Source: an uncultured Nitrososphaerota archaeon
GTDB lineage: Archaea; Thermoproteota; Nitrososphaeria; Nitrososphaerales; Gagatemarchaeaceae
DNA length: 64,000 nt
NCBI GenBank assembly: GCA_963838925.1
Contig: CAWISW010000002.1
Coordinates: forward strand, 320,001-384,000
Direction of reading: 5' to 3'
Shown: one piece after another, positions 1 through 64,000 of the stretch
Layout of the letters: each line of letters opens with the position of its first letter
Numbering within the stretch: the first letter of the stretch is position 1
Notes under the pieces: generated by a model
What the model saw: only the letters and a program-made list of their open reading frames with translations
Told to the model about the DNA's origin: nothing
The model's database searches: none
Translations under genes and position numbers: made by a program

Positions 1-712
1 CACCAACATGCCCTGGTACAAGGGGCCGATCCTCCTGCAGGCGCTCGACGAGTTCACCGAGCCGCCGAAGCCGATCGACAAGCCTCTTCGCGTCCCGATC
101 CAGGACGTCTACACGATCACAGGCGTGGGCACCGTCCCCGTGGGACGGGTCGAGACCGGCCACATGAAGGTCGGCGACCCGGTCATCATCATGCCCGAGG
201 GCCTGCCAGCTGAAATCAAGTCCATCGAGACCCACCACACTCCGATGCAAGAGGCGTTCGCAGGCGACAACATCGGGTTCAACCTCAGGGGCGTATCGAA
301 GACCGACTTCCACAGAGGCTCGGTCCTTGGCCCTCCAAGCAGCCCCCCCACCATCGCGAAGGAGTTCCTGGCACAGATCATCGTGGTATTCCATCCGACT
401 GCAATAGCGGCTGGCTACACCCCGGTCCTCCACGCGCACACGGCGCAGGTGGCAGCGACCATCACTGAGCTGGTAGCGAAGATCGACCCGAGGACAGGTC
501 AGGCGACCGAGGAGAAGCCAAAGACCATCAAGACCGGCGACTCGGCAATCGTCAAGATCACGCCTCTCAGGCCGCTCGTGCTCGAGACCTTCAAGGACTT
601 CCCTGAGCTCGGAAGATTCGCTTTACGCGATATGGGTAGCACGGTCGCTGCTGGTATCGTGAAGGAAGTCACAGTCAAGGGCACGATAGAGAAGGCAGTC
701 GCGAAGCAGTAG
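1..712 (+). CDS. tuf: Translation elongation factor EF-1alpha, C-terminal part (5' end outside window)
   Basis: [42 protein letters not shown] and [10 protein letters not shown] are EF-1alpha motifs; the frame is open to the window edge. Confidence 0.98.
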
Positions 713-833
713 ACTGCCCCTCATCCCTCATTTCTTCTCGGAGGTTCTCTCTTGCTCTCGCGCGGCGCGAGAGGGCCTGGTCCACGAAGGCGAAGACGTA
801 TTACTCGGCAGATCTCCGGGCGCCTGAACGAAT

Positions 834-1133
834 TTGTCAGCCTCCCCGGCGATTGTCTACGACGGATTTGAGTTCCAGGAGAAGGCGACGCTAGCGCAGT
901 ACGTCTCCCTGAAGAGGAGGTTCGGCGTGACGACGTTCGTTGCCATGGCAACGCTCGCTCCGGCCCTCGTCCTGCTGCTCGTGTCGTACGTCTCGCCTTC
1001 CACCGCGTCTCCGTATCTCTACCTGGTCTTCCTCGCGGTCTCGATACCCTTCTCGGTCCTCAGCTTCAGGGCCAACTCGAGAATCACCGAGATAATCAAC
1101 TCGAACGAAGTCAGGCACGTCGGATTCGCCTAG
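834..1133 (+). CDS. Small hypothetical membrane protein (2 TM)
   Basis: TTG start, two hydrophobic segments, GC3-rich codons. Confidence 0.6.
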   Translation: MSASPAIVYDGFEFQEKATLAQYVSLKRRFGVTTFVAMATLAPALVLLLVSYVSPSTASPYLYLVFLAVSIPFSVLSFRANSRITEIINSNEVRHVGFA

Positions 1134-1209
1134 ACCGAACAGTCGCACCCGGCCGTCGCCGGGAGCTTTTGGAGGAGAGCTATCCTCGCGGTTTGGGTGA
1201 CCGAGCGTC

Positions 1210-1389
1210 CTACGGACCTTCGAAGCCGCAGTTGACGCACTTGTATCTTCGAGAGAACTTCCTGCAGAGCTCGTCGCGCCAGATAAGCACCTGGTGGCAG
1301 TTGGGGCAGTTGAACCTGACCGCCTTGGTGCCCGGCAGGATCGGCCGGTTGCAGGAGGTGCAGTGCGATAGCGAGAACCCTTCGGTCAT
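1210..1389 (-). CDS. Zn-ribbon protein, DUF1610/COG2888 (HVO_2753-like), 59 aa; absent from ORF track
   Basis: Manual translation MTEGFSLSHCTSCNRPILPGTKAVRFNCPNCHQVLIWRDELCRKFSRRYKCVNCGFEGP with the family C-terminus CGFEGP; TATA-like TTTAATAAAT about 25-35 nt upstream. Confidence 0.9.
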   Translation of the reverse strand: MTEGFSLSHCTSCNRPILPGTKAVRFNCPNCHQVLIWRDELCRKFSRRYKCVNCGFEGP

Positions 1390-1692
1390 CCTTGTCGTCA
1401 GGCCGACTTCGCTGATTTATTAAACTAGAGCCTCGCCGAGCGCCTAGGCTCCGCGGACAAGGCATTTCCAGTCGCCCGTCGCCGCGCCCTCGCTCGCCCC
1501 GCCAAGCCTCGCGGGTTAGACGCTTGCACCATAACCCATTAAGTATGCTCGCCGCGAAGAGACGAACATCCGAGCCAAGCATGAGATACGAACAGAGCGC
1601 GCCTCGACGCTGCTGCGGTAACCGTCTTGACCGACAAGGGATTCCTCCTCACAAACCTTTAATGGGTCACGAAGGGAGTTAGAGTGGGATAA

Positions 1693-4600
1693 TTGCGATT
1701 TTTTGCCCGAAGGACGTTATTCCCAGTCCCCGCGTTTGCCATCTTGCTCCTGCTCCTCCTGCCTTCCTTCCTGGTCATCGGCGAAAACAGGGCATCGGCG
1801 GCGACATCGCCCGTTGGCACCTCTGTCCCTCAGGTGGCAGTCCCCTCCACTCCGAGCCCCCTCTCGACCTACAAGAGCGCCGGCGCCGCGGACCCCGGCA
1901 TGTCGGTGCTCGTCTCCGTGGTCATACCGCTCCGGAACCTGCCCCTCCTTAGCGCGTACGTCAAGCAGACCTCCGACCCAAGCTCGCCCAGCTTCAGGCA
2001 GTTCCTCAACAGCAGCGAGGTGAGCCAGACGTTCCTGCCGACACAGTCGCAGTACCAGTCGGTCGTCGACTACCTCACAGCAGGCGGGTTCACGCTGGTG
2101 TCCTCCTCCCTCAACTCGATGATAGTGGTTCGCGGAACCGCCGCCCAGGTGAGCCAGTACCTCGGGCAGAAGGTCCAGCTCTACACGAACGGAACGTACT
2201 CCTACTACCAGACGACCGGCACGAGCACGCTCTCGGGAGCGTACTCGTACGGGTCCAACTCCAGCGGCCTCTTCATGCGCCCCAACTTCATAAAGTCGGG
2301 AGGCTCGGCTTCGGGAGCCCTCCCCAGCCAGAACGTGACCTTCACAGAGGGCGGGCAGCCGACGAAGGTGCTGCAGACCGTGTACAACTCGACAGGCCTC
2401 CTCGCCAATGGCGACAACGGCAAGGGGTACACGGTGGGCCTGCTGGACTTTTACGGTTACTCGCTGGTGAAGAGCGACCTGGCGCTCTACGACCAGACCT
2501 ACGGTTTCCCAGCCCCCCCGAGCTTCACCGTCAGCCCCATTGGCCCGTACAATCCGAACCTCGGCACGCCTCTGGGCTGGGACGGTGAGATAGACCTCGA
2601 CGTCCAGGTCTCCCACGCGATGGCTCCCGGGGCGAACATCGTCCTCTACGCCGCCAACGGCGAGCTTCCGCTCTCCACGGCGATCGCAGCGATAGTCCAA
2701 GACGGGAAGGCGAACGTCGTGTCGCAGAGCTTCGGCATCCCAGAGTGGGAGTACTACGAGATAGGGCCGCTCTCATACCTCTTCAACATGGTCTTCGCCG
2801 ACGACTACTACATGCTGGGCTCCGCCATGGGCATGAGCTTCCTCTCCTCTTCAGGCGACGCCGGGGGCAGCGGCTACAGCGTGGGGCCCGAGGGAGGCGC
2901 GGAGTACCCCGGAGCGTCTCCATACGTGACCACCCTCGGCGGGACAGCCACCTACGTCTCCACGACGACGAGCGGCGCGTTGAGCTTCAACCAGACCGCG
3001 TGGTCGAACATCGGCTTCGTCCCCTACCTCGTGAACGAGGGCGGCAGCGGAGGGGGGGTGAGCATCCTCGAGCCCACCCCGTGGTACCAGTCATCCCTGC
3101 CGGTGCCTCCCTCCTTCCCTGACGGTCGCATGATCCCCGACCTCTCGCTCGACTCCAGCGGCACGCCAGGCACCTTCGTAATCTACCAGGGCGCTCCCAC
3201 CCCGTTCGGCGGAACGAGCGAGGCGAGCCCGCTCTTCGCGGGCCTGCTCACATTGCTGATGGGGGCAGAGAAGGGGAGCCTAGGGCTCGTCAACCCGGCG
3301 CTCTACCAGCTGGCGGAGGGCGCTCAGACCTATCAGAAGGCCTACACTCCGATAACGTTCGGCTACACGACCCCGTGGGTCTCGAAGTTCGGGTACAACC
3401 TCGCAACGGGCTGGGGGGCCCCCAACATCGGTGAGATCGCGAGACTCTACGGCACGGTGGGCTCGTCCGGCTCGGCCTTGAAGGTCGGCGTGGGCATCGG
3501 GAACCCGGGGAAGTACAACTTCACCGACTTCGCCCCCGGTCAGAAGATCGACGTGGTCGCCGGAGTCACCACCTCCACCGGCCTCCTGGTCACCACAGGC
3601 GCCTTCACCGCGAGCCTCCAGACCCTGGCGGGCAGCACGTCCCCCGTGACCTTGTCGTACAACGCCACCCAGAAGGCCTGGTCAGGGACGATCGTCGTGG
3701 GGAGCGAGGCAGGCGTGGCAAACATCAACGTGGCGGGGAACGCGGGCACCCAGAGCGGGCAGGGGTTCGCCACGACCTTCGTGGGCTACCTCTCGGCCTT
3801 CGTCCAGCCGGTCTCCCCATACCCGTGGACATTCGCCCCCGGGTTGGAGGTCGCGGTCTCCATCAGCGACCTCTTCGGGAACGCCCCTCCGTTCGCGACC
3901 GCCCCCATCAAGTTCCAGTCGTACTCGATACTGACGAACACCTACAAGGACGTGGGGTTCTCCAACCTGAACTACTCCAGCATCAGCGGCTACTACATCG
4001 GGAACCTGCAGGCGAACTTCCCCAGCGGCCCAATGACCATCGTGACCACGGGGTCTGTGGCGGGGATCCTTCCCTTCGTGAGCGGAATAAGCCTCCTGGG
4101 GTCCACCGTCTATCCGCAGGTGGTCGCCGAGCCGGGCTCGGTGGCCCCGGGGCAGTCGCTCACAATCGTCGCTTCCCTCACCGCGCCTGAGAACGTCTAC
4201 CTGACGACCTCGCTCTCCACCGGCACCACGCTGGGAGCTACGATAGCCGAGGGCTCCAACGTGACCGCCACGCTGGTCAGCCCGTCCGGGTTCAAGCTCG
4301 AGACGGTGTCCCTCCCCGAGCAGCCCTGCGCGCAGGCGCTGAGAGTGTGCGGGGCGACCCTGACGCTGATCAACGGCTACATGACAATCCCCGCCAACGC
4401 GACGCCCGGCCTCTACACCGTCCTCCTGAACGCGGGATACAACGACGAGACGACCGGCTACGACTACACCGGCTCCTACTTCGGGCAGATCTACGTCGCA
4501 GCGGGCGCCTCCACCCCGGCGGTCTCAGTCAGCCCCTCCACGCTCTTCGAGGGGGAGAACGCGACGATTAAGGCGAGCATCACCTATCCCAGCGGGAAGG

Positions 4601-5775
4601 AGGTGACGCAGGGCCTGTACACCGCGATGGTCTATCCAGCGACCGCCCAGTACGGCTATTCCGTGCTGGAGCACCAGAGCTACGAGGCATTCGGGCTCAT
4701 ACAGCTCACGTTCGACGCCAAGATCAACATGTGGACCGCCAACGCCACCATGCCCTCGCCCTACGACTCGTCGCTCGTCTCCTCGACGAACGCCAACTCG
4801 GAGTACTACGGTGGCCCCTATGACGTGTACGTCTCTGGACTCTCATTCGACGGCGTCCCGACCACCTCGGTCCTCTCAGCCCAGCAGGGCTTCTTCGTCC
4901 AGCCCTACGTCTATACCGCCAACACCGTGATGAGCGGAGGCATCCAGCAGACCTCGCGCTTGGCGCTCTCGAACGTCACGATCAACGCCGGGTCCTCGCC
5001 GCTCACGCTCGCCAACGACTACTTCGTCGGGAACAACACCGTCACGGGCTCAGCCGTGACGATAACCGCATCCACCATCAGCGGCACGCTGAACGTCGCG
5101 AACGGTCAGACCACGCTCAACGGCGTCACGGGAGGCAACGTAGTTGCGGAGAACACCAACGTGGTCGTGCAGCACAGCGCCCTCTCGTCCCTACAGCTGG
5201 GCGCTGGTGCGACCGCCTCGATCGACCCCGCCTCTTCGTCCCAGAAGATCACCCCTGCACTGCCGGTCCTCACGATCTCCTCTCCCACCGCCAACACGAC
5301 CTACATCGGGACGCTAACCGCCCAAGTCGCCGTAAAGGGGAGCGGGGTCGCGGTCCTCTCGTTCTTCCTTGACGGGAAGCAGCTGCCTTCGCTCGCCGAG
5401 GGAGCTCCGCCGGGCGAGGTCGTGACCTACCCGATAGACACGGCCTCGATCGCCGACGGGACTCACACGCTTACGGTGGTCGCCGTCCAGTCCGACCTTC
5501 TGACCTCCACCGCCAGCGTCTCTTTCGCAACGGCCAACCAGCTGGCGGCCACCGACAGCAGCCTCGCCTCCGCGAACAGCACCATCAGCACCCTCAGCGG
5601 GAGCCTCGCAGCGGCGAACGGGAACATCGCCTCGCTCCAGAGCAACCTGACGACCGCGAACGACAACATCAGCCAGCTGACCGACCTGTTCTACGTTGCG
5701 ATTGCCGTGGCAGTGCTCGGGATCATCCTGGCCGCCTACTCCATGCGCGGCGGAAGCGCCCCCTGGAAGTACTGA
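1693..5775 (+). CDS. Membrane-anchored multidomain S53 (sedolisin/kumamolisin) serine protease
   Basis: Signal peptide, pro-domain, GEIDLDVQ (E-x3-D), SSGDAG oxyanion motif, GGTSEASP catalytic Ser, YNLATGWG; beta-rich tail, heptad stalk and C-terminal TM. Confidence 0.93.
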   Translation: MRFFARRTLFPVPAFAILLLLLLPSFLVIGENRASAATSPVGTSVPQVAVPSTPSPLSTYKSAGAADPGMSVLVSVVIPLRNLPLLSAYVKQTSDPSSPSFRQFLNSSEVSQTFLPTQSQYQSVVDYLTAGGFTLVSSSLNSMIVVRGTAAQVSQYLGQKVQLYTNGTYSYYQTTGTSTLSGAYSYGSNSSGLFMRPNFIKSGGSASGALPSQNVTFTEGGQPTKVLQTVYNSTGLLANGDNGKGYTVGLLDFYGYSLVKSDLALYDQTYGFPAPPSFTVSPIGPYNPNLGTPLGWDGEIDLDVQVSHAMAPGANIVLYAANGELPLSTAIAAIVQDGKANVVSQSFGIPEWEYYEIGPLSYLFNMVFADDYYMLGSAMGMSFLSSSGDAGGSGYSVGPEGGAEYPGASPYVTTLGGTATYVSTTTSGALSFNQTAWSNIGFVPYLVNEGGSGGGVSILEPTPWYQSSLPVPPSFPDGRMIPDLSLDSSGTPGTFVIYQGAPTPFGGTSEASPLFAGLLTLLMGAEKGSLGLVNPALYQLAEGAQTYQKAYTPITFGYTTPWVSKFGYNLATGWGAPNIGEIARLYGTVGSSGSALKVGVGIGNPGKYNFTDFAPGQKIDVVAGVTTSTGLLVTTGAFTASLQTLAGSTSPVTLSYNATQKAWSGTIVVGSEAGVANINVAGNAGTQSGQGFATTFVGYLSAFVQPVSPYPWTFAPGLEVAVSISDLFGNAPPFATAPIKFQSYSILTNTYKDVGFSNLNYSSISGYYIGNLQANFPSGPMTIVTTGSVAGILPFVSGISLLGSTVYPQVVAEPGSVAPGQSLTIVASLTAPENVYLTTSLSTGTTLGATIAEGSNVTATLVSPSGFKLETVSLPEQPCAQALRVCGATLTLINGYMTIPANATPGLYTVLLNAGYNDETTGYDYTGSYFGQIYVAAGASTPAVSVSPSTLFEGENATIKASITYPSGKEVTQGLYTAMVYPATAQYGYSVLEHQSYEAFGLIQLTFDAKINMWTANATMPSPYDSSLVSSTNANSEYYGGPYDVYVSGLSFDGVPTTSVLSAQQGFFVQPYVYTANTVMSGGIQQTSRLALSNVTINAGSSPLTLANDYFVGNNTVTGSAVTITASTISGTLNVANGQTTLNGVTGGNVVAENTNVVVQHSALSSLQLGAGATASIDPASSSQKITPALPVLTISSPTANTTYIGTLTAQVAVKGSGVAVLSFFLDGKQLPSLAEGAPPGEVVTYPIDTASIADGTHTLTVVAVQSDLLTSTASVSFATANQLAATDSSLASANSTISTLSGSLAAANGNIASLQSNLTTANDNISQLTDLFYVAIAVAVLGIILAAYSMRGGSAPWKY

Positions 5776-5810
5776 GAGCTAGAGCCCAAGGCGCGGCGTT
5801 CGCGCGCCCG

Positions 5811-6500
5811 TCAGCCCGTGACGGTGACCTGCCCCTTCATGAAGGCGTGGATGGTGCAGTAGTACTCCACCACGCCCGGTGCGCCGAAGGCGTAAGTCCA
5901 AGAGTCGAACCGGGTCATTATCGGGGAGGTGGCGTTCGCGCCTGAGAGGAAGGAGACGTCGTGGTTTCCGGGGTCGCAGCAGCCGATGGTCGTGTCAAGG
6001 TCGATCCAGGTCACCGAGGTCCCGGCCGAGACCGTAAGGTTCTGGGGATGGAACGCGAGGTCCTGCATAACGACGAGCGCTTGTACCACCTGGACGGTGA
6101 AGGTCTGGTTCCGGGCCGCCGCGCCCTGAGAGGACGTCTCGACCGTGACCTCGTACTTCCCGGGCGCCAAGCCGGGGTCGGCTTTCACGGTGACGGGGAT
6201 TGTCTGGGGGAGGCTAGCGAGACCGACCGAAGTCTTGTTGAGGACGAAAGACAGACCATCGGGCGCGAACGCCGTCACCGCAAGCGTCCCCGTCAGCGCC
6301 GCTCCGCCGCCGCTGGTGACCTCGACGGCGGAGTAGTTCTGGGTCTGGCCTGGCGCGATGAGGGGAGTCCCCGGGCTAATGGCGACGTCGACCGCAGGAG
6401 CGGCGACGCTAGTCGCTGAGCTGGTGGACCTTGAGGAGTTGGAGCTGGCTGGCGTCAGAGCGACGTAGGCTGCAATCCCTGCGACCGCGACCACCGCCAC
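5811..6500 (-). CDS. Membrane-anchored cupredoxin (plastocyanin/azurin-like C-terminal domain)
   Basis: Type-1 Cu ligands NHDV...YYCTIHAFM; N-terminal hydrophobic anchor, Ser/Thr linker and Ig-like domain; start uncertain. Confidence 0.88.
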   Translation of the reverse strand: MAVVAVAGIAAYVALTPASSNSSRSTSSATSVAAPAVDVAISPGTPLIAPGQTQNYSAVEVTSGGGAALTGTLAVTAFAPDGLSFVLNKTSVGLASLPQTIPVTVKADPGLAPGKYEVTVETSSQGAAARNQTFTVQVVQALVVMQDLAFHPQNLTVSAGTSVTWIDLDTTIGCCDPGNHDVSFLSGANATSPIMTRFDSWTYAFGAPGVVEYYCTIHAFMKGQVTVTG

Positions 6501-6556
6501 AAGGGCGACGACCGGCGCGACCCGCGCGATGCCGAGCCGGCCCTTGTCCTTCGAGG

Positions 6557-7450
6557 CTAACCCTCCTCTGTGGTCTCTTGGCTGGTCTGCGGCGAGTCGA
6601 GTCTCAGCGAGGAGATCATCTCGGATATCGCCTTGGTGGCGGCCTCGCGCTCCTTCGTGAGCTGCACCCTGTCCTTCCTGTCCTCTTGGAGCGAAATGAG
6701 GCGGTTCCGCGCGTCCTCGAGCCGCCGCTCCGCTTCGGGGTAGGCGGCCTCGCCCTTCCCCTCGTCCGTCGCGCCTAGCACCGACCTGGCCTTGCGCGAC
6801 CTCTCTATCTCCTCGCCCAGCTTGTTCAGCTTCGCCTCGAGCGACTCCACCGTCTTCTCGGACTGCTCTGTCGAGGGGCCTGACCTCACAAGGCGAGAGA
6901 AGAACTGGCGGGACTGCTTGGCCGCTCTCAGCTCCTCGAGCTTCTCCTTCTCCACCTTGAGGTCCTTCGCGCAGGCGTCGCGCTCTTCCCTTAGGGAGGC
7001 GAGCCTCTCCGCGGCCTTCCTCTCCAGCTCCTCGAGCGCAGCCCTCGCCGATGACTCCTCCTGCGTCGCCTTTGAAATCTCCTCGTCGGTGGCGGCGTCG
7101 GCGGGCGGCGAAGTCAACGACGCAACCGCGGCCTGTCTCTTGGCACGAAACTCCTCGGTGACATGGCCCTCGCCCACCTTCTCTTGGAAGTCGTCCAGCA
7201 ACGAGTCGAGGCTCCTCAGCCAGTCCTGAAGGCCGTACCCGCCTTCTGACGAGAGGACCTGGTGCCCAAGGCGGTCGAGCGCGATGATCGTCCTCGCCCT
7301 CACCTCCTCGGGATTGAGCTGCCCCTCCTCCTGGAAATGACCCCTGCGACGTATGTGGTAATCCTGCTTCTTTCGCTTCAGCTTCTTCTGCTTGCTCGAG
7401 AACCCCTTCGTCCCCGCCCGCGTCCTCCCGGTCTCGCTCCCGAAGCTCAA
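6557..7450 (-). CDS. Hypothetical coiled-coil protein
   Basis: Long E/K/R-rich heptad ORF with typical codon usage; TTTAAA box upstream. Confidence 0.75.
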   Translation of the reverse strand: MSFGSETGRTRAGTKGFSSKQKKLKRKKQDYHIRRRGHFQEEGQLNPEEVRARTIIALDRLGHQVLSSEGGYGLQDWLRSLDSLLDDFQEKVGEGHVTEEFRAKRQAAVASLTSPPADAATDEEISKATQEESSARAALEELERKAAERLASLREERDACAKDLKVEKEKLEELRAAKQSRQFFSRLVRSGPSTEQSEKTVESLEAKLNKLGEEIERSRKARSVLGATDEGKGEAAYPEAERRLEDARNRLISLQEDRKDRVQLTKEREAATKAISEMISSLRLDSPQTSQETTEEG

Positions 7451-7560
7451 GTCGACCTACGCCCTGCCACCACAGGCGGCTCGTTTAAAGTTGAATCGAG
7501 GAGGCCTCGCCAGGCGCCTCCGAGCAAAATAGAAATAGCCCTTCGGGAAACTCCCGCCCT

Positions 7561-7737
7561 GTGATGATGGAGCAGAAGCTCTCCCCGGTCCTAAAGCCCC
7601 TCTTCAAGATCTTCAAGGTCTCGAACGTCGAGGACCTGCTGAAGAGGCTGCTGAAGGTCGTCTTCACCGTCGTCCTGCTGATACCGCTGATACTCCTGCC
7701 GCTCTACTTCTTCTTCTTCACACTGCTTCACGCCTAG
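7561..7737 (+). CDS. Small single-pass membrane protein (about 58 aa); absent from ORF track
   Basis: Manual translation (V)MMEQKLSPVLKPLFKIFKVSNVEDLLKRLLKVVFTVVLLIPLILLPLYFFFFTLLHA; GC3-rich codons; fills the intergenic gap. Confidence 0.65.
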   Translation: MMMEQKLSPVLKPLFKIFKVSNVEDLLKRLLKVVFTVVLLIPLILLPLYFFFFTLLHA

Positions 7738-7745
7738 CTTGCTCG

Positions 7746-8207
7746 TCAGGCGAGCTTCGCGATCCTGTCCCTTATCGCCTCGGCGACCTTGGCCATCTCG
7801 GCGTCGCTCAGCTTCAGCCTGTTGAACTTGCCCTTGTCCTCGAGCTTGTTCGGGATCACGTGGACGTGGATGTGGGCGACCGCCTGGTTCGCTGCCTCCC
7901 CGTTGTTCTGCATTATCCTGAAGCCGTCCGCGTCCATCGCGGCGACCACGCCCATCGAGACCTTCGAGGCGACCATGAAGACCTCGGCTATCTCGCGCTC
8001 GTCCATGTCCCACAGGGTCTCCCCGTGCCGCTTGGGGCAGACCAGCGTATGACCGCTGGAGAACGGGTTGATGTCTAGGAAGGCCACGTGCTTGTCGTCC
8101 TCGTAGACCCGGTATGACGGGAGCTTCCCCGCCACTATCTTGCAGAAGACGCACTGCTCCTGAGGGACGCTTGCCGAGTTGTAGATGCGCTTCGGTGGGC
8201 TCTTCAA
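7746..8207 (-). CDS. HIT family nucleotide hydrolase
   Basis: CVFCKI, AFLDINP..GHTLV.PK.H and HIHVH histidine triad. Confidence 0.95.
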   Translation of the reverse strand: MKSPPKRIYNSASVPQEQCVFCKIVAGKLPSYRVYEDDKHVAFLDINPFSSGHTLVCPKRHGETLWDMDEREIAEVFMVASKVSMGVVAAMDADGFRIMQNNGEAANQAVAHIHVHVIPNKLEDKGKFNRLKLSDAEMAKVAEAIRDRIAKLA

Positions 8208-8289
8208 AGGCGGTTCTCATCGCCCGCGCTCATTTTTCTAAACCTTTCTCCGAGAGTGGGGGAACGGATATATCTGGAACAAGGCCGGG

Positions 8290-8508
8290 ATGAGATTCAA
8301 GATGGCCTCGTCGCCGCCTCCTCCGACGCCAACGACAGACCGAAAGAGCGTGAGGAGCATGCTCATTCTCTTCGCGGTCATCGCCATCGTGGGCGTCTTC
8401 ACTATGGCGTTCTCGGTAGTCCTCGGGATAGTTCTCCTTCTGGTGGCGGAGGCGTTCTTCGCCGTCGCGTACCGAAGGTTCTCTAGGTCGTCGAAGTCGG
8501 CGAAGTGA
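8290..8508 (+). CDS. Small hypothetical membrane protein
   Basis: Hydrophobic hairpin with basic tail; TATATA upstream; start may be the ATG at 8302. Confidence 0.65.
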   Translation: MRFKMASSPPPPTPTTDRKSVRSMLILFAVIAIVGVFTMAFSVVLGIVLLLVAEAFFAVAYRRFSRSSKSAK

Positions 8509-8530
8509 CGGTCCGCAGTCGGAGCCCTGT

Positions 8531-9004
8531 CTAGCCCTTTCCAGTCCATCTGTTGGCCGCAGGGTGGCCGTGCCCCACGGCGACAAACGTGCCTCGGAGC
8601 TTGGCGGTGACATCCCCGCCTGCGGTGAGTCTGGACTCCACGACCACCTTCCTCCCCGTCATCTCCGTCGTCCTCGCCTCGATGAAGACTTCGCCCATGG
8701 GGGTGGGCTTCAGGAACTCGACGAGGATCGACGAGGTGACGGTCGCGGGCGGCGTGCCTGTCCCTCCTCTCATCATCATCGAGTACGCGCCTGTCCAGTT
8801 GCTGTGGCAGTCGAGGACGGTAGAGATGACCCCGCCGTTGAGGAAACTGCCGAAGGCGTGGTGGAAAGGCCTCGGCGTCCATCGCGCGACGACCGACGCG
8901 CCCTCCACGAAGCTCCGCACCTTCAGGCCCTCATCGTTCGCCGGCCCGCACCCGTAGCAGACGCTTGAAGGCGCGAACCTCTCTTGCAAGCTCTCGGGCT
9001 CCAT
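8531..9004 (-). CDS. PaaI-family (hot-dog fold) thioesterase
   Basis: CYGCGPAN, LNGGVISTVLDCH, VEFLKPTP. Confidence 0.9.
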   Translation of the reverse strand: MEPESLQERFAPSSVCYGCGPANDEGLKVRSFVEGASVVARWTPRPFHHAFGSFLNGGVISTVLDCHSNWTGAYSMMMRGGTGTPPATVTSSILVEFLKPTPMGEVFIEARTTEMTGRKVVVESRLTAGGDVTAKLRGTFVAVGHGHPAANRWTGKG

Positions 9005-9112
9005 GGTCTCCGTCGCCCGTCCTCGCCCTCTTTATCCTATCTGCGATACGGCCCCCTTCCCGGACATGGCCGCTTAAATCGCGCTTGCCAATCTCGCCCG
9101 AGGGAGAACAGA

Positions 9113-9289
9113 TTGCGCGGCTTCTGCTTCAAGTGCAGGAGGGAGGTAGGCGGGCTCTTCAGGCCTGCCGCGTGGAGCTGCCCGACCTGCCGGCACCTCT
9201 ACTGCGAGAGTTGCGCGAAGGGCAGGGTCGGGATCCTGTTCAAGAAGCCTGTCTGCCCTGAGTGCAAGATCGAGCTCCGAGGCGGCTGA
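9113..9289 (+). CDS. Small zinc-finger protein with four CxxC motifs (58 aa)
   Basis: TTG at 9113 downstream of CTTAAA box; MRGFCFKC...CPTC...CESC...CPEC. Confidence 0.75.
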   Translation: MRGFCFKCRREVGGLFRPAAWSCPTCRHLYCESCAKGRVGILFKKPVCPECKIELRGG

Positions 9290-9308
9290 CCTGAGCGGCA
9301 GCTCGGGC

Positions 9309-9773
9309 CTAGGGATTGAGCTCGACCGACGCGAGCCAGGTGGTGGTCTGGGACAGCGTATCGGTGACCTTGACCGTGTAGGTGCAGACCCACCCCGCGT
9401 GCTGCCCGGCCGGAGAGAGCACGGCGGAGTACGACCCGCTTGACGCCGTGTAGTTGAACGGGATGTAGGTGTACGTGGTGGACTCGCCTGAGGTTGAGCC
9501 CGGCCCGAAGCAGAGTCGCGAGCCGGAGACCGCGGAGGGCTGCGTCGAGAACGCGACCGTGAAGTCCGCGGTGATGGCGCTCTCGTTCGCGCTGACCTTC
9601 GCGAGGTGGCCGCTATGCAGAGCGACCCCCTGGCTCGGCGTCCCCCAGTACACCGGGCCGATGACAGGGCTGGACTGCGCGCTCTGGCCGGGCGTGAAGC
9701 TCGAGAGCAGGAGGACCACCGCGATGAGCGCGGCGAACTGGGCTGCGACGATGGCGATCTCTCCTCGCTCCAA
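9309..9773 (-). CDS. Hypothetical exported/membrane-anchored protein
   Basis: N-terminal TM followed by Ser/Thr-rich beta domain with two Cys. Confidence 0.7.
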   Translation of the reverse strand: MERGEIAIVAAQFAALIAVVLLLSSFTPGQSAQSSPVIGPVYWGTPSQGVALHSGHLAKVSANESAITADFTVAFSTQPSAVSGSRLCFGPGSTSGESTTYTYIPFNYTASSGSYSAVLSPAGQHAGWVCTYTVKVTDTLSQTTTWLASVELNP

Positions 9774-9833
9774 TTGATCCGGGACCTGATTCTCCCTCCC
9801 CGGTGCAGCGAATATACGTTGCTGTGGACGCGC

Positions 9834-10928
9834 CTAAGCTGAGACCTGACGAAGCGCGGACATGAAGCGGTCGTTCACGGTCGCCGTGCTGATCGTGAGG
9901 CGGAGGCAGTCGCCTATCCCGCTGGGCTTGGAGTAGCTCCGGAGCACGAACCCTCTCCTCATCAGCGCGGCCTGAAGCCTCCCCGCGAGCACCGCGCCTC
10001 CTTCCACCCTGAAGAGGATGAAGTTCGTCTCGCTGGGGAAGGGAGTGACGGTGGGAATCCCCTTCAGGGCCTTGAAGACCCTCTCCCTCTCGCCGACTAT
10101 CCTCCTGACGTTTCGGCGCATCTCGGACAGGTTGCGGAGCGCCGCCTCCGCCAGCATTATCGAGATCACGCTCAGGCTGTTCGGGGGCCTTACCAAGTTC
10201 AGCTGCTCCACCGTCCCCCGCATGGCTACGAGATACCCGACCCTCACGCCAGCCATGGAGAACGCCTTCGAGAACGTCCTGCAGACCACGAGGTTGTCGT
10301 ACCTCGCTGTGAGCCCAAGGGCCGTCTTGCCCCAGAACTCGTAGTAAGCCTCGTCGACCGCCACGGCGGCCTTGGCCTCCCTGGCTATCCTCTCGACCTC
10401 CGGGAGCGGCATGGGGTTGCCCGTCGGGCTGTTGGGGTTGCAGAGGAAGATGAGCTTGGTCTTGGGAGTGACCGCGCCTAGCACCGCGTCCGCGCCAATC
10501 GAGAAGTCCTCGGGGTCCCTCCTGACGTACCTCATTCGCGCTCCCATGACCTGCGAGACGATCCTGAACATCGAATAGGTGGGGACTGGCACCAACACGT
10601 CGTCCCCGTTGTCCAGGAGGACCTTGCTGACGATGTCCAAGCCCTCGTCGGCCCCGTTGGTGACCACGAAGCGGTCTACGTCGACCCCGCAGTAGGCCGC
10701 CAATCCTTCCCTTATCCCCAAGTAGGTGGTGTCCGGGTACTGGTTGACCTCCAGCCTCAGCGCCTCCTTCGAGAGCTGCTTGAGCTCAGCGAGCGGTGGA
10801 AACGGCGAGGTGTTGGTGTCGAGCCTGACTACCTCCTCCTCCTTCAGCCCCACCTTGTGCGCTATCTCGTGCGTCGGGGTCTCCCAACCGTAGGCGTCGA
10901 AGCTGTCGAAGGCCCGCCTGATTCTCAA
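9834..10928 (-). CDS. hisC: Histidinol-phosphate aminotransferase
   Basis: NQYPD, TNGADEG, CNPNSPTG, DEAYYEF, RTFSKAFSMAGVRVGY (PLP Lys). Confidence 0.92.
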   Translation of the reverse strand: MRIRRAFDSFDAYGWETPTHEIAHKVGLKEEEVVRLDTNTSPFPPLAELKQLSKEALRLEVNQYPDTTYLGIREGLAAYCGVDVDRFVVTNGADEGLDIVSKVLLDNGDDVLVPVPTYSMFRIVSQVMGARMRYVRRDPEDFSIGADAVLGAVTPKTKLIFLCNPNSPTGNPMPLPEVERIAREAKAAVAVDEAYYEFWGKTALGLTARYDNLVVCRTFSKAFSMAGVRVGYLVAMRGTVEQLNLVRPPNSLSVISIMLAEAALRNLSEMRRNVRRIVGERERVFKALKGIPTVTPFPSETNFILFRVEGGAVLAGRLQAALMRRGFVLRSYSKPSGIGDCLRLTISTATVNDRFMSALRQVSA

Positions 10929-10973
10929 GGACTAGCCCACCCGGGCCTTAGATGATTAAAGCTGTTCGATGCG

Positions 10974-11507
10974 TCAATACCTGTTGTAGAACCTTGCCAT
11001 CAGGTTGCGGTTCCACAGGCGCGCGGCGATGGCTCCAGCGATCCCCCCGCTGATGACCCCGAAGAGGAGGATGGTTACGTCGGTGACAGGGTCGTGCGGG
11101 ACCCCCACGAATGCGCTGGGGAAGGCCACCACGCTCACGTAGAACGCGGACAACCCGACAACGCCGGTGCTGACCATCATGCAGGCCATCAGCCTCAGGG
11201 TCTTCGCCTTCCCATCTTCCTGGGCACGGAACGAGGTCGCCAGGGCGTCGACGAGCACCCCAAACATCGTAGCGAAGACGAGGTCGACCGGAAAGAACCC
11301 GAGCTTCACCGTGGTTATGAGCGCACCGCTCACCACCCCGACGTAGGTCGCGCCTCCTCTCCCTACCACGAGGTAGCTCAGCGCGAGAAAGAGCGACTGG
11401 AATATGATGAGAAAGTCAGAGGTCGGCGCGGGGATGAAGCCGTTCACCACGAGTATCATCACCCCGAAGAGCGCCCCCAGAGCGATCCTCCTTGTGCTGA
11501 CAGCCAA
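10974..11507 (-). CDS. Integral membrane protein, ECF S-component-like
   Basis: 5-6 TM in 177 aa; STRRIALGALFG N-terminus resembles S components. Confidence 0.6.
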   Translation of the reverse strand: MAVSTRRIALGALFGVMILVVNGFIPAPTSDFLIIFQSLFLALSYLVVGRGGATYVGVVSGALITTVKLGFFPVDLVFATMFGVLVDALATSFRAQEDGKAKTLRLMACMMVSTGVVGLSAFYVSVVAFPSAFVGVPHDPVTDVTILLFGVISGGIAGAIAARLWNRNLMARFYNRY

Positions 11508-11540
11508 ACGGCATCGCGTCTGGGATACCTGATTTAAGTG

Positions 11541-11556
11541 TAACGAACGCTCGTTA
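11541..11556. promoter_or_regulatory. Palindromic operator TAACGA-N4-TCGTTA, probable TetR site
   Basis: Perfect 6-bp inverted repeat between tetR and the divergent gene, next to that gene's TTAAAT box. Confidence 0.65.
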
Positions 11557-11661
11557 GACAGGGCGGTCAGCGCCGTCGCGAGGCTGCGGACGCCCCGCTT
11601 CCATCACGCCACTCTGCACAACCGTTAATAACGTTCCAGTCCTCGTAAGCAAGAGCGCATC

Positions 11662-12249
11662 ATGCAAGTGCAGAAGAGCAAGACCGGGCCCAGCGAGATA
11701 CTGGAGGTCGCCGCGCGGCTCTTCGCCGAGAGGGGCTACTCCAACGTCTCGATCCGCGACGTCTGCAAGGAGGCCAAGACGAGCGCCCCAATGATCTATT
11801 ACTACTTCAAGGACAAGAAGGGCCTCTTCAGGGCCGCCGTCAACGACAAGCTGAGCCTCCGACAGTTCATCTCGCGCCTCAGGGAGACTTCGTCGACAAA
11901 GGACATCCCGAGAGCGGTGGACTCGTTCGTGAAGATCTACCTCACGGCCTTCCCGGATGCCGCCTTCGACCCCGGCCTCTACCTAAGGGAGACGGCGAAG
12001 CTCGACAACAAGAGCGCCGAGGTGGTGAGCAGGCAGCTCGACGAGGTCCAGACGATCGCCACCTCGCTCGTCCAGAAGGGGATGAATACCGGGGACTTTA
12101 GGCAGGTCAAGGCGGAGGACGCAGCAGACTGCCTGATCGGGATGCTCAACCACGTCATCTTCCAGAAGATACACTTCTCAAAGTCGCTTGACATCGAGAA
12201 GAAGGGCGACATCATCGCCTCCTTCTTCCTGAACGCGATGAGGCCGTAG
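11662..12249 (+). CDS. TetR/AcrR family transcriptional regulator
   Basis: ILEVAARLFAERGYSNVSIRDVCKEAKTSAPMIYYYFKDKKGLF HTH. Confidence 0.95.
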   Translation: MQVQKSKTGPSEILEVAARLFAERGYSNVSIRDVCKEAKTSAPMIYYYFKDKKGLFRAAVNDKLSLRQFISRLRETSSTKDIPRAVDSFVKIYLTAFPDAAFDPGLYLRETAKLDNKSAEVVSRQLDEVQTIATSLVQKGMNTGDFRQVKAEDAADCLIGMLNHVIFQKIHFSKSLDIEKKGDIIASFFLNAMRP

Positions 12250-12250
12250 C

Positions 12251-15100
12251 CTACCAGAACGGCCGCGTCTCGATGAACTTCAGCTTGGCTTCGAGGAGCT
12301 CCTTGTAGAACCTCTCGTCGTCCTCGTGCATCTTCGCAAGGATCCTCGCCGCGGTCTGCGGCCCTATCCCGTAGACAGCCTGCGCTATCACCGCCCGCCT
12401 CCCGTAGGAGAGGACGAGGTCGGCGCCCCTCCTCGCCTTCGCCAGCTCCGACCTCTCGTCCTCGGTTAGGCTGCCCTCGCCGGGCGCCAGCTTCTTCCGC
12501 AGCAGCTCCGCGACCTTCGACGAGCCATGGAAGTTGGGCGCCATGAGCCCCGAGCCGCACTTCTTGCACGCGGGCTCGTCGGCGAGCTCGCCTATCGTCG
12601 TGTAGCCCTGCGCATCGCCGCACTTCATGCAGAGCAGGTCCACCGACGTGCCGTAGATGCTGAGCCTCATCTTCTCCACCGTGGACTTGGCCAGCGAGTC
12701 CGGGGCGACCAGCTCCGGGACCTCGAGGTACTTGTAGAGGATGTTGTACGCTATCGGGGTCGGCCTCTCCTTCGAGAGGAAGGTCTCGACCTTGACCGCG
12801 CCGCTCGCCACGCTCAGGAGCATCTCCTTGGCCCGACGCATGTCGATCATGTCCCTCCCCGTCTCTTGGACCGCCTCCTCGAAGATCGGCGTGTTCTCGA
12901 ACCTGGTGGGGAGCGAGCAGAGGTTGGGGTGCGCGATGAACTGCCCCCTGCGGAGGGCGCCGAACCGCTCCGCCACCTGCTTGACCCTCGTGGGGAAGGG
13001 GAAGTTCCTCTGGGCAGCGACCGCGTAGGTGTCCTCGAACTCCTTCGGGGACATCCCGAAGAGGTCCTTCGAGAGCTGTTCCAGGTCGAGCCCCGCCGCG
13101 TCTGTCGTGAGCTCGATCAGTATCCTGTAGCCGTCCATGTACCAGAGCCGGATGAGTCCCCTCCTCGAGAGAACCTCCTCGAACGTGTACGCCAGGAGCC
13201 TGTTCACCTTCTCCCCGAAGCAAGAGTGCACCACGAGGTACTTCTGCCACCCCTCGAGCAGGACGAGGTCGTCCGAAGGCAGCGGGGCCCCGGTCTTCAC
13301 GTGCTCGTCTATCTCGTCCGCCACCTTCCTCATCGCCGACTCGGTCACCGGCAGCTCCTCGCTGAGGGACCGCGCGGCCGCCTCTGGGGTGGACCCTTCC
13401 AGGAGCCTGCCGACCCTCTTCCTCAGCTCTCCGCTCCGCTGGGCGAGCCCGAAGGGCACCGGGAGCATCTCCCCGTCCCATCCGGGGACGGCAGCCAGAG
13501 GGTCCTCTACCGACGTGACGTAGATCTTCCTGTCGTCGGCTATCTTCTCCATCTGCCATATCTTGCCTTTCAGGATGAAGTGGAGCCCGACCTTGGCCTG
13601 CAGCATCACGAACTCCTCCCCGAGGATCCCGACGGTCTGGTTGTTCGCCACGTCGATGACGAAGTACCTCGTCTCGTCAGGGATGGTCGAGAGGTTCTGG
13701 TAGTAGTACTCCCGCGTCCCCCTCGTCCTCGCGAGCTTCCCCCCGTCCCTCCTCAGCTTCCTGAGCTCCGCGAGATAGGACACCACCCTCTCCATCGTCT
13801 GCTCGTCGAGCTCCCTGTAGGGATGGCACGACCTGAACTCCGCTAGGAGCTTCTCAGTCTCGACCGCCTCGTAGTCCATCAGGTATCCGGCGATCTGGTG
13901 CGCGAGCACGTCGAGGCTCTTCTCGTAGGGCTTCGTCTCCTCCATCCTCCCCTTGAGCGCCTCCGATACCGCCGCCGTGGATTCCAGGATGTCGTCCGCC
14001 CCAACTGTGAGGAGGACGCCCTTCGAGGTGCGCTTGAGGCTGTGCCCCGACCTCCCGACCCTCTGGATGAGGGAGGTCACCTGCCTGGGGGACATGTACT
14101 GCACCACGAGGTCGACCGCCCCGATGTCGATCCCCAGCTCCAGCGTCGACGTGCAGACCAGCGCCTTTATGCCTCCGGTCCTGAAGGAGGTCTCGACCCT
14201 CTCCCGCTCCTCGCGTGGCAGGGACCCGTGGTGGACGCCGACATCCCCCCTAAGCCTGTTGAGCTTCTCGCCCAGCATCTCGGCGGTCGTCCTGCTGTTG
14301 ACGAAGACGAGCGTCGACTTGTGGGACTCGATGAGGTCGCCCAGCCGCGCTAGCCTCGCCGCGAGGTCGATGGTCGTGAAGACCTCCCGCGACAGGGCGC
14401 TGTCCTCGGGCTTTGGCGTCGGGTACTCGACGAAGTACCCCACCTGCTTCGGGGCCGGAGCCCTCACGATCGAGTGCGGCGCACTTCCGAAGATGAAGGC
14501 GGCCGCGGTCTCCGGGCTGCCTATCGTAGCTGAGAGGGCGACGATCTGAAAGTCGCCTGCGACCCTCCTGAGGCGCTGGAGGCCGACCGTGAGCTGTACC
14601 CCCCTCTTGCTCTCGACGAGGTTGTGCAGCTCGTCGACCACCACGGCCTTGACGTCCGCGAGGCTCTCTCGGAGGCTCCTCCCCGGAAGCATCGCCTGGA
14701 GGGTCTCAGGCGTCGTAACGAGGACGTCAGGCGGGTTCCTCGACTGCCTCTGCCTCTGGGCCTGGGGGGTGTCCCCGTGCCGGACGTCCAGAGTGAGCGA
14801 AAGCTTCCCGCACCAGAACTCCAGCCTTCGGAGCATGTCCCTGTTCAGCGCCCGGAGCGGGGTGATGTACAGGAGGGAGATCCCGTGCCTGGGGCCGCGG
14901 CGCACGAGGTTGCTCAGCAGCGGAAGGATTGCAGCCTCGGTCTTCCCCGACCCGGTCGGCGCGACGATGAGGACGTTCGCTCCGGTCGTGACGAGGGGGA
15001 TCGCCTCTATCTGCGGAGGCGTCGGGGATGTTATCCCGCTCTCCTCGAGGAGGGCCCTGACGGGCTCGGCTAGCGAGTCGAAGACCTCAATCCCGCCCAA
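12251..15100 (-). CDS. lhr: Lhr-family SF2 DEAD/DEAH helicase
   Basis: APTGSGKTEA, YITPLRALNRD, VVDELH, SAT, HHGSL, QRVGRSGH, STIPD; C-terminal Zn finger and HhH. Confidence 0.95.
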   Translation of the reverse strand: MGGIEVFDSLAEPVRALLEESGITSPTPPQIEAIPLVTTGANVLIVAPTGSGKTEAAILPLLSNLVRRGPRHGISLLYITPLRALNRDMLRRLEFWCGKLSLTLDVRHGDTPQAQRQRQSRNPPDVLVTTPETLQAMLPGRSLRESLADVKAVVVDELHNLVESKRGVQLTVGLQRLRRVAGDFQIVALSATIGSPETAAAFIFGSAPHSIVRAPAPKQVGYFVEYPTPKPEDSALSREVFTTIDLAARLARLGDLIESHKSTLVFVNSRTTAEMLGEKLNRLRGDVGVHHGSLPREERERVETSFRTGGIKALVCTSTLELGIDIGAVDLVVQYMSPRQVTSLIQRVGRSGHSLKRTSKGVLLTVGADDILESTAAVSEALKGRMEETKPYEKSLDVLAHQIAGYLMDYEAVETEKLLAEFRSCHPYRELDEQTMERVVSYLAELRKLRRDGGKLARTRGTREYYYQNLSTIPDETRYFVIDVANNQTVGILGEEFVMLQAKVGLHFILKGKIWQMEKIADDRKIYVTSVEDPLAAVPGWDGEMLPVPFGLAQRSGELRKRVGRLLEGSTPEAAARSLSEELPVTESAMRKVADEIDEHVKTGAPLPSDDLVLLEGWQKYLVVHSCFGEKVNRLLAYTFEEVLSRRGLIRLWYMDGYRILIELTTDAAGLDLEQLSKDLFGMSPKEFEDTYAVAAQRNFPFPTRVKQVAERFGALRRGQFIAHPNLCSLPTRFENTPIFEEAVQETGRDMIDMRRAKEMLLSVASGAVKVETFLSKERPTPIAYNILYKYLEVPELVAPDSLAKSTVEKMRLSIYGTSVDLLCMKCGDAQGYTTIGELADEPACKKCGSGLMAPNFHGSSKVAELLRKKLAPGEGSLTEDERSELAKARRGADLVLSYGRRAVIAQAVYGIGPQTAARILAKMHEDDERFYKELLEAKLKFIETRPFW

Positions 15101-15116
15101 ACGGACGACCTCCCAA

Positions 15117-15500
15117 CTACATCACCGTTCTCGTATTGATCCGCCCTTGCCTCGCCGCGCACGCGTCGCACTCGCACATGTCCAGGAGGTACTGGTAAGG
15201 ATAGATTCCCGTGCTGTGCCCGTCAGACCAAGCGAACGCGATGGCGTATCTTCCCACCATCGTGTAAGCTGTGGCCGCTATCCCCGCGGGAGCTGCCGGG
15301 ATGAGCGGGATCACGCGACTGACGCCGATTGCCGGCGGCTCACCAGCGCACATGGCGCAGGGGCAGGCCTCGCGCAGCCTTCCGTTCGAGCTGAGCCACA
15401 GGTGGCCGTCGCTCCACTCGATGGACACGCTCTTCTCGCCCAGTGAAACCTTCCGAGGGACCGGCAAAACCAGGTGCTCGGAAGCCCGTCCCCCACTCAT
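15117..15500 (-). CDS. DUF971 / GBBH-like N-terminal domain protein
   Basis: IEWSDGH, LREACPCAMC, VGRYAIAFAWSDGHSTGIYPYQYL. Confidence 0.9.
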   Translation of the reverse strand: MSGGRASEHLVLPVPRKVSLGEKSVSIEWSDGHLWLSSNGRLREACPCAMCAGEPPAIGVSRVIPLIPAAPAGIAATAYTMVGRYAIAFAWSDGHSTGIYPYQYLLDMCECDACAARQGRINTRTVM

Positions 15501-15599
15501 AAGGCTTGGCGTCGAACCAACGACGCTCGACGGTGTTCGTCCGGCCCGTCTCCCTCAGGGAAACGGTTATCTCTCCCTCGCGGGGCCTGACCTCCGCTC

Positions 15600-15989
15600 T
15601 TGGCGAAACTTTCAGACAAGGCGAAGAGGCTGCTGACGGGGAAGAACTTTGCCTTCGTCGCGACCCTCAACAAGGACGGGAGCACCCAGCTCACGCCCAC
15701 GTGGGTCGATACCGACGGGGAGAACGTCCTTGTCAACACCGCCTTGGGGAGGATGAAGACAATCAACGTGACGAGGGACCCGAGGATCACCGTCGGGGTC
15801 TTTGACCAGGCGAACCCCTACGAATACGTGTCCATCCGAGGCAAGGTCGCAAAGCAGGTGAAGGGAAAGGAGGCGGACGACCACATAGACAAGCTCGCGC
15901 TCAAGTACACGGGAGCCACGAAGTACAAGAGGTCTGCGCCAGGCGAGAAGAGAGTCCTCCTCGTGATACACCCCTCCAAGGTAATCTGA
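15600..15989 (+). CDS. PPOX-class F420-dependent oxidoreductase
   Basis: FAFVATLNKDGSTQLTPTW, K..N..RDPRI, NPYEYVSIRG, HIDKLALKY. Confidence 0.9.
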   Translation: MAKLSDKAKRLLTGKNFAFVATLNKDGSTQLTPTWVDTDGENVLVNTALGRMKTINVTRDPRITVGVFDQANPYEYVSIRGKVAKQVKGKEADDHIDKLALKYTGATKYKRSAPGEKRVLLVIHPSKVI

Positions 15990-16003
15990 GGGAGCGCAAG
16001 ACC

Positions 16004-16114
16004 ATGCCTACGTGCATTTGCAACGTCTGCAAACACCTCAACACCGTGTCATGCGCCCGCTGCACTTGCTGCTCGTACAGGAAGTTCGCCTGCATGCAGA
16101 TCGAGAACCGCTGA
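16004..16114 (+). CDS. Cys-rich metallothionein-like peptide (36 aa); absent from ORF track
   Basis: MPTCICNVCKHLNTVSCARCTCCSYRKFACMQIENR; 8 Cys; GGAG upstream; fills the gap between two genes. Confidence 0.65.
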   Translation: MPTCICNVCKHLNTVSCARCTCCSYRKFACMQIENR

Positions 16115-16124
16115 CGCTTACCCC

Positions 16125-17615
16125 TCAGAACCCAGCGGGCGCACCGTCGCCCCTGACGTCGCACACGGCCTTCTTGCCTGCGGGCGTGAGCTCGATGCCC
16201 TGTGCCACCCCTTGCCTGTAGGGATAGTCGACGACTCGCACTCCTGGGACCTCTCCTTCGACCCTGTACCCCCTCTCGACCAGTGTCTCCTCCCCGTCCC
16301 ACACGAACCTGGGGTAACTCAACGCTTCCTCCACTCCCATCGAGTAGTCGACAACGTTGGAGACGAAGAGGGCGTGCAGCTGGGGGCGATGCTCGCCTCC
16401 GCTCGTCCCCATCGCGACGTAGGGCCTCTCGTCCTTCGCCCTCGACAGCAGCAGGGCGGACAAGGTGTGGACCGGCCTCTTCCTCGGGGCAAGGCTGTTG
16501 GGACCCTCCAGCTTGAACGCAGACGCCCTGTTGTTCAAGAAGAAGCCCGAGTCCTTGAGGTAGACCCTCGAGCCGAATGGGTGAAAGAGGCTCTGAATGC
16601 ATGAGAGCAGGTTCCCCTCCTCGTCGGCGACCGCGAAGTAGGTCGTGTCCCCGTCGGGCACCCCTGAGGCGCGCCGGCCCGGCCTCGAGCCAAGGAACCC
16701 CTGGAGGTCGAAGCCCACGAACCTGGGGTCGCCGATGAGCTCGTCCTTCGCCGCGAGGGCCACCATGGTCGCCTCTGTGGTGCGCGTCACCCGCTCCAAC
16801 GAGTCCGCCGGAGGCGGCTTGGACTCCTCGAGCTGCTTGAGGATCAGGAGCGCCGCGGCCCCCATGCTGTTGGGCGGGACCTCGTAGACCCTCTGCCCTC
16901 GGTACTCCATGCTGATCGGCTCCACCCACTCTGGGGCGAACGACAGGTCGTCCCGGTCGACCTCGACACCCTCCGCGCCTAGCGTCTCCACGATCTCGTC
17001 TGCCGCCGCGCCTCGATAGAACGCCTCGGCACCGCCCTCTCCTATCTCCCGTATGCGCTCGGCCAGCCCTCTCTGGCGCAGCAACTCCCCCGGCTCGGGC
17101 CCTAGGCCGTCCGCTCCGAGAGCGCGGAGCGCGTCTCGGGGGAGGTCGCCCCGATACCTTCCCAGGGCCCTCGACAACCCAGGCGAGATTGGAAACCCGT
17201 CCTCTGCGAGCTCGATGGCCCTCTCGAGGAGGCGGGAGAACTCGACCCGCCCGAACCTGCTGTGGAGCTCCTCGACGCCGCCCACCATCCCCGGGACGAC
17301 CACGCTGCCGGCACCGAACAGGGGGACCTTGGCGAGCCCTTGGGAGCGGACGGACTCGACCGTCGCCCCTGACGGCGCCCAGCCGCTCCCGTTCAGGCAG
17401 CGGACCGCGCCGCTCCTCCTGTCGAAGAACAGGGCGAAGAAGTCGCCCCCCAGGCCGTTCATGTGGGGAAGCACGACCGAGAGGGCGAAGCTCGCAGCGA
17501 CCGCCGCGTCGAAGGCGTTCCCGCCTGCTCGCATGACTTCCGACCCTGCCAAAGATGCGAGGGGGTGCTCCGTCGCGACCGAGCAGTCCTTGGAGACGAG
17601 CACCTTGGCAGACAA
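16125..17615 (-). CDS. ggt: Gamma-glutamyltransferase family protein
   Basis: GGNAFDAAVA, GLGGDFF, PPNSMG, DTTYF (Thr nucleophile), PRKRPVHTL; TTG at 17615 chosen from TATA position. Confidence 0.93.
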   Translation of the reverse strand: MSAKVLVSKDCSVATEHPLASLAGSEVMRAGGNAFDAAVAASFALSVVLPHMNGLGGDFFALFFDRRSGAVRCLNGSGWAPSGATVESVRSQGLAKVPLFGAGSVVVPGMVGGVEELHSRFGRVEFSRLLERAIELAEDGFPISPGLSRALGRYRGDLPRDALRALGADGLGPEPGELLRQRGLAERIREIGEGGAEAFYRGAAADEIVETLGAEGVEVDRDDLSFAPEWVEPISMEYRGQRVYEVPPNSMGAAALLILKQLEESKPPPADSLERVTRTTEATMVALAAKDELIGDPRFVGFDLQGFLGSRPGRRASGVPDGDTTYFAVADEEGNLLSCIQSLFHPFGSRVYLKDSGFFLNNRASAFKLEGPNSLAPRKRPVHTLSALLLSRAKDERPYVAMGTSGGEHRPQLHALFVSNVVDYSMGVEEALSYPRFVWDGEETLVERGYRVEGEVPGVRVVDYPYRQGVAQGIELTPAGKKAVCDVRGDGAPAGF

Positions 17616-17700
17616 TGCCGACGACAACGGCGGCGGACGCCGGGTGATAAAAGTCCGCGGCGGCATCAAGATATATCGCAGGGACGGCGCCGGTCGCATC

Positions 17701-18588
17701 ATGGCGAAGAACCTCAGGATCGGCTTCATCGGGCTCGGGATAATGGGCAGGCCAATGGCTCAGAACCTGCTCAAAGCGGGCTTCGAGCTCACCGTGTACA
17801 ACAGGAGCAAGCCCCCCGTCGAGCTCCTCGTCTCCTCCGGCGCCGTCTCCGCCCCGTCCCCCAAGGAAGTCGCCGAGCGCAGCGACGTCGTAGTAACGAT
17901 GGTGACGGACTCCGAAGCGGTGAAGGAAGTCGTCCTCGGACAGGGCGGCGTCATCGAAGGCGCGCACCCGGGCCTGGTCCTGGTGGACATGAGCACGATC
18001 TCCCCCAGCGTCACTCGGAACGTCTCGGCATCCTTGGCTGCCAAGGGGACGGCCATGCTCGACGCGCCAGTCAGCGGAGGGGACACGGGCGCGAGGGAGG
18101 GGACGCTGACCATAATGGTGGGAGGTCCTGCCCCCGCCTTCGAGGCCTGCCTCCCCGTCCTCCAAGCGATGGGAAGGAAGGTCGTTCACATGGGAGACAC
18201 CGGCGCGGGCCAGCTGACCAAGCTGGCCAACCAGATCCTGGTGGCCTGCAACATGGTCGGAGTAAGCGAGTGCCTAAACTTCGCCAAGAAGGCGGGCCTC
18301 GACGTCGGGAAGGTGATCGACTCCCTCTCGGCCGGGGCCGCCTCATCATGGAGCCTCGTCAATCTGGGGCCGAGGATAGTCAAGCGCGACTTTTCCCCGG
18401 GCTTCAAGATCAAACTCCTCCAGAAGGACCTGCGGTACGTCCTAGCCGCTGCTGACGACATCAACGCGCCCCTGCCCGCCACCGCGCTCGTCCACAAGCT
18501 GTACGGGCAGCTCGAGGAGAAAGGCCTCGGCGACGTCGGGACCCAGGCACTCATCACCGCCATCGAGCAGATGTCGAGCCAAGGCTGA
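17701..18588 (+). CDS. Beta-hydroxyacid dehydrogenase (2-hydroxy-3-oxopropionate reductase / 3-hydroxyisobutyrate dehydrogenase family)
   Basis: IGFIGLGIMGRPMA, DMSTISP, LDAPVSGG, KLANQ; ATG at 17701 (ORF track over-extends). Confidence 0.95.
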   Translation: MAKNLRIGFIGLGIMGRPMAQNLLKAGFELTVYNRSKPPVELLVSSGAVSAPSPKEVAERSDVVVTMVTDSEAVKEVVLGQGGVIEGAHPGLVLVDMSTISPSVTRNVSASLAAKGTAMLDAPVSGGDTGAREGTLTIMVGGPAPAFEACLPVLQAMGRKVVHMGDTGAGQLTKLANQILVACNMVGVSECLNFAKKAGLDVGKVIDSLSAGAASSWSLVNLGPRIVKRDFSPGFKIKLLQKDLRYVLAAADDINAPLPATALVHKLYGQLEEKGLGDVGTQALITAIEQMSSQG

Positions 18589-18632
18589 CCCCGCGAAATC
18601 CGTAAATAGAGCGCGCAGACGTGAACGCCGAC

Positions 18633-18773
18633 ATGTGCGACTGCGAAGAGCTCGAATTCGAGGACTTTGAGGTCATGCTGACCGCGATGTCCAAGAAGAC
18701 ATCCTCTCCCGAAGCAGAGGCACCGCTCCAGGCTCTCGTCCCGCAGATAGTGGCGGTCAAGCGGCGGAAGTAG
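18633..18773 (+). CDS. Small hypothetical protein (46 aa) starting MCDCEE; absent from ORF track
   Basis: MCDCEELEFEDFEVMLTAMSKKTSSPEAEAPLQALVPQIVAVKRRK; TAAATA box about 25 nt upstream. Confidence 0.55.
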   Translation: MCDCEELEFEDFEVMLTAMSKKTSSPEAEAPLQALVPQIVAVKRRK

Positions 18774-18882
18774 CCCCTGAGCCGGCGGCCCGTGCCGCTC
18801 TTCACGCTCGCTCGTTGAGAGATTAATGAGCATAGGAATATCCAAACCCGAATAACTTATAAGATATGAATATCGCGCAGGC

Positions 18883-19950
18883 TTGCTTGGCGAAGCTTTT
18901 ACCCTCTGCCTCAGGGTGCGCGTGGAGTTGACAGAGTACCGCGTTTCACTGACGGGTCTTCACGCAAGGAACGAGAAGACCATCCAGGCCACCCAGGACT
19001 GGGAGAGGAGCAGGATAAACGAGGCTGCGTTGAAAGCCTGCTTCGACAAGGACTGCGACTCCCTGGTCGAGCTACAGAAGCGGGTGGGTGCCGAATACAT
19101 CACCGACGGGCAGATCACGCTTGCGTGGCAGGACCTCTTCAGGCCGATCAGCTCGGGGTTCGAAGGGCTCGAGCCAGGTCCCATGGTGAGGTGGTTCAAC
19201 ACGAACACCTTCTTCTACGCGCCTATAGTGAAGGGAGCGATCTCGAGCGACGGCAAGGTACTCTCGAGGGCCATCGAGAAGAGGTTCGTCAACCACGGCT
19301 CCGCACTGAAGATAGTGCTGCCTGACCCGCTCACATTCGCGGAGCTGGCCGAGGACAGATTCTACGGCAGCAAGGAGAAGCTCCTCTTCGCTTACACGGA
19401 CGCCATAAGGGGGGAGCTGCGGACCCTGTCAAAGGTAGGTGTGAAGTACGTCCAGTTCTCCGCCCCGAGCCTCGTCTACAGGCTGAAGCAGAAGCCCTTC
19501 TCGCGCGCAGGGCTCAGGCAGCTGGGCGAGGCGGTAAGGAACGCGCTCAAGGGGGTCTCTCTGAGGAGCGGCTTCTACCCGCTCTTTGGGGACGCGTCTC
19601 CCTACCTGCCAGAGCTCCTCGACGTCATTCCCACGGACGACATCGGCATCGACCTGACGCAGACGGACGACTCCTCGCTGTCAGCGACGAGCAAGGGGAT
19701 CATCGCCGGGATAGTCGACTCCCGGACCACCTACCTCGAGGACGTGGCGTCGCTCGCCTCTCGCGTCGAGAGGGTCGCCGACAGGACCGCCGCCAGCACG
19801 CTCACGCTCGCCCCTTCCGCCGACCTCAGGTACATCCCCCGGGTCAGCGCGGACGAGAAGCTCGAGCTCCTCGGCAGACTGAGGTCTCGGGTAAAGAGGG
19901 GACGCGAGACGCCCAGCGCGCCGAAACCAGCGAGGAGGGGAGCGAAGTGA
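18883..19950 (+). CDS. Split cobalamin-independent methionine synthase, N-terminal (non-catalytic, folate-binding) half
   Basis: YITDGQ..WQDLFRP, VRWFNTNTFF, GIVDSR; no Zn ligands; true start probably about 18916-18928. Confidence 0.85.
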   Translation: MLGEAFTLCLRVRVELTEYRVSLTGLHARNEKTIQATQDWERSRINEAALKACFDKDCDSLVELQKRVGAEYITDGQITLAWQDLFRPISSGFEGLEPGPMVRWFNTNTFFYAPIVKGAISSDGKVLSRAIEKRFVNHGSALKIVLPDPLTFAELAEDRFYGSKEKLLFAYTDAIRGELRTLSKVGVKYVQFSAPSLVYRLKQKPFSRAGLRQLGEAVRNALKGVSLRSGFYPLFGDASPYLPELLDVIPTDDIGIDLTQTDDSSLSATSKGIIAGIVDSRTTYLEDVASLASRVERVADRTAASTLTLAPSADLRYIPRVSADEKLELLGRLRSRVKRGRETPSAPKPARRGAK

Positions 19951-21140
19951 AGGCCTTCCCCACCCAGGAGATAGGGAGCCTCCCGAAGTTCTCGTGGAGG
20001 ACCAAGCCGTTCAGGCAGATGGCGCTCACGGACGACGACCTCGAGTCCGCGAGAGTGTGGGGAGACCGCCTCAAGGTCGACGGACGGAACGACCTCCACC
20101 GGCTGCTCTCCAAGCGCTATGCCTTCACCGACGAGGAGAAGAAGCGCATAGTCGACTTCTCACTCCTGTACGCGATCAGGATGTGCGAGACAGCCGGGCA
20201 CGGCCTCGCCAAGGAACCGGGGCTCGACCTGGTTTGGAGCGGCGAGCAGGCGAGGACCGAGATGTACGAGACGCCCGTCTCCAACATCGCGGGCTTCGAG
20301 TTCGTGGGGAGGGTGAGGAGCTTCGACAACAAGTACTGGAGGATGGCCTCAATCCGGTCCGCTCCAAAGTACAAGGAGAACTACCACCTCGACGAGCTCC
20401 TGTTCACCGAGGAGAACGCCGAGCGCAAGGTCAAAGTCCCCGTCACCGACGCCATCACGATAATGGCGTGGTCGGACAACAACTACTACACGGGCAAGTG
20501 GGCGGACAAGTCCGGGCTCTCGCCTTCGAAGAGGAGCTTCAGCGCCAGGCGCGAGTTCACCCTCGAGCTGGCCAAGATAATCCGGAGGGTCATCAGGGAG
20601 CTGATCGAGAAGGGGGTCGAGGAGGTGCAGATCGACATACCCGCCGCGACACAGTACCAGTCCGACGACGACATCAAGCTCGTCGCCGAGTCGTTCAACG
20701 AGACGACGAAGGGGCTGGACGCCACTTTCAGCGTCCACAGCTGCTTCCCACCCAGCATCGGCTATGGCATCCTCTTCCCCCACCTCCTCGAGATGAAGAA
20801 GTGCGAGCGCTTCTCCCTCGAGTACGGCAACCGTGACACCTTCGAGAAGGGTCTGGACGCCAAGTCCAGGACCGGCTTCGAGGACCTCAAGCTCTTCAAG
20901 GAGTACGGCTACAAGAGGCAGCTGGGCGTCGGGGTCATCCACATACACACCGACACCCTGCCAAGCGTCGAGGTGGTGCGAGACCGCATCCTCTACTCTG
21001 CGAAGGTCACGGACCTCCCGCCGGAGAACCTCTACGTCAACCCGGACTGCGGCCTTCGCACGAGGCGCCCAGAGATAGCCCAGAAGATGCTCGACCTGGT
21101 GGTCGGCGGCGCCGAGCTCGCGAGGGGCAAGTCCGGATGA
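19947..21140 (+). CDS. metE: Cobalamin-independent methionine synthase, catalytic half
   Basis: FPTQEIGSLPK, VRSFDNKYW, VQIDIPA, HSC, SLEY, VNPDCGLRTR Zn ligands. Confidence 0.92.
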   Translation: MKAFPTQEIGSLPKFSWRTKPFRQMALTDDDLESARVWGDRLKVDGRNDLHRLLSKRYAFTDEEKKRIVDFSLLYAIRMCETAGHGLAKEPGLDLVWSGEQARTEMYETPVSNIAGFEFVGRVRSFDNKYWRMASIRSAPKYKENYHLDELLFTEENAERKVKVPVTDAITIMAWSDNNYYTGKWADKSGLSPSKRSFSARREFTLELAKIIRRVIRELIEKGVEEVQIDIPAATQYQSDDDIKLVAESFNETTKGLDATFSVHSCFPPSIGYGILFPHLLEMKKCERFSLEYGNRDTFEKGLDAKSRTGFEDLKLFKEYGYKRQLGVGVIHIHTDTLPSVEVVRDRILYSAKVTDLPPENLYVNPDCGLRTRRPEIAQKMLDLVVGGAELARGKSG

Positions 21141-22387
21141 TCCCACGGGTCACGACCATAGGGAGCTACCCGACGTTCCCACGGGCGGAGGACGTCGAGT
21201 ACTACTACACCATCTCGAGGCACGGCCTCGGCGGGGAGGTTGTCGACCCCTACCTCTGGTCGATGGAGGAGGCGCTCAAGGACTTCACGTCCGCGGGCGT
21301 GGACGTGCCGTCGACGGGCCAGTCCAGGGGCGACCTTTACTCGCTCTTCTTGGAGCCGAAGTTCGTCAAGGGGATAACGTGGCAGGGAGCCGACGCCTAC
21401 GTCAACGGGAAGATCGAGCGGACCGGCTCGATCCGCCTGGCGGACGTCCGCCACGCGAGGAGCGTCCTCCCCCCCCACTACGAGCTGAAGGAGCCGATAA
21501 CAGACGCCTACACTCTCGCCAGGTTCGCCAAGATCAACACCAGCAGCTACGCTGACACCAGGGAGCTCGCGCGAGAGATAAACAAGAAGATCATCATACC
21601 GGAGATCGAGGACCTCCAGGCGAGCGGGGCGGTCTCCTGGCTCCAGCTCGACTCGCCCACCATCGCCGCCGAGTCCTCCACCCCTGACTACATCCAAGGG
21701 CTCTACGAGGAGGTCGCGGCCGCCGCGAAGGTCCCCGTAGTCGTGCACGCTTGCGGGGACGCGGTGAGGATCTTCTCCTCCCTGCTCACGAAGCTGAAGG
21801 TCGACACGATCTCGCTCGACTTTTACCACTACCCCAAGCTCTTCGAGGAGGCGGGCAAGAAGAGCTACGACCAGAAGATAGGGCTGGGCTGCACCGACAG
21901 CCAGAGCATGAGGGTCGAGACCGTGGACGAGACCAGGCGGCTGATAGCCTTCGCGGAGGCGCGCCTCGGCAAGGACCGGATCCAGTTCGTCCACCCTCAC
22001 TGCGGCCAGAGGAACCTGAACCGCGAGATAGCCTACGAGAAGAACGTGGTGCTCGCGTTGGCGCGGGACGACGCGTGCTTCGGGGAGGCGGAGGAGGCCT
22101 CGGCCTCCCACCTCACCTCCAAGGAGTACGACCCGGGCGGCTACTTCCTCGTCTCGGTGAGCAGGGAGACGAAGGAGATAGTGGTCGCCTACTACACCTA
22201 CGACCACACGGCGAAGAAGAGGTACCGCTCCAAGTCAGCGGAGCGCCTCTTCCAGACCCTCAACGACGAGGCCGACACCCTCGGCCTGAGCCGCAGGCAC
22301 CTCTCGTACCTCACGCTGGAGCTCGGACGCGCGGAGGCGTCGATCGCCTCTGGGACCCAGTCCTACCGCCAGAAAGTGATAGAGTGA
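21137..22387 (+). CDS. Second MetE-like catalytic core fused to a C-terminal DUF4346-like domain
   Basis: TTIGSYP, STGQSRGD, LQLDSP, HACG, HPHCGQRNL; C-terminal DPGGYFLV...HLSYLTLELGRAE...YRQ. Confidence 0.85.
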   Translation: MIPRVTTIGSYPTFPRAEDVEYYYTISRHGLGGEVVDPYLWSMEEALKDFTSAGVDVPSTGQSRGDLYSLFLEPKFVKGITWQGADAYVNGKIERTGSIRLADVRHARSVLPPHYELKEPITDAYTLARFAKINTSSYADTRELAREINKKIIIPEIEDLQASGAVSWLQLDSPTIAAESSTPDYIQGLYEEVAAAAKVPVVVHACGDAVRIFSSLLTKLKVDTISLDFYHYPKLFEEAGKKSYDQKIGLGCTDSQSMRVETVDETRRLIAFAEARLGKDRIQFVHPHCGQRNLNREIAYEKNVVLALARDDACFGEAEEASASHLTSKEYDPGGYFLVSVSRETKEIVVAYYTYDHTAKKRYRSKSAERLFQTLNDEADTLGLSRRHLSYLTLELGRAEASIASGTQSYRQKVIE

Positions 22388-23263
22388 TTGAGGCTAGCGG
22401 AGCGCCTTAAGAGGGGCATCTTCACCACCGTCGTCGAGATCTTCCCGCCCAACTTCAGCGCCGAGACGGCCAAGGAGCCGCTCCTGGGCCTGAGGCAGAA
22501 GACGCAGGACGTCGTCTCGAGGGTGAGGAAGGTCGAGAACCTCGTGGACTGCTTCGTCGTCGCTGACATGAAGGACCTCGGGAGGCTGAAGCTGTCCAGC
22601 ATCTACACCGCGGCCATGCTGAAGCATGAGCTCGACACGGAAGTAATCCCCGTCATAGCTGTGAGGGACGCCAACCGGTCTGGGGTAAGGACCCTCTTCC
22701 TCACCGCCCTCTCGTACGGGCTCGACTCCGTGATGCTGGTCTGGGGGGACAAGTACAACGAGGGAGAGGGCTCCGCCAACGTCTACGACTACCCTTCGCT
22801 CTCTGATGCGATCAAGGAGATGAGGGCGCTCGCGGACAGGGCGAACGTCGAAGCCACCATCCTCGCCCCGGTCAACGTGGCCGCGCTGGAGACGAAGAGG
22901 GGCGCCGCGATAGCGTCGTCCCGCCTCGAGAGCGGGGCGGACTGCCTTCTCGCCCAGCCGCCAACGTCCGACATCTCGGTCACGCTGCCGGAGCACCTCC
23001 GCCTCCTCGACGGGAAGGGCATGAGGCCGAACGTCCTGCTCAACGTCTTCCCGTTCAGGGACAAGGAGGACATCGACTCCTGCAGGGCCCGGTTCGGCTG
23101 GAAGATACCCGACGTGGCGGACAGGATCGCCCAAGAAGGCGGGGAGGCCGGCCTGATCAGGGAATCCAAGATGGTCGTGGAGAAGATGCGGGAGAGCGGG
23201 CTCCCCGGGGTATACGTATCGACGAGGGGCAGGCCGGAGCTCGCGCGGTTCATCCTCGACTAG
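22388..23263 (+). CDS. metF: Methylenetetrahydrofolate reductase-like flavoprotein
   Basis: VVEIFPP, VIPVIAVRDANR, LVWGD, GADCLLAQP; adjacent to the metE genes. Confidence 0.8.
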   Translation: MRLAERLKRGIFTTVVEIFPPNFSAETAKEPLLGLRQKTQDVVSRVRKVENLVDCFVVADMKDLGRLKLSSIYTAAMLKHELDTEVIPVIAVRDANRSGVRTLFLTALSYGLDSVMLVWGDKYNEGEGSANVYDYPSLSDAIKEMRALADRANVEATILAPVNVAALETKRGAAIASSRLESGADCLLAQPPTSDISVTLPEHLRLLDGKGMRPNVLLNVFPFRDKEDIDSCRARFGWKIPDVADRIAQEGGEAGLIRESKMVVEKMRESGLPGVYVSTRGRPELARFILD

Positions 23264-23321
23264 GGGCCCCAGGCCTTGAAGACCTAAATATCGTTACGGG
23301 GCCGGACCCACGAGTCCCACC

Positions 23322-24035
23322 TTGAAGGCCCTCATTCTCGCGGGCGGGCAGGGTCTGAGGCTGAGACCGCTCACCGACGACAGGCCCAAGCCCCTCGTCG
23401 CGGTCGCGGGGAAGCCGATAGCGGAGTGGCAGCTCGACTGGATGATCAAGAACGTCGACCTCCGAGATGCGACCTTCCTCTGCGGCTACAAGTGGACGCG
23501 CCTGAAGGAGCACTTCGGCAGCGAGTACCGCGGCGTGCGGATCGAATACAGCGTGGAAGAGACGCCGCTCGGGACCGGCGGGGCGTTCCGAAAGGCCATC
23601 GAGGGCGCGAAGATCGGCGACGAGGACGTACTGATGATGAACGGCGACATCGTCACCGACCTCCCGCTGGGCGATATGGTCGCCGCGCACACCTCGGCGA
23701 AGAGCCGCCCGACGATAACGCTCCTCCTAGTGCCCTACAGGTCGAGGTTCGGGATCGTCCACATCGACAAACAGAACGTCGTGAAGGGCTTCGAGGAGAA
23801 GCCCGAGTTCAAGGACGTCTGGATCAACGGGGGAATCTACGTCGCCAACGCGAAGAGGCTCGTGGGCAGCCTTCCGGCGAAGGGGGACGTCGAGAGGGAG
23901 ACGTTCCCGAGGCTCGTCCGCACCGGCGAGATACTCGCGTATCCATACCGCGGTTTCTGGTCGCTCATCGACTCCGTCAAGGACATCCAGGAGGTCGAGA
24001 AGGAGCTCAAGGCCCGCGCAGCGGCGACCTCCTGA
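23322..24035 (+). CDS. Sugar-phosphate nucleotidyltransferase
   Basis: KALILAGGQGLRLRPLTDDRPKPL, PLGTGG, NGDI, FEEKP. Confidence 0.95.
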   Translation: MKALILAGGQGLRLRPLTDDRPKPLVAVAGKPIAEWQLDWMIKNVDLRDATFLCGYKWTRLKEHFGSEYRGVRIEYSVEETPLGTGGAFRKAIEGAKIGDEDVLMMNGDIVTDLPLGDMVAAHTSAKSRPTITLLLVPYRSRFGIVHIDKQNVVKGFEEKPEFKDVWINGGIYVANAKRLVGSLPAKGDVERETFPRLVRTGEILAYPYRGFWSLIDSVKDIQEVEKELKARAAATS

Positions 24036-24123
24036 CCGCCGATCGCCCGACTCCTCGCTTCAGCTTCGAAATGCTTATTATGTGAAGGTGGAGTGCGTGC
24101 TTTGGTAAGGGTCGATAGATTCC

Positions 24124-25224
24124 TTGCCACAAAGTTTTGTCACCAAACTGAAGGACGCATCTCAAGCTTACACCTTCCGCGACTTTATCCTGCTCCCAGG
24201 GAGGAGCGAAGTCGAGCCCAGGGACATCGACCTCTCCTCGAACCTCACGAAGCACATCAAGCTCAGCCTCCCCTTCGTCTCCTCGCCCATGGACACGGTC
24301 ACCGAGTGGAGGATGGCAGTCGAGCTCGCGAGGATTGGCGCCGCGGGCGCTATCCACAGGAACATGAGCACCGAGAGCCAGGTCGAGCAGGTGAAGAAGG
24401 CGAAGGCGGCCAAGGTCCAGGCGAAGTCCGTCGACGAGAAGGGCAGGCCGCTGGTGGGGGCCTCGGTCTCGCCTCTCGACACGAAGCGCTGCGAGGCGCT
24501 GGACAGGGTCGCCGACTTCCTGGTCTCAGACGTCGCCCACTTCCACAACTCAAACCTGCTGAAGGTGACCGCGAGGCTCCTTCCCAACCTGAGCAAGGAC
24601 TTCATCGCGGGCAACATCGGCACGAAACGGGCGGTCCGCGACATCATCACGGAGCTGCCGCGCGTAGACGGGTTCAGGGTGGGCATAGGCTCGGGCTCCG
24701 TCTGCATCACCTCGGAGGTGACGAGGGTGGGGGCGCCGACCCTCTTCGCGGTCTCGGAGGTGGCGACGGCCGTCAGCGAACTCAACGCCGACGTCCCGAT
24801 AATCGCGGACGGCGGGATCCGCGGCGCGGGCGACGCGTCCCTCGCGCTGGCTGCGGGGGCATCCACCGTGATGCTCGGCTCGATGCTCGCCGGCTGCGAC
24901 GAGTCGCCCACGAAGGTGATCGTAAAGAACGGCAAGAAGATGAAGGTCCACAGGGGGATGGCCAGCGCCGCGGCCCGGAACGTGCGCTTCGCCCTCGACA
25001 GGTACAGCGTTCCCGCCAAGGGGCTCGAGGAGGGCGTGGAGGCCTACGTCGCGTACTCTGGCAAGACCGCGGACGTCATCGCGAAGGTCGAGAACGGGCT
25101 GAAGGCGTCGTTCGGGTACTCCGGCGCGAAGAGCGTGAGCGACCTCTGGAGCGTCGCCTCCTTCGGCTACGTCTCTCCCCAGGGCACCTCCGAGCTCGGA
25201 GTCCACTCTCTTACCCTGAAGTGA
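24124..25224 (+). CDS. guaB: IMP dehydrogenase lacking the CBS subdomain
   Basis: SSPMDTVTE, IHRNM, VGIGSGSVCIT, IIADGGI, RGMAS, DRY, EGVE. Confidence 0.93.
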   Translation: MPQSFVTKLKDASQAYTFRDFILLPGRSEVEPRDIDLSSNLTKHIKLSLPFVSSPMDTVTEWRMAVELARIGAAGAIHRNMSTESQVEQVKKAKAAKVQAKSVDEKGRPLVGASVSPLDTKRCEALDRVADFLVSDVAHFHNSNLLKVTARLLPNLSKDFIAGNIGTKRAVRDIITELPRVDGFRVGIGSGSVCITSEVTRVGAPTLFAVSEVATAVSELNADVPIIADGGIRGAGDASLALAAGASTVMLGSMLAGCDESPTKVIVKNGKKMKVHRGMASAAARNVRFALDRYSVPAKGLEEGVEAYVAYSGKTADVIAKVENGLKASFGYSGAKSVSDLWSVASFGYVSPQGTSELGVHSLTLK

Positions 25225-25230
25225 GAGTGC

Positions 25231-26862
25231 TTGCGCGCTTCGAGCATGACCGAGACAAAGACAAGAAACCCCGCGAGCACGCCCGGAAAGGCGAAAGGTG
25301 AGGGTGCCAGGAGGGACCTGCAGCTCCTCCGCGGAGGCGTCGCAGTCCTCGACTTTGGGGGCCAGTACTCACACCTCATCGCCAGGAGGATAAGGGGCCT
25401 GGGGGTGTACGCGGCCCTCCTTCCCTTCGACACCTCGGCGAGCTCGCTGAAGGAGATGGGAGTGAAGGGCGTCGTCCTATCGGGAGGCCCCTCGAGCGTC
25501 TACGGTCCCGGGGCCCCGCATCCGGACAAGGCGATATTCTCGGGGGACGTCCCGTTGCTCGGCATCTGCTACGGCTACCAACTCCTCGTCCAGGCGCACG
25601 GCGGCGAGGTGAAACGGGTGCCGAAGAGGGAATACGGCAAGGCCAAGGTGAAGATAACAGACCGCGGGAGCATCTTCAACGGGATAAGCAGTGACAGCAT
25701 CACCTGCTGGATGAGCCACGGCGACTCCGCGACCAAGCTCCCGCCCGGACTCGCAGCGATGGCCACAAGCGACAACTCGCCATATGCCGCGATCCGAACC
25801 GCCGACGGCCGGCAGTTCGGAGTCCAGTTCCACCCCGAGGTGGTCCACACGGAGCACGGCGGCGAGATCCTCTCGAACTTCGTGTTCGGCGTCTGCCGCG
25901 CGGAGCGCAGGTGGAGCATGGAGGGGTTCCTAGGGGAGACTCTCCGCGAGCTGCGGCAGACACCAGAGGGCAGGGTGCTGTGCGCAGTCTCGGGCGGGGT
26001 GGACTCCTCGGTCGCCTCCGTCCTCCTCAACAAGGCGCTCCACGAGAGGCTGCAGTGCGTCTTCATCGACACGGGCCTGCTGAGGGAGGGGGAGGGAGCC
26101 GAAGTCTCCAAGTTCCTCAAGCACGACCTCGGGGTCCCTCTCGAGTTCATCGACGCGTCGACGAGGTTCCTGAGCGCGCTGAAGGGGGTCTCCGACCCCG
26201 AGAAGAAGAGGAAGATCATCGGGAGGGTATTCGCTGAGGAGTTCGAGGAGTACGCGAGGAAGAAGGGGCCGTTCAGGTACCTGGCCCAGGGCACGCTCTA
26301 TCCAGACGTGATCGAGAGCGGCCAGACCAACGCCCCCGCCTCCGTCATAAAGACCCACCACAACGTCGGCGGTCTCCCCAAGGACCTGAGGATGGAGCTC
26401 ATCGAGCCGCTGCGAGAGCTCTACAAGGACGAGGTGAGGGCGCTGGGCTCGCTCCTCGGGCTGCCACCGGAGGTCCTGAAGCGCCACCCCTTCCCCGGCC
26501 CGGGGCTCGCCGTCAGGATAATCGGGGAGGTCACCCCGGAGAAGGTGCGCATGTGCAGGGGCGCCAACCTCATCGTCGAGGAGGTCATGCGCGAGGAGGG
26601 GCTCTACGACAAGGTCTGGCAGGCGTTCGCCTACCTGGGGGACGACCACGTCACCGGGGTGCTGGGGGACGAGCGCAGGGTCGGCGCACAGGTCACCGTG
26701 CGTGCCGTCGAGTCGGTCGACGCCATGACCGCAGACTGGTACCGCATGCCCTACGACGTCATGGAGAGGATCTCGAGCAGGATAACAAACGAGGTTGACG
26801 GGGTCGTGAGCGTGGCCTACTCCATCTCCTCGAAGCCTCCGGCCACGATCGAGCCCCAGTGA
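25231..26862 (+). CDS. guaA: GMP synthase (fused GATase + ATPPase)
   Basis: LDFGGQYSHLIARR, LGICYG, QFHPEV, SGGVDS, IKTHHNVGG, KPPATIEPQ; start uncertain. Confidence 0.97.
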   Translation: MRASSMTETKTRNPASTPGKAKGEGARRDLQLLRGGVAVLDFGGQYSHLIARRIRGLGVYAALLPFDTSASSLKEMGVKGVVLSGGPSSVYGPGAPHPDKAIFSGDVPLLGICYGYQLLVQAHGGEVKRVPKREYGKAKVKITDRGSIFNGISSDSITCWMSHGDSATKLPPGLAAMATSDNSPYAAIRTADGRQFGVQFHPEVVHTEHGGEILSNFVFGVCRAERRWSMEGFLGETLRELRQTPEGRVLCAVSGGVDSSVASVLLNKALHERLQCVFIDTGLLREGEGAEVSKFLKHDLGVPLEFIDASTRFLSALKGVSDPEKKRKIIGRVFAEEFEEYARKKGPFRYLAQGTLYPDVIESGQTNAPASVIKTHHNVGGLPKDLRMELIEPLRELYKDEVRALGSLLGLPPEVLKRHPFPGPGLAVRIIGEVTPEKVRMCRGANLIVEEVMREEGLYDKVWQAFAYLGDDHVTGVLGDERRVGAQVTVRAVESVDAMTADWYRMPYDVMERISSRITNEVDGVVSVAYSISSKPPATIEPQ

Positions 26863-26875
26863 GCGCTGATCGAAG

Positions 26876-27862
26876 ATGCCCGTGTTCCTAGGCCCGCAGA
26901 CAGCCCTCGCGGAGCTCCACGTCCACCTGGGGAGCTCGGTCGACCCGGCCGTGATGTGGGAGATAGCCCACGCCCAGGGCATCCGACTTCCGACGAAGGA
27001 CTACTGGCGGTTCGTGGACATGATCACGGTCAACCCCAGGAAGGTGAAGTCGTTCGAGGACTACCTCGCGCTCTTCCACTGGACCGAGCTCATCCAGTCC
27101 AGCCCCCTCGCGATCGAGAACTCGGTCTATCACACCATAGCCGGGGCCTACCGCAAGAACAACATCACCCTCATAGAGCTGAGGTTCAACCCGATGAAGA
27201 GGAACCGCGGAGGGGAGAGGGACCTCGACCAGATCATGATGGCCGCGGGGCGGGGGCTCGACAGGGCGTCTGCGGAGTACCCCGTCAAGAGCGGCATAAT
27301 CATCTGCCTGGACAGGACCTTCGACCAGCACCTGAACGAGATCCTCCTCGAGAAGGCCCTGAAGTACAAGAACAGGGGCGTGGTCGGCATCGACATCGCC
27401 GGGTCGGCCAGGAAGGGCTTCCGCTACTCGGACTGCAAGGGCCTCTACAGGAGGGCGCGCAAGGAGGGGCTGGGCCTGACGGTCCACGCAGGGGAGGACG
27501 AGGGCCACAACTCCGTGCGAGACGTCCTGGCGCACCTGGAGCCCCAGAGGATAGGCCACGGGGTGAGGGCCACGGAGGACGCCGAGACACTGGAGATGCT
27601 GCGCGAGAGGGGTGTCACCCTCGAGCTCTGCCCCTCGTCCAACCTCAACACGCGCGTCCTGAAGGGCGTGGGGGACATGAAGCGGGTCTTCAGGGAGCTG
27701 AACAGGAGCAAGGTGAAGTACACGATCAACACCGACGGCCCCGAGATGCTCCTGACCAACCTGAGGAACGAGATAGACTTCCTACTCAGGAACGGCATCC
27801 TCAAGGAGAGCGACGTGCTCCGCGCCAACAGGAACGCTTTCGCGGCTTCCTTCATCCAGTAG
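26876..27862 (+). CDS. Adenosine/AMP deaminase family protein
   Basis: ELHVHL, IELRFNP, TVHAGE, RIGHG, ELCPSSN, NTDGP. Confidence 0.92.
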   Translation: MPVFLGPQTALAELHVHLGSSVDPAVMWEIAHAQGIRLPTKDYWRFVDMITVNPRKVKSFEDYLALFHWTELIQSSPLAIENSVYHTIAGAYRKNNITLIELRFNPMKRNRGGERDLDQIMMAAGRGLDRASAEYPVKSGIIICLDRTFDQHLNEILLEKALKYKNRGVVGIDIAGSARKGFRYSDCKGLYRRARKEGLGLTVHAGEDEGHNSVRDVLAHLEPQRIGHGVRATEDAETLEMLRERGVTLELCPSSNLNTRVLKGVGDMKRVFRELNRSKVKYTINTDGPEMLLTNLRNEIDFLLRNGILKESDVLRANRNAFAASFIQ

Positions 27863-27914
27863 CTCCCTCAAGACCCGAACGCCTAAATGCCGTTGCCTTC
27901 CCCGGCGAGAATCC

Positions 27915-28466
27915 ATGGCGCGCACCGGAGCTTCCCGCCAGGCGAAGAAGGACGAGAAGGGGGGAGCGGGGGAGGGGACCACGGATGAGATAGACGACAG
28001 CGTCCTCGAGGAAGGCTCCTACTACCTCTCCAAGCTCGACCTCGACCTCGACGCCATCGCTGAGCGCTTCGAGATCCCGCCCGCGCAGGTGCTCAGGCAC
28101 AAGACCCGCTACGAGAAGAAGCTGAGGGACGGGGACGCCGTCGAGGTCGCCACAGACCTCGCCTTCTGGCGGAACGTCAAGGAGGAGGCGGAGGGGAACG
28201 TCAAGGTGACCTTCGTCAGCGACAAGGGCTTCCACCACGCTTGGAGGTCTGACCTCGAGAAGCTCGACGGCCCCACGCTCCTCGCGATCTTCGAGTCCTG
28301 CAAGCGATTCCTCAACCTCGACCCTAACTCGAGGTTCTTGGAGTACTCGCCGCCCAAGAACTACGACCCGTTGGCGATGCAGCGCGAGATCACCAAGGCC
28401 GTGACCGTGATCAACTCCATCCTCGAGAGCAAGTGGAAGTCCGCCGGACACGGGAAGAAGCCCTAG
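27915..28466 (+). CDS. Hypothetical protein, possible N-terminal HTH
   Basis: Typical codon usage; LDAIAERFEIPPAQV resembles an HTH. Confidence 0.75.
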   Translation: MARTGASRQAKKDEKGGAGEGTTDEIDDSVLEEGSYYLSKLDLDLDAIAERFEIPPAQVLRHKTRYEKKLRDGDAVEVATDLAFWRNVKEEAEGNVKVTFVSDKGFHHAWRSDLEKLDGPTLLAIFESCKRFLNLDPNSRFLEYSPPKNYDPLAMQREITKAVTVINSILESKWKSAGHGKKP

Positions 28467-28532
28467 GGCTGCGGAGGGCGTCCCTCCCTTCGCCAAGCTT
28501 ATCTCGAAGGGGAGTCTCAGGAAGGTCGGCGC

Positions 28533-28889
28533 TTGAACAAGATCCCCCGGTCATCAAGGGACTCGGAGGACCTCCTCCGCTCCCTCCTGCCCGCGACAAA
28601 GGAGGTCGCTGTCAAGCCAGTGTTCGGGAACCTGTCAGCGTTCGTGCACGGGAACATGTTCGCCGGCGTCTACGGGGATGACTTCCTCGTGCGCCTCTCC
28701 GAGCCCGACCGGAAGGAGCTGCTCCTGAACGACGGGGCTGCGGTCTTCGAGCCGATGAAGGGGAGGCAGATGAAGGAATACGTCGTCGTCCCCAGGTCGT
28801 GGACGAAGGACCCCTCGAAGATCAAGCCATGGGTCGAGAGGTCCCTCGAGTGGTCGAGCAAGCTCCCTCCCAAGGAGCACAGGCGCTAG
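28533..28889 (+). CDS. TfoX N-terminal domain family protein
   Basis: KPVFG..AFVHGNMFAGV, FEPMKGRQMKEYVVVP, LPPK. Confidence 0.88.
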   Translation: MNKIPRSSRDSEDLLRSLLPATKEVAVKPVFGNLSAFVHGNMFAGVYGDDFLVRLSEPDRKELLLNDGAAVFEPMKGRQMKEYVVVPRSWTKDPSKIKPWVERSLEWSSKLPPKEHRR

Positions 28890-28930
28890 GTTTTTTACGA
28901 ACGCCGGAGGGCTTTCCTCCCGGTCCTCGC

Positions 28931-29206
28931 ATGCGCTACATGACCGACGCACACCTAAGCGGCCTCGCCGGAGAGCTCAGGGCCGTCGGGGTGGACTGCC
29001 AGACGGTCCACAAGCTGATGCTCGGCCACGAAGACTCGAGGGTCAAGATTTCCGACCCCGAGATCGTCAAGTTCCTAGAGTCCCAAAGGGGGTCGGTGAC
29101 CCTGATCACCATGGACAGCGAGCTCTCGGAGTACTGCTCGAAGTTCGCCATCCCGGTCATCAGGGTCCAGGACGTCATCTCCCGGCACATACAGGGCTCC
29201 AAGTGA
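28931..29206 (+). CDS. Small PIN-like protein (DUF5615/Mut7-C N-terminal type)
   Basis: MRYMTDAHLSGLAGEL...ISDPEI...LITMDSEL acidic pattern; ATG at 28931. Confidence 0.75.
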   Translation: MRYMTDAHLSGLAGELRAVGVDCQTVHKLMLGHEDSRVKISDPEIVKFLESQRGSVTLITMDSELSEYCSKFAIPVIRVQDVISRHIQGSK

Positions 29207-29254
29207 CGACGGCTCCGAGCAAAGGCTTTAACCGGGCGCAGCCGTGCTTTCCTC

Positions 29255-29863
29255 ATGGCAAAGACATACACGCTTCCGCCGTTACCATACGGCTACAACG
29301 CTCTCGAGCCGCACATCTCGGAGCAGATCATGAAGTTGCACCACGACAAACACCACCAGGCTTACGTGAACGGTGCGAACGCGGCCCTCGACAAGCTCGA
29401 AAAGGCCCGCTCAGGGGCGATGCAGATCGACCTCAAGGGGACCCTCAGGGACCTCAGCTTCAACATCGACGGCCACAAGCTCCACTCGATATTCTGGCCC
29501 AACATGGCACCCGCGGGCAAGGGAGGCGGCGACCCCGGCGGGAAGCTCGCCGACAAGATCACAGCGGACTTTGGAGGGGTGGACAAGTTCAAGGCCCAGT
29601 TCAGCGACGCCGCCAAGGCCGTCGAGGGGTCGGGGTGGGCGCTCCTCTGTTACGACAAGGAGATCGACTCGCTGGTTATGACCCAGGTAGAGAAGCAGAA
29701 CTTCATGGAGCTGGCGGAGCTGCCCATACTCCTGGGGCTTGACGTCTGGGAGCACGCGTACTACCTCCAGTACTGGAACGACCGCGCCAAGTACGTCGAG
29801 GCATGGTGGAACGTCGTCAACTGGTCAGACGTGGACGGCAGGCTCTCAAAGGTCGTAAAGTAG
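29255..29863 (+). CDS. sod: Fe/Mn superoxide dismutase
   Basis: YNALEPHIS, HHDKHHQAYV, GSGW, DVWEHAYYLQY. Confidence 0.98.
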   Translation: MAKTYTLPPLPYGYNALEPHISEQIMKLHHDKHHQAYVNGANAALDKLEKARSGAMQIDLKGTLRDLSFNIDGHKLHSIFWPNMAPAGKGGGDPGGKLADKITADFGGVDKFKAQFSDAAKAVEGSGWALLCYDKEIDSLVMTQVEKQNFMELAELPILLGLDVWEHAYYLQYWNDRAKYVEAWWNVVNWSDVDGRLSKVVK

Positions 29864-29956
29864 CCGAACGGTGCGAGAGCCCCGCGCCTTCCAGGCGCGC
29901 CTCCTTTCTCTTTTAATCCAGCGAGCGCGGCGGCCCGCGCGGATGGAGTCCCCGCG

Positions 29957-30883
29957 TTGGAGTTCAAGCTGAACCTGTCTACCATCCCCTTCGACCTCGG
30001 GCACACGCTCGACAGCGGGCAGGCCTTCAGGTGGGAGCTGAGGGGGGAGTGGTGGTGCGGGGTCCTTGCGGGCGGCGCCATCAAGGTGAAGCAGGAGGAG
30101 TCCTCCCTGGTGTGCGTCACCAGCAGCGAGCACCTCCTGCCGCGGGCGGTGCACGAGTATTTCCGCCTGGACGACAGCCTCGAGCGGATATACTCCAAGA
30201 TAATGAAGGACGACCACATCACGCAGGCGATCCAGCGATACTACGGCCTTCGCCTCGTCAACCAGGACGCTTGGGAGTGCCTCGTCTCCTTCGTCATCGC
30301 GACGAACACCAACATCCCGCGGATCAAGCTGATGATCTCGAGGCTCTGCGAGAAGTTCGGGGAGAAGGCGACCTTCGACGGCAACGAGTACTCCCAGTTC
30401 CCCACGGCAGAGGCGCTTGCCCAGGCCACCCTCGAGGAGCTGGTCGAGTGCGGCCTCGGCTACCGGGCGCGCTTCGTGAGGGCGGTCGCTCAGCGGGTCA
30501 GCTCGGGCAGCGTGAGCCTCGACGAGCTCAAGCTCCTCGAGTACGAGCGAGCAAGAGAGCTGCTGACGCAGAGGATACTGGGCGAGAAGACCCTCCTCGG
30601 CATAGGGCGGAAAGCGGCGGACTGCATCCTCCTCTTCTCGTGCGGCAAGGACTCGTCCTTCCCCATCGACGTCTGGATGGCGCGCGTCCTGTCGAAATAC
30701 TACCCGGCGCTCTTCGACAAGGCCATTGCGAGGCAGCTGGACTCCCATGTCTCGAAGGTTACGAGGCTCTCAGGAGCAGCCTACGAGTCCATCTCCGCCT
30801 CGATGAGGGAGTACTTCGGCGAATACGCGGGCTACGCGCAGCAGTATCTCTTCCACGACGCCCGGAAGAGCAAGCTCGCCTAG
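29957..30883 (+). CDS. ogg1: 8-oxoguanine DNA glycosylase, Ogg1 type
   Basis: TLDSGQAFRW, QDAWECLVSF, NNIPRI-like, GLGYRA, GIGRKAADC, FPIDVW, GYAQQYLF. Confidence 0.92.
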   Translation: MEFKLNLSTIPFDLGHTLDSGQAFRWELRGEWWCGVLAGGAIKVKQEESSLVCVTSSEHLLPRAVHEYFRLDDSLERIYSKIMKDDHITQAIQRYYGLRLVNQDAWECLVSFVIATNTNIPRIKLMISRLCEKFGEKATFDGNEYSQFPTAEALAQATLEELVECGLGYRARFVRAVAQRVSSGSVSLDELKLLEYERARELLTQRILGEKTLLGIGRKAADCILLFSCGKDSSFPIDVWMARVLSKYYPALFDKAIARQLDSHVSKVTRLSGAAYESISASMREYFGEYAGYAQQYLFHDARKSKLA

Positions 30884-30893
30884 GGACGGCGCA

Positions 30894-31367
30894 CTACTTC
30901 TTCTTGCCCGCCACGACGGCGACGGGCTTCTCCATCGGCTCTCGAGGCGCCGCAGGCGCGGGGCTCTTGAACCAGCGCTTCAGCATCTCGACGTTCGCCT
31001 CGACGACGCTCCTGCGCCTGATGTCTAGGGAGAGGTCTCCTCGCCTCGCACCGTTCACGGGGACTCCCGCCGATTCGAGCTCGCCGAAGGAGAACCCCCT
31101 AGCGGCCCTTTCGTATGGAGAACCAGAATCTGTGTCCCTCACTGCGACCGTCGCATGGGGCGGCGGCCCGAGCTTCACACGCTCGACCTTGACTGCCGCC
31201 TTGGTAGGAGCTTCCTTCTTCTCCTCCGCCTTCTTAACCCTTGAGGCGGCCTTCTTTGGCTTCTCCTCTTCTGCGGGTGCCTCCTTGGCGACCTTCTTCG
31301 TCTTAGTCACTTTGGCCTTTGCCTTCTTAGTGGAAGACGCGGCCTTTTTCTTGGTAGATGCGCTCAT
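30894..31367 (-). CDS. rpl13e: Ribosomal protein eL13 with Lys/Ala-rich N-terminal extension
   Basis: RGFSFGELESAG...DIRRRSVVEANVEML core. Confidence 0.88.
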   Translation of the reverse strand: MSASTKKKAASSTKKAKAKVTKTKKVAKEAPAEEEKPKKAASRVKKAEEKKEAPTKAAVKVERVKLGPPPHATVAVRDTDSGSPYERAARGFSFGELESAGVPVNGARRGDLSLDIRRRSVVEANVEMLKRWFKSPAPAAPREPMEKPVAVVAGKKK

Positions 31368-31369
31368 GG

Positions 31370-31825
31370 TTACTGCTTCCTGATCCTGCTGCCCCTGTAG
31401 ACTAGTATCGCGCCCAGCACGGCTAGCACGACCCCGCCCCCGATGACCAGGGTGCTGTTCACGACGATGAACCCGGGCACCGCAAGTGCGGACACGCCGA
31501 GCACGATGAGGGCTATCCCGAAGGCGAACTCCCCGCCGCTGCTCATCCAGACGGGGCTGTACGTCCTGCCGGACTTCACGGTCTCCCCGACGGGCGCCGT
31601 GGTCCTGCGTCCAGGCAGGCCGCCCTTCAGTATCCCTATGGGGATGAACATGACGCCGAAGATGAGTAGGATTCCCGCGGTCCCTTGCATCGCGTTGTTC
31701 TCAGGACTGGGGATGATGCAGTAGCACGAGTCCCCTGCCGGGGTCTTCGCCCCGTTGAAGAGGACTATCCCGGACAGACCGATCAGCGTGAGGACGAAGG
31801 CGAGGATGATGTACTCTGAATCCAA
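31370..31825 (-). CDS. Hypothetical 4-TM membrane protein
   Basis: Four hydrophobic segments with a CYC loop; ends 2 nt before rpl13e. Confidence 0.75.
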   Translation of the reverse strand: MDSEYIILAFVLTLIGLSGIVLFNGAKTPAGDSCYCIIPSPENNAMQGTAGILLIFGVMFIPIGILKGGLPGRRTTAPVGETVKSGRTYSPVWMSSGGEFAFGIALIVLGVSALAVPGFIVVNSTLVIGGGVVLAVLGAILVYRGSRIRKQ

Positions 31826-31958
31826 ACTTGCCCGAGCACACGTGCTCGATACGTTTCTTAAGCGTTTCGTGACCGGGGGCGCGAATCCGTCATTCCCCCA
31901 ATCGGCGGGCCAGCTCTCGAAGAGGTTATATCCCCCGCACAGTTTTTCGGCGCTCGGT

Positions 31959-32114
31959 CCCGCGGTAGCTCAGCCTGGTAGATCCCAAAAAGGAACCAAA
32001 AGCTTCCGGCTGTAGTGGTCGGCCTTGGTCGACCCGTCCAGCCTATTCAGGCCACAGAAACCGGAGTGTCGTCGGCTCAAAAGCGCGATTGCGCTGGAAT
32101 TCCGACCCGCGGGA
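31959..32114 (+). tRNA. tRNA-Tyr(GUA) with three BHB introns (22/23: 31982-32000; 37/38: 32016-32059; 59/60: 32082-32100)
   Basis: Removing the three introns gives a 74-nt cloverleaf: CCCGCGG/CCGCGGG, GCTC/GAGC, TCCGG/CCGGA, GTCGG/CCGAC, anticodon GTA, C1-G72 and A73; TTATAT box at 31926. Confidence 0.93.
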
Positions 32115-32174
32115 CCTTCACGCTCATTCCCTCAAGGAGATTCTTAATAACGGGAGGCGGCGCGACGCGGCAGG

Positions 32175-32360
32175 ATGTCTGCTAAGGGTCCTTCCCTAGC
32201 CAGGTTGCTCGTTGTGATCCTGGTCCTTGCCGTGGCTGAGACGGGCTGGGCATACTACTGCGCTGAGGCGGGAGTCAACCTCCTCCTCTTCTACGTCGTC
32301 CTGGTTGCTGCGTCGGCGGTGTTCTGGATTCCGGGGGTCGCCGAGAAGCGCGGCGCCTAG
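32175..32360 (+). CDS. Small 2-TM hypothetical protein
   Basis: ATG after CTTAATAA box; hydrophobic hairpin. Confidence 0.6.
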   Translation: MSAKGPSLARLLVVILVLAVAETGWAYYCAEAGVNLLLFYVVLVAASAVFWIPGVAEKRGA

Positions 32361-32403
32361 TGGGACCGAGGGGCCGCAGCTACAAAGTCAAGGGAGGCCG
32401 CGC

Positions 32404-33300
32404 ATGAAAGAGCCACACGCGCCGAGGTCCTCCTTCACCGGAAAGGCCGCGTTGGTGTCGATGGCCCTCGGGACGTCAGTCGCCGTCTTCAACATGTTCT
32501 ACTGGGATCGCGACCAGTACTACTTCGCTCTCCCGGGGAGCTCCCCCGACTCTATCCTTTCCTTCTTCCTCGCCCAGTCCATCTCCATATTCCTCCTGCT
32601 GCTGGGCTTCTATCTGGCCTATCGGTACCTGACGCTGTCCGCGGCGTCGCCCGTCGTCTCCCTCCTGGGGATAATCGGCAGCGCCATCTCTGATCGGAAG
32701 CTCGCTCGTGTCGCCGTCGCCACGACGGTCCTCTACGGCCTGCTCTACGCCCTCGCGTCCAGCATCGTCGTCTTCCAGCCCGGGGTCGACTTCGCCTCGG
32801 CGTACGGCGTGACCACCCCGACCTCGTGGAGCTCGGTCCCTTGCTGCGGCGACGTCGGCACCCTCCCCAAGCTCATCCTGTACCTCTCCCCCGCCCACCT
32901 CGCGGTCCAGCTGGTCCCGCTGAGCGTCCTGCTCCTTTTCATCGTCCCGCCGCTCGTGGGGCTCAACCTCTCCATCGCGCTTTTCTCGGTCCGGAGGACG
33001 GTCGCCAAGGTCACAGGGAGGTGGATGGTGGCGTGCGGGGCGGCGGTCGGGCTCTTCACGGCCTGCCCCACATGCGCGGGCTTCTTCCTCGCAGAGTCCA
33101 TAGGGGGAATCGGGGCGACCACGCTCGCGGTCGCCCTGGCTCCCTACCAGGCTCTCTTCATAGCGGTCAGCATCCCGCTGCTCTTGGCGATGCCTTTCAT
33201 CTTCGCGAGCCGCGTCCGGAGGTCCACGATGACCGTCGCCCCCAACCCCACGTCGTCCGGGGCGACCCGAGATTCGGCCGTCTCGGCCGGAAACCGTTAA
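32404..33300 (+). CDS. Multi-pass membrane protein with CCG and ACPTC motifs (possible metal binding)
   Basis: About 6 TM; VPCCGD and FTACPTCAG; GGAGG before the ATG at 32404. Confidence 0.8.
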   Translation: MKEPHAPRSSFTGKAALVSMALGTSVAVFNMFYWDRDQYYFALPGSSPDSILSFFLAQSISIFLLLLGFYLAYRYLTLSAASPVVSLLGIIGSAISDRKLARVAVATTVLYGLLYALASSIVVFQPGVDFASAYGVTTPTSWSSVPCCGDVGTLPKLILYLSPAHLAVQLVPLSVLLLFIVPPLVGLNLSIALFSVRRTVAKVTGRWMVACGAAVGLFTACPTCAGFFLAESIGGIGATTLAVALAPYQALFIAVSIPLLLAMPFIFASRVRRSTMTVAPNPTSSGATRDSAVSAGNR

Positions 33301-33341
33301 ATGGCGAGAGAAAGGCGCGCCGAAAGGAGGATTTTCCTTAG

Positions 33342-34205
33342 TTGAGCATGAGGGACTACGTGGCCCTGACGAAGCCGAAGATCGTCTGGCTCCTCCTGCT
33401 CGTCGCCCTCGCCTCGGCTGTAATCGCTGCGCGCGGGCTCCCCTCGCTGGTCGTCCTAGGCGGCCTCTTCCTCGCCGGGAGCTTCTCGTCCCTCGGCTCG
33501 CTCGCTCTCAACAGCTACCTCGAGATGGACATCGACGCCAAGATGAAGAGGACCCGGAACAGGCCCCTCCCGGGGCAGCGCATCGTCCAGCCCAAGAGGG
33601 CGCTCGCCTTCGGGCTTTCGCTCATCGCCCTCGGATTGGTGATTTCCTACATCACGTTGACACCCCTGGCGACCCTCTTCATCGGGTTGGGTGCCCTGGT
33701 GTACGTCCAAGTCTACACCGTCTGGCTGAAGCCGAGGACGAGCTGGAACATCGTCCTAGGGGGATTCGCGGGCAGCTGCTGCGCGCTCGCGGGGTGGTAC
33801 GCCGTCACCACAGCCGACCCCTTGATCGCCTGGGTGCTCGCGGCTCTGGTATTCGTCTGGACACCCAGCCACTTCTGGAGCCTCGCGGTGATAACAGAGG
33901 AGGACTATTCTGCGGCGGGGATTCCAATGCTCCCCTCTGTGGTCGGGGAGAAGAAGGCCGCCAAGTTCATCGTGGTGAACACGCTCCTCCTGATCCCGAT
34001 AAGCCTCCTCTTCTTCCTCTACCTCACGGGGACCGGAGAGATCGTCTACCTCGTCGGGGCGATCGTCTTCGACCTGCTCTTGCTGGCGACCAACATCAAG
34101 CTGCTCATCGAGCCCAACAAGAGCAACGCTCTCCTTGCGTTCAAGGCGTCGAGCCCTTTCCTCGCCGTGATCTTCGTGCTGGCGTGCGTCAGCGTCGTGC
34201 TCTGA
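33342..34205 (+). CDS. ctaB: Protoheme IX farnesyltransferase (heme O synthase)
   Basis: LTKPKI, DIDAKMKRTRNRPLP, YTVWLKPRT, WTPSHFW, EDYSAAGIPMLP. Confidence 0.97.
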   Translation: MSMRDYVALTKPKIVWLLLLVALASAVIAARGLPSLVVLGGLFLAGSFSSLGSLALNSYLEMDIDAKMKRTRNRPLPGQRIVQPKRALAFGLSLIALGLVISYITLTPLATLFIGLGALVYVQVYTVWLKPRTSWNIVLGGFAGSCCALAGWYAVTTADPLIAWVLAALVFVWTPSHFWSLAVITEEDYSAAGIPMLPSVVGEKKAAKFIVVNTLLLIPISLLFFLYLTGTGEIVYLVGAIVFDLLLLATNIKLLIEPNKSNALLAFKASSPFLAVIFVLACVSVVL

Positions 34206-34267
34206 CGCCATCATCCAACGGCCTCTCCAGAAACTCTTAACTAAGTTACACTGCGCGCCCTCGGTCC

Positions 34268-34757
34268 TTGAGCGCCGGAAGGTACCTCGTCTACGCGACC
34301 ATCGTCACGACCTTCGTGCTGATAGTGTGGGGAGGCTATCTGACCGCGGGCAACTACGGCGGCGATTGCGGCACTCCGAGCAACAACGCCATCAGCTCCG
34401 ACTGGCCGTACTGCAACGGCTCGCTCAACATCCCGAACCCTTACAACTCGGCAAGCTACGGCGCCTTCGTCGAGTACGTCCACAGGACCCTCAGCGTCCT
34501 CGTCGCTGTAGTCCTGCTGGCGACGGTTGCGGCCGTCTCGAGGATGAAGCCCAGGCCGGCAGGGGCCTACAGGGCACTCCTCATATCTCGGGGTCCTGCT
34601 CCTCATCCAAATCGGGCTGGGCAACATCGTCGTCAACTCCAACCTGAACGCCGTGTACTTGGCGGTCCATCTGGCGAACGCGACCGCCCTCTTCGGAGTG
34701 ATGATAGTCGCTGGCATCCGCATTCGTTCTGAAGAGCGCCCCGGCGGCTACTACTAG
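34268..34757 (+). CDS. ctaA: Short (4-TM) heme A synthase with an apparent +1 frameshift near 34588
   Basis: C...DWPYCNG and EYVHR in the first frame; IQIGLG...AVHLANA continues in the shifted frame. Confidence 0.85.
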
Positions 34758-34781
34758 CGCCTGCCGAGGGCAGAAAGCTAA

Positions 34782-35315
34782 GTGCGCGCGGGTCGCACGT
34801 CTGGGAAGAAGCCCACCGTGAAGCGCCCTCCAAGGTTCGTCGCCGATGCCATGCTGGGGAGCCTGGCGAGGAAGCTCCGCATCTTCGGCTTCGACACACT
34901 CTACTTCAAGGCTGGGGCGGACGCAGAGCTTGAGGCCCTCGCTAAGCGAGAGGCGCGGACCCTCCTCACCTCCGACAAGCCACTTTTCGTCCACGCGCGG
35001 AGCAAGGGGATACGGTCGTTCCTCGTCGAGGGCGGCTCCGACAAGGAAAGGCTCGTTTCCGTCTTGCAACAGGCTGGACCAGAAATGGAGCTGGGCCTGG
35101 GAGGAAGACGGGCGAGCAGGTGCGCAGTTTGCAACGGAGAGCTCGAGGTCATCTCCAAGAAGGAGGCGGCCGACGCCAAGGTCCCGCCGAAGGTGCTCTC
35201 GAGGCACCGGCTCTTCTACCGATGCACCGACTGTTCGAGGTGCTTCTGGCACGGCGGGCACTGGGAGAGGCTGAGGCGGCTCGCCTACTCCCTCGAAAGA
35301 AAGGATTTAACCTGA
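34782..35315 (+). CDS. Mut7-C RNase domain protein
   Basis: FVADAMLGSLARKLRIFGFDT, LLTSD, RCAVCNG, C..C...FWHGGHW. Confidence 0.92.
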   Translation: MRAGRTSGKKPTVKRPPRFVADAMLGSLARKLRIFGFDTLYFKAGADAELEALAKREARTLLTSDKPLFVHARSKGIRSFLVEGGSDKERLVSVLQQAGPEMELGLGGRRASRCAVCNGELEVISKKEAADAKVPPKVLSRHRLFYRCTDCSRCFWHGGHWERLRRLAYSLERKDLT

Positions 35316-35352
35316 ACGCGGCTCGCGGGCAATCACATCGCTGGAGCGGCCC

Positions 35353-36531
35353 TTGAAAGTGTACCTCGCGGCCTTCGGTTCTGGGATGGGTCACGCCTCG
35401 AGGATGGCGGCCCTCGCCGACGAGCTCGTGGCTTCCGGCGACGAGGTGATGTTCTCGAGCTCAGGGGAGGTGACTCGCTGGCTGAGGGGAAGAGGGTTCG
35501 TCTGCAACGACCTCCCCCTCGTCGACGTGGAGTTCACCGAAGCCGGCTCCTTCTCCGCCAGAAAGACCCTGAAGTTCTACCCGAGGCTGATGGCCCGGCT
35601 CTGCAAGCAGGTGCAGCGCGAAGTGGGGAACATGCAGAGGTTCGCGCCCGCGGTCGTGCTGAGCGACTCTGTGGCCTCGACCGTCATCGCCTCGCGGCTC
35701 CTCGGGATAAGGTCGGTCGTCGTACTGAACCAGCTCAGGCTCATCTCCTCGCCCAGGACCCCCCCGGCCATCGCCAAGATGCTGTCCGCGGCGAGCATCA
35801 CGGTCGGCAGCCTCTTCTGGGGGTTCTGCGACGAGATCCTGATCCCCGACCTCCCACCTCCCTACACGATAAGCGAGCGGAACCTATTGAACGCGGGCGG
35901 CGCCTCGGCGAGGGCGAGGTTCATCGGGCTGCTCACCCCCAGGTCGGCAGCGGTCCCTGCGGGGGACGAGACCCTAGAGGCCTGGCGTGGAGAGACGAGC
36001 AGGCGGAGGGTCTTCTGGCAGATCTCAGGCCCTCCCGCGACAAGGGGGCGCTTCCTGGCGAAGGCCCTCGAGACCGCCGAGGCGCTGCGGGAAGACCATC
36101 TCTTCGTCATCACCGCGGGCAACCCTGGAGGGAGCAGAGACCCTCTCCCCGTCCCGGGAGGGTATCTCTACCAGTGGTGCGGCTTCTCAAGCGCGTTCGT
36201 CGACTCGTGCGACGCCGTCGTCTCGCGCGCAGGCCACGTCAGCATTTCAGACTACATACAGCGCGCCAAACCTTCGATCCTCGTTCCCATACAGGCCCAG
36301 ACGGAGCAGATGGGAAACGCGAACAAGGCGCAGACGCTCGGCATCGCGATCGCGATGGACGAGCGGGACCTCGGCCCTGGTAAGATTAGGGGTGCCCTCG
36401 ACGCGCTGCGCGGCGGAAGCTACGCAAGCAGGGCGCAGGAGATGAAGAGGGTCGCCGAGGGCTACGACGCCGTCGGCTCCATCCTGGGAGTGTTGGAAGG
36501 CGCTAGCCGCGCCGCTTCATCGCGTCGATGA
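35353..36531 (+). CDS. GT-B glycosyltransferase (GT28/MJ1255-like)
   Basis: GSGMGHASR, VLSDS, IPDLPPPYTI, VSRAGH, QTEQMGNA. Confidence 0.88.
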   Translation: MKVYLAAFGSGMGHASRMAALADELVASGDEVMFSSSGEVTRWLRGRGFVCNDLPLVDVEFTEAGSFSARKTLKFYPRLMARLCKQVQREVGNMQRFAPAVVLSDSVASTVIASRLLGIRSVVVLNQLRLISSPRTPPAIAKMLSAASITVGSLFWGFCDEILIPDLPPPYTISERNLLNAGGASARARFIGLLTPRSAAVPAGDETLEAWRGETSRRRVFWQISGPPATRGRFLAKALETAEALREDHLFVITAGNPGGSRDPLPVPGGYLYQWCGFSSAFVDSCDAVVSRAGHVSISDYIQRAKPSILVPIQAQTEQMGNANKAQTLGIAIAMDERDLGPGKIRGALDALRGGSYASRAQEMKRVAEGYDAVGSILGVLEGASRAASSRR

Positions 36532-37507
36532 CCGCGTTCGAGTCGGCCTCGACCCCGCCGAACCTCCTCTCAGTGTACGGGCTCCCGGCCCGGAGGGCCT
36601 TTGACGTGAAGCCGCCTCTCATGCCGCCCTTCGACGCCCGCCCCAAGCCCAGAGAGCGATAGGTCGTGGCGACCTCGTCGTCCCGGACGAGCACGAGCGG
36701 GAGCGCGAGGCTGGGGAAGCGCTTCGCGAGCCCGGCCTGAGACCCCGAGGGACCGGGCCGCATGCCTGCGAACACCTCGCCCCTCTGGCCCTCGAGCCAT
36801 CTTCCTATCCTGCCCGCCGCATCCCCTCCTCCCCCCAAGACGAGCAGCTCCAGGCAGCGGGGGTCCATCCTGTGGGAGAGCTCAGAGTAGAGCCTCGCCA
36901 CGTGACGGAGCGCGACCTCGTCGGTCGTCGAGTGGACGAGCCTCAGAGAGAACCCCGAGAGCGCCGCCATCCAGGCCATGGACGAGCTCCGCTCCCCTCC
37001 GGAGACGAGGCACGAGACCCAGTCGCCCCCGGACGGAGCACCGCCAGGGCCGCTCCTGACCTCGGCGCCGCAGGCCCCCCTCGCCCCTTCAAGGCACACG
37101 CGGAACCTGACCCTGGGCTTCCTCTCGTCCACCCTGACGCCGGGTATCAAGGACAGCAGCTCCGAATTCCCGGCGAGGACCGCGTCGCCAGCGGTCTGCT
37201 TCGACCGGGTCACCTTCGCAGAGATCTTGAACGTCTTCCCCTTCGAGAGGTAGCGCTTCGCGAGCCGTCCGAGGTTCTCGAGGTACCCCTGGCCACCTCT
37301 GAAACGGAACCCCACCGCAATCCATCCTACCCCCGGAAGAAGCGCGAGCCTCCTCGCGACCTCCACGGGGTCTTCCGAGGCGACGAGCAGAGTGTCGTCG
37401 ATGCGGTCGACTTCACCGGCCCTCGCGGAGAGCTTCCCTACGACCGTCCTCTCGAGGTCCTCGAGCCTGCCCGACCCGCTCCAGCCGACCATCGCGACAG
37501 CCTTCAA
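36503..37507 (-). CDS. THUMP-domain ThiI-like protein with degenerate PP-loop
   Basis: LPGV, TFKISAK, VDERKP (THUMP); GPGGAP.G..VSCLVSGGERS versus ThiI GxGGLPxG...LLSGGIDS. Confidence 0.7.
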   Translation of the reverse strand: MKAVAMVGWSGSGRLEDLERTVVGKLSARAGEVDRIDDTLLVASEDPVEVARRLALLPGVGWIAVGFRFRGGQGYLENLGRLAKRYLSKGKTFKISAKVTRSKQTAGDAVLAGNSELLSLIPGVRVDERKPRVRFRVCLEGARGACGAEVRSGPGGAPSGGDWVSCLVSGGERSSSMAWMAALSGFSLRLVHSTTDEVALRHVARLYSELSHRMDPRCLELLVLGGGGDAAGRIGRWLEGQRGEVFAGMRPGPSGSQAGLAKRFPSLALPLVLVRDDEVATTYRSLGLGRASKGGMRGGFTSKALRAGSPYTERRFGGVEADSNAVIDAMKRRG

Positions 37508-37626
37508 CAGCCGACGAGCAATGCCCGAGGTTTTTAAGCGGAAGGGGGCGGCCGCATCTTCGGGGCCCCGAGCGCACCGTCAAGTCTTAAAGGCAGGAAT
37601 CGCCCAACCGATGCTCCATCAGCATA

Positions 37627-38958
37627 ATGACAGAGAAGCCCATCGAGGAGGCAATTGCCGACGGCTCAGCACCGTGGCTCTCAATCAAGGAGGTCATGTC
37701 GAGGCGGTCCGTCCCCAGGGCCGGCCTGCGCGGGTGGGTCGCAGGAAAGGCGGGGATAGGCGGCATAGTGTTCATCGTCCTAAGGGACGGCACCGGGTAT
37801 CTCCAGGTGTCGGCAAAGAAGGGGGTCGCCCCCACGTCGGTGGTCGAGACGATGCGCGGGGTGCCGAGGGAATCCGTGGTGGCCGTGAAGGGCACCGCGC
37901 GCGAGGACAGGAGGGCCCCGGGAGGGGTGGAGCTCGCCGCCGAGGAGTTCGAGGTGGTCTCGAAGGCCGAGCCCTGGCCGATCACGAAGACCGCCGTGAA
38001 GTCCGCGTCATTCCTCTACGACATGCGCCACCTCAGCATCAGGGGCAGGAAGTCCATCGCGACGATGAAGATCAGGGCGGACGTGATGGGCGCGTGCTCC
38101 GACTTCTTCAGGGAGCGAGGGTTCACCCTGATTAGCGCCCCGACGTTCGTGCAGGCCGCGGTCGAGGGAGGCTCCACTCTGTTCGAGGTCGAGTACTTTG
38201 GGAAGAAGGCGTACCTGAGCCAGAGCGCCCAGTTCTACGAGGAGGCCGCCCTAGCGGGGCTCGAAAAGGTCTGGATCTGTCAGCCCGCCTTCAGGGCGGA
38301 GAAGTCCAGGACCGCGAAGCACCTCACGGAGTTCTGGATGATAGAGGCGGAGCGCGCGTTCGCCGATCAGGCAGAGAACATGAGGCTCCAAGAGTCCCTC
38401 GTCGCATTCGTGGTCGAAAGGATCCTCGAGAGGAGGGCCGACGAGCTGGCGACCCTTGGGAGGAAGCTCATCAAGCCCGAGCTGCCCCTTGAGCGCATCT
38501 CGTACGACGAGCTCAGGGAGACCTCGAGCGCCGGCGGGAACCCGTTCGAGTGGGGTGAGGACGTCCCGACCGAGGCTGAGAGGCAGTTCTCCCTCCTGAA
38601 GAACGCCCCGTTCTTCGTCACAGACTTCCCGCTCTCGGCCCGCTCGTTCTACCACATGACCTACGAGGACCGGCCGCACGTCACCAAGTCGGCAGACCTC
38701 ATAGCCCCGGAGGGCTTCGGCGAGCTGGCGACGGGAGGGCAGAGGATCTCGGAGTACTATCCTCTCCTCCAGAGGATAAAGAGCCAGGACCTCCCTCCCG
38801 AGGCGTTCTCGTGGTACCTCGACCTGCGGAAGTTCGGGATGCCCTACCACTCGGGCTTCGGCATGGGCGTCGAGAGGCTGACCAGGTGGATAGCGGGCCT
38901 CAAGAACATCAGGTCAGCGAGCCTCTTCCCGCGGACGACGACCAGAATCTCGCCCTGA
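37627..38958 (+). CDS. asnS: Asparagine--tRNA ligase
   Basis: FIVLRDGTG, EGGSTLF, YLSQSAQFY, FRAEKSRTAKHLTEFWMIEAE, HSGFGMGVERL. Confidence 0.88.
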   Translation: MTEKPIEEAIADGSAPWLSIKEVMSRRSVPRAGLRGWVAGKAGIGGIVFIVLRDGTGYLQVSAKKGVAPTSVVETMRGVPRESVVAVKGTAREDRRAPGGVELAAEEFEVVSKAEPWPITKTAVKSASFLYDMRHLSIRGRKSIATMKIRADVMGACSDFFRERGFTLISAPTFVQAAVEGGSTLFEVEYFGKKAYLSQSAQFYEEAALAGLEKVWICQPAFRAEKSRTAKHLTEFWMIEAERAFADQAENMRLQESLVAFVVERILERRADELATLGRKLIKPELPLERISYDELRETSSAGGNPFEWGEDVPTEAERQFSLLKNAPFFVTDFPLSARSFYHMTYEDRPHVTKSADLIAPEGFGELATGGQRISEYYPLLQRIKSQDLPPEAFSWYLDLRKFGMPYHSGFGMGVERLTRWIAGLKNIRSASLFPRTTTRISP

Positions 38959-39033
38959 TGCCCTTAGAAGTAATACTTTCACTCTCCCCCACGCTAACGC
39001 TTTTAAGCCCGCGGAAGGTCGTTCGAAATCATC

Positions 39034-40051
39034 TTGGTTGAAGCAGAGACGGAAGAGGTAGAGGAAGAGAACGAGGAGATGATAGTAACCGCCCTCGCCG
39101 GGGTGGGGCCGGCTACGAAGACGAAGCTGAACGACGCGGGGATTTTCACGATTCTAGACCTTGCGACGGCGGGGCCTGCAGACATCGCCGAGGCGATCGA
39201 CGTCGACATCACAAAGGCCGTCGACCTGAACAACAAGGCGAGGAAGAAGCTCGTCGAGATGGGGAGACTGGAGCCTGACTTTATCTGCGCCTCGGAGCTC
39301 CTCACCAAGCGCAAGAACATCAGCCGCCTCTCCACTGGCTCCGCCGAACCTGGACGAGCTCCTCGCTGGGGGCATCGAGACGTGGGCGATGACCGAGTTC
39401 TACGGAGAGTTCGGCTCGGGGAAGACCCAGATATGCCACACGCTCTGCGCCATGGTGCAGCTCCCCCTGGACCAGGGAGGCCTCGACGGGGGCGCGATAT
39501 ACATCGACACCGAGGGGACCTTCAGGCCGGAGAGGCTTGCCCAGATCGCCGAGGCGAGGGGCATGGACCCCGAGGCCGTCCTCTCCAAGGTGATGGTCGC
39601 CAGGGCGTACAACAGCGCCCACCAGGAGCTGATCGCCAAGGACCTTGGGAGGATAATCGAGAAGAACAACATCAAGCTCGTAATCGTCGACAGCGCCGTA
39701 GCGCACTACAGGGCCGAGTTCCTGGGCAGGGGGACGCTCGCCGAGAGGCAGCAGAGGCTCAACCGGTTCATGCACCAGCTCCTGAGGACGGCCGAGATTT
39801 ACAACATCGCGATAATACTCACGAACCAGGTGCAGTCTGCCCCTGACAGCTTCTTCGGCGACCCCACCAGGGCGACGGGAGGGCACGTCGTGGCGCACAC
39901 CAGCACCTACCGCATCTACCTGCGCAAAGCGGGGAAGAACCGCATCGCGAGGATGATCGACAGCCCGTACCACCCCGAGAGGGACGCGGTCTTCATGCTC
40001 GACGAGAAGGGGGTTGACGACCCGCCCGAGGAAGGCACGAAGAGAAGATAG
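39034..40051 (+). CDS. radA: DNA repair and recombination protein RadA with an apparent +1 frameshift near 39345
   Basis: HhH (GVGPAT) and STGS in frame 1; NLDELLAGGIET, GEFGSGKTQ, YIDTEGTFRPER, LAERQQ in the next frame. Confidence 0.95.
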
Positions 40052-40101
40052 GCCCCGGGCAACTGTTTTAATATCTTAGACTGTGGGCTTGGAGAGTCTT
40101 C

Positions 40102-42867
40102 ATGAAGTCACGGTCATTACTAGTCTTCATACTGATTCTCTCGCTGGCGGTAGTCCCCAGCATGCAGCTGGCCCTAGCGGCGTCCAGCACGTCCTCGACC
40201 ACCTCGTCCTCGACCACGACGTCGACTACGAGCACGGCCGCGTCGGCGCCGACGGGCTCGTACTCCCAGAGGGTCGACGTCTACCTCGCGGGGACCAACG
40301 ACTACTGGCGGGTCACCCTGACGGACGTCAACGCCACCAAGCCGTCTGTGGTTGCAGCGGAGGCGGTGCCGGGCGCGACCGCCTACGAGCTCACCGCCGT
40401 CAAGACGACCTCTTCGGTCGCGAGCTCTCAGCTCTTCTGGGCGGGGGGCTACAAGGTGCTCGACCTTCCGTTCATGCCTGACTCGGGCGTCTTCCTCAAC
40501 GTGACAGCGACGAGCCAGTCCGCCGCGCAATCGGTCGCCTCCGACATGGGGACCTACGTCGGCGCGAACTTCCAGCAGGTTGGCTCGGGCGGCGGCAACT
40601 ACACCTTCTTCAGCCCGGGTGACTTCACCGTCGCTGGAGAGATCTTGTACACCTCCACGGTCCCGACCGCCGAGAAGGGGCTGGCAGACATCACGTCGGC
40701 GTTCAGCCTTGCCACTGACCCAAACCCGACCGCGACCCTAACGGGCGTGCTCTCCGGCTCCTCGTATTCCCACACCTTCAGCTTCGGCTCGACCGCCACC
40801 AACGTGGTCGCTTCTAACGGGAGCCTGACCCTCGGTAAGGCGCTCAGCGTGGGCAACGACTCCTTCACCTCGGCGCTGAACGCGACCTCCACGAAGGTGG
40901 TCATCCACTCCTTAGACGGGCTGATAAGCAGCAGCGACGCAGCGACCATCGTCAACCACCAATCGAACTTCAGCGCCAGCTACACCTACAGCGTCCCGAA
41001 CAACACGAAGTTCAGGCCGAACATCACCATGCTCTCCGACCCGCCCGTCCTCAGCGCGACGCGGCTGGTGGGAACCGGCTCGCAGATCTCGGGCGGCTTC
41101 ATCACCGTCACCCTGCTCTTTAGGAACACGGCCGCCGCCGGAACAATCGACAACATCGCCTTGAACGACAACTGGTATGCTTCTTACCCGTCGCTCTTCT
41201 CCCTCTCCGCAGGAAACTCGAGCTTCACCGTCCCGACCCTCGCCGCCGGCCAGAACTTCTCGCAAGTCTACGTCCTGAAGGTGATTTCGTCTGCAAGCCA
41301 GGACTTGGTGGTGCCGGCCGTTCACGTCACGTACTCCTACTCGACGGGTGGCGTGACCGTCAACGCGGGCACAGAGACGAACCAGCTCGAGATCCGCACG
41401 AACGACCCCGGTCCAGCCCTGCAGATAACAGCGGGCGCCGACATCTCGTCGGGCTCGCCCATCGGAATGGCGGGGCACTATGTCGTGACCGTCACCAACA
41501 CAGGGAACGACGCAGCCCTCAGCCTGAAGGTCGGGAACTTCACGGACGAGAGCCTTGTGCAGGGTGGCGGAGTGTGGAAGTTCAACACGACCCTCCCGCT
41601 CAACAGCATCCTCGACCGCAACCTCACCCAGATGTTCACGCTCCAGTGGACGGCCCCCGACGGGACCCAGGGCACGCTGCAGTCGAACCCCGACGACCTC
41701 GTCCTGTCCCACTCAGGGATCCTGCTCCCCCTCATGCAGTTCAACGTAGCCGCGACCCTCTCGCCCGGGATTCTCGCCTCCGGAAGGGCCAACGCGACCT
41801 ACACCCTGACCAACGTCGGCAACGCAGCCCCAGCGAGCGTGACTGTCAACCAGGCGTTTGCGAACGGAATGGAGTGCAACAGCGTGCTGAAGGGCAACGC
41901 GACCTGCACGGCCAACGGCCTCTCATTCTCGGCCTCTGCCTTGGCTCCGGGCTCCAACGTCGGAGGTACCCTCGACATGGCCTTCTCGACCGACAACTAC
42001 ATCAGCGAGCCAGCGACCATCACGACGACCTACGCGGGCATCACACTCTACACCGGAGGCGCGGGGTTCGTCGTCCCGGCAGGCGTAATCGTGACCCGGG
42101 TCGACACGCCCAACCCCGTCTTCCAAGGGCAGAACGACACGGTGGTGATCAACGTGGCGAACCACGGTTCGCTGCCTGTCTACAACGTCACCCTCCTCAC
42201 CCAGCCTGACGTCTTCGACGTGGGAATCTCGGGAGCGCTTCACGCCGAGTACACGAACATAGCGGCCGACACCACGGAGTCGTTCAACTACACGGTGGGA
42301 ATCGTCACCCCAGGAAACCACACGACCTCCTCGATAACTCTCTCCTACGGGTTCGGGGGCTTCGCGGCCTCCTACACGGTGTTCCCCGGGACGGTCTTGG
42401 TGTACCACTCTGTGCAGGCCACCACGACGACGAAGCCGTCCACCCCGACCGAGGGGTCTGACTTCAAACTGATGGTCAACGTGCAGAACCCGTCGACGGC
42501 GAACGTGACCAACGTCGCCCTCGCCATCCATATTCCGCAGGGCCTGACGATAGTGAACGCGTCATCGGGACTCAGGGTGATCGGAAGAACCGTGACCATG
42601 GGTCTTTCTTCGCTCGGCGCGGGCTCGACCACGACGGGCACGCTGACGGTGGTGGCGGGCGCTGACGGCAGCATAAGCCTCGGGACAGGGACGCTCACCT
42701 TCGACTACGCCGGGTCGACAGTGACGGGCATCGTGAACACCCCTGCGATAGTTGTGGGCGTAGACCTGCTGGTGCGCTACGAGCTGCCCATCGGAGTCGC
42801 CGTCCTCCTGAGCCTCGTGGTCGCCGTCTACATGCACAGGAAGCTCACCGTGCCCCAAGTCAAGTGA
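40102..42867 (+). CDS. Large anchored cell-surface glycoprotein with repeated Ig-like (DUF11/BatD-like) domains
   Basis: Signal peptide, S/T linker, repeated VTVTNxG motifs, many NxS/T sequons, C-terminal TM and basic tail. Confidence 0.85.
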   Translation: MKSRSLLVFILILSLAVVPSMQLALAASSTSSTTSSSTTTSTTSTAASAPTGSYSQRVDVYLAGTNDYWRVTLTDVNATKPSVVAAEAVPGATAYELTAVKTTSSVASSQLFWAGGYKVLDLPFMPDSGVFLNVTATSQSAAQSVASDMGTYVGANFQQVGSGGGNYTFFSPGDFTVAGEILYTSTVPTAEKGLADITSAFSLATDPNPTATLTGVLSGSSYSHTFSFGSTATNVVASNGSLTLGKALSVGNDSFTSALNATSTKVVIHSLDGLISSSDAATIVNHQSNFSASYTYSVPNNTKFRPNITMLSDPPVLSATRLVGTGSQISGGFITVTLLFRNTAAAGTIDNIALNDNWYASYPSLFSLSAGNSSFTVPTLAAGQNFSQVYVLKVISSASQDLVVPAVHVTYSYSTGGVTVNAGTETNQLEIRTNDPGPALQITAGADISSGSPIGMAGHYVVTVTNTGNDAALSLKVGNFTDESLVQGGGVWKFNTTLPLNSILDRNLTQMFTLQWTAPDGTQGTLQSNPDDLVLSHSGILLPLMQFNVAATLSPGILASGRANATYTLTNVGNAAPASVTVNQAFANGMECNSVLKGNATCTANGLSFSASALAPGSNVGGTLDMAFSTDNYISEPATITTTYAGITLYTGGAGFVVPAGVIVTRVDTPNPVFQGQNDTVVINVANHGSLPVYNVTLLTQPDVFDVGISGALHAEYTNIAADTTESFNYTVGIVTPGNHTTSSITLSYGFGGFAASYTVFPGTVLVYHSVQATTTTKPSTPTEGSDFKLMVNVQNPSTANVTNVALAIHIPQGLTIVNASSGLRVIGRTVTMGLSSLGAGSTTTGTLTVVAGADGSISLGTGTLTFDYAGSTVTGIVNTPAIVVGVDLLVRYELPIGVAVLLSLVVAVYMHRKLTVPQVK

Positions 42868-42874
42868 CCACCTA

Positions 42875-43390
42875 GTGGCTGACGCAAGACCTAGTCGCCG
42901 TCAGCCGTCATCGCCCTCTCCAGGCTCCAGACCAGGCTTGGAGGAGAGGTCTGCAGGAGCGGTCGTCTTCCGGCGCGACTCAGGGTCGCCGCGTTACCTG
43001 CTCCTGAAGTATCCGGCGGGGCACTGGGACCTCCCGAAGGGGAACATCGAGAAGGGCGAGGAGCCCCTGCAGACGATGGCCAGGGAGGTCAGGGAGGAGA
43101 CGGGGATAGTCGACCTCGTGGTCATCCCGGGCTTTGAGAGGAAGATCGAGTACTTCTACAGGCGCGAAGGCAGGAAGGTCCACAAGACCGTTGTCTTCTT
43201 CCTGGCCGAGACCCAGTCTGAGAAGGTGACCATCTCATTCGAGCACCAAGCGTACGGCTGGTACGGCTTCGAGGAGGCGCTGAAGGCTGTGACCTATCCG
43301 AACGCTAAGAGGCTGATCAGGGAGGCCGAGTCGCTCGTCGGCGAGGGAAGGGCTGCCTCGACTAGGCGGGCCGACGGACCCACTCGCTGA
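42875..43390 (+). CDS. NUDIX hydrolase (Ap4A hydrolase-like)
   Basis: SAGAVVFR, HWDLPKG..E.GE......REVREETG, SFEHQAY. Confidence 0.92.
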   Translation: MADARPSRRQPSSPSPGSRPGLEERSAGAVVFRRDSGSPRYLLLKYPAGHWDLPKGNIEKGEEPLQTMAREVREETGIVDLVVIPGFERKIEYFYRREGRKVHKTVVFFLAETQSEKVTISFEHQAYGWYGFEEALKAVTYPNAKRLIREAESLVGEGRAASTRRADGPTR

Positions 43391-44447
43391 CCCTCTCCAT
43401 CGCGACCTCGTCGGTCAGAGAAACGGGCGGGTGCTTCATCAGCCAAGCGCTCGCCTCGATGAGGGGGCCTCCCACATTCTTGTCCATCGCGATCTTGCAG
43501 TACCTTATCGCGTCGACCACGACTCCCGCGGAGTTCGCCTTGTCGTCAACCTCGAGCCGGAGCTCCATGTTGAACGGGACGCCGGGGAACATCGTCCCCT
43601 CGATCCTGATGAACGCAAGCTTCGTGTTCCCGAGGTACGGGATGAAGTCGCTCGGCCCCACGTAGATCCTCTCGCTGGGCAAGCGCTCCCTCAGCTGGCT
43701 CTGGACGGCCTCCGTCTTGGAGATCCTCTTCGACTCGAGGCGCTGCTGCTCCTTCATGTTGAGGAAGTCGGTGTTGCCTCCCACGTTGATCTGGTACGTC
43801 CTGTCCACCCTGACCGACCTGTCCGAGCAGAGCCTCGCGAGCGTCCTGTGGACTATGGTCGCCCCCACGACGCCCTTCACGTCGTCCCCGACGATCGGGA
43901 GGCGGCTCTTCGAGAACCTCTTCGCCCAGCCGGCGTTCGAAGCGATGAAGACGGGGATGCAGTTGACGAACCCCACGCCCGCCTGCAGGGCGACGTCCGC
44001 CCAGAACTTCGTCGCCTTCTGGCTGCCCACTGGCAGGTAGTTGACCAGCAGCTGGGTCTTCGACTCTTTCAGCTCGTCAAGCACCTCGTCCCTGATGGCG
44101 GAGACCGCCCTCCCGCTCTTGAGCGGCTTGATCTTCTCCCCCACGTATATCCCAACCCCGTCCAGGACCGGGGACTCGCCCACTATCGCGTCGCAGCCTG
44201 AGACGCTGTCGGTCCACCTCACCATGTTCGGCCCGAGGTATATCGCCTTCGAGAGGGGCTTCCCGACCTTGTTCGCCCCCACGTCGTAGGCGGCCACGAA
44301 GTCGATGTCCTCTATGCGGTAGGCCCCTATCTTGGTGTTGCCTAGGGCCTTCGCGTCCTTGTCCCCCCTCTTGCAGAGCTCTATTCCCTGGATTATTCCG
44401 GAGGCGCAGTTTCCCACCCCCACGATTCCCGCGCGTATCTTGGACAA
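43362..44447 (-). CDS. ino1: Myo-inositol-1-phosphate synthase
   Basis: GVGNCAS, NYLPVGS, GDDVK..VGATIVHR, GGNTDFLNM, NSAGVVVDAIR. Confidence 0.96.
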   Translation of the reverse strand: MSKIRAGIVGVGNCASGIIQGIELCKRGDKDAKALGNTKIGAYRIEDIDFVAAYDVGANKVGKPLSKAIYLGPNMVRWTDSVSGCDAIVGESPVLDGVGIYVGEKIKPLKSGRAVSAIRDEVLDELKESKTQLLVNYLPVGSQKATKFWADVALQAGVGFVNCIPVFIASNAGWAKRFSKSRLPIVGDDVKGVVGATIVHRTLARLCSDRSVRVDRTYQINVGGNTDFLNMKEQQRLESKRISKTEAVQSQLRERLPSERIYVGPSDFIPYLGNTKLAFIRIEGTMFPGVPFNMELRLEVDDKANSAGVVVDAIRYCKIAMDKNVGGPLIEASAWLMKHPPVSLTDEVAMERVSEWVRRPA

Positions 44448-44522
44448 GCGGATTACTGCAGCCCGACCTGAGACGTGATTATAAACTGCTTTCTTCTTGA
44501 GCGAAGAGTCCGGCAGGCGCCC

Positions 44523-45257
44523 CTAGGCGTCGAGCTCGCGGTTGAGCGCCTCGACCTTCCTCACCGGGTCCTTCGAGTCGACGATCGAGCGGCCGACTAT
44601 GAGGTAGTCCGCCCCTGCTGCCAGCGCCTTCTTCGCGTCGCCGCCCTGGAATCCTACGCCCGGGCTGAGGATCACCTGGTCCTTGCTTAGGGTCGACCTC
44701 ACCTGGCGGATGATCGAGGGGGACTTGGACGAGACGACCGCCCCGTCAGCCCCCCACTCCTTGGTCTTGCGAGCGAACCTGAGGTACAGCGGCTCCTTCC
44801 CGACCTTCAGGCCGTAGCCCTCCTTCGCGCCGGTGTGGCTCATGTAGACCAGCAGTATGATGCCCTTTCGCATCTCCCTGCTCTTGGCGATGAGGTCCTC
44901 GATGCCGTCCTTGTATCCCACGAAGGGGTTCGCGATGAGCGCGTCGAACCCGTTCGAGAACAGGGTCTCGGCCGCCTCGACGTTGGTGGATCCTATGTCG
45001 TTCAGCTTCATGTCCGCGATGAGGGGGAGCGCCCCGTCCTCGCAGCGCTCGGTGAGCTCTCTCAGCCCGAGCGCGCCGTACGGGAGCAAGAGGTGCCAGT
45101 TGACCTTGACCGCGACGATGCGCTCCCTCATCCCCGAGACGAGGGACACCGCCCTGTCGAGCCTCGTCTCGAACGGGCCACCCACGTCGGCGGCGAGGAT
45201 GATTCTGCTGCCTGACTTGCGCGAGTTTGATTCTAGCCAATCCCTGAGGAGTTTCAC
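44523..45257 (-). CDS. pyrF: Orotidine-5'-phosphate decarboxylase
   Basis: IILAAD, DMKLNDIGST, SPGVGFQGG, IVGRSI; GTG at 45257 overlaps the upstream stop. Confidence 0.95.
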   Translation of the reverse strand: MKLLRDWLESNSRKSGSRIILAADVGGPFETRLDRAVSLVSGMRERIVAVKVNWHLLLPYGALGLRELTERCEDGALPLIADMKLNDIGSTNVEAAETLFSNGFDALIANPFVGYKDGIEDLIAKSREMRKGIILLVYMSHTGAKEGYGLKVGKEPLYLRFARKTKEWGADGAVVSSKSPSIIRQVRSTLSKDQVILSPGVGFQGGDAKKALAAGADYLIVGRSIVDSKDPVRKVEALNRELDA

Positions 45258-45967
45258 TTGAACTCCACCAAGGGGTGCTTCTCCTTCAGCTTTACCACCT
45301 TCACGTAGATCGAGCCGTGCTCGTCTATCCTCTTGCTGAAGCCCGTGTCGACGAGCCTCGAGGCAGAATACCTCACGAATCCCGAGGTGGGCTCCTTGTC
45401 CAGGCGGGCGTAGAAGAAGAGCGAGGCCTCCTCGAAGTCGTCGAGCCTCGCGAAGCAGCCGGTTATCCAGCTCGTCCCGTTCTTGAACGTGTAGAGAGGC
45501 AGCGGGGGCTCCTCGTAGAGCATCTTGTAGGAGGCGATCTTCATGAGGTTGGCCAGGTCGGACACCTGCGCGGCGAGGAACCTCGCCTTGAAGCCCGACC
45601 GCCTCTCGAGGACCCGCGGCAGCTTGAGGATGTGGACTATGGGCGCGTACATGTACGAGGGGTTGAGCGCGGCCTCGACCAGCTGTGCGTCCTCGGTCTC
45701 TCCCGAGCTCTTGTAGGCAAGGAACTCCCCTCCCTTCTCGACCTCGATGTGGTAGAAGATCGGGATGCCCATGAAGAGGTCGGTCTGGACGGCGAGCCTG
45801 AACTTGCTGCCCTCCTTCGACATGAATATCGGGAACGGCGCCCTCTCGAACGCGCACGCCAGCCGAGCTAGATCTGTGAGACTCTCGAGCTCGACGAAGC
45901 AGGCTCCGACTATCCGCTTCTGTCCAGCGTCGGTCCTGGCTTTTGTCGACAAACTCTGCGCTCGCAA
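45254..45967 (-). CDS. Hypothetical protein
   Basis: Typical codon usage; internal duplication (LESLTDLARL / VSDLANLMKI); coupled to pyrF. Confidence 0.8.
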   Translation of the reverse strand: MRAQSLSTKARTDAGQKRIVGACFVELESLTDLARLACAFERAPFPIFMSKEGSKFRLAVQTDLFMGIPIFYHIEVEKGGEFLAYKSSGETEDAQLVEAALNPSYMYAPIVHILKLPRVLERRSGFKARFLAAQVSDLANLMKIASYKMLYEEPPLPLYTFKNGTSWITGCFARLDDFEEASLFFYARLDKEPTSGFVRYSASRLVDTGFSKRIDEHGSIYVKVVKLKEKHPLVEFK

Positions 45968-46050
45968 TTCCTGCTCTTTAATAATGTTCGCAATTTCGTA
46001 GCCCTCGGTCTTCTGTTTTGGCCCCTCCGCGCGTCGAAAGAGGTGGGAAG

Positions 46051-46443
46051 ATGGAGCCGGTCGACGTGGAGAGGTACAGTGCGGAGGCTGGAGCGCTCGA
46101 GTCTAAGCTGGCCGGCGCGCTCTCCCAGTCTCAGTCCGGCCCCGACGAGCAGGCCGTGTGGGAGGCTTACGCGGGGACCGAGAAGCTCATAGCCGTGATG
46201 AAGATGAGGCTGGACTACGAGACACCCGGCGTCTTCACCAAGCTCCCGGAAGCGAGCGACCCGGCCAAGCTGCTCGCGGATGCCCGCGAGCTGCTCTCGA
46301 GGGCGGCGGGGGAGATCTCCGCTGACAGGGGCACCAAGGCGATAGAGACGCTGCGGATGGCGAGAAACGACCTCCGGAGCTACCTGACCGACAAGAGAAA
46401 GTCAGCCACGAAGCGGGCGCGCAGCCGGCCGGCTCAGCACTGA
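46051..46443 (+). CDS. Hypothetical helical protein
   Basis: GAGGTG before the ATG at 46051; typical codon usage. Confidence 0.7.
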   Translation: MEPVDVERYSAEAGALESKLAGALSQSQSGPDEQAVWEAYAGTEKLIAVMKMRLDYETPGVFTKLPEASDPAKLLADARELLSRAAGEISADRGTKAIETLRMARNDLRSYLTDKRKSATKRARSRPAQH

Positions 46444-46447
46444 GTGC

Positions 46448-46837
46448 CTAGGCTGGGACGGGCTTTTCATTGGCGGGGGCTTCGGCCGCTGCCGGGGCCT
46501 TCTCCTTCTCCTCGGCCTTCTCGGCGGGTTTCTCCTCCTTCTTCTCCTTGCTCTTCTTCACTTCCTTCTCCTCCTCTTCCTCCTTCGTGCCCTCGAGCTC
46601 GACCAGCCTCAGCTCGCCCTCCTCCACCAGGACCCTGTAATCGTCACGGACCTTCTCGATGCTGAGGAACCTCTTGATGTACGTCTTCACGTGCCTTGAG
46701 CGGATTCCCTTCTTCAGCGACTTGTCTTCGATGTCCAGCTCGTCGCCGCTCACTTCAGGCTTCGCGCCTATACGAGGCTCGAGAAACTTTGCGAGCTCGT
46801 CCCCCTTGTCCTTCAGGGTGCCCAGGAGTATCTTCAT
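46448..46837 (-). CDS. Ribosomal protein eL22-like protein with acidic/Lys-rich tail
   Basis: LAKFLEPRI...SRHVKTYIKRFL....RDDYRV resembles eL22 SKRYLKYLTKKYL....RDWLRV. Confidence 0.65.
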   Translation of the reverse strand: MKILLGTLKDKGDELAKFLEPRIGAKPEVSGDELDIEDKSLKKGIRSRHVKTYIKRFLSIEKVRDDYRVLVEEGELRLVELEGTKEEEEEKEVKKSKEKKEEKPAEKAEEKEKAPAAAEAPANEKPVPA

Positions 46838-46877
46838 TCTTGTTCAGCGAACCTCCTTCTGGGTGTCATTATAACGA

Positions 46878-47660
46878 TTATCGTCCCAGCCTCCTCTGCC
46901 TCCGCTGGTAGGTCCTTATCGCCCTGAGGAGGTCTATCTTGCGGAAGGCGGGCCAGTACACGTCGAGGAAGACGAGCTCGCTGTATGCGCCCTGCCAGAG
47001 GAGGAAGCCGCTCATCCTCTCCTCGCCCGACGTCCTGATGATTAGGTCTGGCTCGGGGTTGGGAAGGTGCGAGGTGTACAGCCGCCTCGATATGGTATCC
47101 TCCGTGATGTCCTCGGGGGAGAGTGTCCCCTTCCTCACCTCCATCGCGATGTCCTTGACCGAGTCGGTGATCTCCGCCCTCCCTCCGTACGCCACGGCGA
47201 TGTTGAGGAAGTGCCCGTCGAATTCGGCGGTCTTCTTCTCAACCTCGTCAAGTATGTCCCTCATCTCCTGCGGTAGGAGGTCGAACTTCCCTATCCCCTT
47301 CACCCTCACCTTGTACCTGTAGATCCTCTCGTCGGTGAGCAGCCTCCTCAGCCTCTCCTCGATGAGCCTGAAGAGCTCTGCGACCTCCTCCGAGGTCCTC
47401 TGGAGGTTCTCGGTCGAGAGGACGTAGAGCGTTATCGACTTTATCCCTATCTCGTGGCACCAGTCGAGGAGCCTCTCCACGACGTCGGCGCCCTGCGTGT
47501 GGCCGAGGTCGACTGTGAGCCTGTGGTTCTGCGCCCACCTCCTGTTGCCGTCGAGGATGATGCCGATGTGCCCGGGTATCGGACCGCCCTCTATCTCGGA
47601 GTTGAGCCTGCTCTCGTAGAGCCGGTATACTCCTATGGACTGGAGGATCTCGTCAAGCAC
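46878..47660 (-). CDS. uppS: cis-Prenyltransferase (polyprenyl diphosphate synthase)
   Basis: HIGIILDGNRRWA, STEN, YGGRAEI, PDLIIRTSGEERMSGFLLWQ. Confidence 0.97.
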   Translation of the reverse strand: MLDEILQSIGVYRLYESRLNSEIEGGPIPGHIGIILDGNRRWAQNHRLTVDLGHTQGADVVERLLDWCHEIGIKSITLYVLSTENLQRTSEEVAELFRLIEERLRRLLTDERIYRYKVRVKGIGKFDLLPQEMRDILDEVEKKTAEFDGHFLNIAVAYGGRAEITDSVKDIAMEVRKGTLSPEDITEDTISRRLYTSHLPNPEPDLIIRTSGEERMSGFLLWQGAYSELVFLDVYWPAFRKIDLLRAIRTYQRRQRRLGR

Positions 47661-47665
47661 AGCCG

Positions 47666-48874
47666 TCAGTCCTGGTGGTCTTCGCTCGGTTCGTGGTCCT
47701 CGTCATGGGCCGTGGGGGGCTCGCTGGAGGGCAGCGAGGGCCCGGGGGTCGCCGTCGTATGCACGGACGGCCTCCCCCTGAGGCGGGTGTACAGCGTGAT
47801 TACCACGCCGAAGACGGCCGCGAGGCCAACGAGCACGTAGGTGATCAGGAGCACCGATGAGCCCGTCCCGCCCGTGATCAGGTACGTGCTGAACTGGTCC
47901 ACTGGGAGGTACAGCAGGGCGAGGACGACGATGCCCGTGACGCTCCTCCACGTCCTGTGGCTGCCTCGGAGGAACTGGGTGAGGAGGGTCCCCGCCAGGT
48001 AGATGCCTATCGCCGTCCATATGAGGAGGAGGGATCCTTGTATGTAGTAGCCTACCAGGGTCCCGCCGTACTGGAAGAAGTGGGAGGGCGAGGCGGTCAC
48101 GTCGGTCATGAGGGCTGCCGCGTTGTCCGCCATGTTGGAGTATCCGCTCGAGAGCCCGACGATCAGTATGAGGATGCTCGTCGGGATGGTGAAGAGCCTG
48201 ATGTACCCGAACGGCTTCTGGCTAAGCATCCCCGCCACGAACCTGTCGATGTTGAAGCCCCGCACGAGGAACGCGCCTCCGATGATGATCAGCACTGCGA
48301 AGGTCGCCAGGGTGGCCTCACCGGCAAGCACCAATACGCCCGCGAACAGCAAGATGATGCCCGGGACCCCTATGGCCCACTTCGAGTACCTCGGCTCGAA
48401 GACCAGCATCCTGAGGTACCGCCCCAGGACCATGTAGTTCTCCTCGACCGACCTGCTGTGCTTGACGACGACGCGCCTCACTGAGACTATCGGCTTGAGG
48501 GTCTGTAAGATCGGAACGACGAGCTCGTCCTCGGCACCGTCGCTGATGAGCACTATCCCGGAGTACTGCTGCTTCGCGAGGAGCGCCTCGACCTCGCGGC
48601 GAATCTTCTTGTCCGCGGTGTAGTCGCTCTCCTCTAGGCCGCAGACTGCCCCCACGTCGCACTGCACCTCCTGCGCCCTGAGCTCGTCGTACTCCTTCAC
48701 GGCCGCGAAGAGCGCGTTGGCGTCAGCCTCCTCGGGGTCGGCCACGGCTAGGCTCGTCGCCGCAGCCATCACCGCCTCCCTCCCGAAGACCGGGGAGCGC
48801 GTCCCTGTCTTTCGCTCCAGGTCGCCGTCCCTGTCGACCGAGAGTACCAGGACGCGCTCTTGCGGTGCGGACAT
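47666..48874 (-). CDS. DUF373 family membrane protein
   Basis: VLSVDRDGDL, DPEEADANA, SDGAEDE, RRVVVKHSRSVE; typical uppS neighbour. Confidence 0.9.
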   Translation of the reverse strand: MSAPQERVLVLSVDRDGDLERKTGTRSPVFGREAVMAAATSLAVADPEEADANALFAAVKEYDELRAQEVQCDVGAVCGLEESDYTADKKIRREVEALLAKQQYSGIVLISDGAEDELVVPILQTLKPIVSVRRVVVKHSRSVEENYMVLGRYLRMLVFEPRYSKWAIGVPGIILLFAGVLVLAGEATLATFAVLIIIGGAFLVRGFNIDRFVAGMLSQKPFGYIRLFTIPTSILILIVGLSSGYSNMADNAAALMTDVTASPSHFFQYGGTLVGYYIQGSLLLIWTAIGIYLAGTLLTQFLRGSHRTWRSVTGIVVLALLYLPVDQFSTYLITGGTGSSVLLITYVLVGLAAVFGVVITLYTRLRGRPSVHTTATPGPSLPSSEPPTAHDEDHEPSEDHQD

Positions 48875-48983
48875 GCTCGCTTTCGCCCTAAACTACGCCC
48901 CTCGCTACTTAAGGGCTACTCCGGCGCTCGGCTCCGCCCCTCGCGGAAAGACAAAATAGCCGCCCCGCTAGCTGCAAGACGTC

Positions 48984-50699
48984 TTGCTGGTCGAGCGCCC
49001 CTGGAGGAAGGCTTGGGCCAAGCACGTGATAGAGAGCAGCGCCGCGCCGCCGGAGCCGAAGCCTCTCTTCGAGCTCCTCTCCGCGACCGCCGCCCGCGAC
49101 CCGGGGAAGGTCTGTCTGAGGTTCCAGGGAGCGAGCCTCACCTACGCCCAGGCCGACGACGTCTCCTCGAGGTTCGCCAGCGCGCTCATCTCCCTCGGGG
49201 TGAAGAAGGGCGACAGGGTCGCCATATTCATGCCTAACATGCCGCAGTTCGTCTTCGCCTACTTCGGCATCCTCAAGGCGGGAGGGATCGTCGTGCCGTG
49301 CTCCCCCCTCTACAAGGCGAAGGAGCTCGAGTTCCAGCTCAGGGACTCGGGCGCATCCGTCGTCGTCGCGGCGAACGACGTCGTGAAGGGTAGCGACCTC
49401 TTCGCGAGCCTGGAGGCCTGCAGAAAAGACCTGTCTATCAAGATAGTCACGGCCAGCCTCACGGACTACCTCCCTCCCGCGAAGCGCGCCCTCGCAGGGC
49501 TCGCAGGTGTCAAGAACGTGAAGAGGGAGGGGACCGCGGGCGCGTTCAGAGACCTCGTCTCAAAGAGCCAGCCCCTCACGAAGTTCGGAGACGTCGCGCC
49601 AAAGACCGACGTCGCGGTCCTCCAGTACACGGGAGGGACGACGGGCGTCGCGAAGGGCGCGATGCTGACCCACGCAAACCTGTACCTCAACGCGGCGGTG
49701 ATAGCTGCTTGGTTCCCGCTCGCCAAGGACGACATCGCCCTAGGCGTGCTCCCGTTCTTCCACATCTACGGGATGACGGCCGCGATGAACGCCCCGCTCT
49801 ACGCCGGCGGATCCATCGTCCTCCTGCCAAGGTTCGACGTCGAGGCCGTGATGGAGACCATACAGAAGGAGAAGGTCACGTCGTTCTGCGGGGTGCCCAC
49901 GATGTACATCGCGGTCATCCACCATCCCGACGTCAAGAAGTTCAGCCTCAGGACCGTCCGAGGCTGCATCTCTGGGGGGGCTGCCCTCCCCATCTCGGTC
50001 ATCAAGGCCTTCGGCGAGCTGACAGGCGGGACGCTGGTCGAGGGGTACGGCCTTAGCGAGGCAAGCCCCGTCACGCACTGCAACCCGCTTGGAGAGGGCG
50101 CCTCGCTCCGTGAGGGCTCGATAGGGATCCCGATCCCGTTCACAGACGCGGCGGTCGTCGACATGGACGACCCCTCGAAGGTCCTCGGCGTCGGCGAGTC
50201 TGGAGAGCTCGCGGTCAAAGGCCCGCAGGTGATGCTGGGCTACTGGAACAACGAGGCGGAGACAGAGAACGTGCTCACCAAGGACGGCTGGCTGCTCACC
50301 GGCGACGTCGCGAGGATGGACGCGGACGGATACTTCTACATCGTCGACAGAAAGAAGGACATGATCGACGTCTCCGGGCTCAAGGTCTACCCGCGCGAGG
50401 TCGAAGAGCTCCTCTTCACCCACCCCGGGGTGAAGGAGGCCGCGGTGGTGGGGATGCCCGACGACTATCGGGGCGAAGCCGTGAGCGCTTACGTCGTCCT
50501 CAAGCCGGAGAGCAAGGGGAAGGTGACCGCGGAGGACATCATCCAGTTCTGCAGGACCAACCTCGCGACCTACAAGGCTCCGAGGAAGGTCACGTTCGTG
50601 GACGAGCTGCCGAAGACTCTCATCGGCAAGGTCCTTCGGAGGAGGCTCAGGGAGTCAGGCGGCGGGGAGCCGACCCAGCCTGCTAGCGCCGCTCGATGA
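48984..50699 (+). CDS. Long-chain-fatty-acid--CoA ligase
   Basis: QYTGGTTGVAKG, EGYGLSE, GPQVMLGYW, TGD, DRKKDMI, PKTLIGK. Confidence 0.95.
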   Translation: MLVERPWRKAWAKHVIESSAAPPEPKPLFELLSATAARDPGKVCLRFQGASLTYAQADDVSSRFASALISLGVKKGDRVAIFMPNMPQFVFAYFGILKAGGIVVPCSPLYKAKELEFQLRDSGASVVVAANDVVKGSDLFASLEACRKDLSIKIVTASLTDYLPPAKRALAGLAGVKNVKREGTAGAFRDLVSKSQPLTKFGDVAPKTDVAVLQYTGGTTGVAKGAMLTHANLYLNAAVIAAWFPLAKDDIALGVLPFFHIYGMTAAMNAPLYAGGSIVLLPRFDVEAVMETIQKEKVTSFCGVPTMYIAVIHHPDVKKFSLRTVRGCISGGAALPISVIKAFGELTGGTLVEGYGLSEASPVTHCNPLGEGASLREGSIGIPIPFTDAAVVDMDDPSKVLGVGESGELAVKGPQVMLGYWNNEAETENVLTKDGWLLTGDVARMDADGYFYIVDRKKDMIDVSGLKVYPREVEELLFTHPGVKEAAVVGMPDDYRGEAVSAYVVLKPESKGKVTAEDIIQFCRTNLATYKAPRKVTFVDELPKTLIGKVLRRRLRESGGGEPTQPASAAR

Positions 50700-51861
50700 T
50701 CATGGCCAAGGCGTTGCCCCCGCCCAGGCAGAGGGTGGCCATGCCCCGCTTCTTTCCCGCCCTCCTCATCTCGTAGATCAGCGTCGTGAGTATCCTTGCC
50801 CCGCTGCACCCGATGGGGTGCCCTAGCGCGACTGCGCCGCCGTTGACGTTGAACCTCTCCGCCGATATGCCGAGCTCGTCCCTCACCACTATCGACGAAG
50901 CCGAGTACGCTTCGTTGTACTCCACCAGGTCGATGTCGTCGACGGCGAGGCCAGTCCTTCTGAGCAGCGCTCTCACTGTCGGGATGGGAGCCTCCATCAC
51001 GTCCTCGGGCTTCGCTCCCCCCGCGGCGTATGCCACTATCTCCGCGATCGGCTTGAGCTTCATCCTCCTCGCGGCCTCCTCGCTCGTCACCACGAGGGCG
51101 CTCGCCCCATCGCTCAGCTGAGAGGAATTGCCGGCGGTCAGGATGCCGTCCGGAGCGAACGCCGGCCTCAGCCTCGCCAGCTTGTCTGGCGTGGTGTCCG
51201 CCCTTATGCACTCGTCGAGCCTGAAGCTGGCACTCTTCCCTTCTCGCTCCACGGCCACGGGCACCACCTCGTCGTCGAACCTCCCGTCCTTCTGAGCCTT
51301 CGCCGCCCTCATGTGGCTCTCGTAGGCGTAGTCGTCTGCTTGCCTCCTCGTCACCTTGTACTTCCTGGCGATCCTCTCCCCTGTCACGCCCATGTGGTAG
51401 TGGTTGTAGACGTCCCAGAGGCCGTCGACGATCATCGCGTCCTCCAGCTTCGTGTCGCCGTACCTGTTCCCCCAGCGCATCTGCCTCACGAGGTACGGCG
51501 CGTCGCTCATGTTCTCCGTCCCGCCTGCCACGACCACCTCCTGGTCCTCGGCCTTGACCGCCTGCGCCGCGAGCATCACGGACTTCATCCCCGAGCCGCA
51601 GACCATGTTGGCGCTCATGGAGCCCACATGGACGGGGACGCCCGCGTAGATCGCAGCCTGCCTCGCGACGTTCTGCCCCAGCCCTGCGGAGATCACGTTC
51701 CCGATGATGACCTCGCCCACTTCCTTCGGCTTGAGCCCGGCCCTGGAGATGGCCTCCTTCACCACTGAGGCCCCGAGCCGCGACGCGTGGACGCCAACGA
51801 GGCTCTTCCCGAACTTGCCCACCGGCGTCCTGCAGGCAGATACGATGACCGGGTTCTTCAC
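50683..51861 (-). CDS. Acetyl-CoA C-acetyltransferase (canonical thiolase)
   Basis: NMVCGSG, NEAY, GHPIGCSG, CLGGG all intact. Confidence 0.97.
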   Translation of the reverse strand: MKNPVIVSACRTPVGKFGKSLVGVHASRLGASVVKEAISRAGLKPKEVGEVIIGNVISAGLGQNVARQAAIYAGVPVHVGSMSANMVCGSGMKSVMLAAQAVKAEDQEVVVAGGTENMSDAPYLVRQMRWGNRYGDTKLEDAMIVDGLWDVYNHYHMGVTGERIARKYKVTRRQADDYAYESHMRAAKAQKDGRFDDEVVPVAVEREGKSASFRLDECIRADTTPDKLARLRPAFAPDGILTAGNSSQLSDGASALVVTSEEAARRMKLKPIAEIVAYAAGGAKPEDVMEAPIPTVRALLRRTGLAVDDIDLVEYNEAYSASSIVVRDELGISAERFNVNGGAVALGHPIGCSGARILTTLIYEMRRAGKKRGMATLCLGGGNALAMIIERR

Positions 51862-51945
51862 TGCTCTCCCATTGACCGGCTTCCTTTATAATGAAACTGC
51901 CGCGCGAGCGTTTGCTGGACGAAAATCCGGCGAAAACGAAGGGAA

Positions 51946-52506
51946 CTAGGGCTCGCCCGCGAGGGCGCGCGACCTCCAGTGCTGCGACGCGTAGAAGATT
52001 ATCAGGGGCGCGAGAATCGCGCCCGTCACGAGGTCGCTCAGCTCGTGCGCCATCATGAACGGCACCCCCAGCACCTCCGTGGTCAGGAGCTTCTGCACCG
52101 TCACCCCTGGCCAGAAGGCGACCAGCGCGCTCCCGGCGTTCGTCTCGATGTCCCACAGGAACGCGCAGAGCGCGAGCACAGCGCCGAGGTACAGGTTTCT
52201 GGGCGAAAGGCGTGCGCTCTGTCCTCTCCATATCCGCGACGCCCCCCACCCCGCGAGCGCGTAGACGACCTCCCCCGCCACCAGGAACGGGATGATGTAT
52301 CCCCCGAAGCCGTACGGGCTCAGCAATCCCCAGATCACCTCTGACATGACCCCGACGTAGACCCCCATCTCGAGCCCGAAGACGAACGCCACGGAGAACA
52401 CGATGGGGTCGACGAGCTTAACGTTGGGGATGTCGACCAGCGCAAAGTCCGAGGCGACGGCTAGCGCAGTGAATGCCCCGACCAGCGCCAGGCCTCTCGT
52501 GTTCAT
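51946..52506 (-). CDS. ECF transporter S component
   Basis: ALVGAFTALA..., IPNVKL, multiple TM; ATG at 52506 after TTAAAG box. Confidence 0.8.
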   Translation of the reverse strand: MNTRGLALVGAFTALAVASDFALVDIPNVKLVDPIVFSVAFVFGLEMGVYVGVMSEVIWGLLSPYGFGGYIIPFLVAGEVVYALAGWGASRIWRGQSARLSPRNLYLGAVLALCAFLWDIETNAGSALVAFWPGVTVQKLLTTEVLGVPFMMAHELSDLVTGAILAPLIIFYASQHWRSRALAGEP

Positions 52507-52540
52507 CCGGTCTCGATGGCTGGACAAACCAGCCAGCGCT

Positions 52541-53026
52541 TTAATCGTTTCCGCGGGGCGTCCGAGCGGCGGTCTTGAACCCAGCGAGGTCGAGGATTGA
52601 GCCCTTCCTCTGCCCGACGGGGACGAACGAGGGCATGACGGCCTCGCCCACATGCGGCGCTCTCCTGCCCTCGTGAAGTATCTTGTGCAACAACCCGCCC
52701 GCGACGCCCTGGAAAACCACGAACCCGAACGTGGACGGAGGCGTCGCCCCATGGGCGCCCGGACTCACCCTCGAGATCGCCACTATCATACCAGAGTGGA
52801 GTAGCTCGACGTCGGTCCTTGTGCGCGCGCCGCACTCAAGGCAGTACGCCCTCGGCGGGACCCTCAACTCGCCGCAGGTGGTGCACTTGCTGGCGATTAT
52901 GCGCCCGTCCCTGAGCCCCCTGAGGAAGGCCTCGCCCGCGGTCCCCGCGGTGTACTCGTAGTGGAGCGGGATGCTGTCCTTCCACGCCATGATCCTTCCC
53001 GTCCCCTCCTCGACGACGACGCTCAT
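52541..53026 (-). CDS. DUF35 (Zn-ribbon + OB-fold) protein
   Basis: YEYTAG, CTTC...VPPRAYCLEC; ATG at 53026 overlaps the upstream stop. Confidence 0.9.
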   Translation of the reverse strand: MSVVVEEGTGRIMAWKDSIPLHYEYTAGTAGEAFLRGLRDGRIIASKCTTCGELRVPPRAYCLECGARTRTDVELLHSGMIVAISRVSPGAHGATPPSTFGFVVFQGVAGGLLHKILHEGRRAPHVGEAVMPSFVPVGQRKGSILDLAGFKTAARTPRGND

Positions 53027-53556
53027 CCCTGCCTCGTCCCTCCCCTGAACGGCCTGAAGTAGCGGATGTCCGTGATCGCGCCCTGCCTCTCGCCCTTTGG
53101 CTTCCATGCGGCCTTTACCTTCATCCCCACCGTCACCTTCTCCGGGGCGACCTCGCCCAGCAGGTGGAGCATCCCCATCATCGGCGACGCGCCGTCAATC
53201 TCGACCACAGCCACGAGTATGGGCTCCTCGCCTTCCCTCCTGCTCGCGTCCGCGTTGACGTAGCTGACCGAGTACGTGACGACCCTGCCCGTGTCGCCGA
53301 GCCTGACCCACTCGTCGGTGGGGCGGAAGCACGCCTCGCAGTACATGCGGGGCGGGACCATCGTCCTCCCGCAGCCGCCGCACCTCCTCCCCCACAGCTC
53401 GCCCTCCCTCATCCCGGCCAAGAACCTCGACGTCGCACTCCCGGTGCTCCAAGAGTACCTCAGCTCGGTCTCGTATCGCGTGACGAGGTATCTCCCCGCC
53501 CTAGCCTCGTCCGAGGATATCTCCGTCCCGGGGTAGCGCCTGAACCTGCTGCTCAT
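53023..53556 (-). CDS. DUF35 (Zn-ribbon + OB-fold) protein
   Basis: CGGC...VPPRMYCEAC, GMKVKA.W, ITDIRYFRP. Confidence 0.93.
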   Translation of the reverse strand: MSSRFRRYPGTEISSDEARAGRYLVTRYETELRYSWSTGSATSRFLAGMREGELWGRRCGGCGRTMVPPRMYCEACFRPTDEWVRLGDTGRVVTYSVSYVNADASRREGEEPILVAVVEIDGASPMMGMLHLLGEVAPEKVTVGMKVKAAWKPKGERQGAITDIRYFRPFRGGTRQG

Positions 53557-55517
53557 CCGGACGCCCCCGTCTTCGTCCGATAGTCTACGAAGAACTTGAT
53601 CGAGTCGGGGTTCTTCAGCGAGCCTTCGCTGAGCGCCTCGCCAGGGTCAGCGCCCATCAGGATGCGCTTGATTGGTACCTCGACCTTCTTCCCGTTTATC
53701 GTCCTGGGGACCTCCTCTATCTGGACTACGTCGTCCGGGACCAGCTTGGGCGACAGGTCCTCGCCCAACTTCTGCCTGATCCTCTGGCGCAGAGCCTCGT
53801 CCAGCACAACGCCGCGCCTGAGGACGACGAAGAGTGGCATGAACGCCCTCCCGCCCGGGAACTCCAGGTCGACCACGAGCGAGTCCCCCACCTCGGGCAC
53901 CGACTCCACGACCCTGTAGACCTCGCTCGTCCCAGCCCTCACCCCGCGCCTCTTGATCGTCGCGTCGGACCTTCCTTGGATCACGCAAGTCCCGTCTGCG
54001 TCGATGCGTATCCAGTCCCCGTGCGTCCAGGCGCCCTTGAATAAGGAGAAGTAGCTCTCCGCGTACTTGGAGCCGTCCCTGTCGCCCCAGAAGAAGAGGG
54101 GCATCGACGGCATCGGCTCTCTCACGACCAGCTCGCCCACCTGTCCCAATACCGGGTTTCCCGACTCGTCGTAGGCGGCGACCGACGCGCCGAGGTACCT
54201 GCACTGGATCTTGCCCGACAACACGGGCAGCGTCGGGTTCCCGCCCACGAACGCGGTGCAGACGTCGGTGCCCCCGCTTATCGACGCCACCCAGAGGTCG
54301 TCCTTCACCTTCGAGTAGAGCCACTCGAAGCTCTCAGGAGAGAGGGGCGAGCCGGTCGACCCGAAGCCCCGGAGATTCCGAAGGAAGTGCCCCCTGGGGT
54401 CGAACCCGCTCTTCGCAACCGCGTCGAAATAAGACGCGCCAGCGCCGAAGAAGGTCGTCCTCGTCCTCTGGGCTAGGTCCCAAAGCGCTCCCGGGCCGGG
54501 GTGGAGCGGGTCACCGTCGTAGAGCACCACCTTGCTCCCCAGCAACAGCGCGCCGAGGAGGTAGTTCCACATCATCCAGCCCGCTGAGGTGTACCAGAAC
54601 ATAGTGTCGCCCCTCCTCACGTCGTTGTGGAGCGAGAGCGCCTTCAGCTGCTCGAGAAGAATCCCTCCGTGCCCGTGGACTATGGCCTTCGGCAGGCCGG
54701 TCGTCCCCGACGTGTACAGCACCCAGAGCGGGTGGTCGAAGGGAACCTTCGCGAACTCGAGCCTCTCGCTCCTGTCGGCGAGCTCGACCCAGTCCTCCGC
54801 CCCCGCGACGCCCTCCTTCTCCCGCGTGTCGGTGACTATCGTCGTGGTTATGCTCGGGATCGAGTCCCTCACGGCCTCGATCACTCCCTGCTTCTCGAAC
54901 CACTTCCCGCCGTAGCCGTAGCCCTCGACCCCGATGAACACCTTGGGCGCTATCTGCTCGAACCTGTCGACGACGCTCTTCGCCCCAAAGTCCGGGGAGA
55001 CGCAGGACCAGACCGCCCCCAAGCTCGCCGAGGCCAGGAAGCCCACGACCGCCTCCGGGCAGTTGGGGAGGTAGCCCGCCACCCTGTCGCCCGGGACCAC
55101 GCCCTCCTCCCTCAGGAACGCGGCGAGAGAGGCGGTCTCCGCCCTCAGCTCGCCCCACGTGACGTCAGAGTCTTCCTCGTCCTCGCCTGCGGCTATCAGC
55201 GCGACATCGTCGTCGTACCTGTTCCTGAAGATGTGCTCCGCGTAGTTGAGCCGCGCCCCGTCGAACCACTTCGCGCCCGGCATCTTCCTCTCGGGCAGCA
55301 CCGCGCGGTAGGGCGTCGTCGACCAGATCTCGAAGTGCTCCCAGATGCTCTCCCAGAACGCCTCGATGTCCTCGGTCGACCAGCGCCAGAGCGAATTGTA
55401 GTCGGGGAAAGACCTTCCGGTCCTCTTCTCAAGCCAGCGCGTGTACTTTGTGATGTTTGCGCCATCGACCTGCTCCCTGCTCGGCTTCCAGAGCACTTTG
55501 CCCTCCATCTCCATCAT
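53553..55517 (-). CDS. Acetoacetate--CoA ligase
   Basis: ARLNYAEH, SPDFG, YTSGTTGLPKAIVHGHGG, WMMWN, SISGGTDVC, GRSDAT, GKKVEVP. Confidence 0.95.
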   Translation of the reverse strand: MMEMEGKVLWKPSREQVDGANITKYTRWLEKRTGRSFPDYNSLWRWSTEDIEAFWESIWEHFEIWSTTPYRAVLPERKMPGAKWFDGARLNYAEHIFRNRYDDDVALIAAGEDEEDSDVTWGELRAETASLAAFLREEGVVPGDRVAGYLPNCPEAVVGFLASASLGAVWSCVSPDFGAKSVVDRFEQIAPKVFIGVEGYGYGGKWFEKQGVIEAVRDSIPSITTTIVTDTREKEGVAGAEDWVELADRSERLEFAKVPFDHPLWVLYTSGTTGLPKAIVHGHGGILLEQLKALSLHNDVRRGDTMFWYTSAGWMMWNYLLGALLLGSKVVLYDGDPLHPGPGALWDLAQRTRTTFFGAGASYFDAVAKSGFDPRGHFLRNLRGFGSTGSPLSPESFEWLYSKVKDDLWVASISGGTDVCTAFVGGNPTLPVLSGKIQCRYLGASVAAYDESGNPVLGQVGELVVREPMPSMPLFFWGDRDGSKYAESYFSLFKGAWTHGDWIRIDADGTCVIQGRSDATIKRRGVRAGTSEVYRVVESVPEVGDSLVVDLEFPGGRAFMPLFVVLRRGVVLDEALRQRIRQKLGEDLSPKLVPDDVVQIEEVPRTINGKKVEVPIKRILMGADPGEALSEGSLKNPDSIKFFVDYRTKTGASG

Positions 55518-55659
55518 CGCTGGAGGGTCCTGCGGGGGGGTTGCCTAGTCCGGACCGGTGGCAGATTACCCAACAGCGCTCTACTAGACTGGCAAAAGGA
55601 ATAGGCGGTTATATTCTCTTCAGAGATTTTCCGTTCTGCCATGCGGAGCACGCTGTCGC

Positions 55660-56823
55660 CTACCTCCGCATCGTGATGACGGTACCTACTTGTAGCAGAT
55701 CTCCCCAAGCTTGTGCCAGTCCGCGGTTTACCTCCTTCTTCACTTGCCTCTTCCCGGCCTCGCCTCTGAGCTGCCAGAAGACCTCGCACACCTTCATTAG
55801 GCCTGCGGCGGCGATCGGGTTTCCCACACCCAGCAGCCCGCCCGAAGGATTGACTGGAAAGTCCCCGTCTCTCTGAGTGACGCCATCCTTCGTGAGCTTG
55901 GGCGCTCCGCCCTTGTCCGCGAGCATGAGCCCCTCCATGTGGTGGAGCTCCTTGTAGTCGAAGGGGTCGTAGACCTCGGCAAAGTCCAGGTCCTTCCTGG
56001 GGTCCTCGATTTTCGCCATCTTGTATGCCATCCTCGCGGCGCGCTCGAGGTACTCCGGGTAGCAGAGGTCCCTGTTCGTCCAATATTGAGTGTCGACGTT
56101 CCAGCCCACACCGTCAATCCAGATGGGGTCGTCGGTGTACTTTCTCGCTACGTCCTCGGACGCAAGGACCACCGCGGCCGCACCGTCCGATGGCGGGGAA
56201 ACATCGAGGCGCTTTACCGGAGACACAATCCTTTCACTTCTCATCACGTCGTCCACGGTGATCTTAGCACCGAGCTGCGCGCAGGGGTGGTCGAGCGCGT
56301 TGAGCTTGTTCTTGACCGCGACCAGCGCGATGTCCTCCTCCTTTATCCCGTAGACGTGCATGTACCGCCTCATCTCGAGGGCGAATATCCAGAGGAGCGT
56401 CACGCCCAGCGGCCTCTCGAGCGTGTGGTCGAATATGCTCCAGAACGCGTACTGGGGATGCGGGTGGAGCGGCGACATCTTCTCCTCCGCGACGACCATG
56501 CACGTGTCGAAGAGCCCGGAAGCGACGTGCCACCACCCGCCGATGGGCGAGAAGACGCCCGTCCCTCCGCCGACGTAGACCCTGCTCGTTGGCAACCCCA
56601 CGCCTCCCGCCCCCTCGAGGAGGTATTCGCCCTTCATGTGGATCCCGTCGAACGCGTCCGGGGCCGTGCCGATCACCACGGACTCGATGTCCTTCCGTTC
56701 CATCCCTGCCGCTTCGAGCGCCATCCTGCTCGCCTCGTAGGAGAGCTCCCTTCCAGTCTCGAGGAGCCTCCTCCTGAACAGCGTCATCCCTGCGCCGATG
56801 ATGGCGACCCTTTGCTTCGTCAT
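55660..56823 (-). CDS. Thiolase-fold (SCP-x type) protein lacking the canonical Cys/His
   Basis: EEKMS, SDGAAAVVLAS, EVYDPF, VNPSGGLLGVGNPIAAAG; GGGTG where the Cys is expected. Confidence 0.92.
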   Translation of the reverse strand: MTKQRVAIIGAGMTLFRRRLLETGRELSYEASRMALEAAGMERKDIESVVIGTAPDAFDGIHMKGEYLLEGAGGVGLPTSRVYVGGGTGVFSPIGGWWHVASGLFDTCMVVAEEKMSPLHPHPQYAFWSIFDHTLERPLGVTLLWIFALEMRRYMHVYGIKEEDIALVAVKNKLNALDHPCAQLGAKITVDDVMRSERIVSPVKRLDVSPPSDGAAAVVLASEDVARKYTDDPIWIDGVGWNVDTQYWTNRDLCYPEYLERAARMAYKMAKIEDPRKDLDFAEVYDPFDYKELHHMEGLMLADKGGAPKLTKDGVTQRDGDFPVNPSGGLLGVGNPIAAAGLMKVCEVFWQLRGEAGKRQVKKEVNRGLAQAWGDLLQVGTVITMRR

Positions 56824-57962
56824 GAGCCCACCGAGAGTATCGCCACGCCGCCGGTCGCTGTGGGGACGCCCCTCCACGACTGGACCAGCGCGCTCTTCGC
56901 GCCCTTCACCTGCCTTGCCCCGCCCTCGCCCCTGAGCTGGAGCACCGCCTCATAGACGCGATGGAGCGCCGACGCCTCGAGCAGGTTGCCAACCGCAAGC
57001 GAGCCGCCGGAGGGGTTCAGCGCCGGACCCCGCCCGCCCAGGATGGCAGAAGCCCGCTTCGCGTCCCCCGCGAGAGACACGAGGTGCTGAAGCAGCTTGA
57101 ACGAGTACGTGTCGTCTATCTCGATGAGGTCGAGCGCCCCGAGGCCTCCATCCAGCTCGGCCTGCCTACCAGCGCGCTCGAACGAAGCGCGCGCGTAGCC
57201 AGCGTATCCCGCGTCGCCTCCGTCGAACCAGGGGAGCGAGGAGTTCCACGCGACGCCGTCGATGCTGACAGCCTCCTTCTTGCGCCTCCTCGCCCACTTT
57301 GTGGAGGCCAGCACGACGACCACTGCTGCGTCAGCGTAGGGCGCCTTGTCCGCCACCCTTAGTGGCGAGGAGATCACGCCGGACCGCGGAGAAGCTCCTC
57401 CTCGCCGCTTCTTCGAGCCGTAGCTCGCGAGCGGGTTCGCAGCGCCCCTCCTCCTGGAGTTCTCTATCGCCAAATCGCACTCCTCAATCCCAAAGCCAGC
57501 ACGGTCTAGGAACGCCCCCATCTCTAGGGCCGCAAGCGTATCAGCGCCCATCCCCAGCGGGCGCATCAAAGAAGGCTCCTGCGCGAGGTCCTCGACCGCC
57601 TCCTTGTCCAGGACGTCCGAGGCCTTGCTGTGCGCTTCGAGGACCACGACCTGAGCAACGCCCGACTCGATTTGCATCACAGCGTTCCCGAGGCCGGTGA
57701 CGCCGTCCCCGGGGATCGTGCAGACCGGCCGCCCCGCGCCCCCGAGCTGGTCCGGGACCATCTCGTCGGTGATGCTCCAGCCCTCCCAGAGGTCCTCGCT
57801 GGTCGTGATGAACGAGTCCACCTCCGTCCTCGGGTCGATGCCCGCGTCCCTGTAGGCGAGGGCAGCGGCCTCGAACATGAGTTCGCGGGTCGAGATGTCT
57901 GGCAACGCAGCCTTGAAGCCCGCCGCGCCGACCCCGATTATTCCGACCTCAGGTCGCCTCAT
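56820..57962 (-). CDS. Thiolase-fold (SCP-x type) protein, degenerate partner
   Basis: EDLWEG.SITDEMVPDQLG, EIDDTYS, NPSGGSLAVGN, VLQLRGE. Confidence 0.9.
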   Translation of the reverse strand: MRRPEVGIIGVGAAGFKAALPDISTRELMFEAAALAYRDAGIDPRTEVDSFITTSEDLWEGWSITDEMVPDQLGGAGRPVCTIPGDGVTGLGNAVMQIESGVAQVVVLEAHSKASDVLDKEAVEDLAQEPSLMRPLGMGADTLAALEMGAFLDRAGFGIEECDLAIENSRRRGAANPLASYGSKKRRGGASPRSGVISSPLRVADKAPYADAAVVVVLASTKWARRRKKEAVSIDGVAWNSSLPWFDGGDAGYAGYARASFERAGRQAELDGGLGALDLIEIDDTYSFKLLQHLVSLAGDAKRASAILGGRGPALNPSGGSLAVGNLLEASALHRVYEAVLQLRGEGGARQVKGAKSALVQSWRGVPTATGGVAILSVGS

Positions 57963-58048
57963 TCGAAAGCAAGAATCCCTTCGTCGCTACATAAGTTTGG
58001 CTACCCCGAGAGCAACTCATTTACCACCCGGTCCCGTGCACACCGCCC

Positions 58049-58828
58049 ATGGAGGAGGTCGAAAGCGAGCTTCGCGACAAGTTCGGGCTCAACTCCTACG
58101 AGTCCCGCGCCTACCTCGTGCTGGTCTCCTCGCCCATGAAGACGAAGGACATCGCGGCCGCCGCGAACATCCCCATGCCGAGGATATACGACACCCTCCG
58201 CGCCCTCGAGATGAAGGGGTTCGTCCACCAGAGCGGCGAGAGCTACGCGGCGGAGTCCCCAAGCGTCGCGCTCAAGACCTACCTCCTCGGACACCAGAGG
58301 TCCTTCGAGAAGGCCAGGGAGTCGAAGGAAGCCTCGATGAAGCGCATCGTGGAGCTCCTCCAGCCGGTCATGGCCTCCAAGGACGAGCTCTCCCAGGAGC
58401 CCGTCCTGCTCAGGGGGATAGACGCCATCGCAGGCAGGTTCTTCGAGATACTCAGCACATCCAAGGACATCACGCTCATGGTAAGGAAGGCGCTGAAGGT
58501 CAAGGGAGTCTTCAGAGAGTACCTGGAGGCCCTCCCGCTCTCGGGAAAGCGCATCCGCCTTCTGCTCCCGTCGAAACCGCCCATCAACGAGCGCGATGCC
58601 AGGCTCCTCTCGCGCCTCAGGATCGAGGCGAGGTATTACGACCACCCCGTCCTGGACATGATGGTCGCGGACGAGCTTGACGTCGTCCTCGGCGTCCCGG
58701 AGAGGACAAACGACGAGCCCTTCAGCGCTGTCGCGCTATGGGTGAGGAACCCTTCGTTCGCCAGGTCGACCAGGGCCGCCATCGACGAGATATGGGACGA
58801 GAGCTCCAAGCGAAAGGGGAGGGCCTAG
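58049..58828 (+). CDS. TrmB family transcriptional regulator
   Basis: FGLNSYESRAYLVL, IPMPRIYDTLRALEMKGFV. Confidence 0.92.
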   Translation: MEEVESELRDKFGLNSYESRAYLVLVSSPMKTKDIAAAANIPMPRIYDTLRALEMKGFVHQSGESYAAESPSVALKTYLLGHQRSFEKARESKEASMKRIVELLQPVMASKDELSQEPVLLRGIDAIAGRFFEILSTSKDITLMVRKALKVKGVFREYLEALPLSGKRIRLLLPSKPPINERDARLLSRLRIEARYYDHPVLDMMVADELDVVLGVPERTNDEPFSAVALWVRNPSFARSTRAAIDEIWDESSKRKGRA

Positions 58829-58830
58829 GG

Positions 58831-59478
58831 ATGGCGAAGGCCAGGCCACAGCACCCCTCACTCGCCGACAAGCGCTCCTTCAAGGCAGGATACGCTCACG
58901 TGAGGAAGCAAGACATCAAGCTCAGGCCAACGTTGGACGCCCTCGGAGTCATCGAGTTCCATCCGGAGGGCGAGCCCTTCGAGTCCCTCGTCGAGTCCAT
59001 CCTGTCGCAGCAGCTCGCAGGCTCCGCTGCCTCCGCGATCATCAAGAAGGTGAGGGCGCTCTTCCCCGGAGGAGTGCTCGAGGCGAAGCGGATGCACCGA
59101 ATCGACGGCGCGAAGCTCCGGGGCGCGGGCGTCTCGCCCCAGAAGCTGACCTACCTCAAGGACCTCGCAACGCGCGTCGTGGACGGGAGGCTCGACCTCG
59201 ACACCCTCAGATCCATGTCGGACGAAGAGATAATCGAGGTCCTCGACGAGGTGAAGGGGGTCGGGCCGTGGACGGTCCACATGTTCCTCATCTTCACGCT
59301 GGGAAGGCCCAACGTCCTCCCCGTGGACGACTACGGGATCAGGACGAGCGTCCAGCGCATCTACGGCTTCAACGAGCTCCCCAAGAAGGCGGACATCGAG
59401 AAGCTCGCCGAGAAGTGGCGCCCTTACTCCACGGTCGCCTCGTTGTACCTTTGGCACGCGAAAGACAACGAAAGCTAA
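58831..59478 (+). CDS. alkA: DNA-3-methyladenine glycosylase (AlkA/HhH-GPD family)
   Basis: SILSQQL, KGVGPWTVHMFLIFTLGRPNVLPVDD, WRPYSTVASLYLW. Confidence 0.92.
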   Translation: MAKARPQHPSLADKRSFKAGYAHVRKQDIKLRPTLDALGVIEFHPEGEPFESLVESILSQQLAGSAASAIIKKVRALFPGGVLEAKRMHRIDGAKLRGAGVSPQKLTYLKDLATRVVDGRLDLDTLRSMSDEEIIEVLDEVKGVGPWTVHMFLIFTLGRPNVLPVDDYGIRTSVQRIYGFNELPKKADIEKLAEKWRPYSTVASLYLWHAKDNES

Positions 59479-59505
59479 AATGAGCGCTCAGAGGGTGCAG
59501 TCGTC

Positions 59506-60684
59506 TTGAAGCTCTTCGGCCCCGAGCACGAGCACCTCCTTCTCTCGCTCTACGAGGCGGAAGGGGCCGAGACCTACGCAAGCCTTCTCCGCAGCCTCTC
59601 GGCCGTCCTCGAGGAAAAGGTGCTCCCTCTCTCGCTTTCGCTCGACCAGGGCAGGGGCGACATCAAGAAGACCAGGGGCGTCCTCTTCGACCAAGGCGTC
59701 TGCAAGCTCTCTCACCAGGGAGGCTACGGGGGAATGGGCCTTCCCTTCGGCGTGTACGCCCTCGCCATGGAGCTCGCCGGCGCGGCGGACGCGAGCACAG
59801 CGATGAGCCTCGGGATACACAACACGGTAGCCGACGCCATAGCACAGTTTGGGTCGGGGGAGCAGAAACGACGATACCTCCCTTCCCTCTTGTCAGGCGA
59901 GAAGCTCGCCGCCTTCGCGCTCACCGAGCCGTCCTCCGGCTCCGACGCGCGCTCAATGCGGACGAAGGCCTCGAAGGAGGGCAAGCACTACGTCATCGAG
60001 GGGTCGAAGATGTACATCACCAACGCGGGCGAGGCAGACATCTACCTGGTGTTCGCCTCGACGGGCAGCGGGCACGGCGCGTTCATCGTGGAGGCGACCA
60101 ACCCTGGCCTTATCTTCGGCTCCCAACTGGATGAGAAACTTGGGATGAGGGGGTCTCGCACCGCGGAAGTCAAGCTCGCAAAGTGTCGCGTGGACGCCGA
60201 GGACTCCCTGATTGGGAGCGACGGCCTCGGGTTCGAGCACGCCAAAGTCCTCCTAGACTCCAGCCGCATCATCATGGGAATAATCTGCGTTGGAATCGCA
60301 CGGACTGCCTACGGCAAGGCGCTCGCGTACGCTAAGGAAAGGGAGCTTTTCGGCAAGAAGCTCTCCGACATGCAGCTCACCAGGGAGAAGCTAGCGAACG
60401 CCGCGATCGAGATAAACGCCGCCCGCCTCCTCTGCGTGCACGCCTCGAGGCTCAAGGAACTGGGGCTGCAGTTCACGTCCGAGGCCGCCCAAGCCAAGGT
60501 CCTCGCGACGGAGATGGCCGTAAGGACGTGCGACTCGGCGGTCCAGCTCCTGGGGGGCTACGGCTACACCAGCGACGACGCCCACCGCCACCTGAGGGAC
60601 GCGAGGCTCCTCACGATAGGCGAGGGCGCCTCCGAAGTCCTGCGGATGCTCATCGCCTCCCAAGAGCTGGAGCGCGAGATTTGA
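59506..60684 (+). CDS. Acyl-CoA dehydrogenase
   Basis: FALTEPSSGSDA, GSKMYITNA, KLGMRGS, QLLGGYGY, IGEGASE. Confidence 0.95.
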   Translation: MKLFGPEHEHLLLSLYEAEGAETYASLLRSLSAVLEEKVLPLSLSLDQGRGDIKKTRGVLFDQGVCKLSHQGGYGGMGLPFGVYALAMELAGAADASTAMSLGIHNTVADAIAQFGSGEQKRRYLPSLLSGEKLAAFALTEPSSGSDARSMRTKASKEGKHYVIEGSKMYITNAGEADIYLVFASTGSGHGAFIVEATNPGLIFGSQLDEKLGMRGSRTAEVKLAKCRVDAEDSLIGSDGLGFEHAKVLLDSSRIIMGIICVGIARTAYGKALAYAKERELFGKKLSDMQLTREKLANAAIEINAARLLCVHASRLKELGLQFTSEAAQAKVLATEMAVRTCDSAVQLLGGYGYTSDDAHRHLRDARLLTIGEGASEVLRMLIASQELEREI

Positions 60685-61448
60685 ACATCGTAGTGCTTGT
60701 GAAGAGCGCTGTCAACGAGGCGGAGTTGCGGGCCGACCAGGCGGGGCACCCAGTCCTCAAGGGCGCGGCCACCAAGATGAGCAACTTCGACATGAACGGG
60801 GTCGAAGAGGCGGTAAAGCTAAAGGAGAAGAACGGCGGGACCGTGATTGTCGTCACGCTCGGGGACACCGACGCGAAGAAGGCGATCAGGGAGGCGATGG
60901 CGATGGGAGGGACGAGGGCCGTGCACGTGGTCTCCGATCCTTCGGGCGCCCCCGACTCGCTCGGCACGGCATACCTGCTCGCTAAGGCCGTCAAGCACTT
61001 GGGAGAGGTGGACATAGTCGTCTGCTCCGAGGGCGCCTCGGACACCTACCAAGGGCAGGTCGGCGCGATGGTGGCGGAGTTCCTGGGAATGCCTCTTCTC
61101 GCGTTCGCAAAGAAGGTCGAAGCCGGGGAGGGGAAGGTCAAGTGCGAGCAGAGCTCTGAGAGGGGAGTCGAGGTCATAGAGGCGAAGCTACCTGCTGTCG
61201 TCTCGGTTGTGAGCGAGGCGAACGTGCCCCGGTATCCCACGCTGCTGCAGGTCATGGTCGCGGGCAGGAAGGCAATCGAGGACATCCCCCTTGCGTCTCT
61301 GAAGGACGCGGGCTACCCGGAGACCGGTATGGAGGTGCTCGACGTCGCCTTGCAGCCAAACAACAGGAAGAAGGTGCTCCTCGAGGGGTCCCCCGAGGAG
61401 GCCGCGAAGAAGCTCGTCGATGCGCTGAAGCAGGAGGGCGTGATCTAG
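60681..61448 (+). CDS. etfB: Electron transfer flavoprotein beta subunit
   Basis: IVVLVK, D.NGVEEAVKLKE, SD..QGQVG, NVPRYP; TTG at 60681 overlaps the upstream stop. Confidence 0.93.
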   Translation: MNIVVLVKSAVNEAELRADQAGHPVLKGAATKMSNFDMNGVEEAVKLKEKNGGTVIVVTLGDTDAKKAIREAMAMGGTRAVHVVSDPSGAPDSLGTAYLLAKAVKHLGEVDIVVCSEGASDTYQGQVGAMVAEFLGMPLLAFAKKVEAGEGKVKCEQSSERGVEVIEAKLPAVVSVVSEANVPRYPTLLQVMVAGRKAIEDIPLASLKDAGYPETGMEVLDVALQPNNRKKVLLEGSPEEAAKKLVDALKQEGVI

Positions 61449-62374
61449 TGACGACCGTCATCTCGTACTCCGACAGCCCAGACCTCGCGGGAGAGGTCGC
61501 CGCGGCGGGCATCGGCGTGGCGAAGGAGCTAGGCGCGGAAGCGGTGACATTGGTGCTCGACGAGTTGAGCGCCCGCTTGCGGACGGGCGGGAAGATCGTG
61601 GTGGTCAAGGGAGAAAGGAGACTTGAGGACGACGCGGACGCCGCCGCCGTCGCAATCGTCGAAGTCGCAAAGGCGAAGAGCGCCCAGGTCGTCCTAGTGG
61701 GGGAGACGCGTTTCGGGACTGTGGTGGCCGGAAAAGTGGCCGCGCGCCTAAGGATGGGCTCATTGGGCATGGGGAAGAAACTGCGCGTCGATGGAGGCAG
61801 GCTCGTCCTCGAGAGGGACGTCTACGGGGGCAAGTTCGTAGCGACGGTCGCCGCCAAGATGCCTTGCGTGGCCATGGTCCAAGCTGGCTCCTACGCGGCT
61901 GTTGACGGGTCGACCGGGCCTTCCGAGACTGTCGCCGTGACTGCAGGGGTGCAGAGGGTGGCGCTGGTGGACACAAGGCAGAGCACGAGGGGGGCGAGCG
62001 ACATAAAGTCGGCCCGCATCGTCGTATCCGCGGGAAGGGGATTCGCGAAGAAGGAAGACCTGGCGCTCGCTCAAGACCTGGCTGACACGACGGGGGCAGC
62101 CCTTGGATGCTCTCGCCCTCTCTCTTCAGACCTCGGATGGATGGGGGAAGAGGCGCACATCGGGCTGACGGGCGCGTATGTGCACCCGCAGCTCTATCTG
62201 GCGATCGGGATCTCCGGCCAGCTGCAGCACATCGCAGGGATCAAGGACTCCAAGATCATCGTCGCGATTAACAAGGACGCGCAGGCGCCGATATTCCAGG
62301 TCGCGGACTATGGCATCGTCGGCGACCTCTACGACGTCGTGCCGGCGCTCACCAAGATTCTGAAGCAGGGGTAG
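61448..62374 (+). CDS. etfA: Electron transfer flavoprotein alpha subunit
   Basis: VVSAGRG, GCSRP, IGLTG, GISGQLQH, AINKD..APIF..ADYGIVGD. Confidence 0.95.
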   Translation: MTTVISYSDSPDLAGEVAAAGIGVAKELGAEAVTLVLDELSARLRTGGKIVVVKGERRLEDDADAAAVAIVEVAKAKSAQVVLVGETRFGTVVAGKVAARLRMGSLGMGKKLRVDGGRLVLERDVYGGKFVATVAAKMPCVAMVQAGSYAAVDGSTGPSETVAVTAGVQRVALVDTRQSTRGASDIKSARIVVSAGRGFAKKEDLALAQDLADTTGAALGCSRPLSSDLGWMGEEAHIGLTGAYVHPQLYLAIGISGQLQHIAGIKDSKIIVAINKDAQAPIFQVADYGIVGDLYDVVPALTKILKQG

Positions 62375-62386
62375 CGGCGCGGACTC

Positions 62387-62878
62387 TCACTTCACCTCGC
62401 GCAGGCGCCCCGTCTTGACGTCGTAGACGAACCCGCGGATCTTGCCCTTCCTGGAGATGAAGGGGCTCGCCTTGAGTCTCGCGATGCTCTGCCGCACGTC
62501 CTCGTCGAGGTCTGAGAACGCCTCCAGGGCGAACGGTGGCCTCATGCCGGTCTCAGCCTCTATCTTCTTCTTCTCGCCGTCGTCCGTGAACGTGAGTTGG
62601 CCGCAGTCTGTGTGATGGATGAGGACTATCTCCTCGGTCCCCATCCTGCGTTGGGAGATCATGATCGAGCGAATCGCGTCGTCTGTGGCGACACCTCCTG
62701 CGTTCCTGATCACGTGCGCGTCGCCGATGTCCAGCCCGAGCGCCCTGTGAACGTCAAGCCTCGAGTCCATGCAGGCGAGGACCACCAGTTTCCTCCTCGG
62801 CGAGAGGGGTAGGCCTCCGCTCTTGAAGCCCCTGGCGGCCGCCTCGTTGTTCTTCAGCAACGAGTCTATTCGGTCCAA
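62387..62878 (-). CDS. Beta-class (clade D-type) carbonic anhydrase
   Basis: ACMDSRL, IRNAGG, HHTDCG, YDVKTG; TTG at 62878 about 25 nt from TTATAT. Confidence 0.93.
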   Translation of the reverse strand: MDRIDSLLKNNEAAARGFKSGGLPLSPRRKLVVLACMDSRLDVHRALGLDIGDAHVIRNAGGVATDDAIRSIMISQRRMGTEEIVLIHHTDCGQLTFTDDGEKKKIEAETGMRPPFALEAFSDLDEDVRQSIARLKASPFISRKGKIRGFVYDVKTGRLREVK

Positions 62879-62935
62879 CCCCGCCCCGAACCCGCACACG
62901 CGATATAACGATGGCGAAAGGCGCGGCTCTTCCGC

Positions 62936-63568
62936 TCAGTTGCTAATCGCCGGCGCTTGCCTCACGTACTTCCGGTCGCGCAAGATCTGGAGGATGAAGT
63001 CGGCGATGTCCGCGCGCGAGATGAACGAGGCCACCTCTCCCCTGCCAAGATGGCCTGCCCTGACCTTCCCGGACTTTTCCTTGTTGTTCAGCGTCGTCAT
63101 GCGAAGGATCGTCCAGTCGAGGTCGGACGCGCGGAGCGTCTCGGCTACGCTGACTATCTCTTCGTAGGCCGGGCGCATTGCGAGCTTGACGAGGAAGACC
63201 AGCGCCCTCGCCCTCAGCTCCGGCTTGTCGTCCTCGTCCTTGACGCTGAGCGTCGACGTGATGACTATCCTCTTGACCCCCAGCCTGTCCATGGCTGCCA
63301 CGATGTTCTGCATCCCCTTTGTGAGCGGCTTGTCCTTCGAGCCGCCTCTGGGCCCCAACGTGCTGACAACCGCGTCCACCCCGCCCAGGGCCTCCTCGAT
63401 CTTCTCTTGGTCGGCCAGCTCTCCCTGCACGACCTTCAAGCCCTCGTTGGTGATGCCGAGCTTCGACGGGTTGCGGACGTAGGCGACGACCTCGTCCCCT
63501 TCGGCGAGCGCCTGCGCCACAACCTCCTTCCCCGTGGGGCCCGTTGCTCCGAAGACCGCGATCTTCAA
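62936..63568 (-). CDS. NAD(P)H-binding oxidoreductase (biliverdin reductase B / flavin reductase-like)
   Basis: VFGATGPTG, VRNPSKL, LDWTILR, ISRADIADF. Confidence 0.92.
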   Translation of the reverse strand: MKIAVFGATGPTGKEVVAQALAEGDEVVAYVRNPSKLGITNEGLKVVQGELADQEKIEEALGGVDAVVSTLGPRGGSKDKPLTKGMQNIVAAMDRLGVKRIVITSTLSVKDEDDKPELRARALVFLVKLAMRPAYEEIVSVAETLRASDLDWTILRMTTLNNKEKSGKVRAGHLGRGEVASFISRADIADFILQILRDRKYVRQAPAISN

Positions 63569-63685
63569 TCGATGCTTCTCTCTGAGCGAAACATTCCATC
63601 ACATAAGGCTCTTCCCGAGGCGCTCCGGCTAGGCGAGTTGGCACCGCGGGCTACGATGCGGGAGGCGCTGAGCCGCTCCGCCGCT

Positions 63686-64000
63686 TCATGGATTGAGTTT
63701 GTCTTCGAGAAAGGGCTTCATCACCAAGTCCCACGGGGTGGCGATGCAATCGTCGTCGACAACCAGGCATGCGCTTGGGTCGACCACGAGGCGCTCCCAG
63801 GCCTCGTGGACGCTGATTTCGCCGTTCACCCTGTTCAGGCGCTTCGCTCGGACTCCCAGCATCTCTCCGAGGATCGAATTCAGGAAGCCGCCCGCGTCTT
63901 GGGACAGGGACTGCATGCCCTCCGATGAGAAGAAGGCTTCTATGAACTCGCGCTCAGTAAGGCCGTAGAATTCCCCGTCTCTCTTGACGACGGTCCTCCG
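63686..64000 (-). CDS. Partial hypothetical protein, possibly CBS-like (5' end outside window)
   Basis: Frame open from window edge: RRTVVKRDGEFYGLTEREF...CLVVDDDCIATPWDLVMKPF. Confidence 0.55.
   Translation of the reverse strand, partial: RRTVVKRDGEFYGLTEREFIEAFFSSEGMQSLSQDAGGFLNSILGEMLGVRAKRLNRVNGEISVHEAWERLVVDPSACLVVDDDCIATPWDLVMKPFLEDKLNP

Follow-up and report, generated by a model that had tools for sequence, protein, structure and literature searches.

A four-gene archaeal operon with a split MetE pair, a predicted MesA-like core fused to DUF4346, and an MTHFR-like gene

Operon layout and the split MetE pair

The window analyzed here is a 64,000-nucleotide stretch of DNA from an uncultured archaeon of the family Gagatemarchaeaceae. 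Its open reading frame list contains four tightly joined frames, g1 to g4, which span positions 18883-23263 of the + strand. An earlier note had read them as the overlapping or abutting genes of a methionine operon, and its coordinates and junctions were exact. The g1 stop overlaps the g2 start by 4 bases (GTGA, 19947-19950), g2 and g3 are joined at ATGA (21137-21140), and g4 begins with TTG right after the TGA of g3 (22385-22390). The start of g1 is uncertain: there are in-frame GTG, GTG, and TTG codons at 18916, 18922, and 18928, and the alignment of distant g1 homologues begins only near residue 15. Upstream of g1, an AT-rich, TATA-like stretch at 18850..18865 on the + strand (aataacttataagatatg, read by eye from the sequence) is tentatively a possible archaeal promoter. 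Scanning all of the window with Rfam at gathering thresholds returned no match, and the operon is therefore not preceded by any known riboswitch. Of four RNA contigs compared, a 254-base one from an RNA library is identical to g2 at 20840-21093, and the other three were short, partial, and less alike. These are assembled contigs and not raw reads; the match is no evidence of an operon transcript, and missing coverage of g3 and g4 carries no meaning.

The order g1-g2-g3-g4 was found in 30 of 33 loci from related genomes, and the other three loci end at contig edges. Therefore, the four-gene arrangement is not due to chance, and the operon proposed from the window alone is conserved across related genomes. 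Pfam and NCBIfam also supported its proposed content of a split MetE pair, a third catalytic MetE-like barrel, and a MetF-like gene.

g1 (18883..19950, + strand, 355 aa) is a homologue of the MetE N-terminal half and a putative pterin-tail-binding subunit of a split MetE. It matched Meth_synt_1 at 51.8 bits (cut-off, 27) and Meth_synt_2 at 15.7 bits, and its PRK08575- and PRK04326-type NCBIfam matches were under their cut-offs. It carries an invariant R103-W104-x-x-T107-N108 motif. Its sequence has no H-x-C and no C-terminal Cys zinc ligand, in agreement with the zinc-less N-half that had been claimed. g2 (19947..21140, + strand, 397 aa) is a classical MetE-type catalytic barrel, the predicted catalytic subunit of a split MetE. 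It matched Meth_synt_2 at 79.7 bits, PRK01207 at 208 bits, and PRK04326 at 201 bits, the latter two under the NCBI equivalog cut-offs, and T. maritima MetE at 2.3e-16. Measured against the E. coli MetE barrel (zinc, H641, C643, E665, and C726; homocysteine, S433, E484, and D599), g2 keeps all seven residues. Its zinc ligands (H264-x-C266, E292, and C368), also as claimed, are invariant, as are S11, E100, and D230. None of the proteins approached the cut-off for full-length MetE (TIGR01371, 929.95 bits): g1 scored 51.5, g2 scored 85.2, and g3 scored 32 bits.

As set out in Price et al. (2021; PMC7857596), the folate component of a split MetE has at most 400 aa and matches Meth_synt_1 better than Meth_synt_2 and above the Pfam cut-off. 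The length and scores of g1 fall within these limits. The catalytic component given there has at most 400 aa and a score of 200 bits or more to Pyrococcus PF1269, for which PRK04326 and PRK01207 served as our proxies. Finally, the two components are adjacent, and g1 and g2 are neighbors in the window and in the same 30 loci.

The last gene, g4 (22388..23263, + strand, 291 aa), encodes a divergent methylene-tetrahydrofolate reductase (MTHFR)-like protein. It scored 21.2 bits to PF02219, under the 24-bit gathering cut-off, and 41.3 bits to PRK08645. Operon-linked counterparts that are 27-28% identical to g4 pass PF02219 (39.8 bits in locus L050 and 46.9 bits in L051). The nearest ESM Atlas cluster is from MTHFR-bearing Nitrososphaerota (score, 0.93), and 38% of its members carry MTHFR. 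Against solved structures, a single-sequence search with g4 returned no match and a profile search returned one chance-level match. Apart from g4, no MTHFR-like gene was found in the window's genome, which has FolD and two copies of SHMT.

The core barrel and the DUF4346 domain of g3

g3 occupies 21137-22387 on the + strand and encodes 416 aa. Its barrel (21137..22096, + strand) is a predicted MesA-like core homocysteine methyltransferase domain, which matched Meth_synt_2 at 71.9 bits over residues 6-301 and T. maritima MetE at 5e-18 in Foldseek. The best NCBIfam model was PRK00957 (136.5 bits; cut-off, 258). We used this model as a proxy for MesA, for which the threshold in Price et al. (2021) is at least 174 bits to the characterized enzyme METE_METTM. 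The HACG (H204-A-C206-G) and HCG (H288-C289-G) motifs that the earlier note picked out are invariant in 39/39 homologues. Q62 is likewise invariant in all 39; D172, D228, and H286 are invariant too, and S10 is nearly so. Compared with MetE, g3 keeps H204, C206, C289, S10, and D172 and has Asp228 for Glu665 and Gln62 for Glu484. This Gln was present in 25/25 fused proteins and in 41 of the 43 proteins with PRK00957 as best model, whereas g2 (7/7), g2b (3/3), and MetE have Glu. MesA and MesC have Gln at this position, as described in PMC7857596.

It had also been suggested that the acceptor could be a thiol other than homocysteine. We disfavor this because the three homocysteine-binding residues (S10, Q62, and D172) are all present. 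Most likely, g3 acts as a second homocysteine methyltransferase, predicted to be fed, like g2, by the MTHFR-like g4. The same residues count against a broader alternative, in which g3 is a zinc-thiol methyltransferase with another donor (e.g., a sulfonium such as S-methylmethionine or SAM) or acceptor, serving salvage or detoxification rather than de novo methionine synthesis. Redundancy with g1 plus g2 would suggest a distinct job of this kind, as would the clade-specific invariants (D228 where MetE has its zinc-ligand Glu, and two His residues, H286 and H288, flanking the zinc Cys), and alternative donors are proposed in PMC10861871 for other core MetE-like fusions. However, the operon contains no transporter or sulfonium-metabolism gene. 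The fused core also keeps its link to MTHFR in all lineages examined apart from L060, and this link points to a pterin as the source of the methyl group. We regard this alternative as quite improbable.

g2 and g3 have rare substitutions in common at positions equivalent to T. maritima T531-G532-P533 and V469. In MetE, the T531-G532-P533 loop links the folate site to the homocysteine site and, as described in PMC539065, sets the folate-stacking Trp539. Among 37 operons, the g2/g3 loops were TDA/TDA in 30, TDP/TDP in 2, TGP/TDP in 4, and TGP/TGP in 1. Recent gene conversion was considered as the origin of the common T-D-A loop and rejected: the DNA segments are identical at 36/72 positions and use different synonymous codons. 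At the Trp539 position itself, 7/7 g2-clade members have Trp. The residue is Phe in 8/8 g3-clade proteins, compared with Ser, Asn, or Thr in fused forms linked to MtrA and MtrH. Other fused proteins that are linked to g1-g2 have nonaromatic Asn, Gly, or Glu (P0100, P0102, P0104, L064, and L072). The co-varying loop substitutions are the sole pointer to an arrangement in which two cores might use one common folate-binding subunit. Complex prediction for g1 with g3, run without controls, gave scores of 0.01, 0.45, and 0.29, where the threshold is 0.32; these speak neither for nor against binding.

Could g3 be a catalytically idle relic of a lost corrinoid cassette (see below)? A complete split MetE lies alongside it, and searches for MtrA and MtrH, its partners in the ancestral cassette, found neither. 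However, most loci have an intact, full-length g3 reading frame, and the gene is kept in 21/22 other genomes of the genus. Across 39 homologues with 52-96% identity there are 75 invariant columns, which include all zinc and substrate positions, and g3 co-varies with g2. A relic is therefore a very slim prospect.

The C-terminal part of g3 (22130..22372, + strand; residues 332-412) matched PF14251 (PterinBD-DUF4346) at 50 bits (gathering cut-off, 29.6). In a scan of the whole genome it scored 53.2 bits and was the sole PF14251 match. This domain had been overlooked in the first reading of the window. AlphaFold2 models the domain as three strands and then two helices (pLDDT, 83.9). By tblastn, the domain matched the DUF4346 of TIGR00284 dihydropteroate synthase-like proteins (E = 8e-9; 32% identity over 90 residues). 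DUF4346 also lies within a 390-position NCBIfam model named MtrA (PRK00964.1-6), which g3 matched weakly. A Foldseek search of the PDB with the domain model found nothing at an E value of 0.001 or less, the best VIA-align wide hits (Z, 6.7) were ribosomal PSRP-3-type chains inside the noise range of the tool, and the ESM Atlas gave no usable match for this part. An MtrA-like corrinoid fold was considered for DUF4346 because of the weak match to the MtrA-named model, but with a model of three strands plus two helices and no informative match in Foldseek or VIA-align, we assigned the domain no fold. The literature searched contained no paper on DUF4346 or PF14251.

Relatives of g3 and the corrinoid question

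We built a phylogeny of 125 rows. g2 clustered with the MetE C-terminal half and PRK04326 proteins (SH-aLRT, 97), whereas g3 and every fused protein fell inside a PRK00957 (MesA-like) superclade (SH-aLRT, 98). This placement outside MetE and split MetE, together with the Gln at the Glu484 position, bears out the proposal that the third protein is of the core type. The protein P0109 has the source label "Nanoarchaeota archaeon."

The g1-g4 order also occurs in distant versions of the operon (L050, L052, L024/L025, L064, L065, and L072); in L071 the contig stops ahead of g4. Identities in the distant operons were 28-40% for g1 and g2, 39-60% for g3, and 28-53% for g4. In L024/L025, g3 and g4 remain 59-60% and 51-53% identical, while g1 and g2 are only 29-32% identical. 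L051 has only g3 and g4 adjacent, with two more Meth_synt_2 genes at other places in the genome. g1-g2 and g3-g4 each behave as a module with its own inheritance.

Five metagenome loci of the fused lineage from outside the Nitrososphaeria were scanned. In all five, MtrA-like and MtrH-like genes lie upstream of the core and DUF4346, and MTHFR adjoins the core and DUF4346 in four. Loci of this kind, with or without MTHFR, are a corrinoid-relay cassette. These relatives were overlooked in the first reading, and they give the system a known ancestry. PMC11378808 mentions proximity of MesA and MtrA "in a few genomes." In the window operon, the genes directly upstream of the core are g1 and g2 rather than MtrA-like and MtrH-like genes, so that the split MetE pair sits at the MtrA-MtrH position. 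Because MTHFR also adjoins the core in MtrA-MtrH cassettes, its adjacency alone is no sign of direct pterin use.

These relatives raise the possibility that g3 is still a corrinoid-dependent MesA-type synthase, which would take its methyl group from a free methylcobamide or from an unrecognized corrinoid protein, which DUF4346 may hold. In that case, the B12-independent g1 and g2 would be combined with a B12-dependent g3, much as E. coli has MetE and MetH, and the retention of two synthases would be accounted for. The position of g3 in the MesA-like superclade, its Gln as in MesA and MesC, the MtrA and MtrH genes ahead of the closest other fused lineages, and the presence of DUF4346 in the MtrA-named model are all in its favor. 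B12-binding domains are also widespread in the lineage, being found in 88/96 other genomes of the family and in 22/22 of the genus.

However, searches for the partners of such an enzyme came back empty. MtrA (PF04208) was found in 0/97 family genomes, although the same search was positive in the 2 methanogen genomes used as a control. MtrH was found in 0/5 operon-bearing genomes, and neither MtrA nor MtrH was found in the window's own genome. That genome also has no Pterin_bind methyltransferase; therefore, nothing was seen that would re-methylate a corrinoid from methyl-pterin. CobS and a PF02310 B12-binding domain were not found in it either; it is 87% complete, and the missing B12-binding domain is therefore probably an assembly gap. 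An early conclusion that the organism has no corrinoid metabolism, drawn from the missing PF02310 and CobS, was dropped in view of the other family genomes. The DUF4346 model has no match to the MtrA corrinoid-binding fold, a missing match being weak evidence. Furthermore, MesA, MesB, and MesC are reported in PMC7857596 only from strict anaerobes, whereas the Gagatemarchaeaceae, to which a relative with a 75% identical g3 belongs (L012), are reported in PMC10640624 to be aerobic. The main text of the latter paper does not mention methionine, cobalamin, B12, or folate. On balance, we consider a corrinoid-dependent g3 somewhat unlikely.

A two-module methionine unit and its comparison with known systems

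Our preferred reading, which we hold tentatively and with slightly less than even confidence, is that the operon is a two-module methionine unit, in which a split MetE (g1 and g2) stands beside a MesA-lineage core-DUF4346 protein and its MTHFR-like partner (g3 and g4), with g3 likely using methyl-pterin directly. The first module is a predicted cobalamin-independent split MetE, made of a zinc-less N-half and a zinc- and homocysteine-binding barrel that keeps the classical folate determinants. The second would be a core homocysteine S-methyltransferase with DUF4346, translationally abutted to g4. It would descend from the MtrA-like/MtrH-like/core/DUF4346/MTHFR corrinoid relay that survives in other archaea; in the probably aerobic lineage of the window, the MtrA-MtrH pair would have gone and the split MetE pair taken its place. 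g4 would reduce methylene-pterin supplied by SHMT and FolD to methyl-pterin, and g2 (with g1) and g3 would both methylate homocysteine. g3 would most likely receive the methyl group from methyl-pterin directly, through DUF4346, g1, or both, and not from a corrinoid protein.

Several observations run against this direct pterin route. Characterized MesA takes methylcobalamin and not methyl-tetrahydrofolate in vitro, as quoted in PMC11378808, and g3 has the MesA-type Gln. g3 would duplicate g1 and g2, yet both are kept everywhere. The Trp539 position is nonaromatic in the other fused proteins linked to g1-g2, and corrinoid enzymes are present in the lineage. The bolder claim that a MesA-type core has been rewired to corrinoid-free use of methyl-pterin, with DUF4346 as a cofactor-binding or docking module that acts alone or with g1, is in our view unlikely. 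Elsewhere, DUF4346 is found joined to pterin-binding and MtrA-like proteins.

If the rewiring were real, the operon would add a third architecture to those for making methionine without B12 and would be a natural record of how a corrinoid relay was replaced on adopting life with oxygen. What supplies core methionine synthases with methyl groups in vivo has been in question ever since MesA proved able to use methylcobalamin in vitro, although its Km is high. The operon offers a way to probe what feeds these enzymes, by comparing core, DUF4346, and MTHFR with an MtrA-MtrH relay in some archaea and with a split MetE here. The split MetE version, which is without MtrA and MtrH, occurs in abundant Nitrososphaeria of acidic soil and peat, and it bears on predicting the B12 dependence of soil archaea. 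The literature searched contained no description of a g3-type core-DUF4346 fusion or of the combination of genes that the earlier note had called undescribed.

Four known systems resemble parts of the operon. Archaeal split MetE of the Pyrococcus PF1268/PF1269 type, predicted by Price et al. (2021), likewise consists of adjacent genes for proteins of at most 400 aa, one best matching Meth_synt_1 and the other matching Meth_synt_2 and having every zinc, homocysteine, and folate-stacking residue. However, g1-g2 shares one tightly joined operon with a second core barrel and an MTHFR, and g2 is longer, has an insert at about residues 20-85, and falls under the NCBIfam equivalog cut-offs. MesA, the methylcobalamin:homocysteine methyltransferase ("core MetE") of methanogens described in PMC7857596, is, like g3, a single zinc barrel with no MetE N-half. 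The two have in common the Gln at the Glu484 position, the His-x-Cys and Cys zinc ligands, and, by the PRK00957 proxy, a tree superclade. g3 differs in its fused DUF4346, its Asp for the zinc-ligand Glu, and its subthreshold PRK00957 score. MesA is also defined as a methanogen protein with MtrA as the predicted donor, whereas the relatives of g3 are Nitrososphaeria, a nonmethanogen lineage with no MtrA detected, and g3 shares its operon with a split MetE. The archaeal TIGR00284 dihydropteroate synthase-like proteins (DUF6513, Pterin_bind, and DUF4346) have the same C-terminal DUF4346, but their catalytic part is a pterin-binding barrel, whereas that of g3 is a MetE-type barrel; PF14251 and Pterin_bind scans found no such protein in the window's genome. 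Finally, the MtrA-MtrH cassette of nonmethanogenic archaea has the same core and DUF4346, as fused or adjacent genes, and an adjacent MTHFR, and its core proteins fall in the same 36-row tree clade as g3. Where the cassette has a corrinoid protein and a methyl-pterin:corrinoid methyltransferase, the window has a MetE N-half and a MetE barrel.

Gene layout and the MetE- and MTHFR-like products

Four plus-strand ORFs occupy the place in the window where the earlier note had put a methionine operon: g1 (18883-19950, 355 amino acids [aa]), g2 (19947-21140, 397 aa), g3 (21137-22387, 416 aa), and g4 (22388-23263, 291 aa). Its description of the junctions was also borne out in the DNA, with GTGA at g1/g2, ATGA at g2/g3, and a TGA followed directly by TTG at g3/g4. 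The G+C content of the window is 61 to 68%, and a TATA-like AT-rich stretch lies approximately 20 to 30 bases 5' of g1. Further in, g1 has in-frame starts at 18916 (GTG), 18922 (GTG), and 18928 (TTG). Its homologues beyond approximately 75% identity can be aligned only from about residue 15. Therefore, the annotated TTG start may be too far upstream, and the true start may be one of the three between 18916 and 18928.

Upstream of the operon are a gamma-glutamyltranspeptidase gene on the minus strand (16125-17729) and a 3-hydroxyisobutyrate-dehydrogenase-like gene on the plus strand (17701-18588). A purine-interconversion cluster (23322-27862) follows on the operon strand, encoding an NTP transferase (23322-24035), IMP dehydrogenase (24124-25224), GMP synthase (25231-26862), and adenosine deaminase (26876-27862).

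The g1 product matches Meth_synt_1 (Pfam, 51.8 bits). A homologue alignment found no zinc ligands in g1, and it has an invariant R103-W104-x-x-T107-N108 motif, which corresponds to KWFDTN in the N-terminal barrel of MetE. The g2 product matches Meth_synt_2 (Pfam, 79.7 bits), T. maritima MetE (2.3e-16), and the NCBIfam models PRK01207 (208 bits) and PRK04326 (201 bits), both below cut-off. All classical MetE residues are kept in the g2 alignment, and diverged g2 versions in relatives (g2b) keep H-x-C, Glu, and Cys. By its sequence, g4 appears weakly MTHFR-like, with 21.2 bits to PF02219 (below the Pfam cut-off of 24) and 41.3 bits to PRK08645 (NCBIfam). The Atlas cluster closest to it is from Nitrososphaerota and bears MTHFR. 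A scan of the source genome (1.84 Mb, 87% complete) found g4 as its sole MTHFR-like match and only g1, g2, and g3 as MetE-like genes.

The g3 core, its DUF4346 domain, and a loop common to g2 and g3

Pfam assigns residues 6-301 of g3 to Meth_synt_2 and residues 332-412 to PF14251 (PterinBD-DUF4346). The top NCBIfam model is PRK00957 (136.5 bits; cut-off, 258), our proxy for the MesA-like single-barrel methionine synthases. An AlphaFold2 model of g3 (pLDDT, 87.6) matched T. maritima MetE at 5e-18 (Foldseek). Identity to g2 is only 24%. An exhaustive phmmer search of 1.84 billion representatives returned only 243 proteins at an E value of ≤0.001. Five further proteins in which a core is fused to PF14251 (P0100, P0102, P0104, P0109, and P0113) are 30 to 43% identical, and the closest unfused proteins are approximately 300 aa long with PRK00957 as top model.

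A phylogeny of these proteins, which the earlier note had proposed, put g2 on the MetE side and g3 inside a PRK00957 superclade. It was a quick IQ-TREE run on 125 hand-picked rows and 305 columns, drawn at its midpoint, with frame breaks in four metagenome rows read as X. The g2 and g2b proteins grouped with proteins of the PRK04326 type and with the C-terminal half of one full-length MetE (SH-aLRT, 97). The 13 fused proteins linked to g1-g2 form a single clade (SH-aLRT, 99) within a 36-row clade of all fused forms (SH-aLRT, 96), which in turn nests in the 88-row PRK00957 superclade (SH-aLRT, 98). In a site table, at the position of E. coli Glu484, Gln is present in 25/25 fused and 41/43 PRK00957-best proteins, and Glu in g2 (7/7), g2b (3/3), and MetE. 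Price et al. describe Gln here as a MesA/MesC signature (PMC7857596). The position of T. maritima Trp539, reported as the folate-stacking residue (PMC539065), is Trp in g2 (7/7), Phe in the main clade of g3 proteins of the window type (8/8), and mostly Ser, Asn, or Thr in other fused and PRK00957-type proteins.

The last zinc ligand of g3 lies in His-Pro-His-Cys (residues 286-289, window 21992-22003), which is invariant in the main clade; nearly all relatives have (Asn/Asp)-Pro-Asp-Cys there. The main clade also has Asp in place of the zinc-ligand Glu. Together, these replacements suggest a remodelled metal site.

In the 125-row alignment, we looked for columns at which main-clade g2 and g3 agree but less than 15% of the other rows do. 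There were eight, three of them consecutive. At the loop (I/V)-T531-G532-P533 of T. maritima MetE, the other rows have Gly in 100/102 and Pro in 98/102, and main-clade g2 and g3 both read P-(I/V)-T-D-A. In both, Tyr also replaces Val of the D-M-V turn. Thr531 is described as bonding to Met468 of this turn, thereby fixing the rotamer of Trp539 (PMC539065). Both genes were read in 37 distinct operons, with g2/g3 states of TDA/TDA in 30, TDP/TDP in 2, TGP/TDP in 4, and TGP/TGP in 1; loci L054 and L055 were left out as presumed duplicates of L030 and L025 because their contigs are equally long and their gene coordinates agree. The g2b proteins follow their own g3, with TDA in L024/L025 and, in the sister g2b of L050/L052, TDP. 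This co-variation fits a ligand or partner common to the g2 and g3 barrels. There were about two to three independent changes, and we therefore treat it as a lead rather than a test.

The two loop DNA segments of the window are identical at 36/72 positions and use different synonymous codons. Therefore, the T-D-A common to g2 and g3 does not stem from recent gene conversion.

The PF14251 domain of g3 is the only one in the source genome (1.84 Mb, 87% complete). Elsewhere in the phylum, PF14251 matched in 40 of 151 sampled genomes, mostly in frames of about 400 to 580 aa. The one such non-g3 protein examined for architecture (L038:205-1767) is a TIGR00284 "dihydropteroate synthase-like" protein with DUF6513, Pterin_bind, and DUF4346, and the g3 DUF4346 matches TIGR00284-type DUF4346 directly (E = 8e-9). 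Modelled alone, the domain has three strands and then two helices (pLDDT, 83.9); structure comparison of this model found no convincing solved relative. DUF4346 occurs with a pterin-binding barrel, with a MesA-like barrel, and in an MtrA-named model; it can also be a gene of its own. These partners suggest that it may be a cofactor-binding or docking module of one-carbon transfer complexes. The L038 protein also has weak matches to corrinoid/iron-sulfur methyltransferase models (PRK07535 and CdhD); a methyltransferase role, in place of or alongside a biosynthetic one, is possible for it.

Conservation and modularity of the operon

A word-indexed search with g3 found 99 proteins, nearly all of approximately 415 aa, whose named sources were all Nitrososphaerales, Nitrososphaerota, or Thaumarchaeota MAGs. 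Species-representative genomes yielded 33 loci, all in Nitrososphaeria-type MAGs. One of these is a Conexivisphaerales MAG, and in another, "Ca. Gagatemarchaeum stordalenia," g3 is 75% identical. Synteny was another check the earlier note had suggested: tblastn with the window's genes recovered the g1-g2-g3-g4 order in 30 of the 33, and the other three (L007, L011, and L037) are broken off by a contig end. Flanking neighbours differ in the more distant of these loci. The order persists in L050 and L052 at identities of 28 to 30% (g1), 29% (g2), 39 to 40% (g3), and 28 to 30% (g4). Metagenome loci L064, L065, and L072 retain all four genes, and L071 retains g1-g2-g3 as far as its contig end. The operon is modular, g1-g2 versus g3-g4. 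In L024/L025, g3 and g4 are 59 to 60% and 51 to 53% identical, whereas g1 and g2 fall to 29 to 32%. In L051, adjacency is limited to g3-g4, and the genome has a further two Meth_synt_2 genes at other places.

Matches to g3 occur in 39 of 97 family genomes (the source genome included) and in 21/22 other genomes of the genus. Among 301 evenly sampled genomes of the class, only 5 had an orthologue-level match. One sister genus has a g3-type gene in only 5/55 genomes, and most of its genomes lack any MetE-like match to the g3 query. This could reflect methionine auxotrophy or another synthase.

Methyl supply to g3 and comparison with known systems

Pfam scans of genes neighbouring the core in five non-Nitrososphaeria metagenome loci found MtrA and MtrH in 5/5 and MTHFR in 4/5. 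L056, L057, and L058 encode an MtrA-like protein (approximately 190 to 208 aa), an MtrH-like protein, a core fused to DUF4346, and then an adjoining MTHFR. L090 has MTHFR, MtrA, MtrH, and core, and L060 has MtrA, MtrH, and core; none of the ORFs scanned in L060 is an MTHFR. In both L090 and L060, DUF4346 has its own ORF, which overlaps the core gene at its end (L090:5863-6189 and L060:5902-6252). Therefore, DUF4346 can also serve as a subunit in its own right. The cassette corresponds to the three-component relay predicted for MesA, in which the methyl group passes from methyl-pterin through MtrH to a corrinoid on MtrA, and then by way of the core to homocysteine. According to Price and Arkin, MesA and MtrA are close together in a few genomes (PMC11378808).

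MtrA matched in none of the 97 family genomes, and the control matched in both methanogens. MtrH was found neither in five operon-bearing genomes nor in the source genome. We tentatively favor, at somewhat short of an even chance, a split MetE (g1 and g2) plus g3 as a second homocysteine methyltransferase, both using methyl-pterin made by g4. Here, g4 would draw on the SHMT/FolD pool, and g3, having lost MtrA and MtrH, would use the g4 product with help from DUF4346, g1, or both. The source genome does encode SHMT (two copies) and FolD. Even so, it shows no obvious route to the pterin carrier; at 87% completeness, neither a match to Pterin_bind/DHPS (PF00809) nor a DUF4346 protein of the TIGR00284 type was found in it.

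The main alternative is that g3 is still corrinoid dependent, so that the operon would pair B12-independent and B12-dependent routes. The source genome (87% complete) yielded neither CobS nor a PF02310 B12-binding domain. The lack of the latter is probably an assembly gap; B12-binding domains occur in 88/96 other family genomes and 22/22 other genomes of the genus, mostly in frames of approximately 150 and 630 aa. Therefore, the cell may contain corrinoids. Against this alternative, nothing was seen that could load a corrinoid, and we regard it as rather unlikely. That g3 uses another donor or acceptor seems improbable, and that it is a relic highly improbable. Gagatemarchaeaceae reportedly live as aerobic heterotrophs (PMC10640624), and the account of MesA, MesB, and MesC in PMC7857596 reports them from strict anaerobes only.

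In the main-text literature covered (few subscription journals), we found no description of the DUF4346 fusion to a core, of a fused core in an operon with split MetE in genomes without detected MtrA, or of the co-varying g2/g3 loop. Split MetE, MesA-like cores, MTHFR, and the MtrA-MesA link are each already known singly. Compared with the MtrA-MtrH cassettes, the operon in the window has g1-g2 in the slot of MtrA-MtrH.
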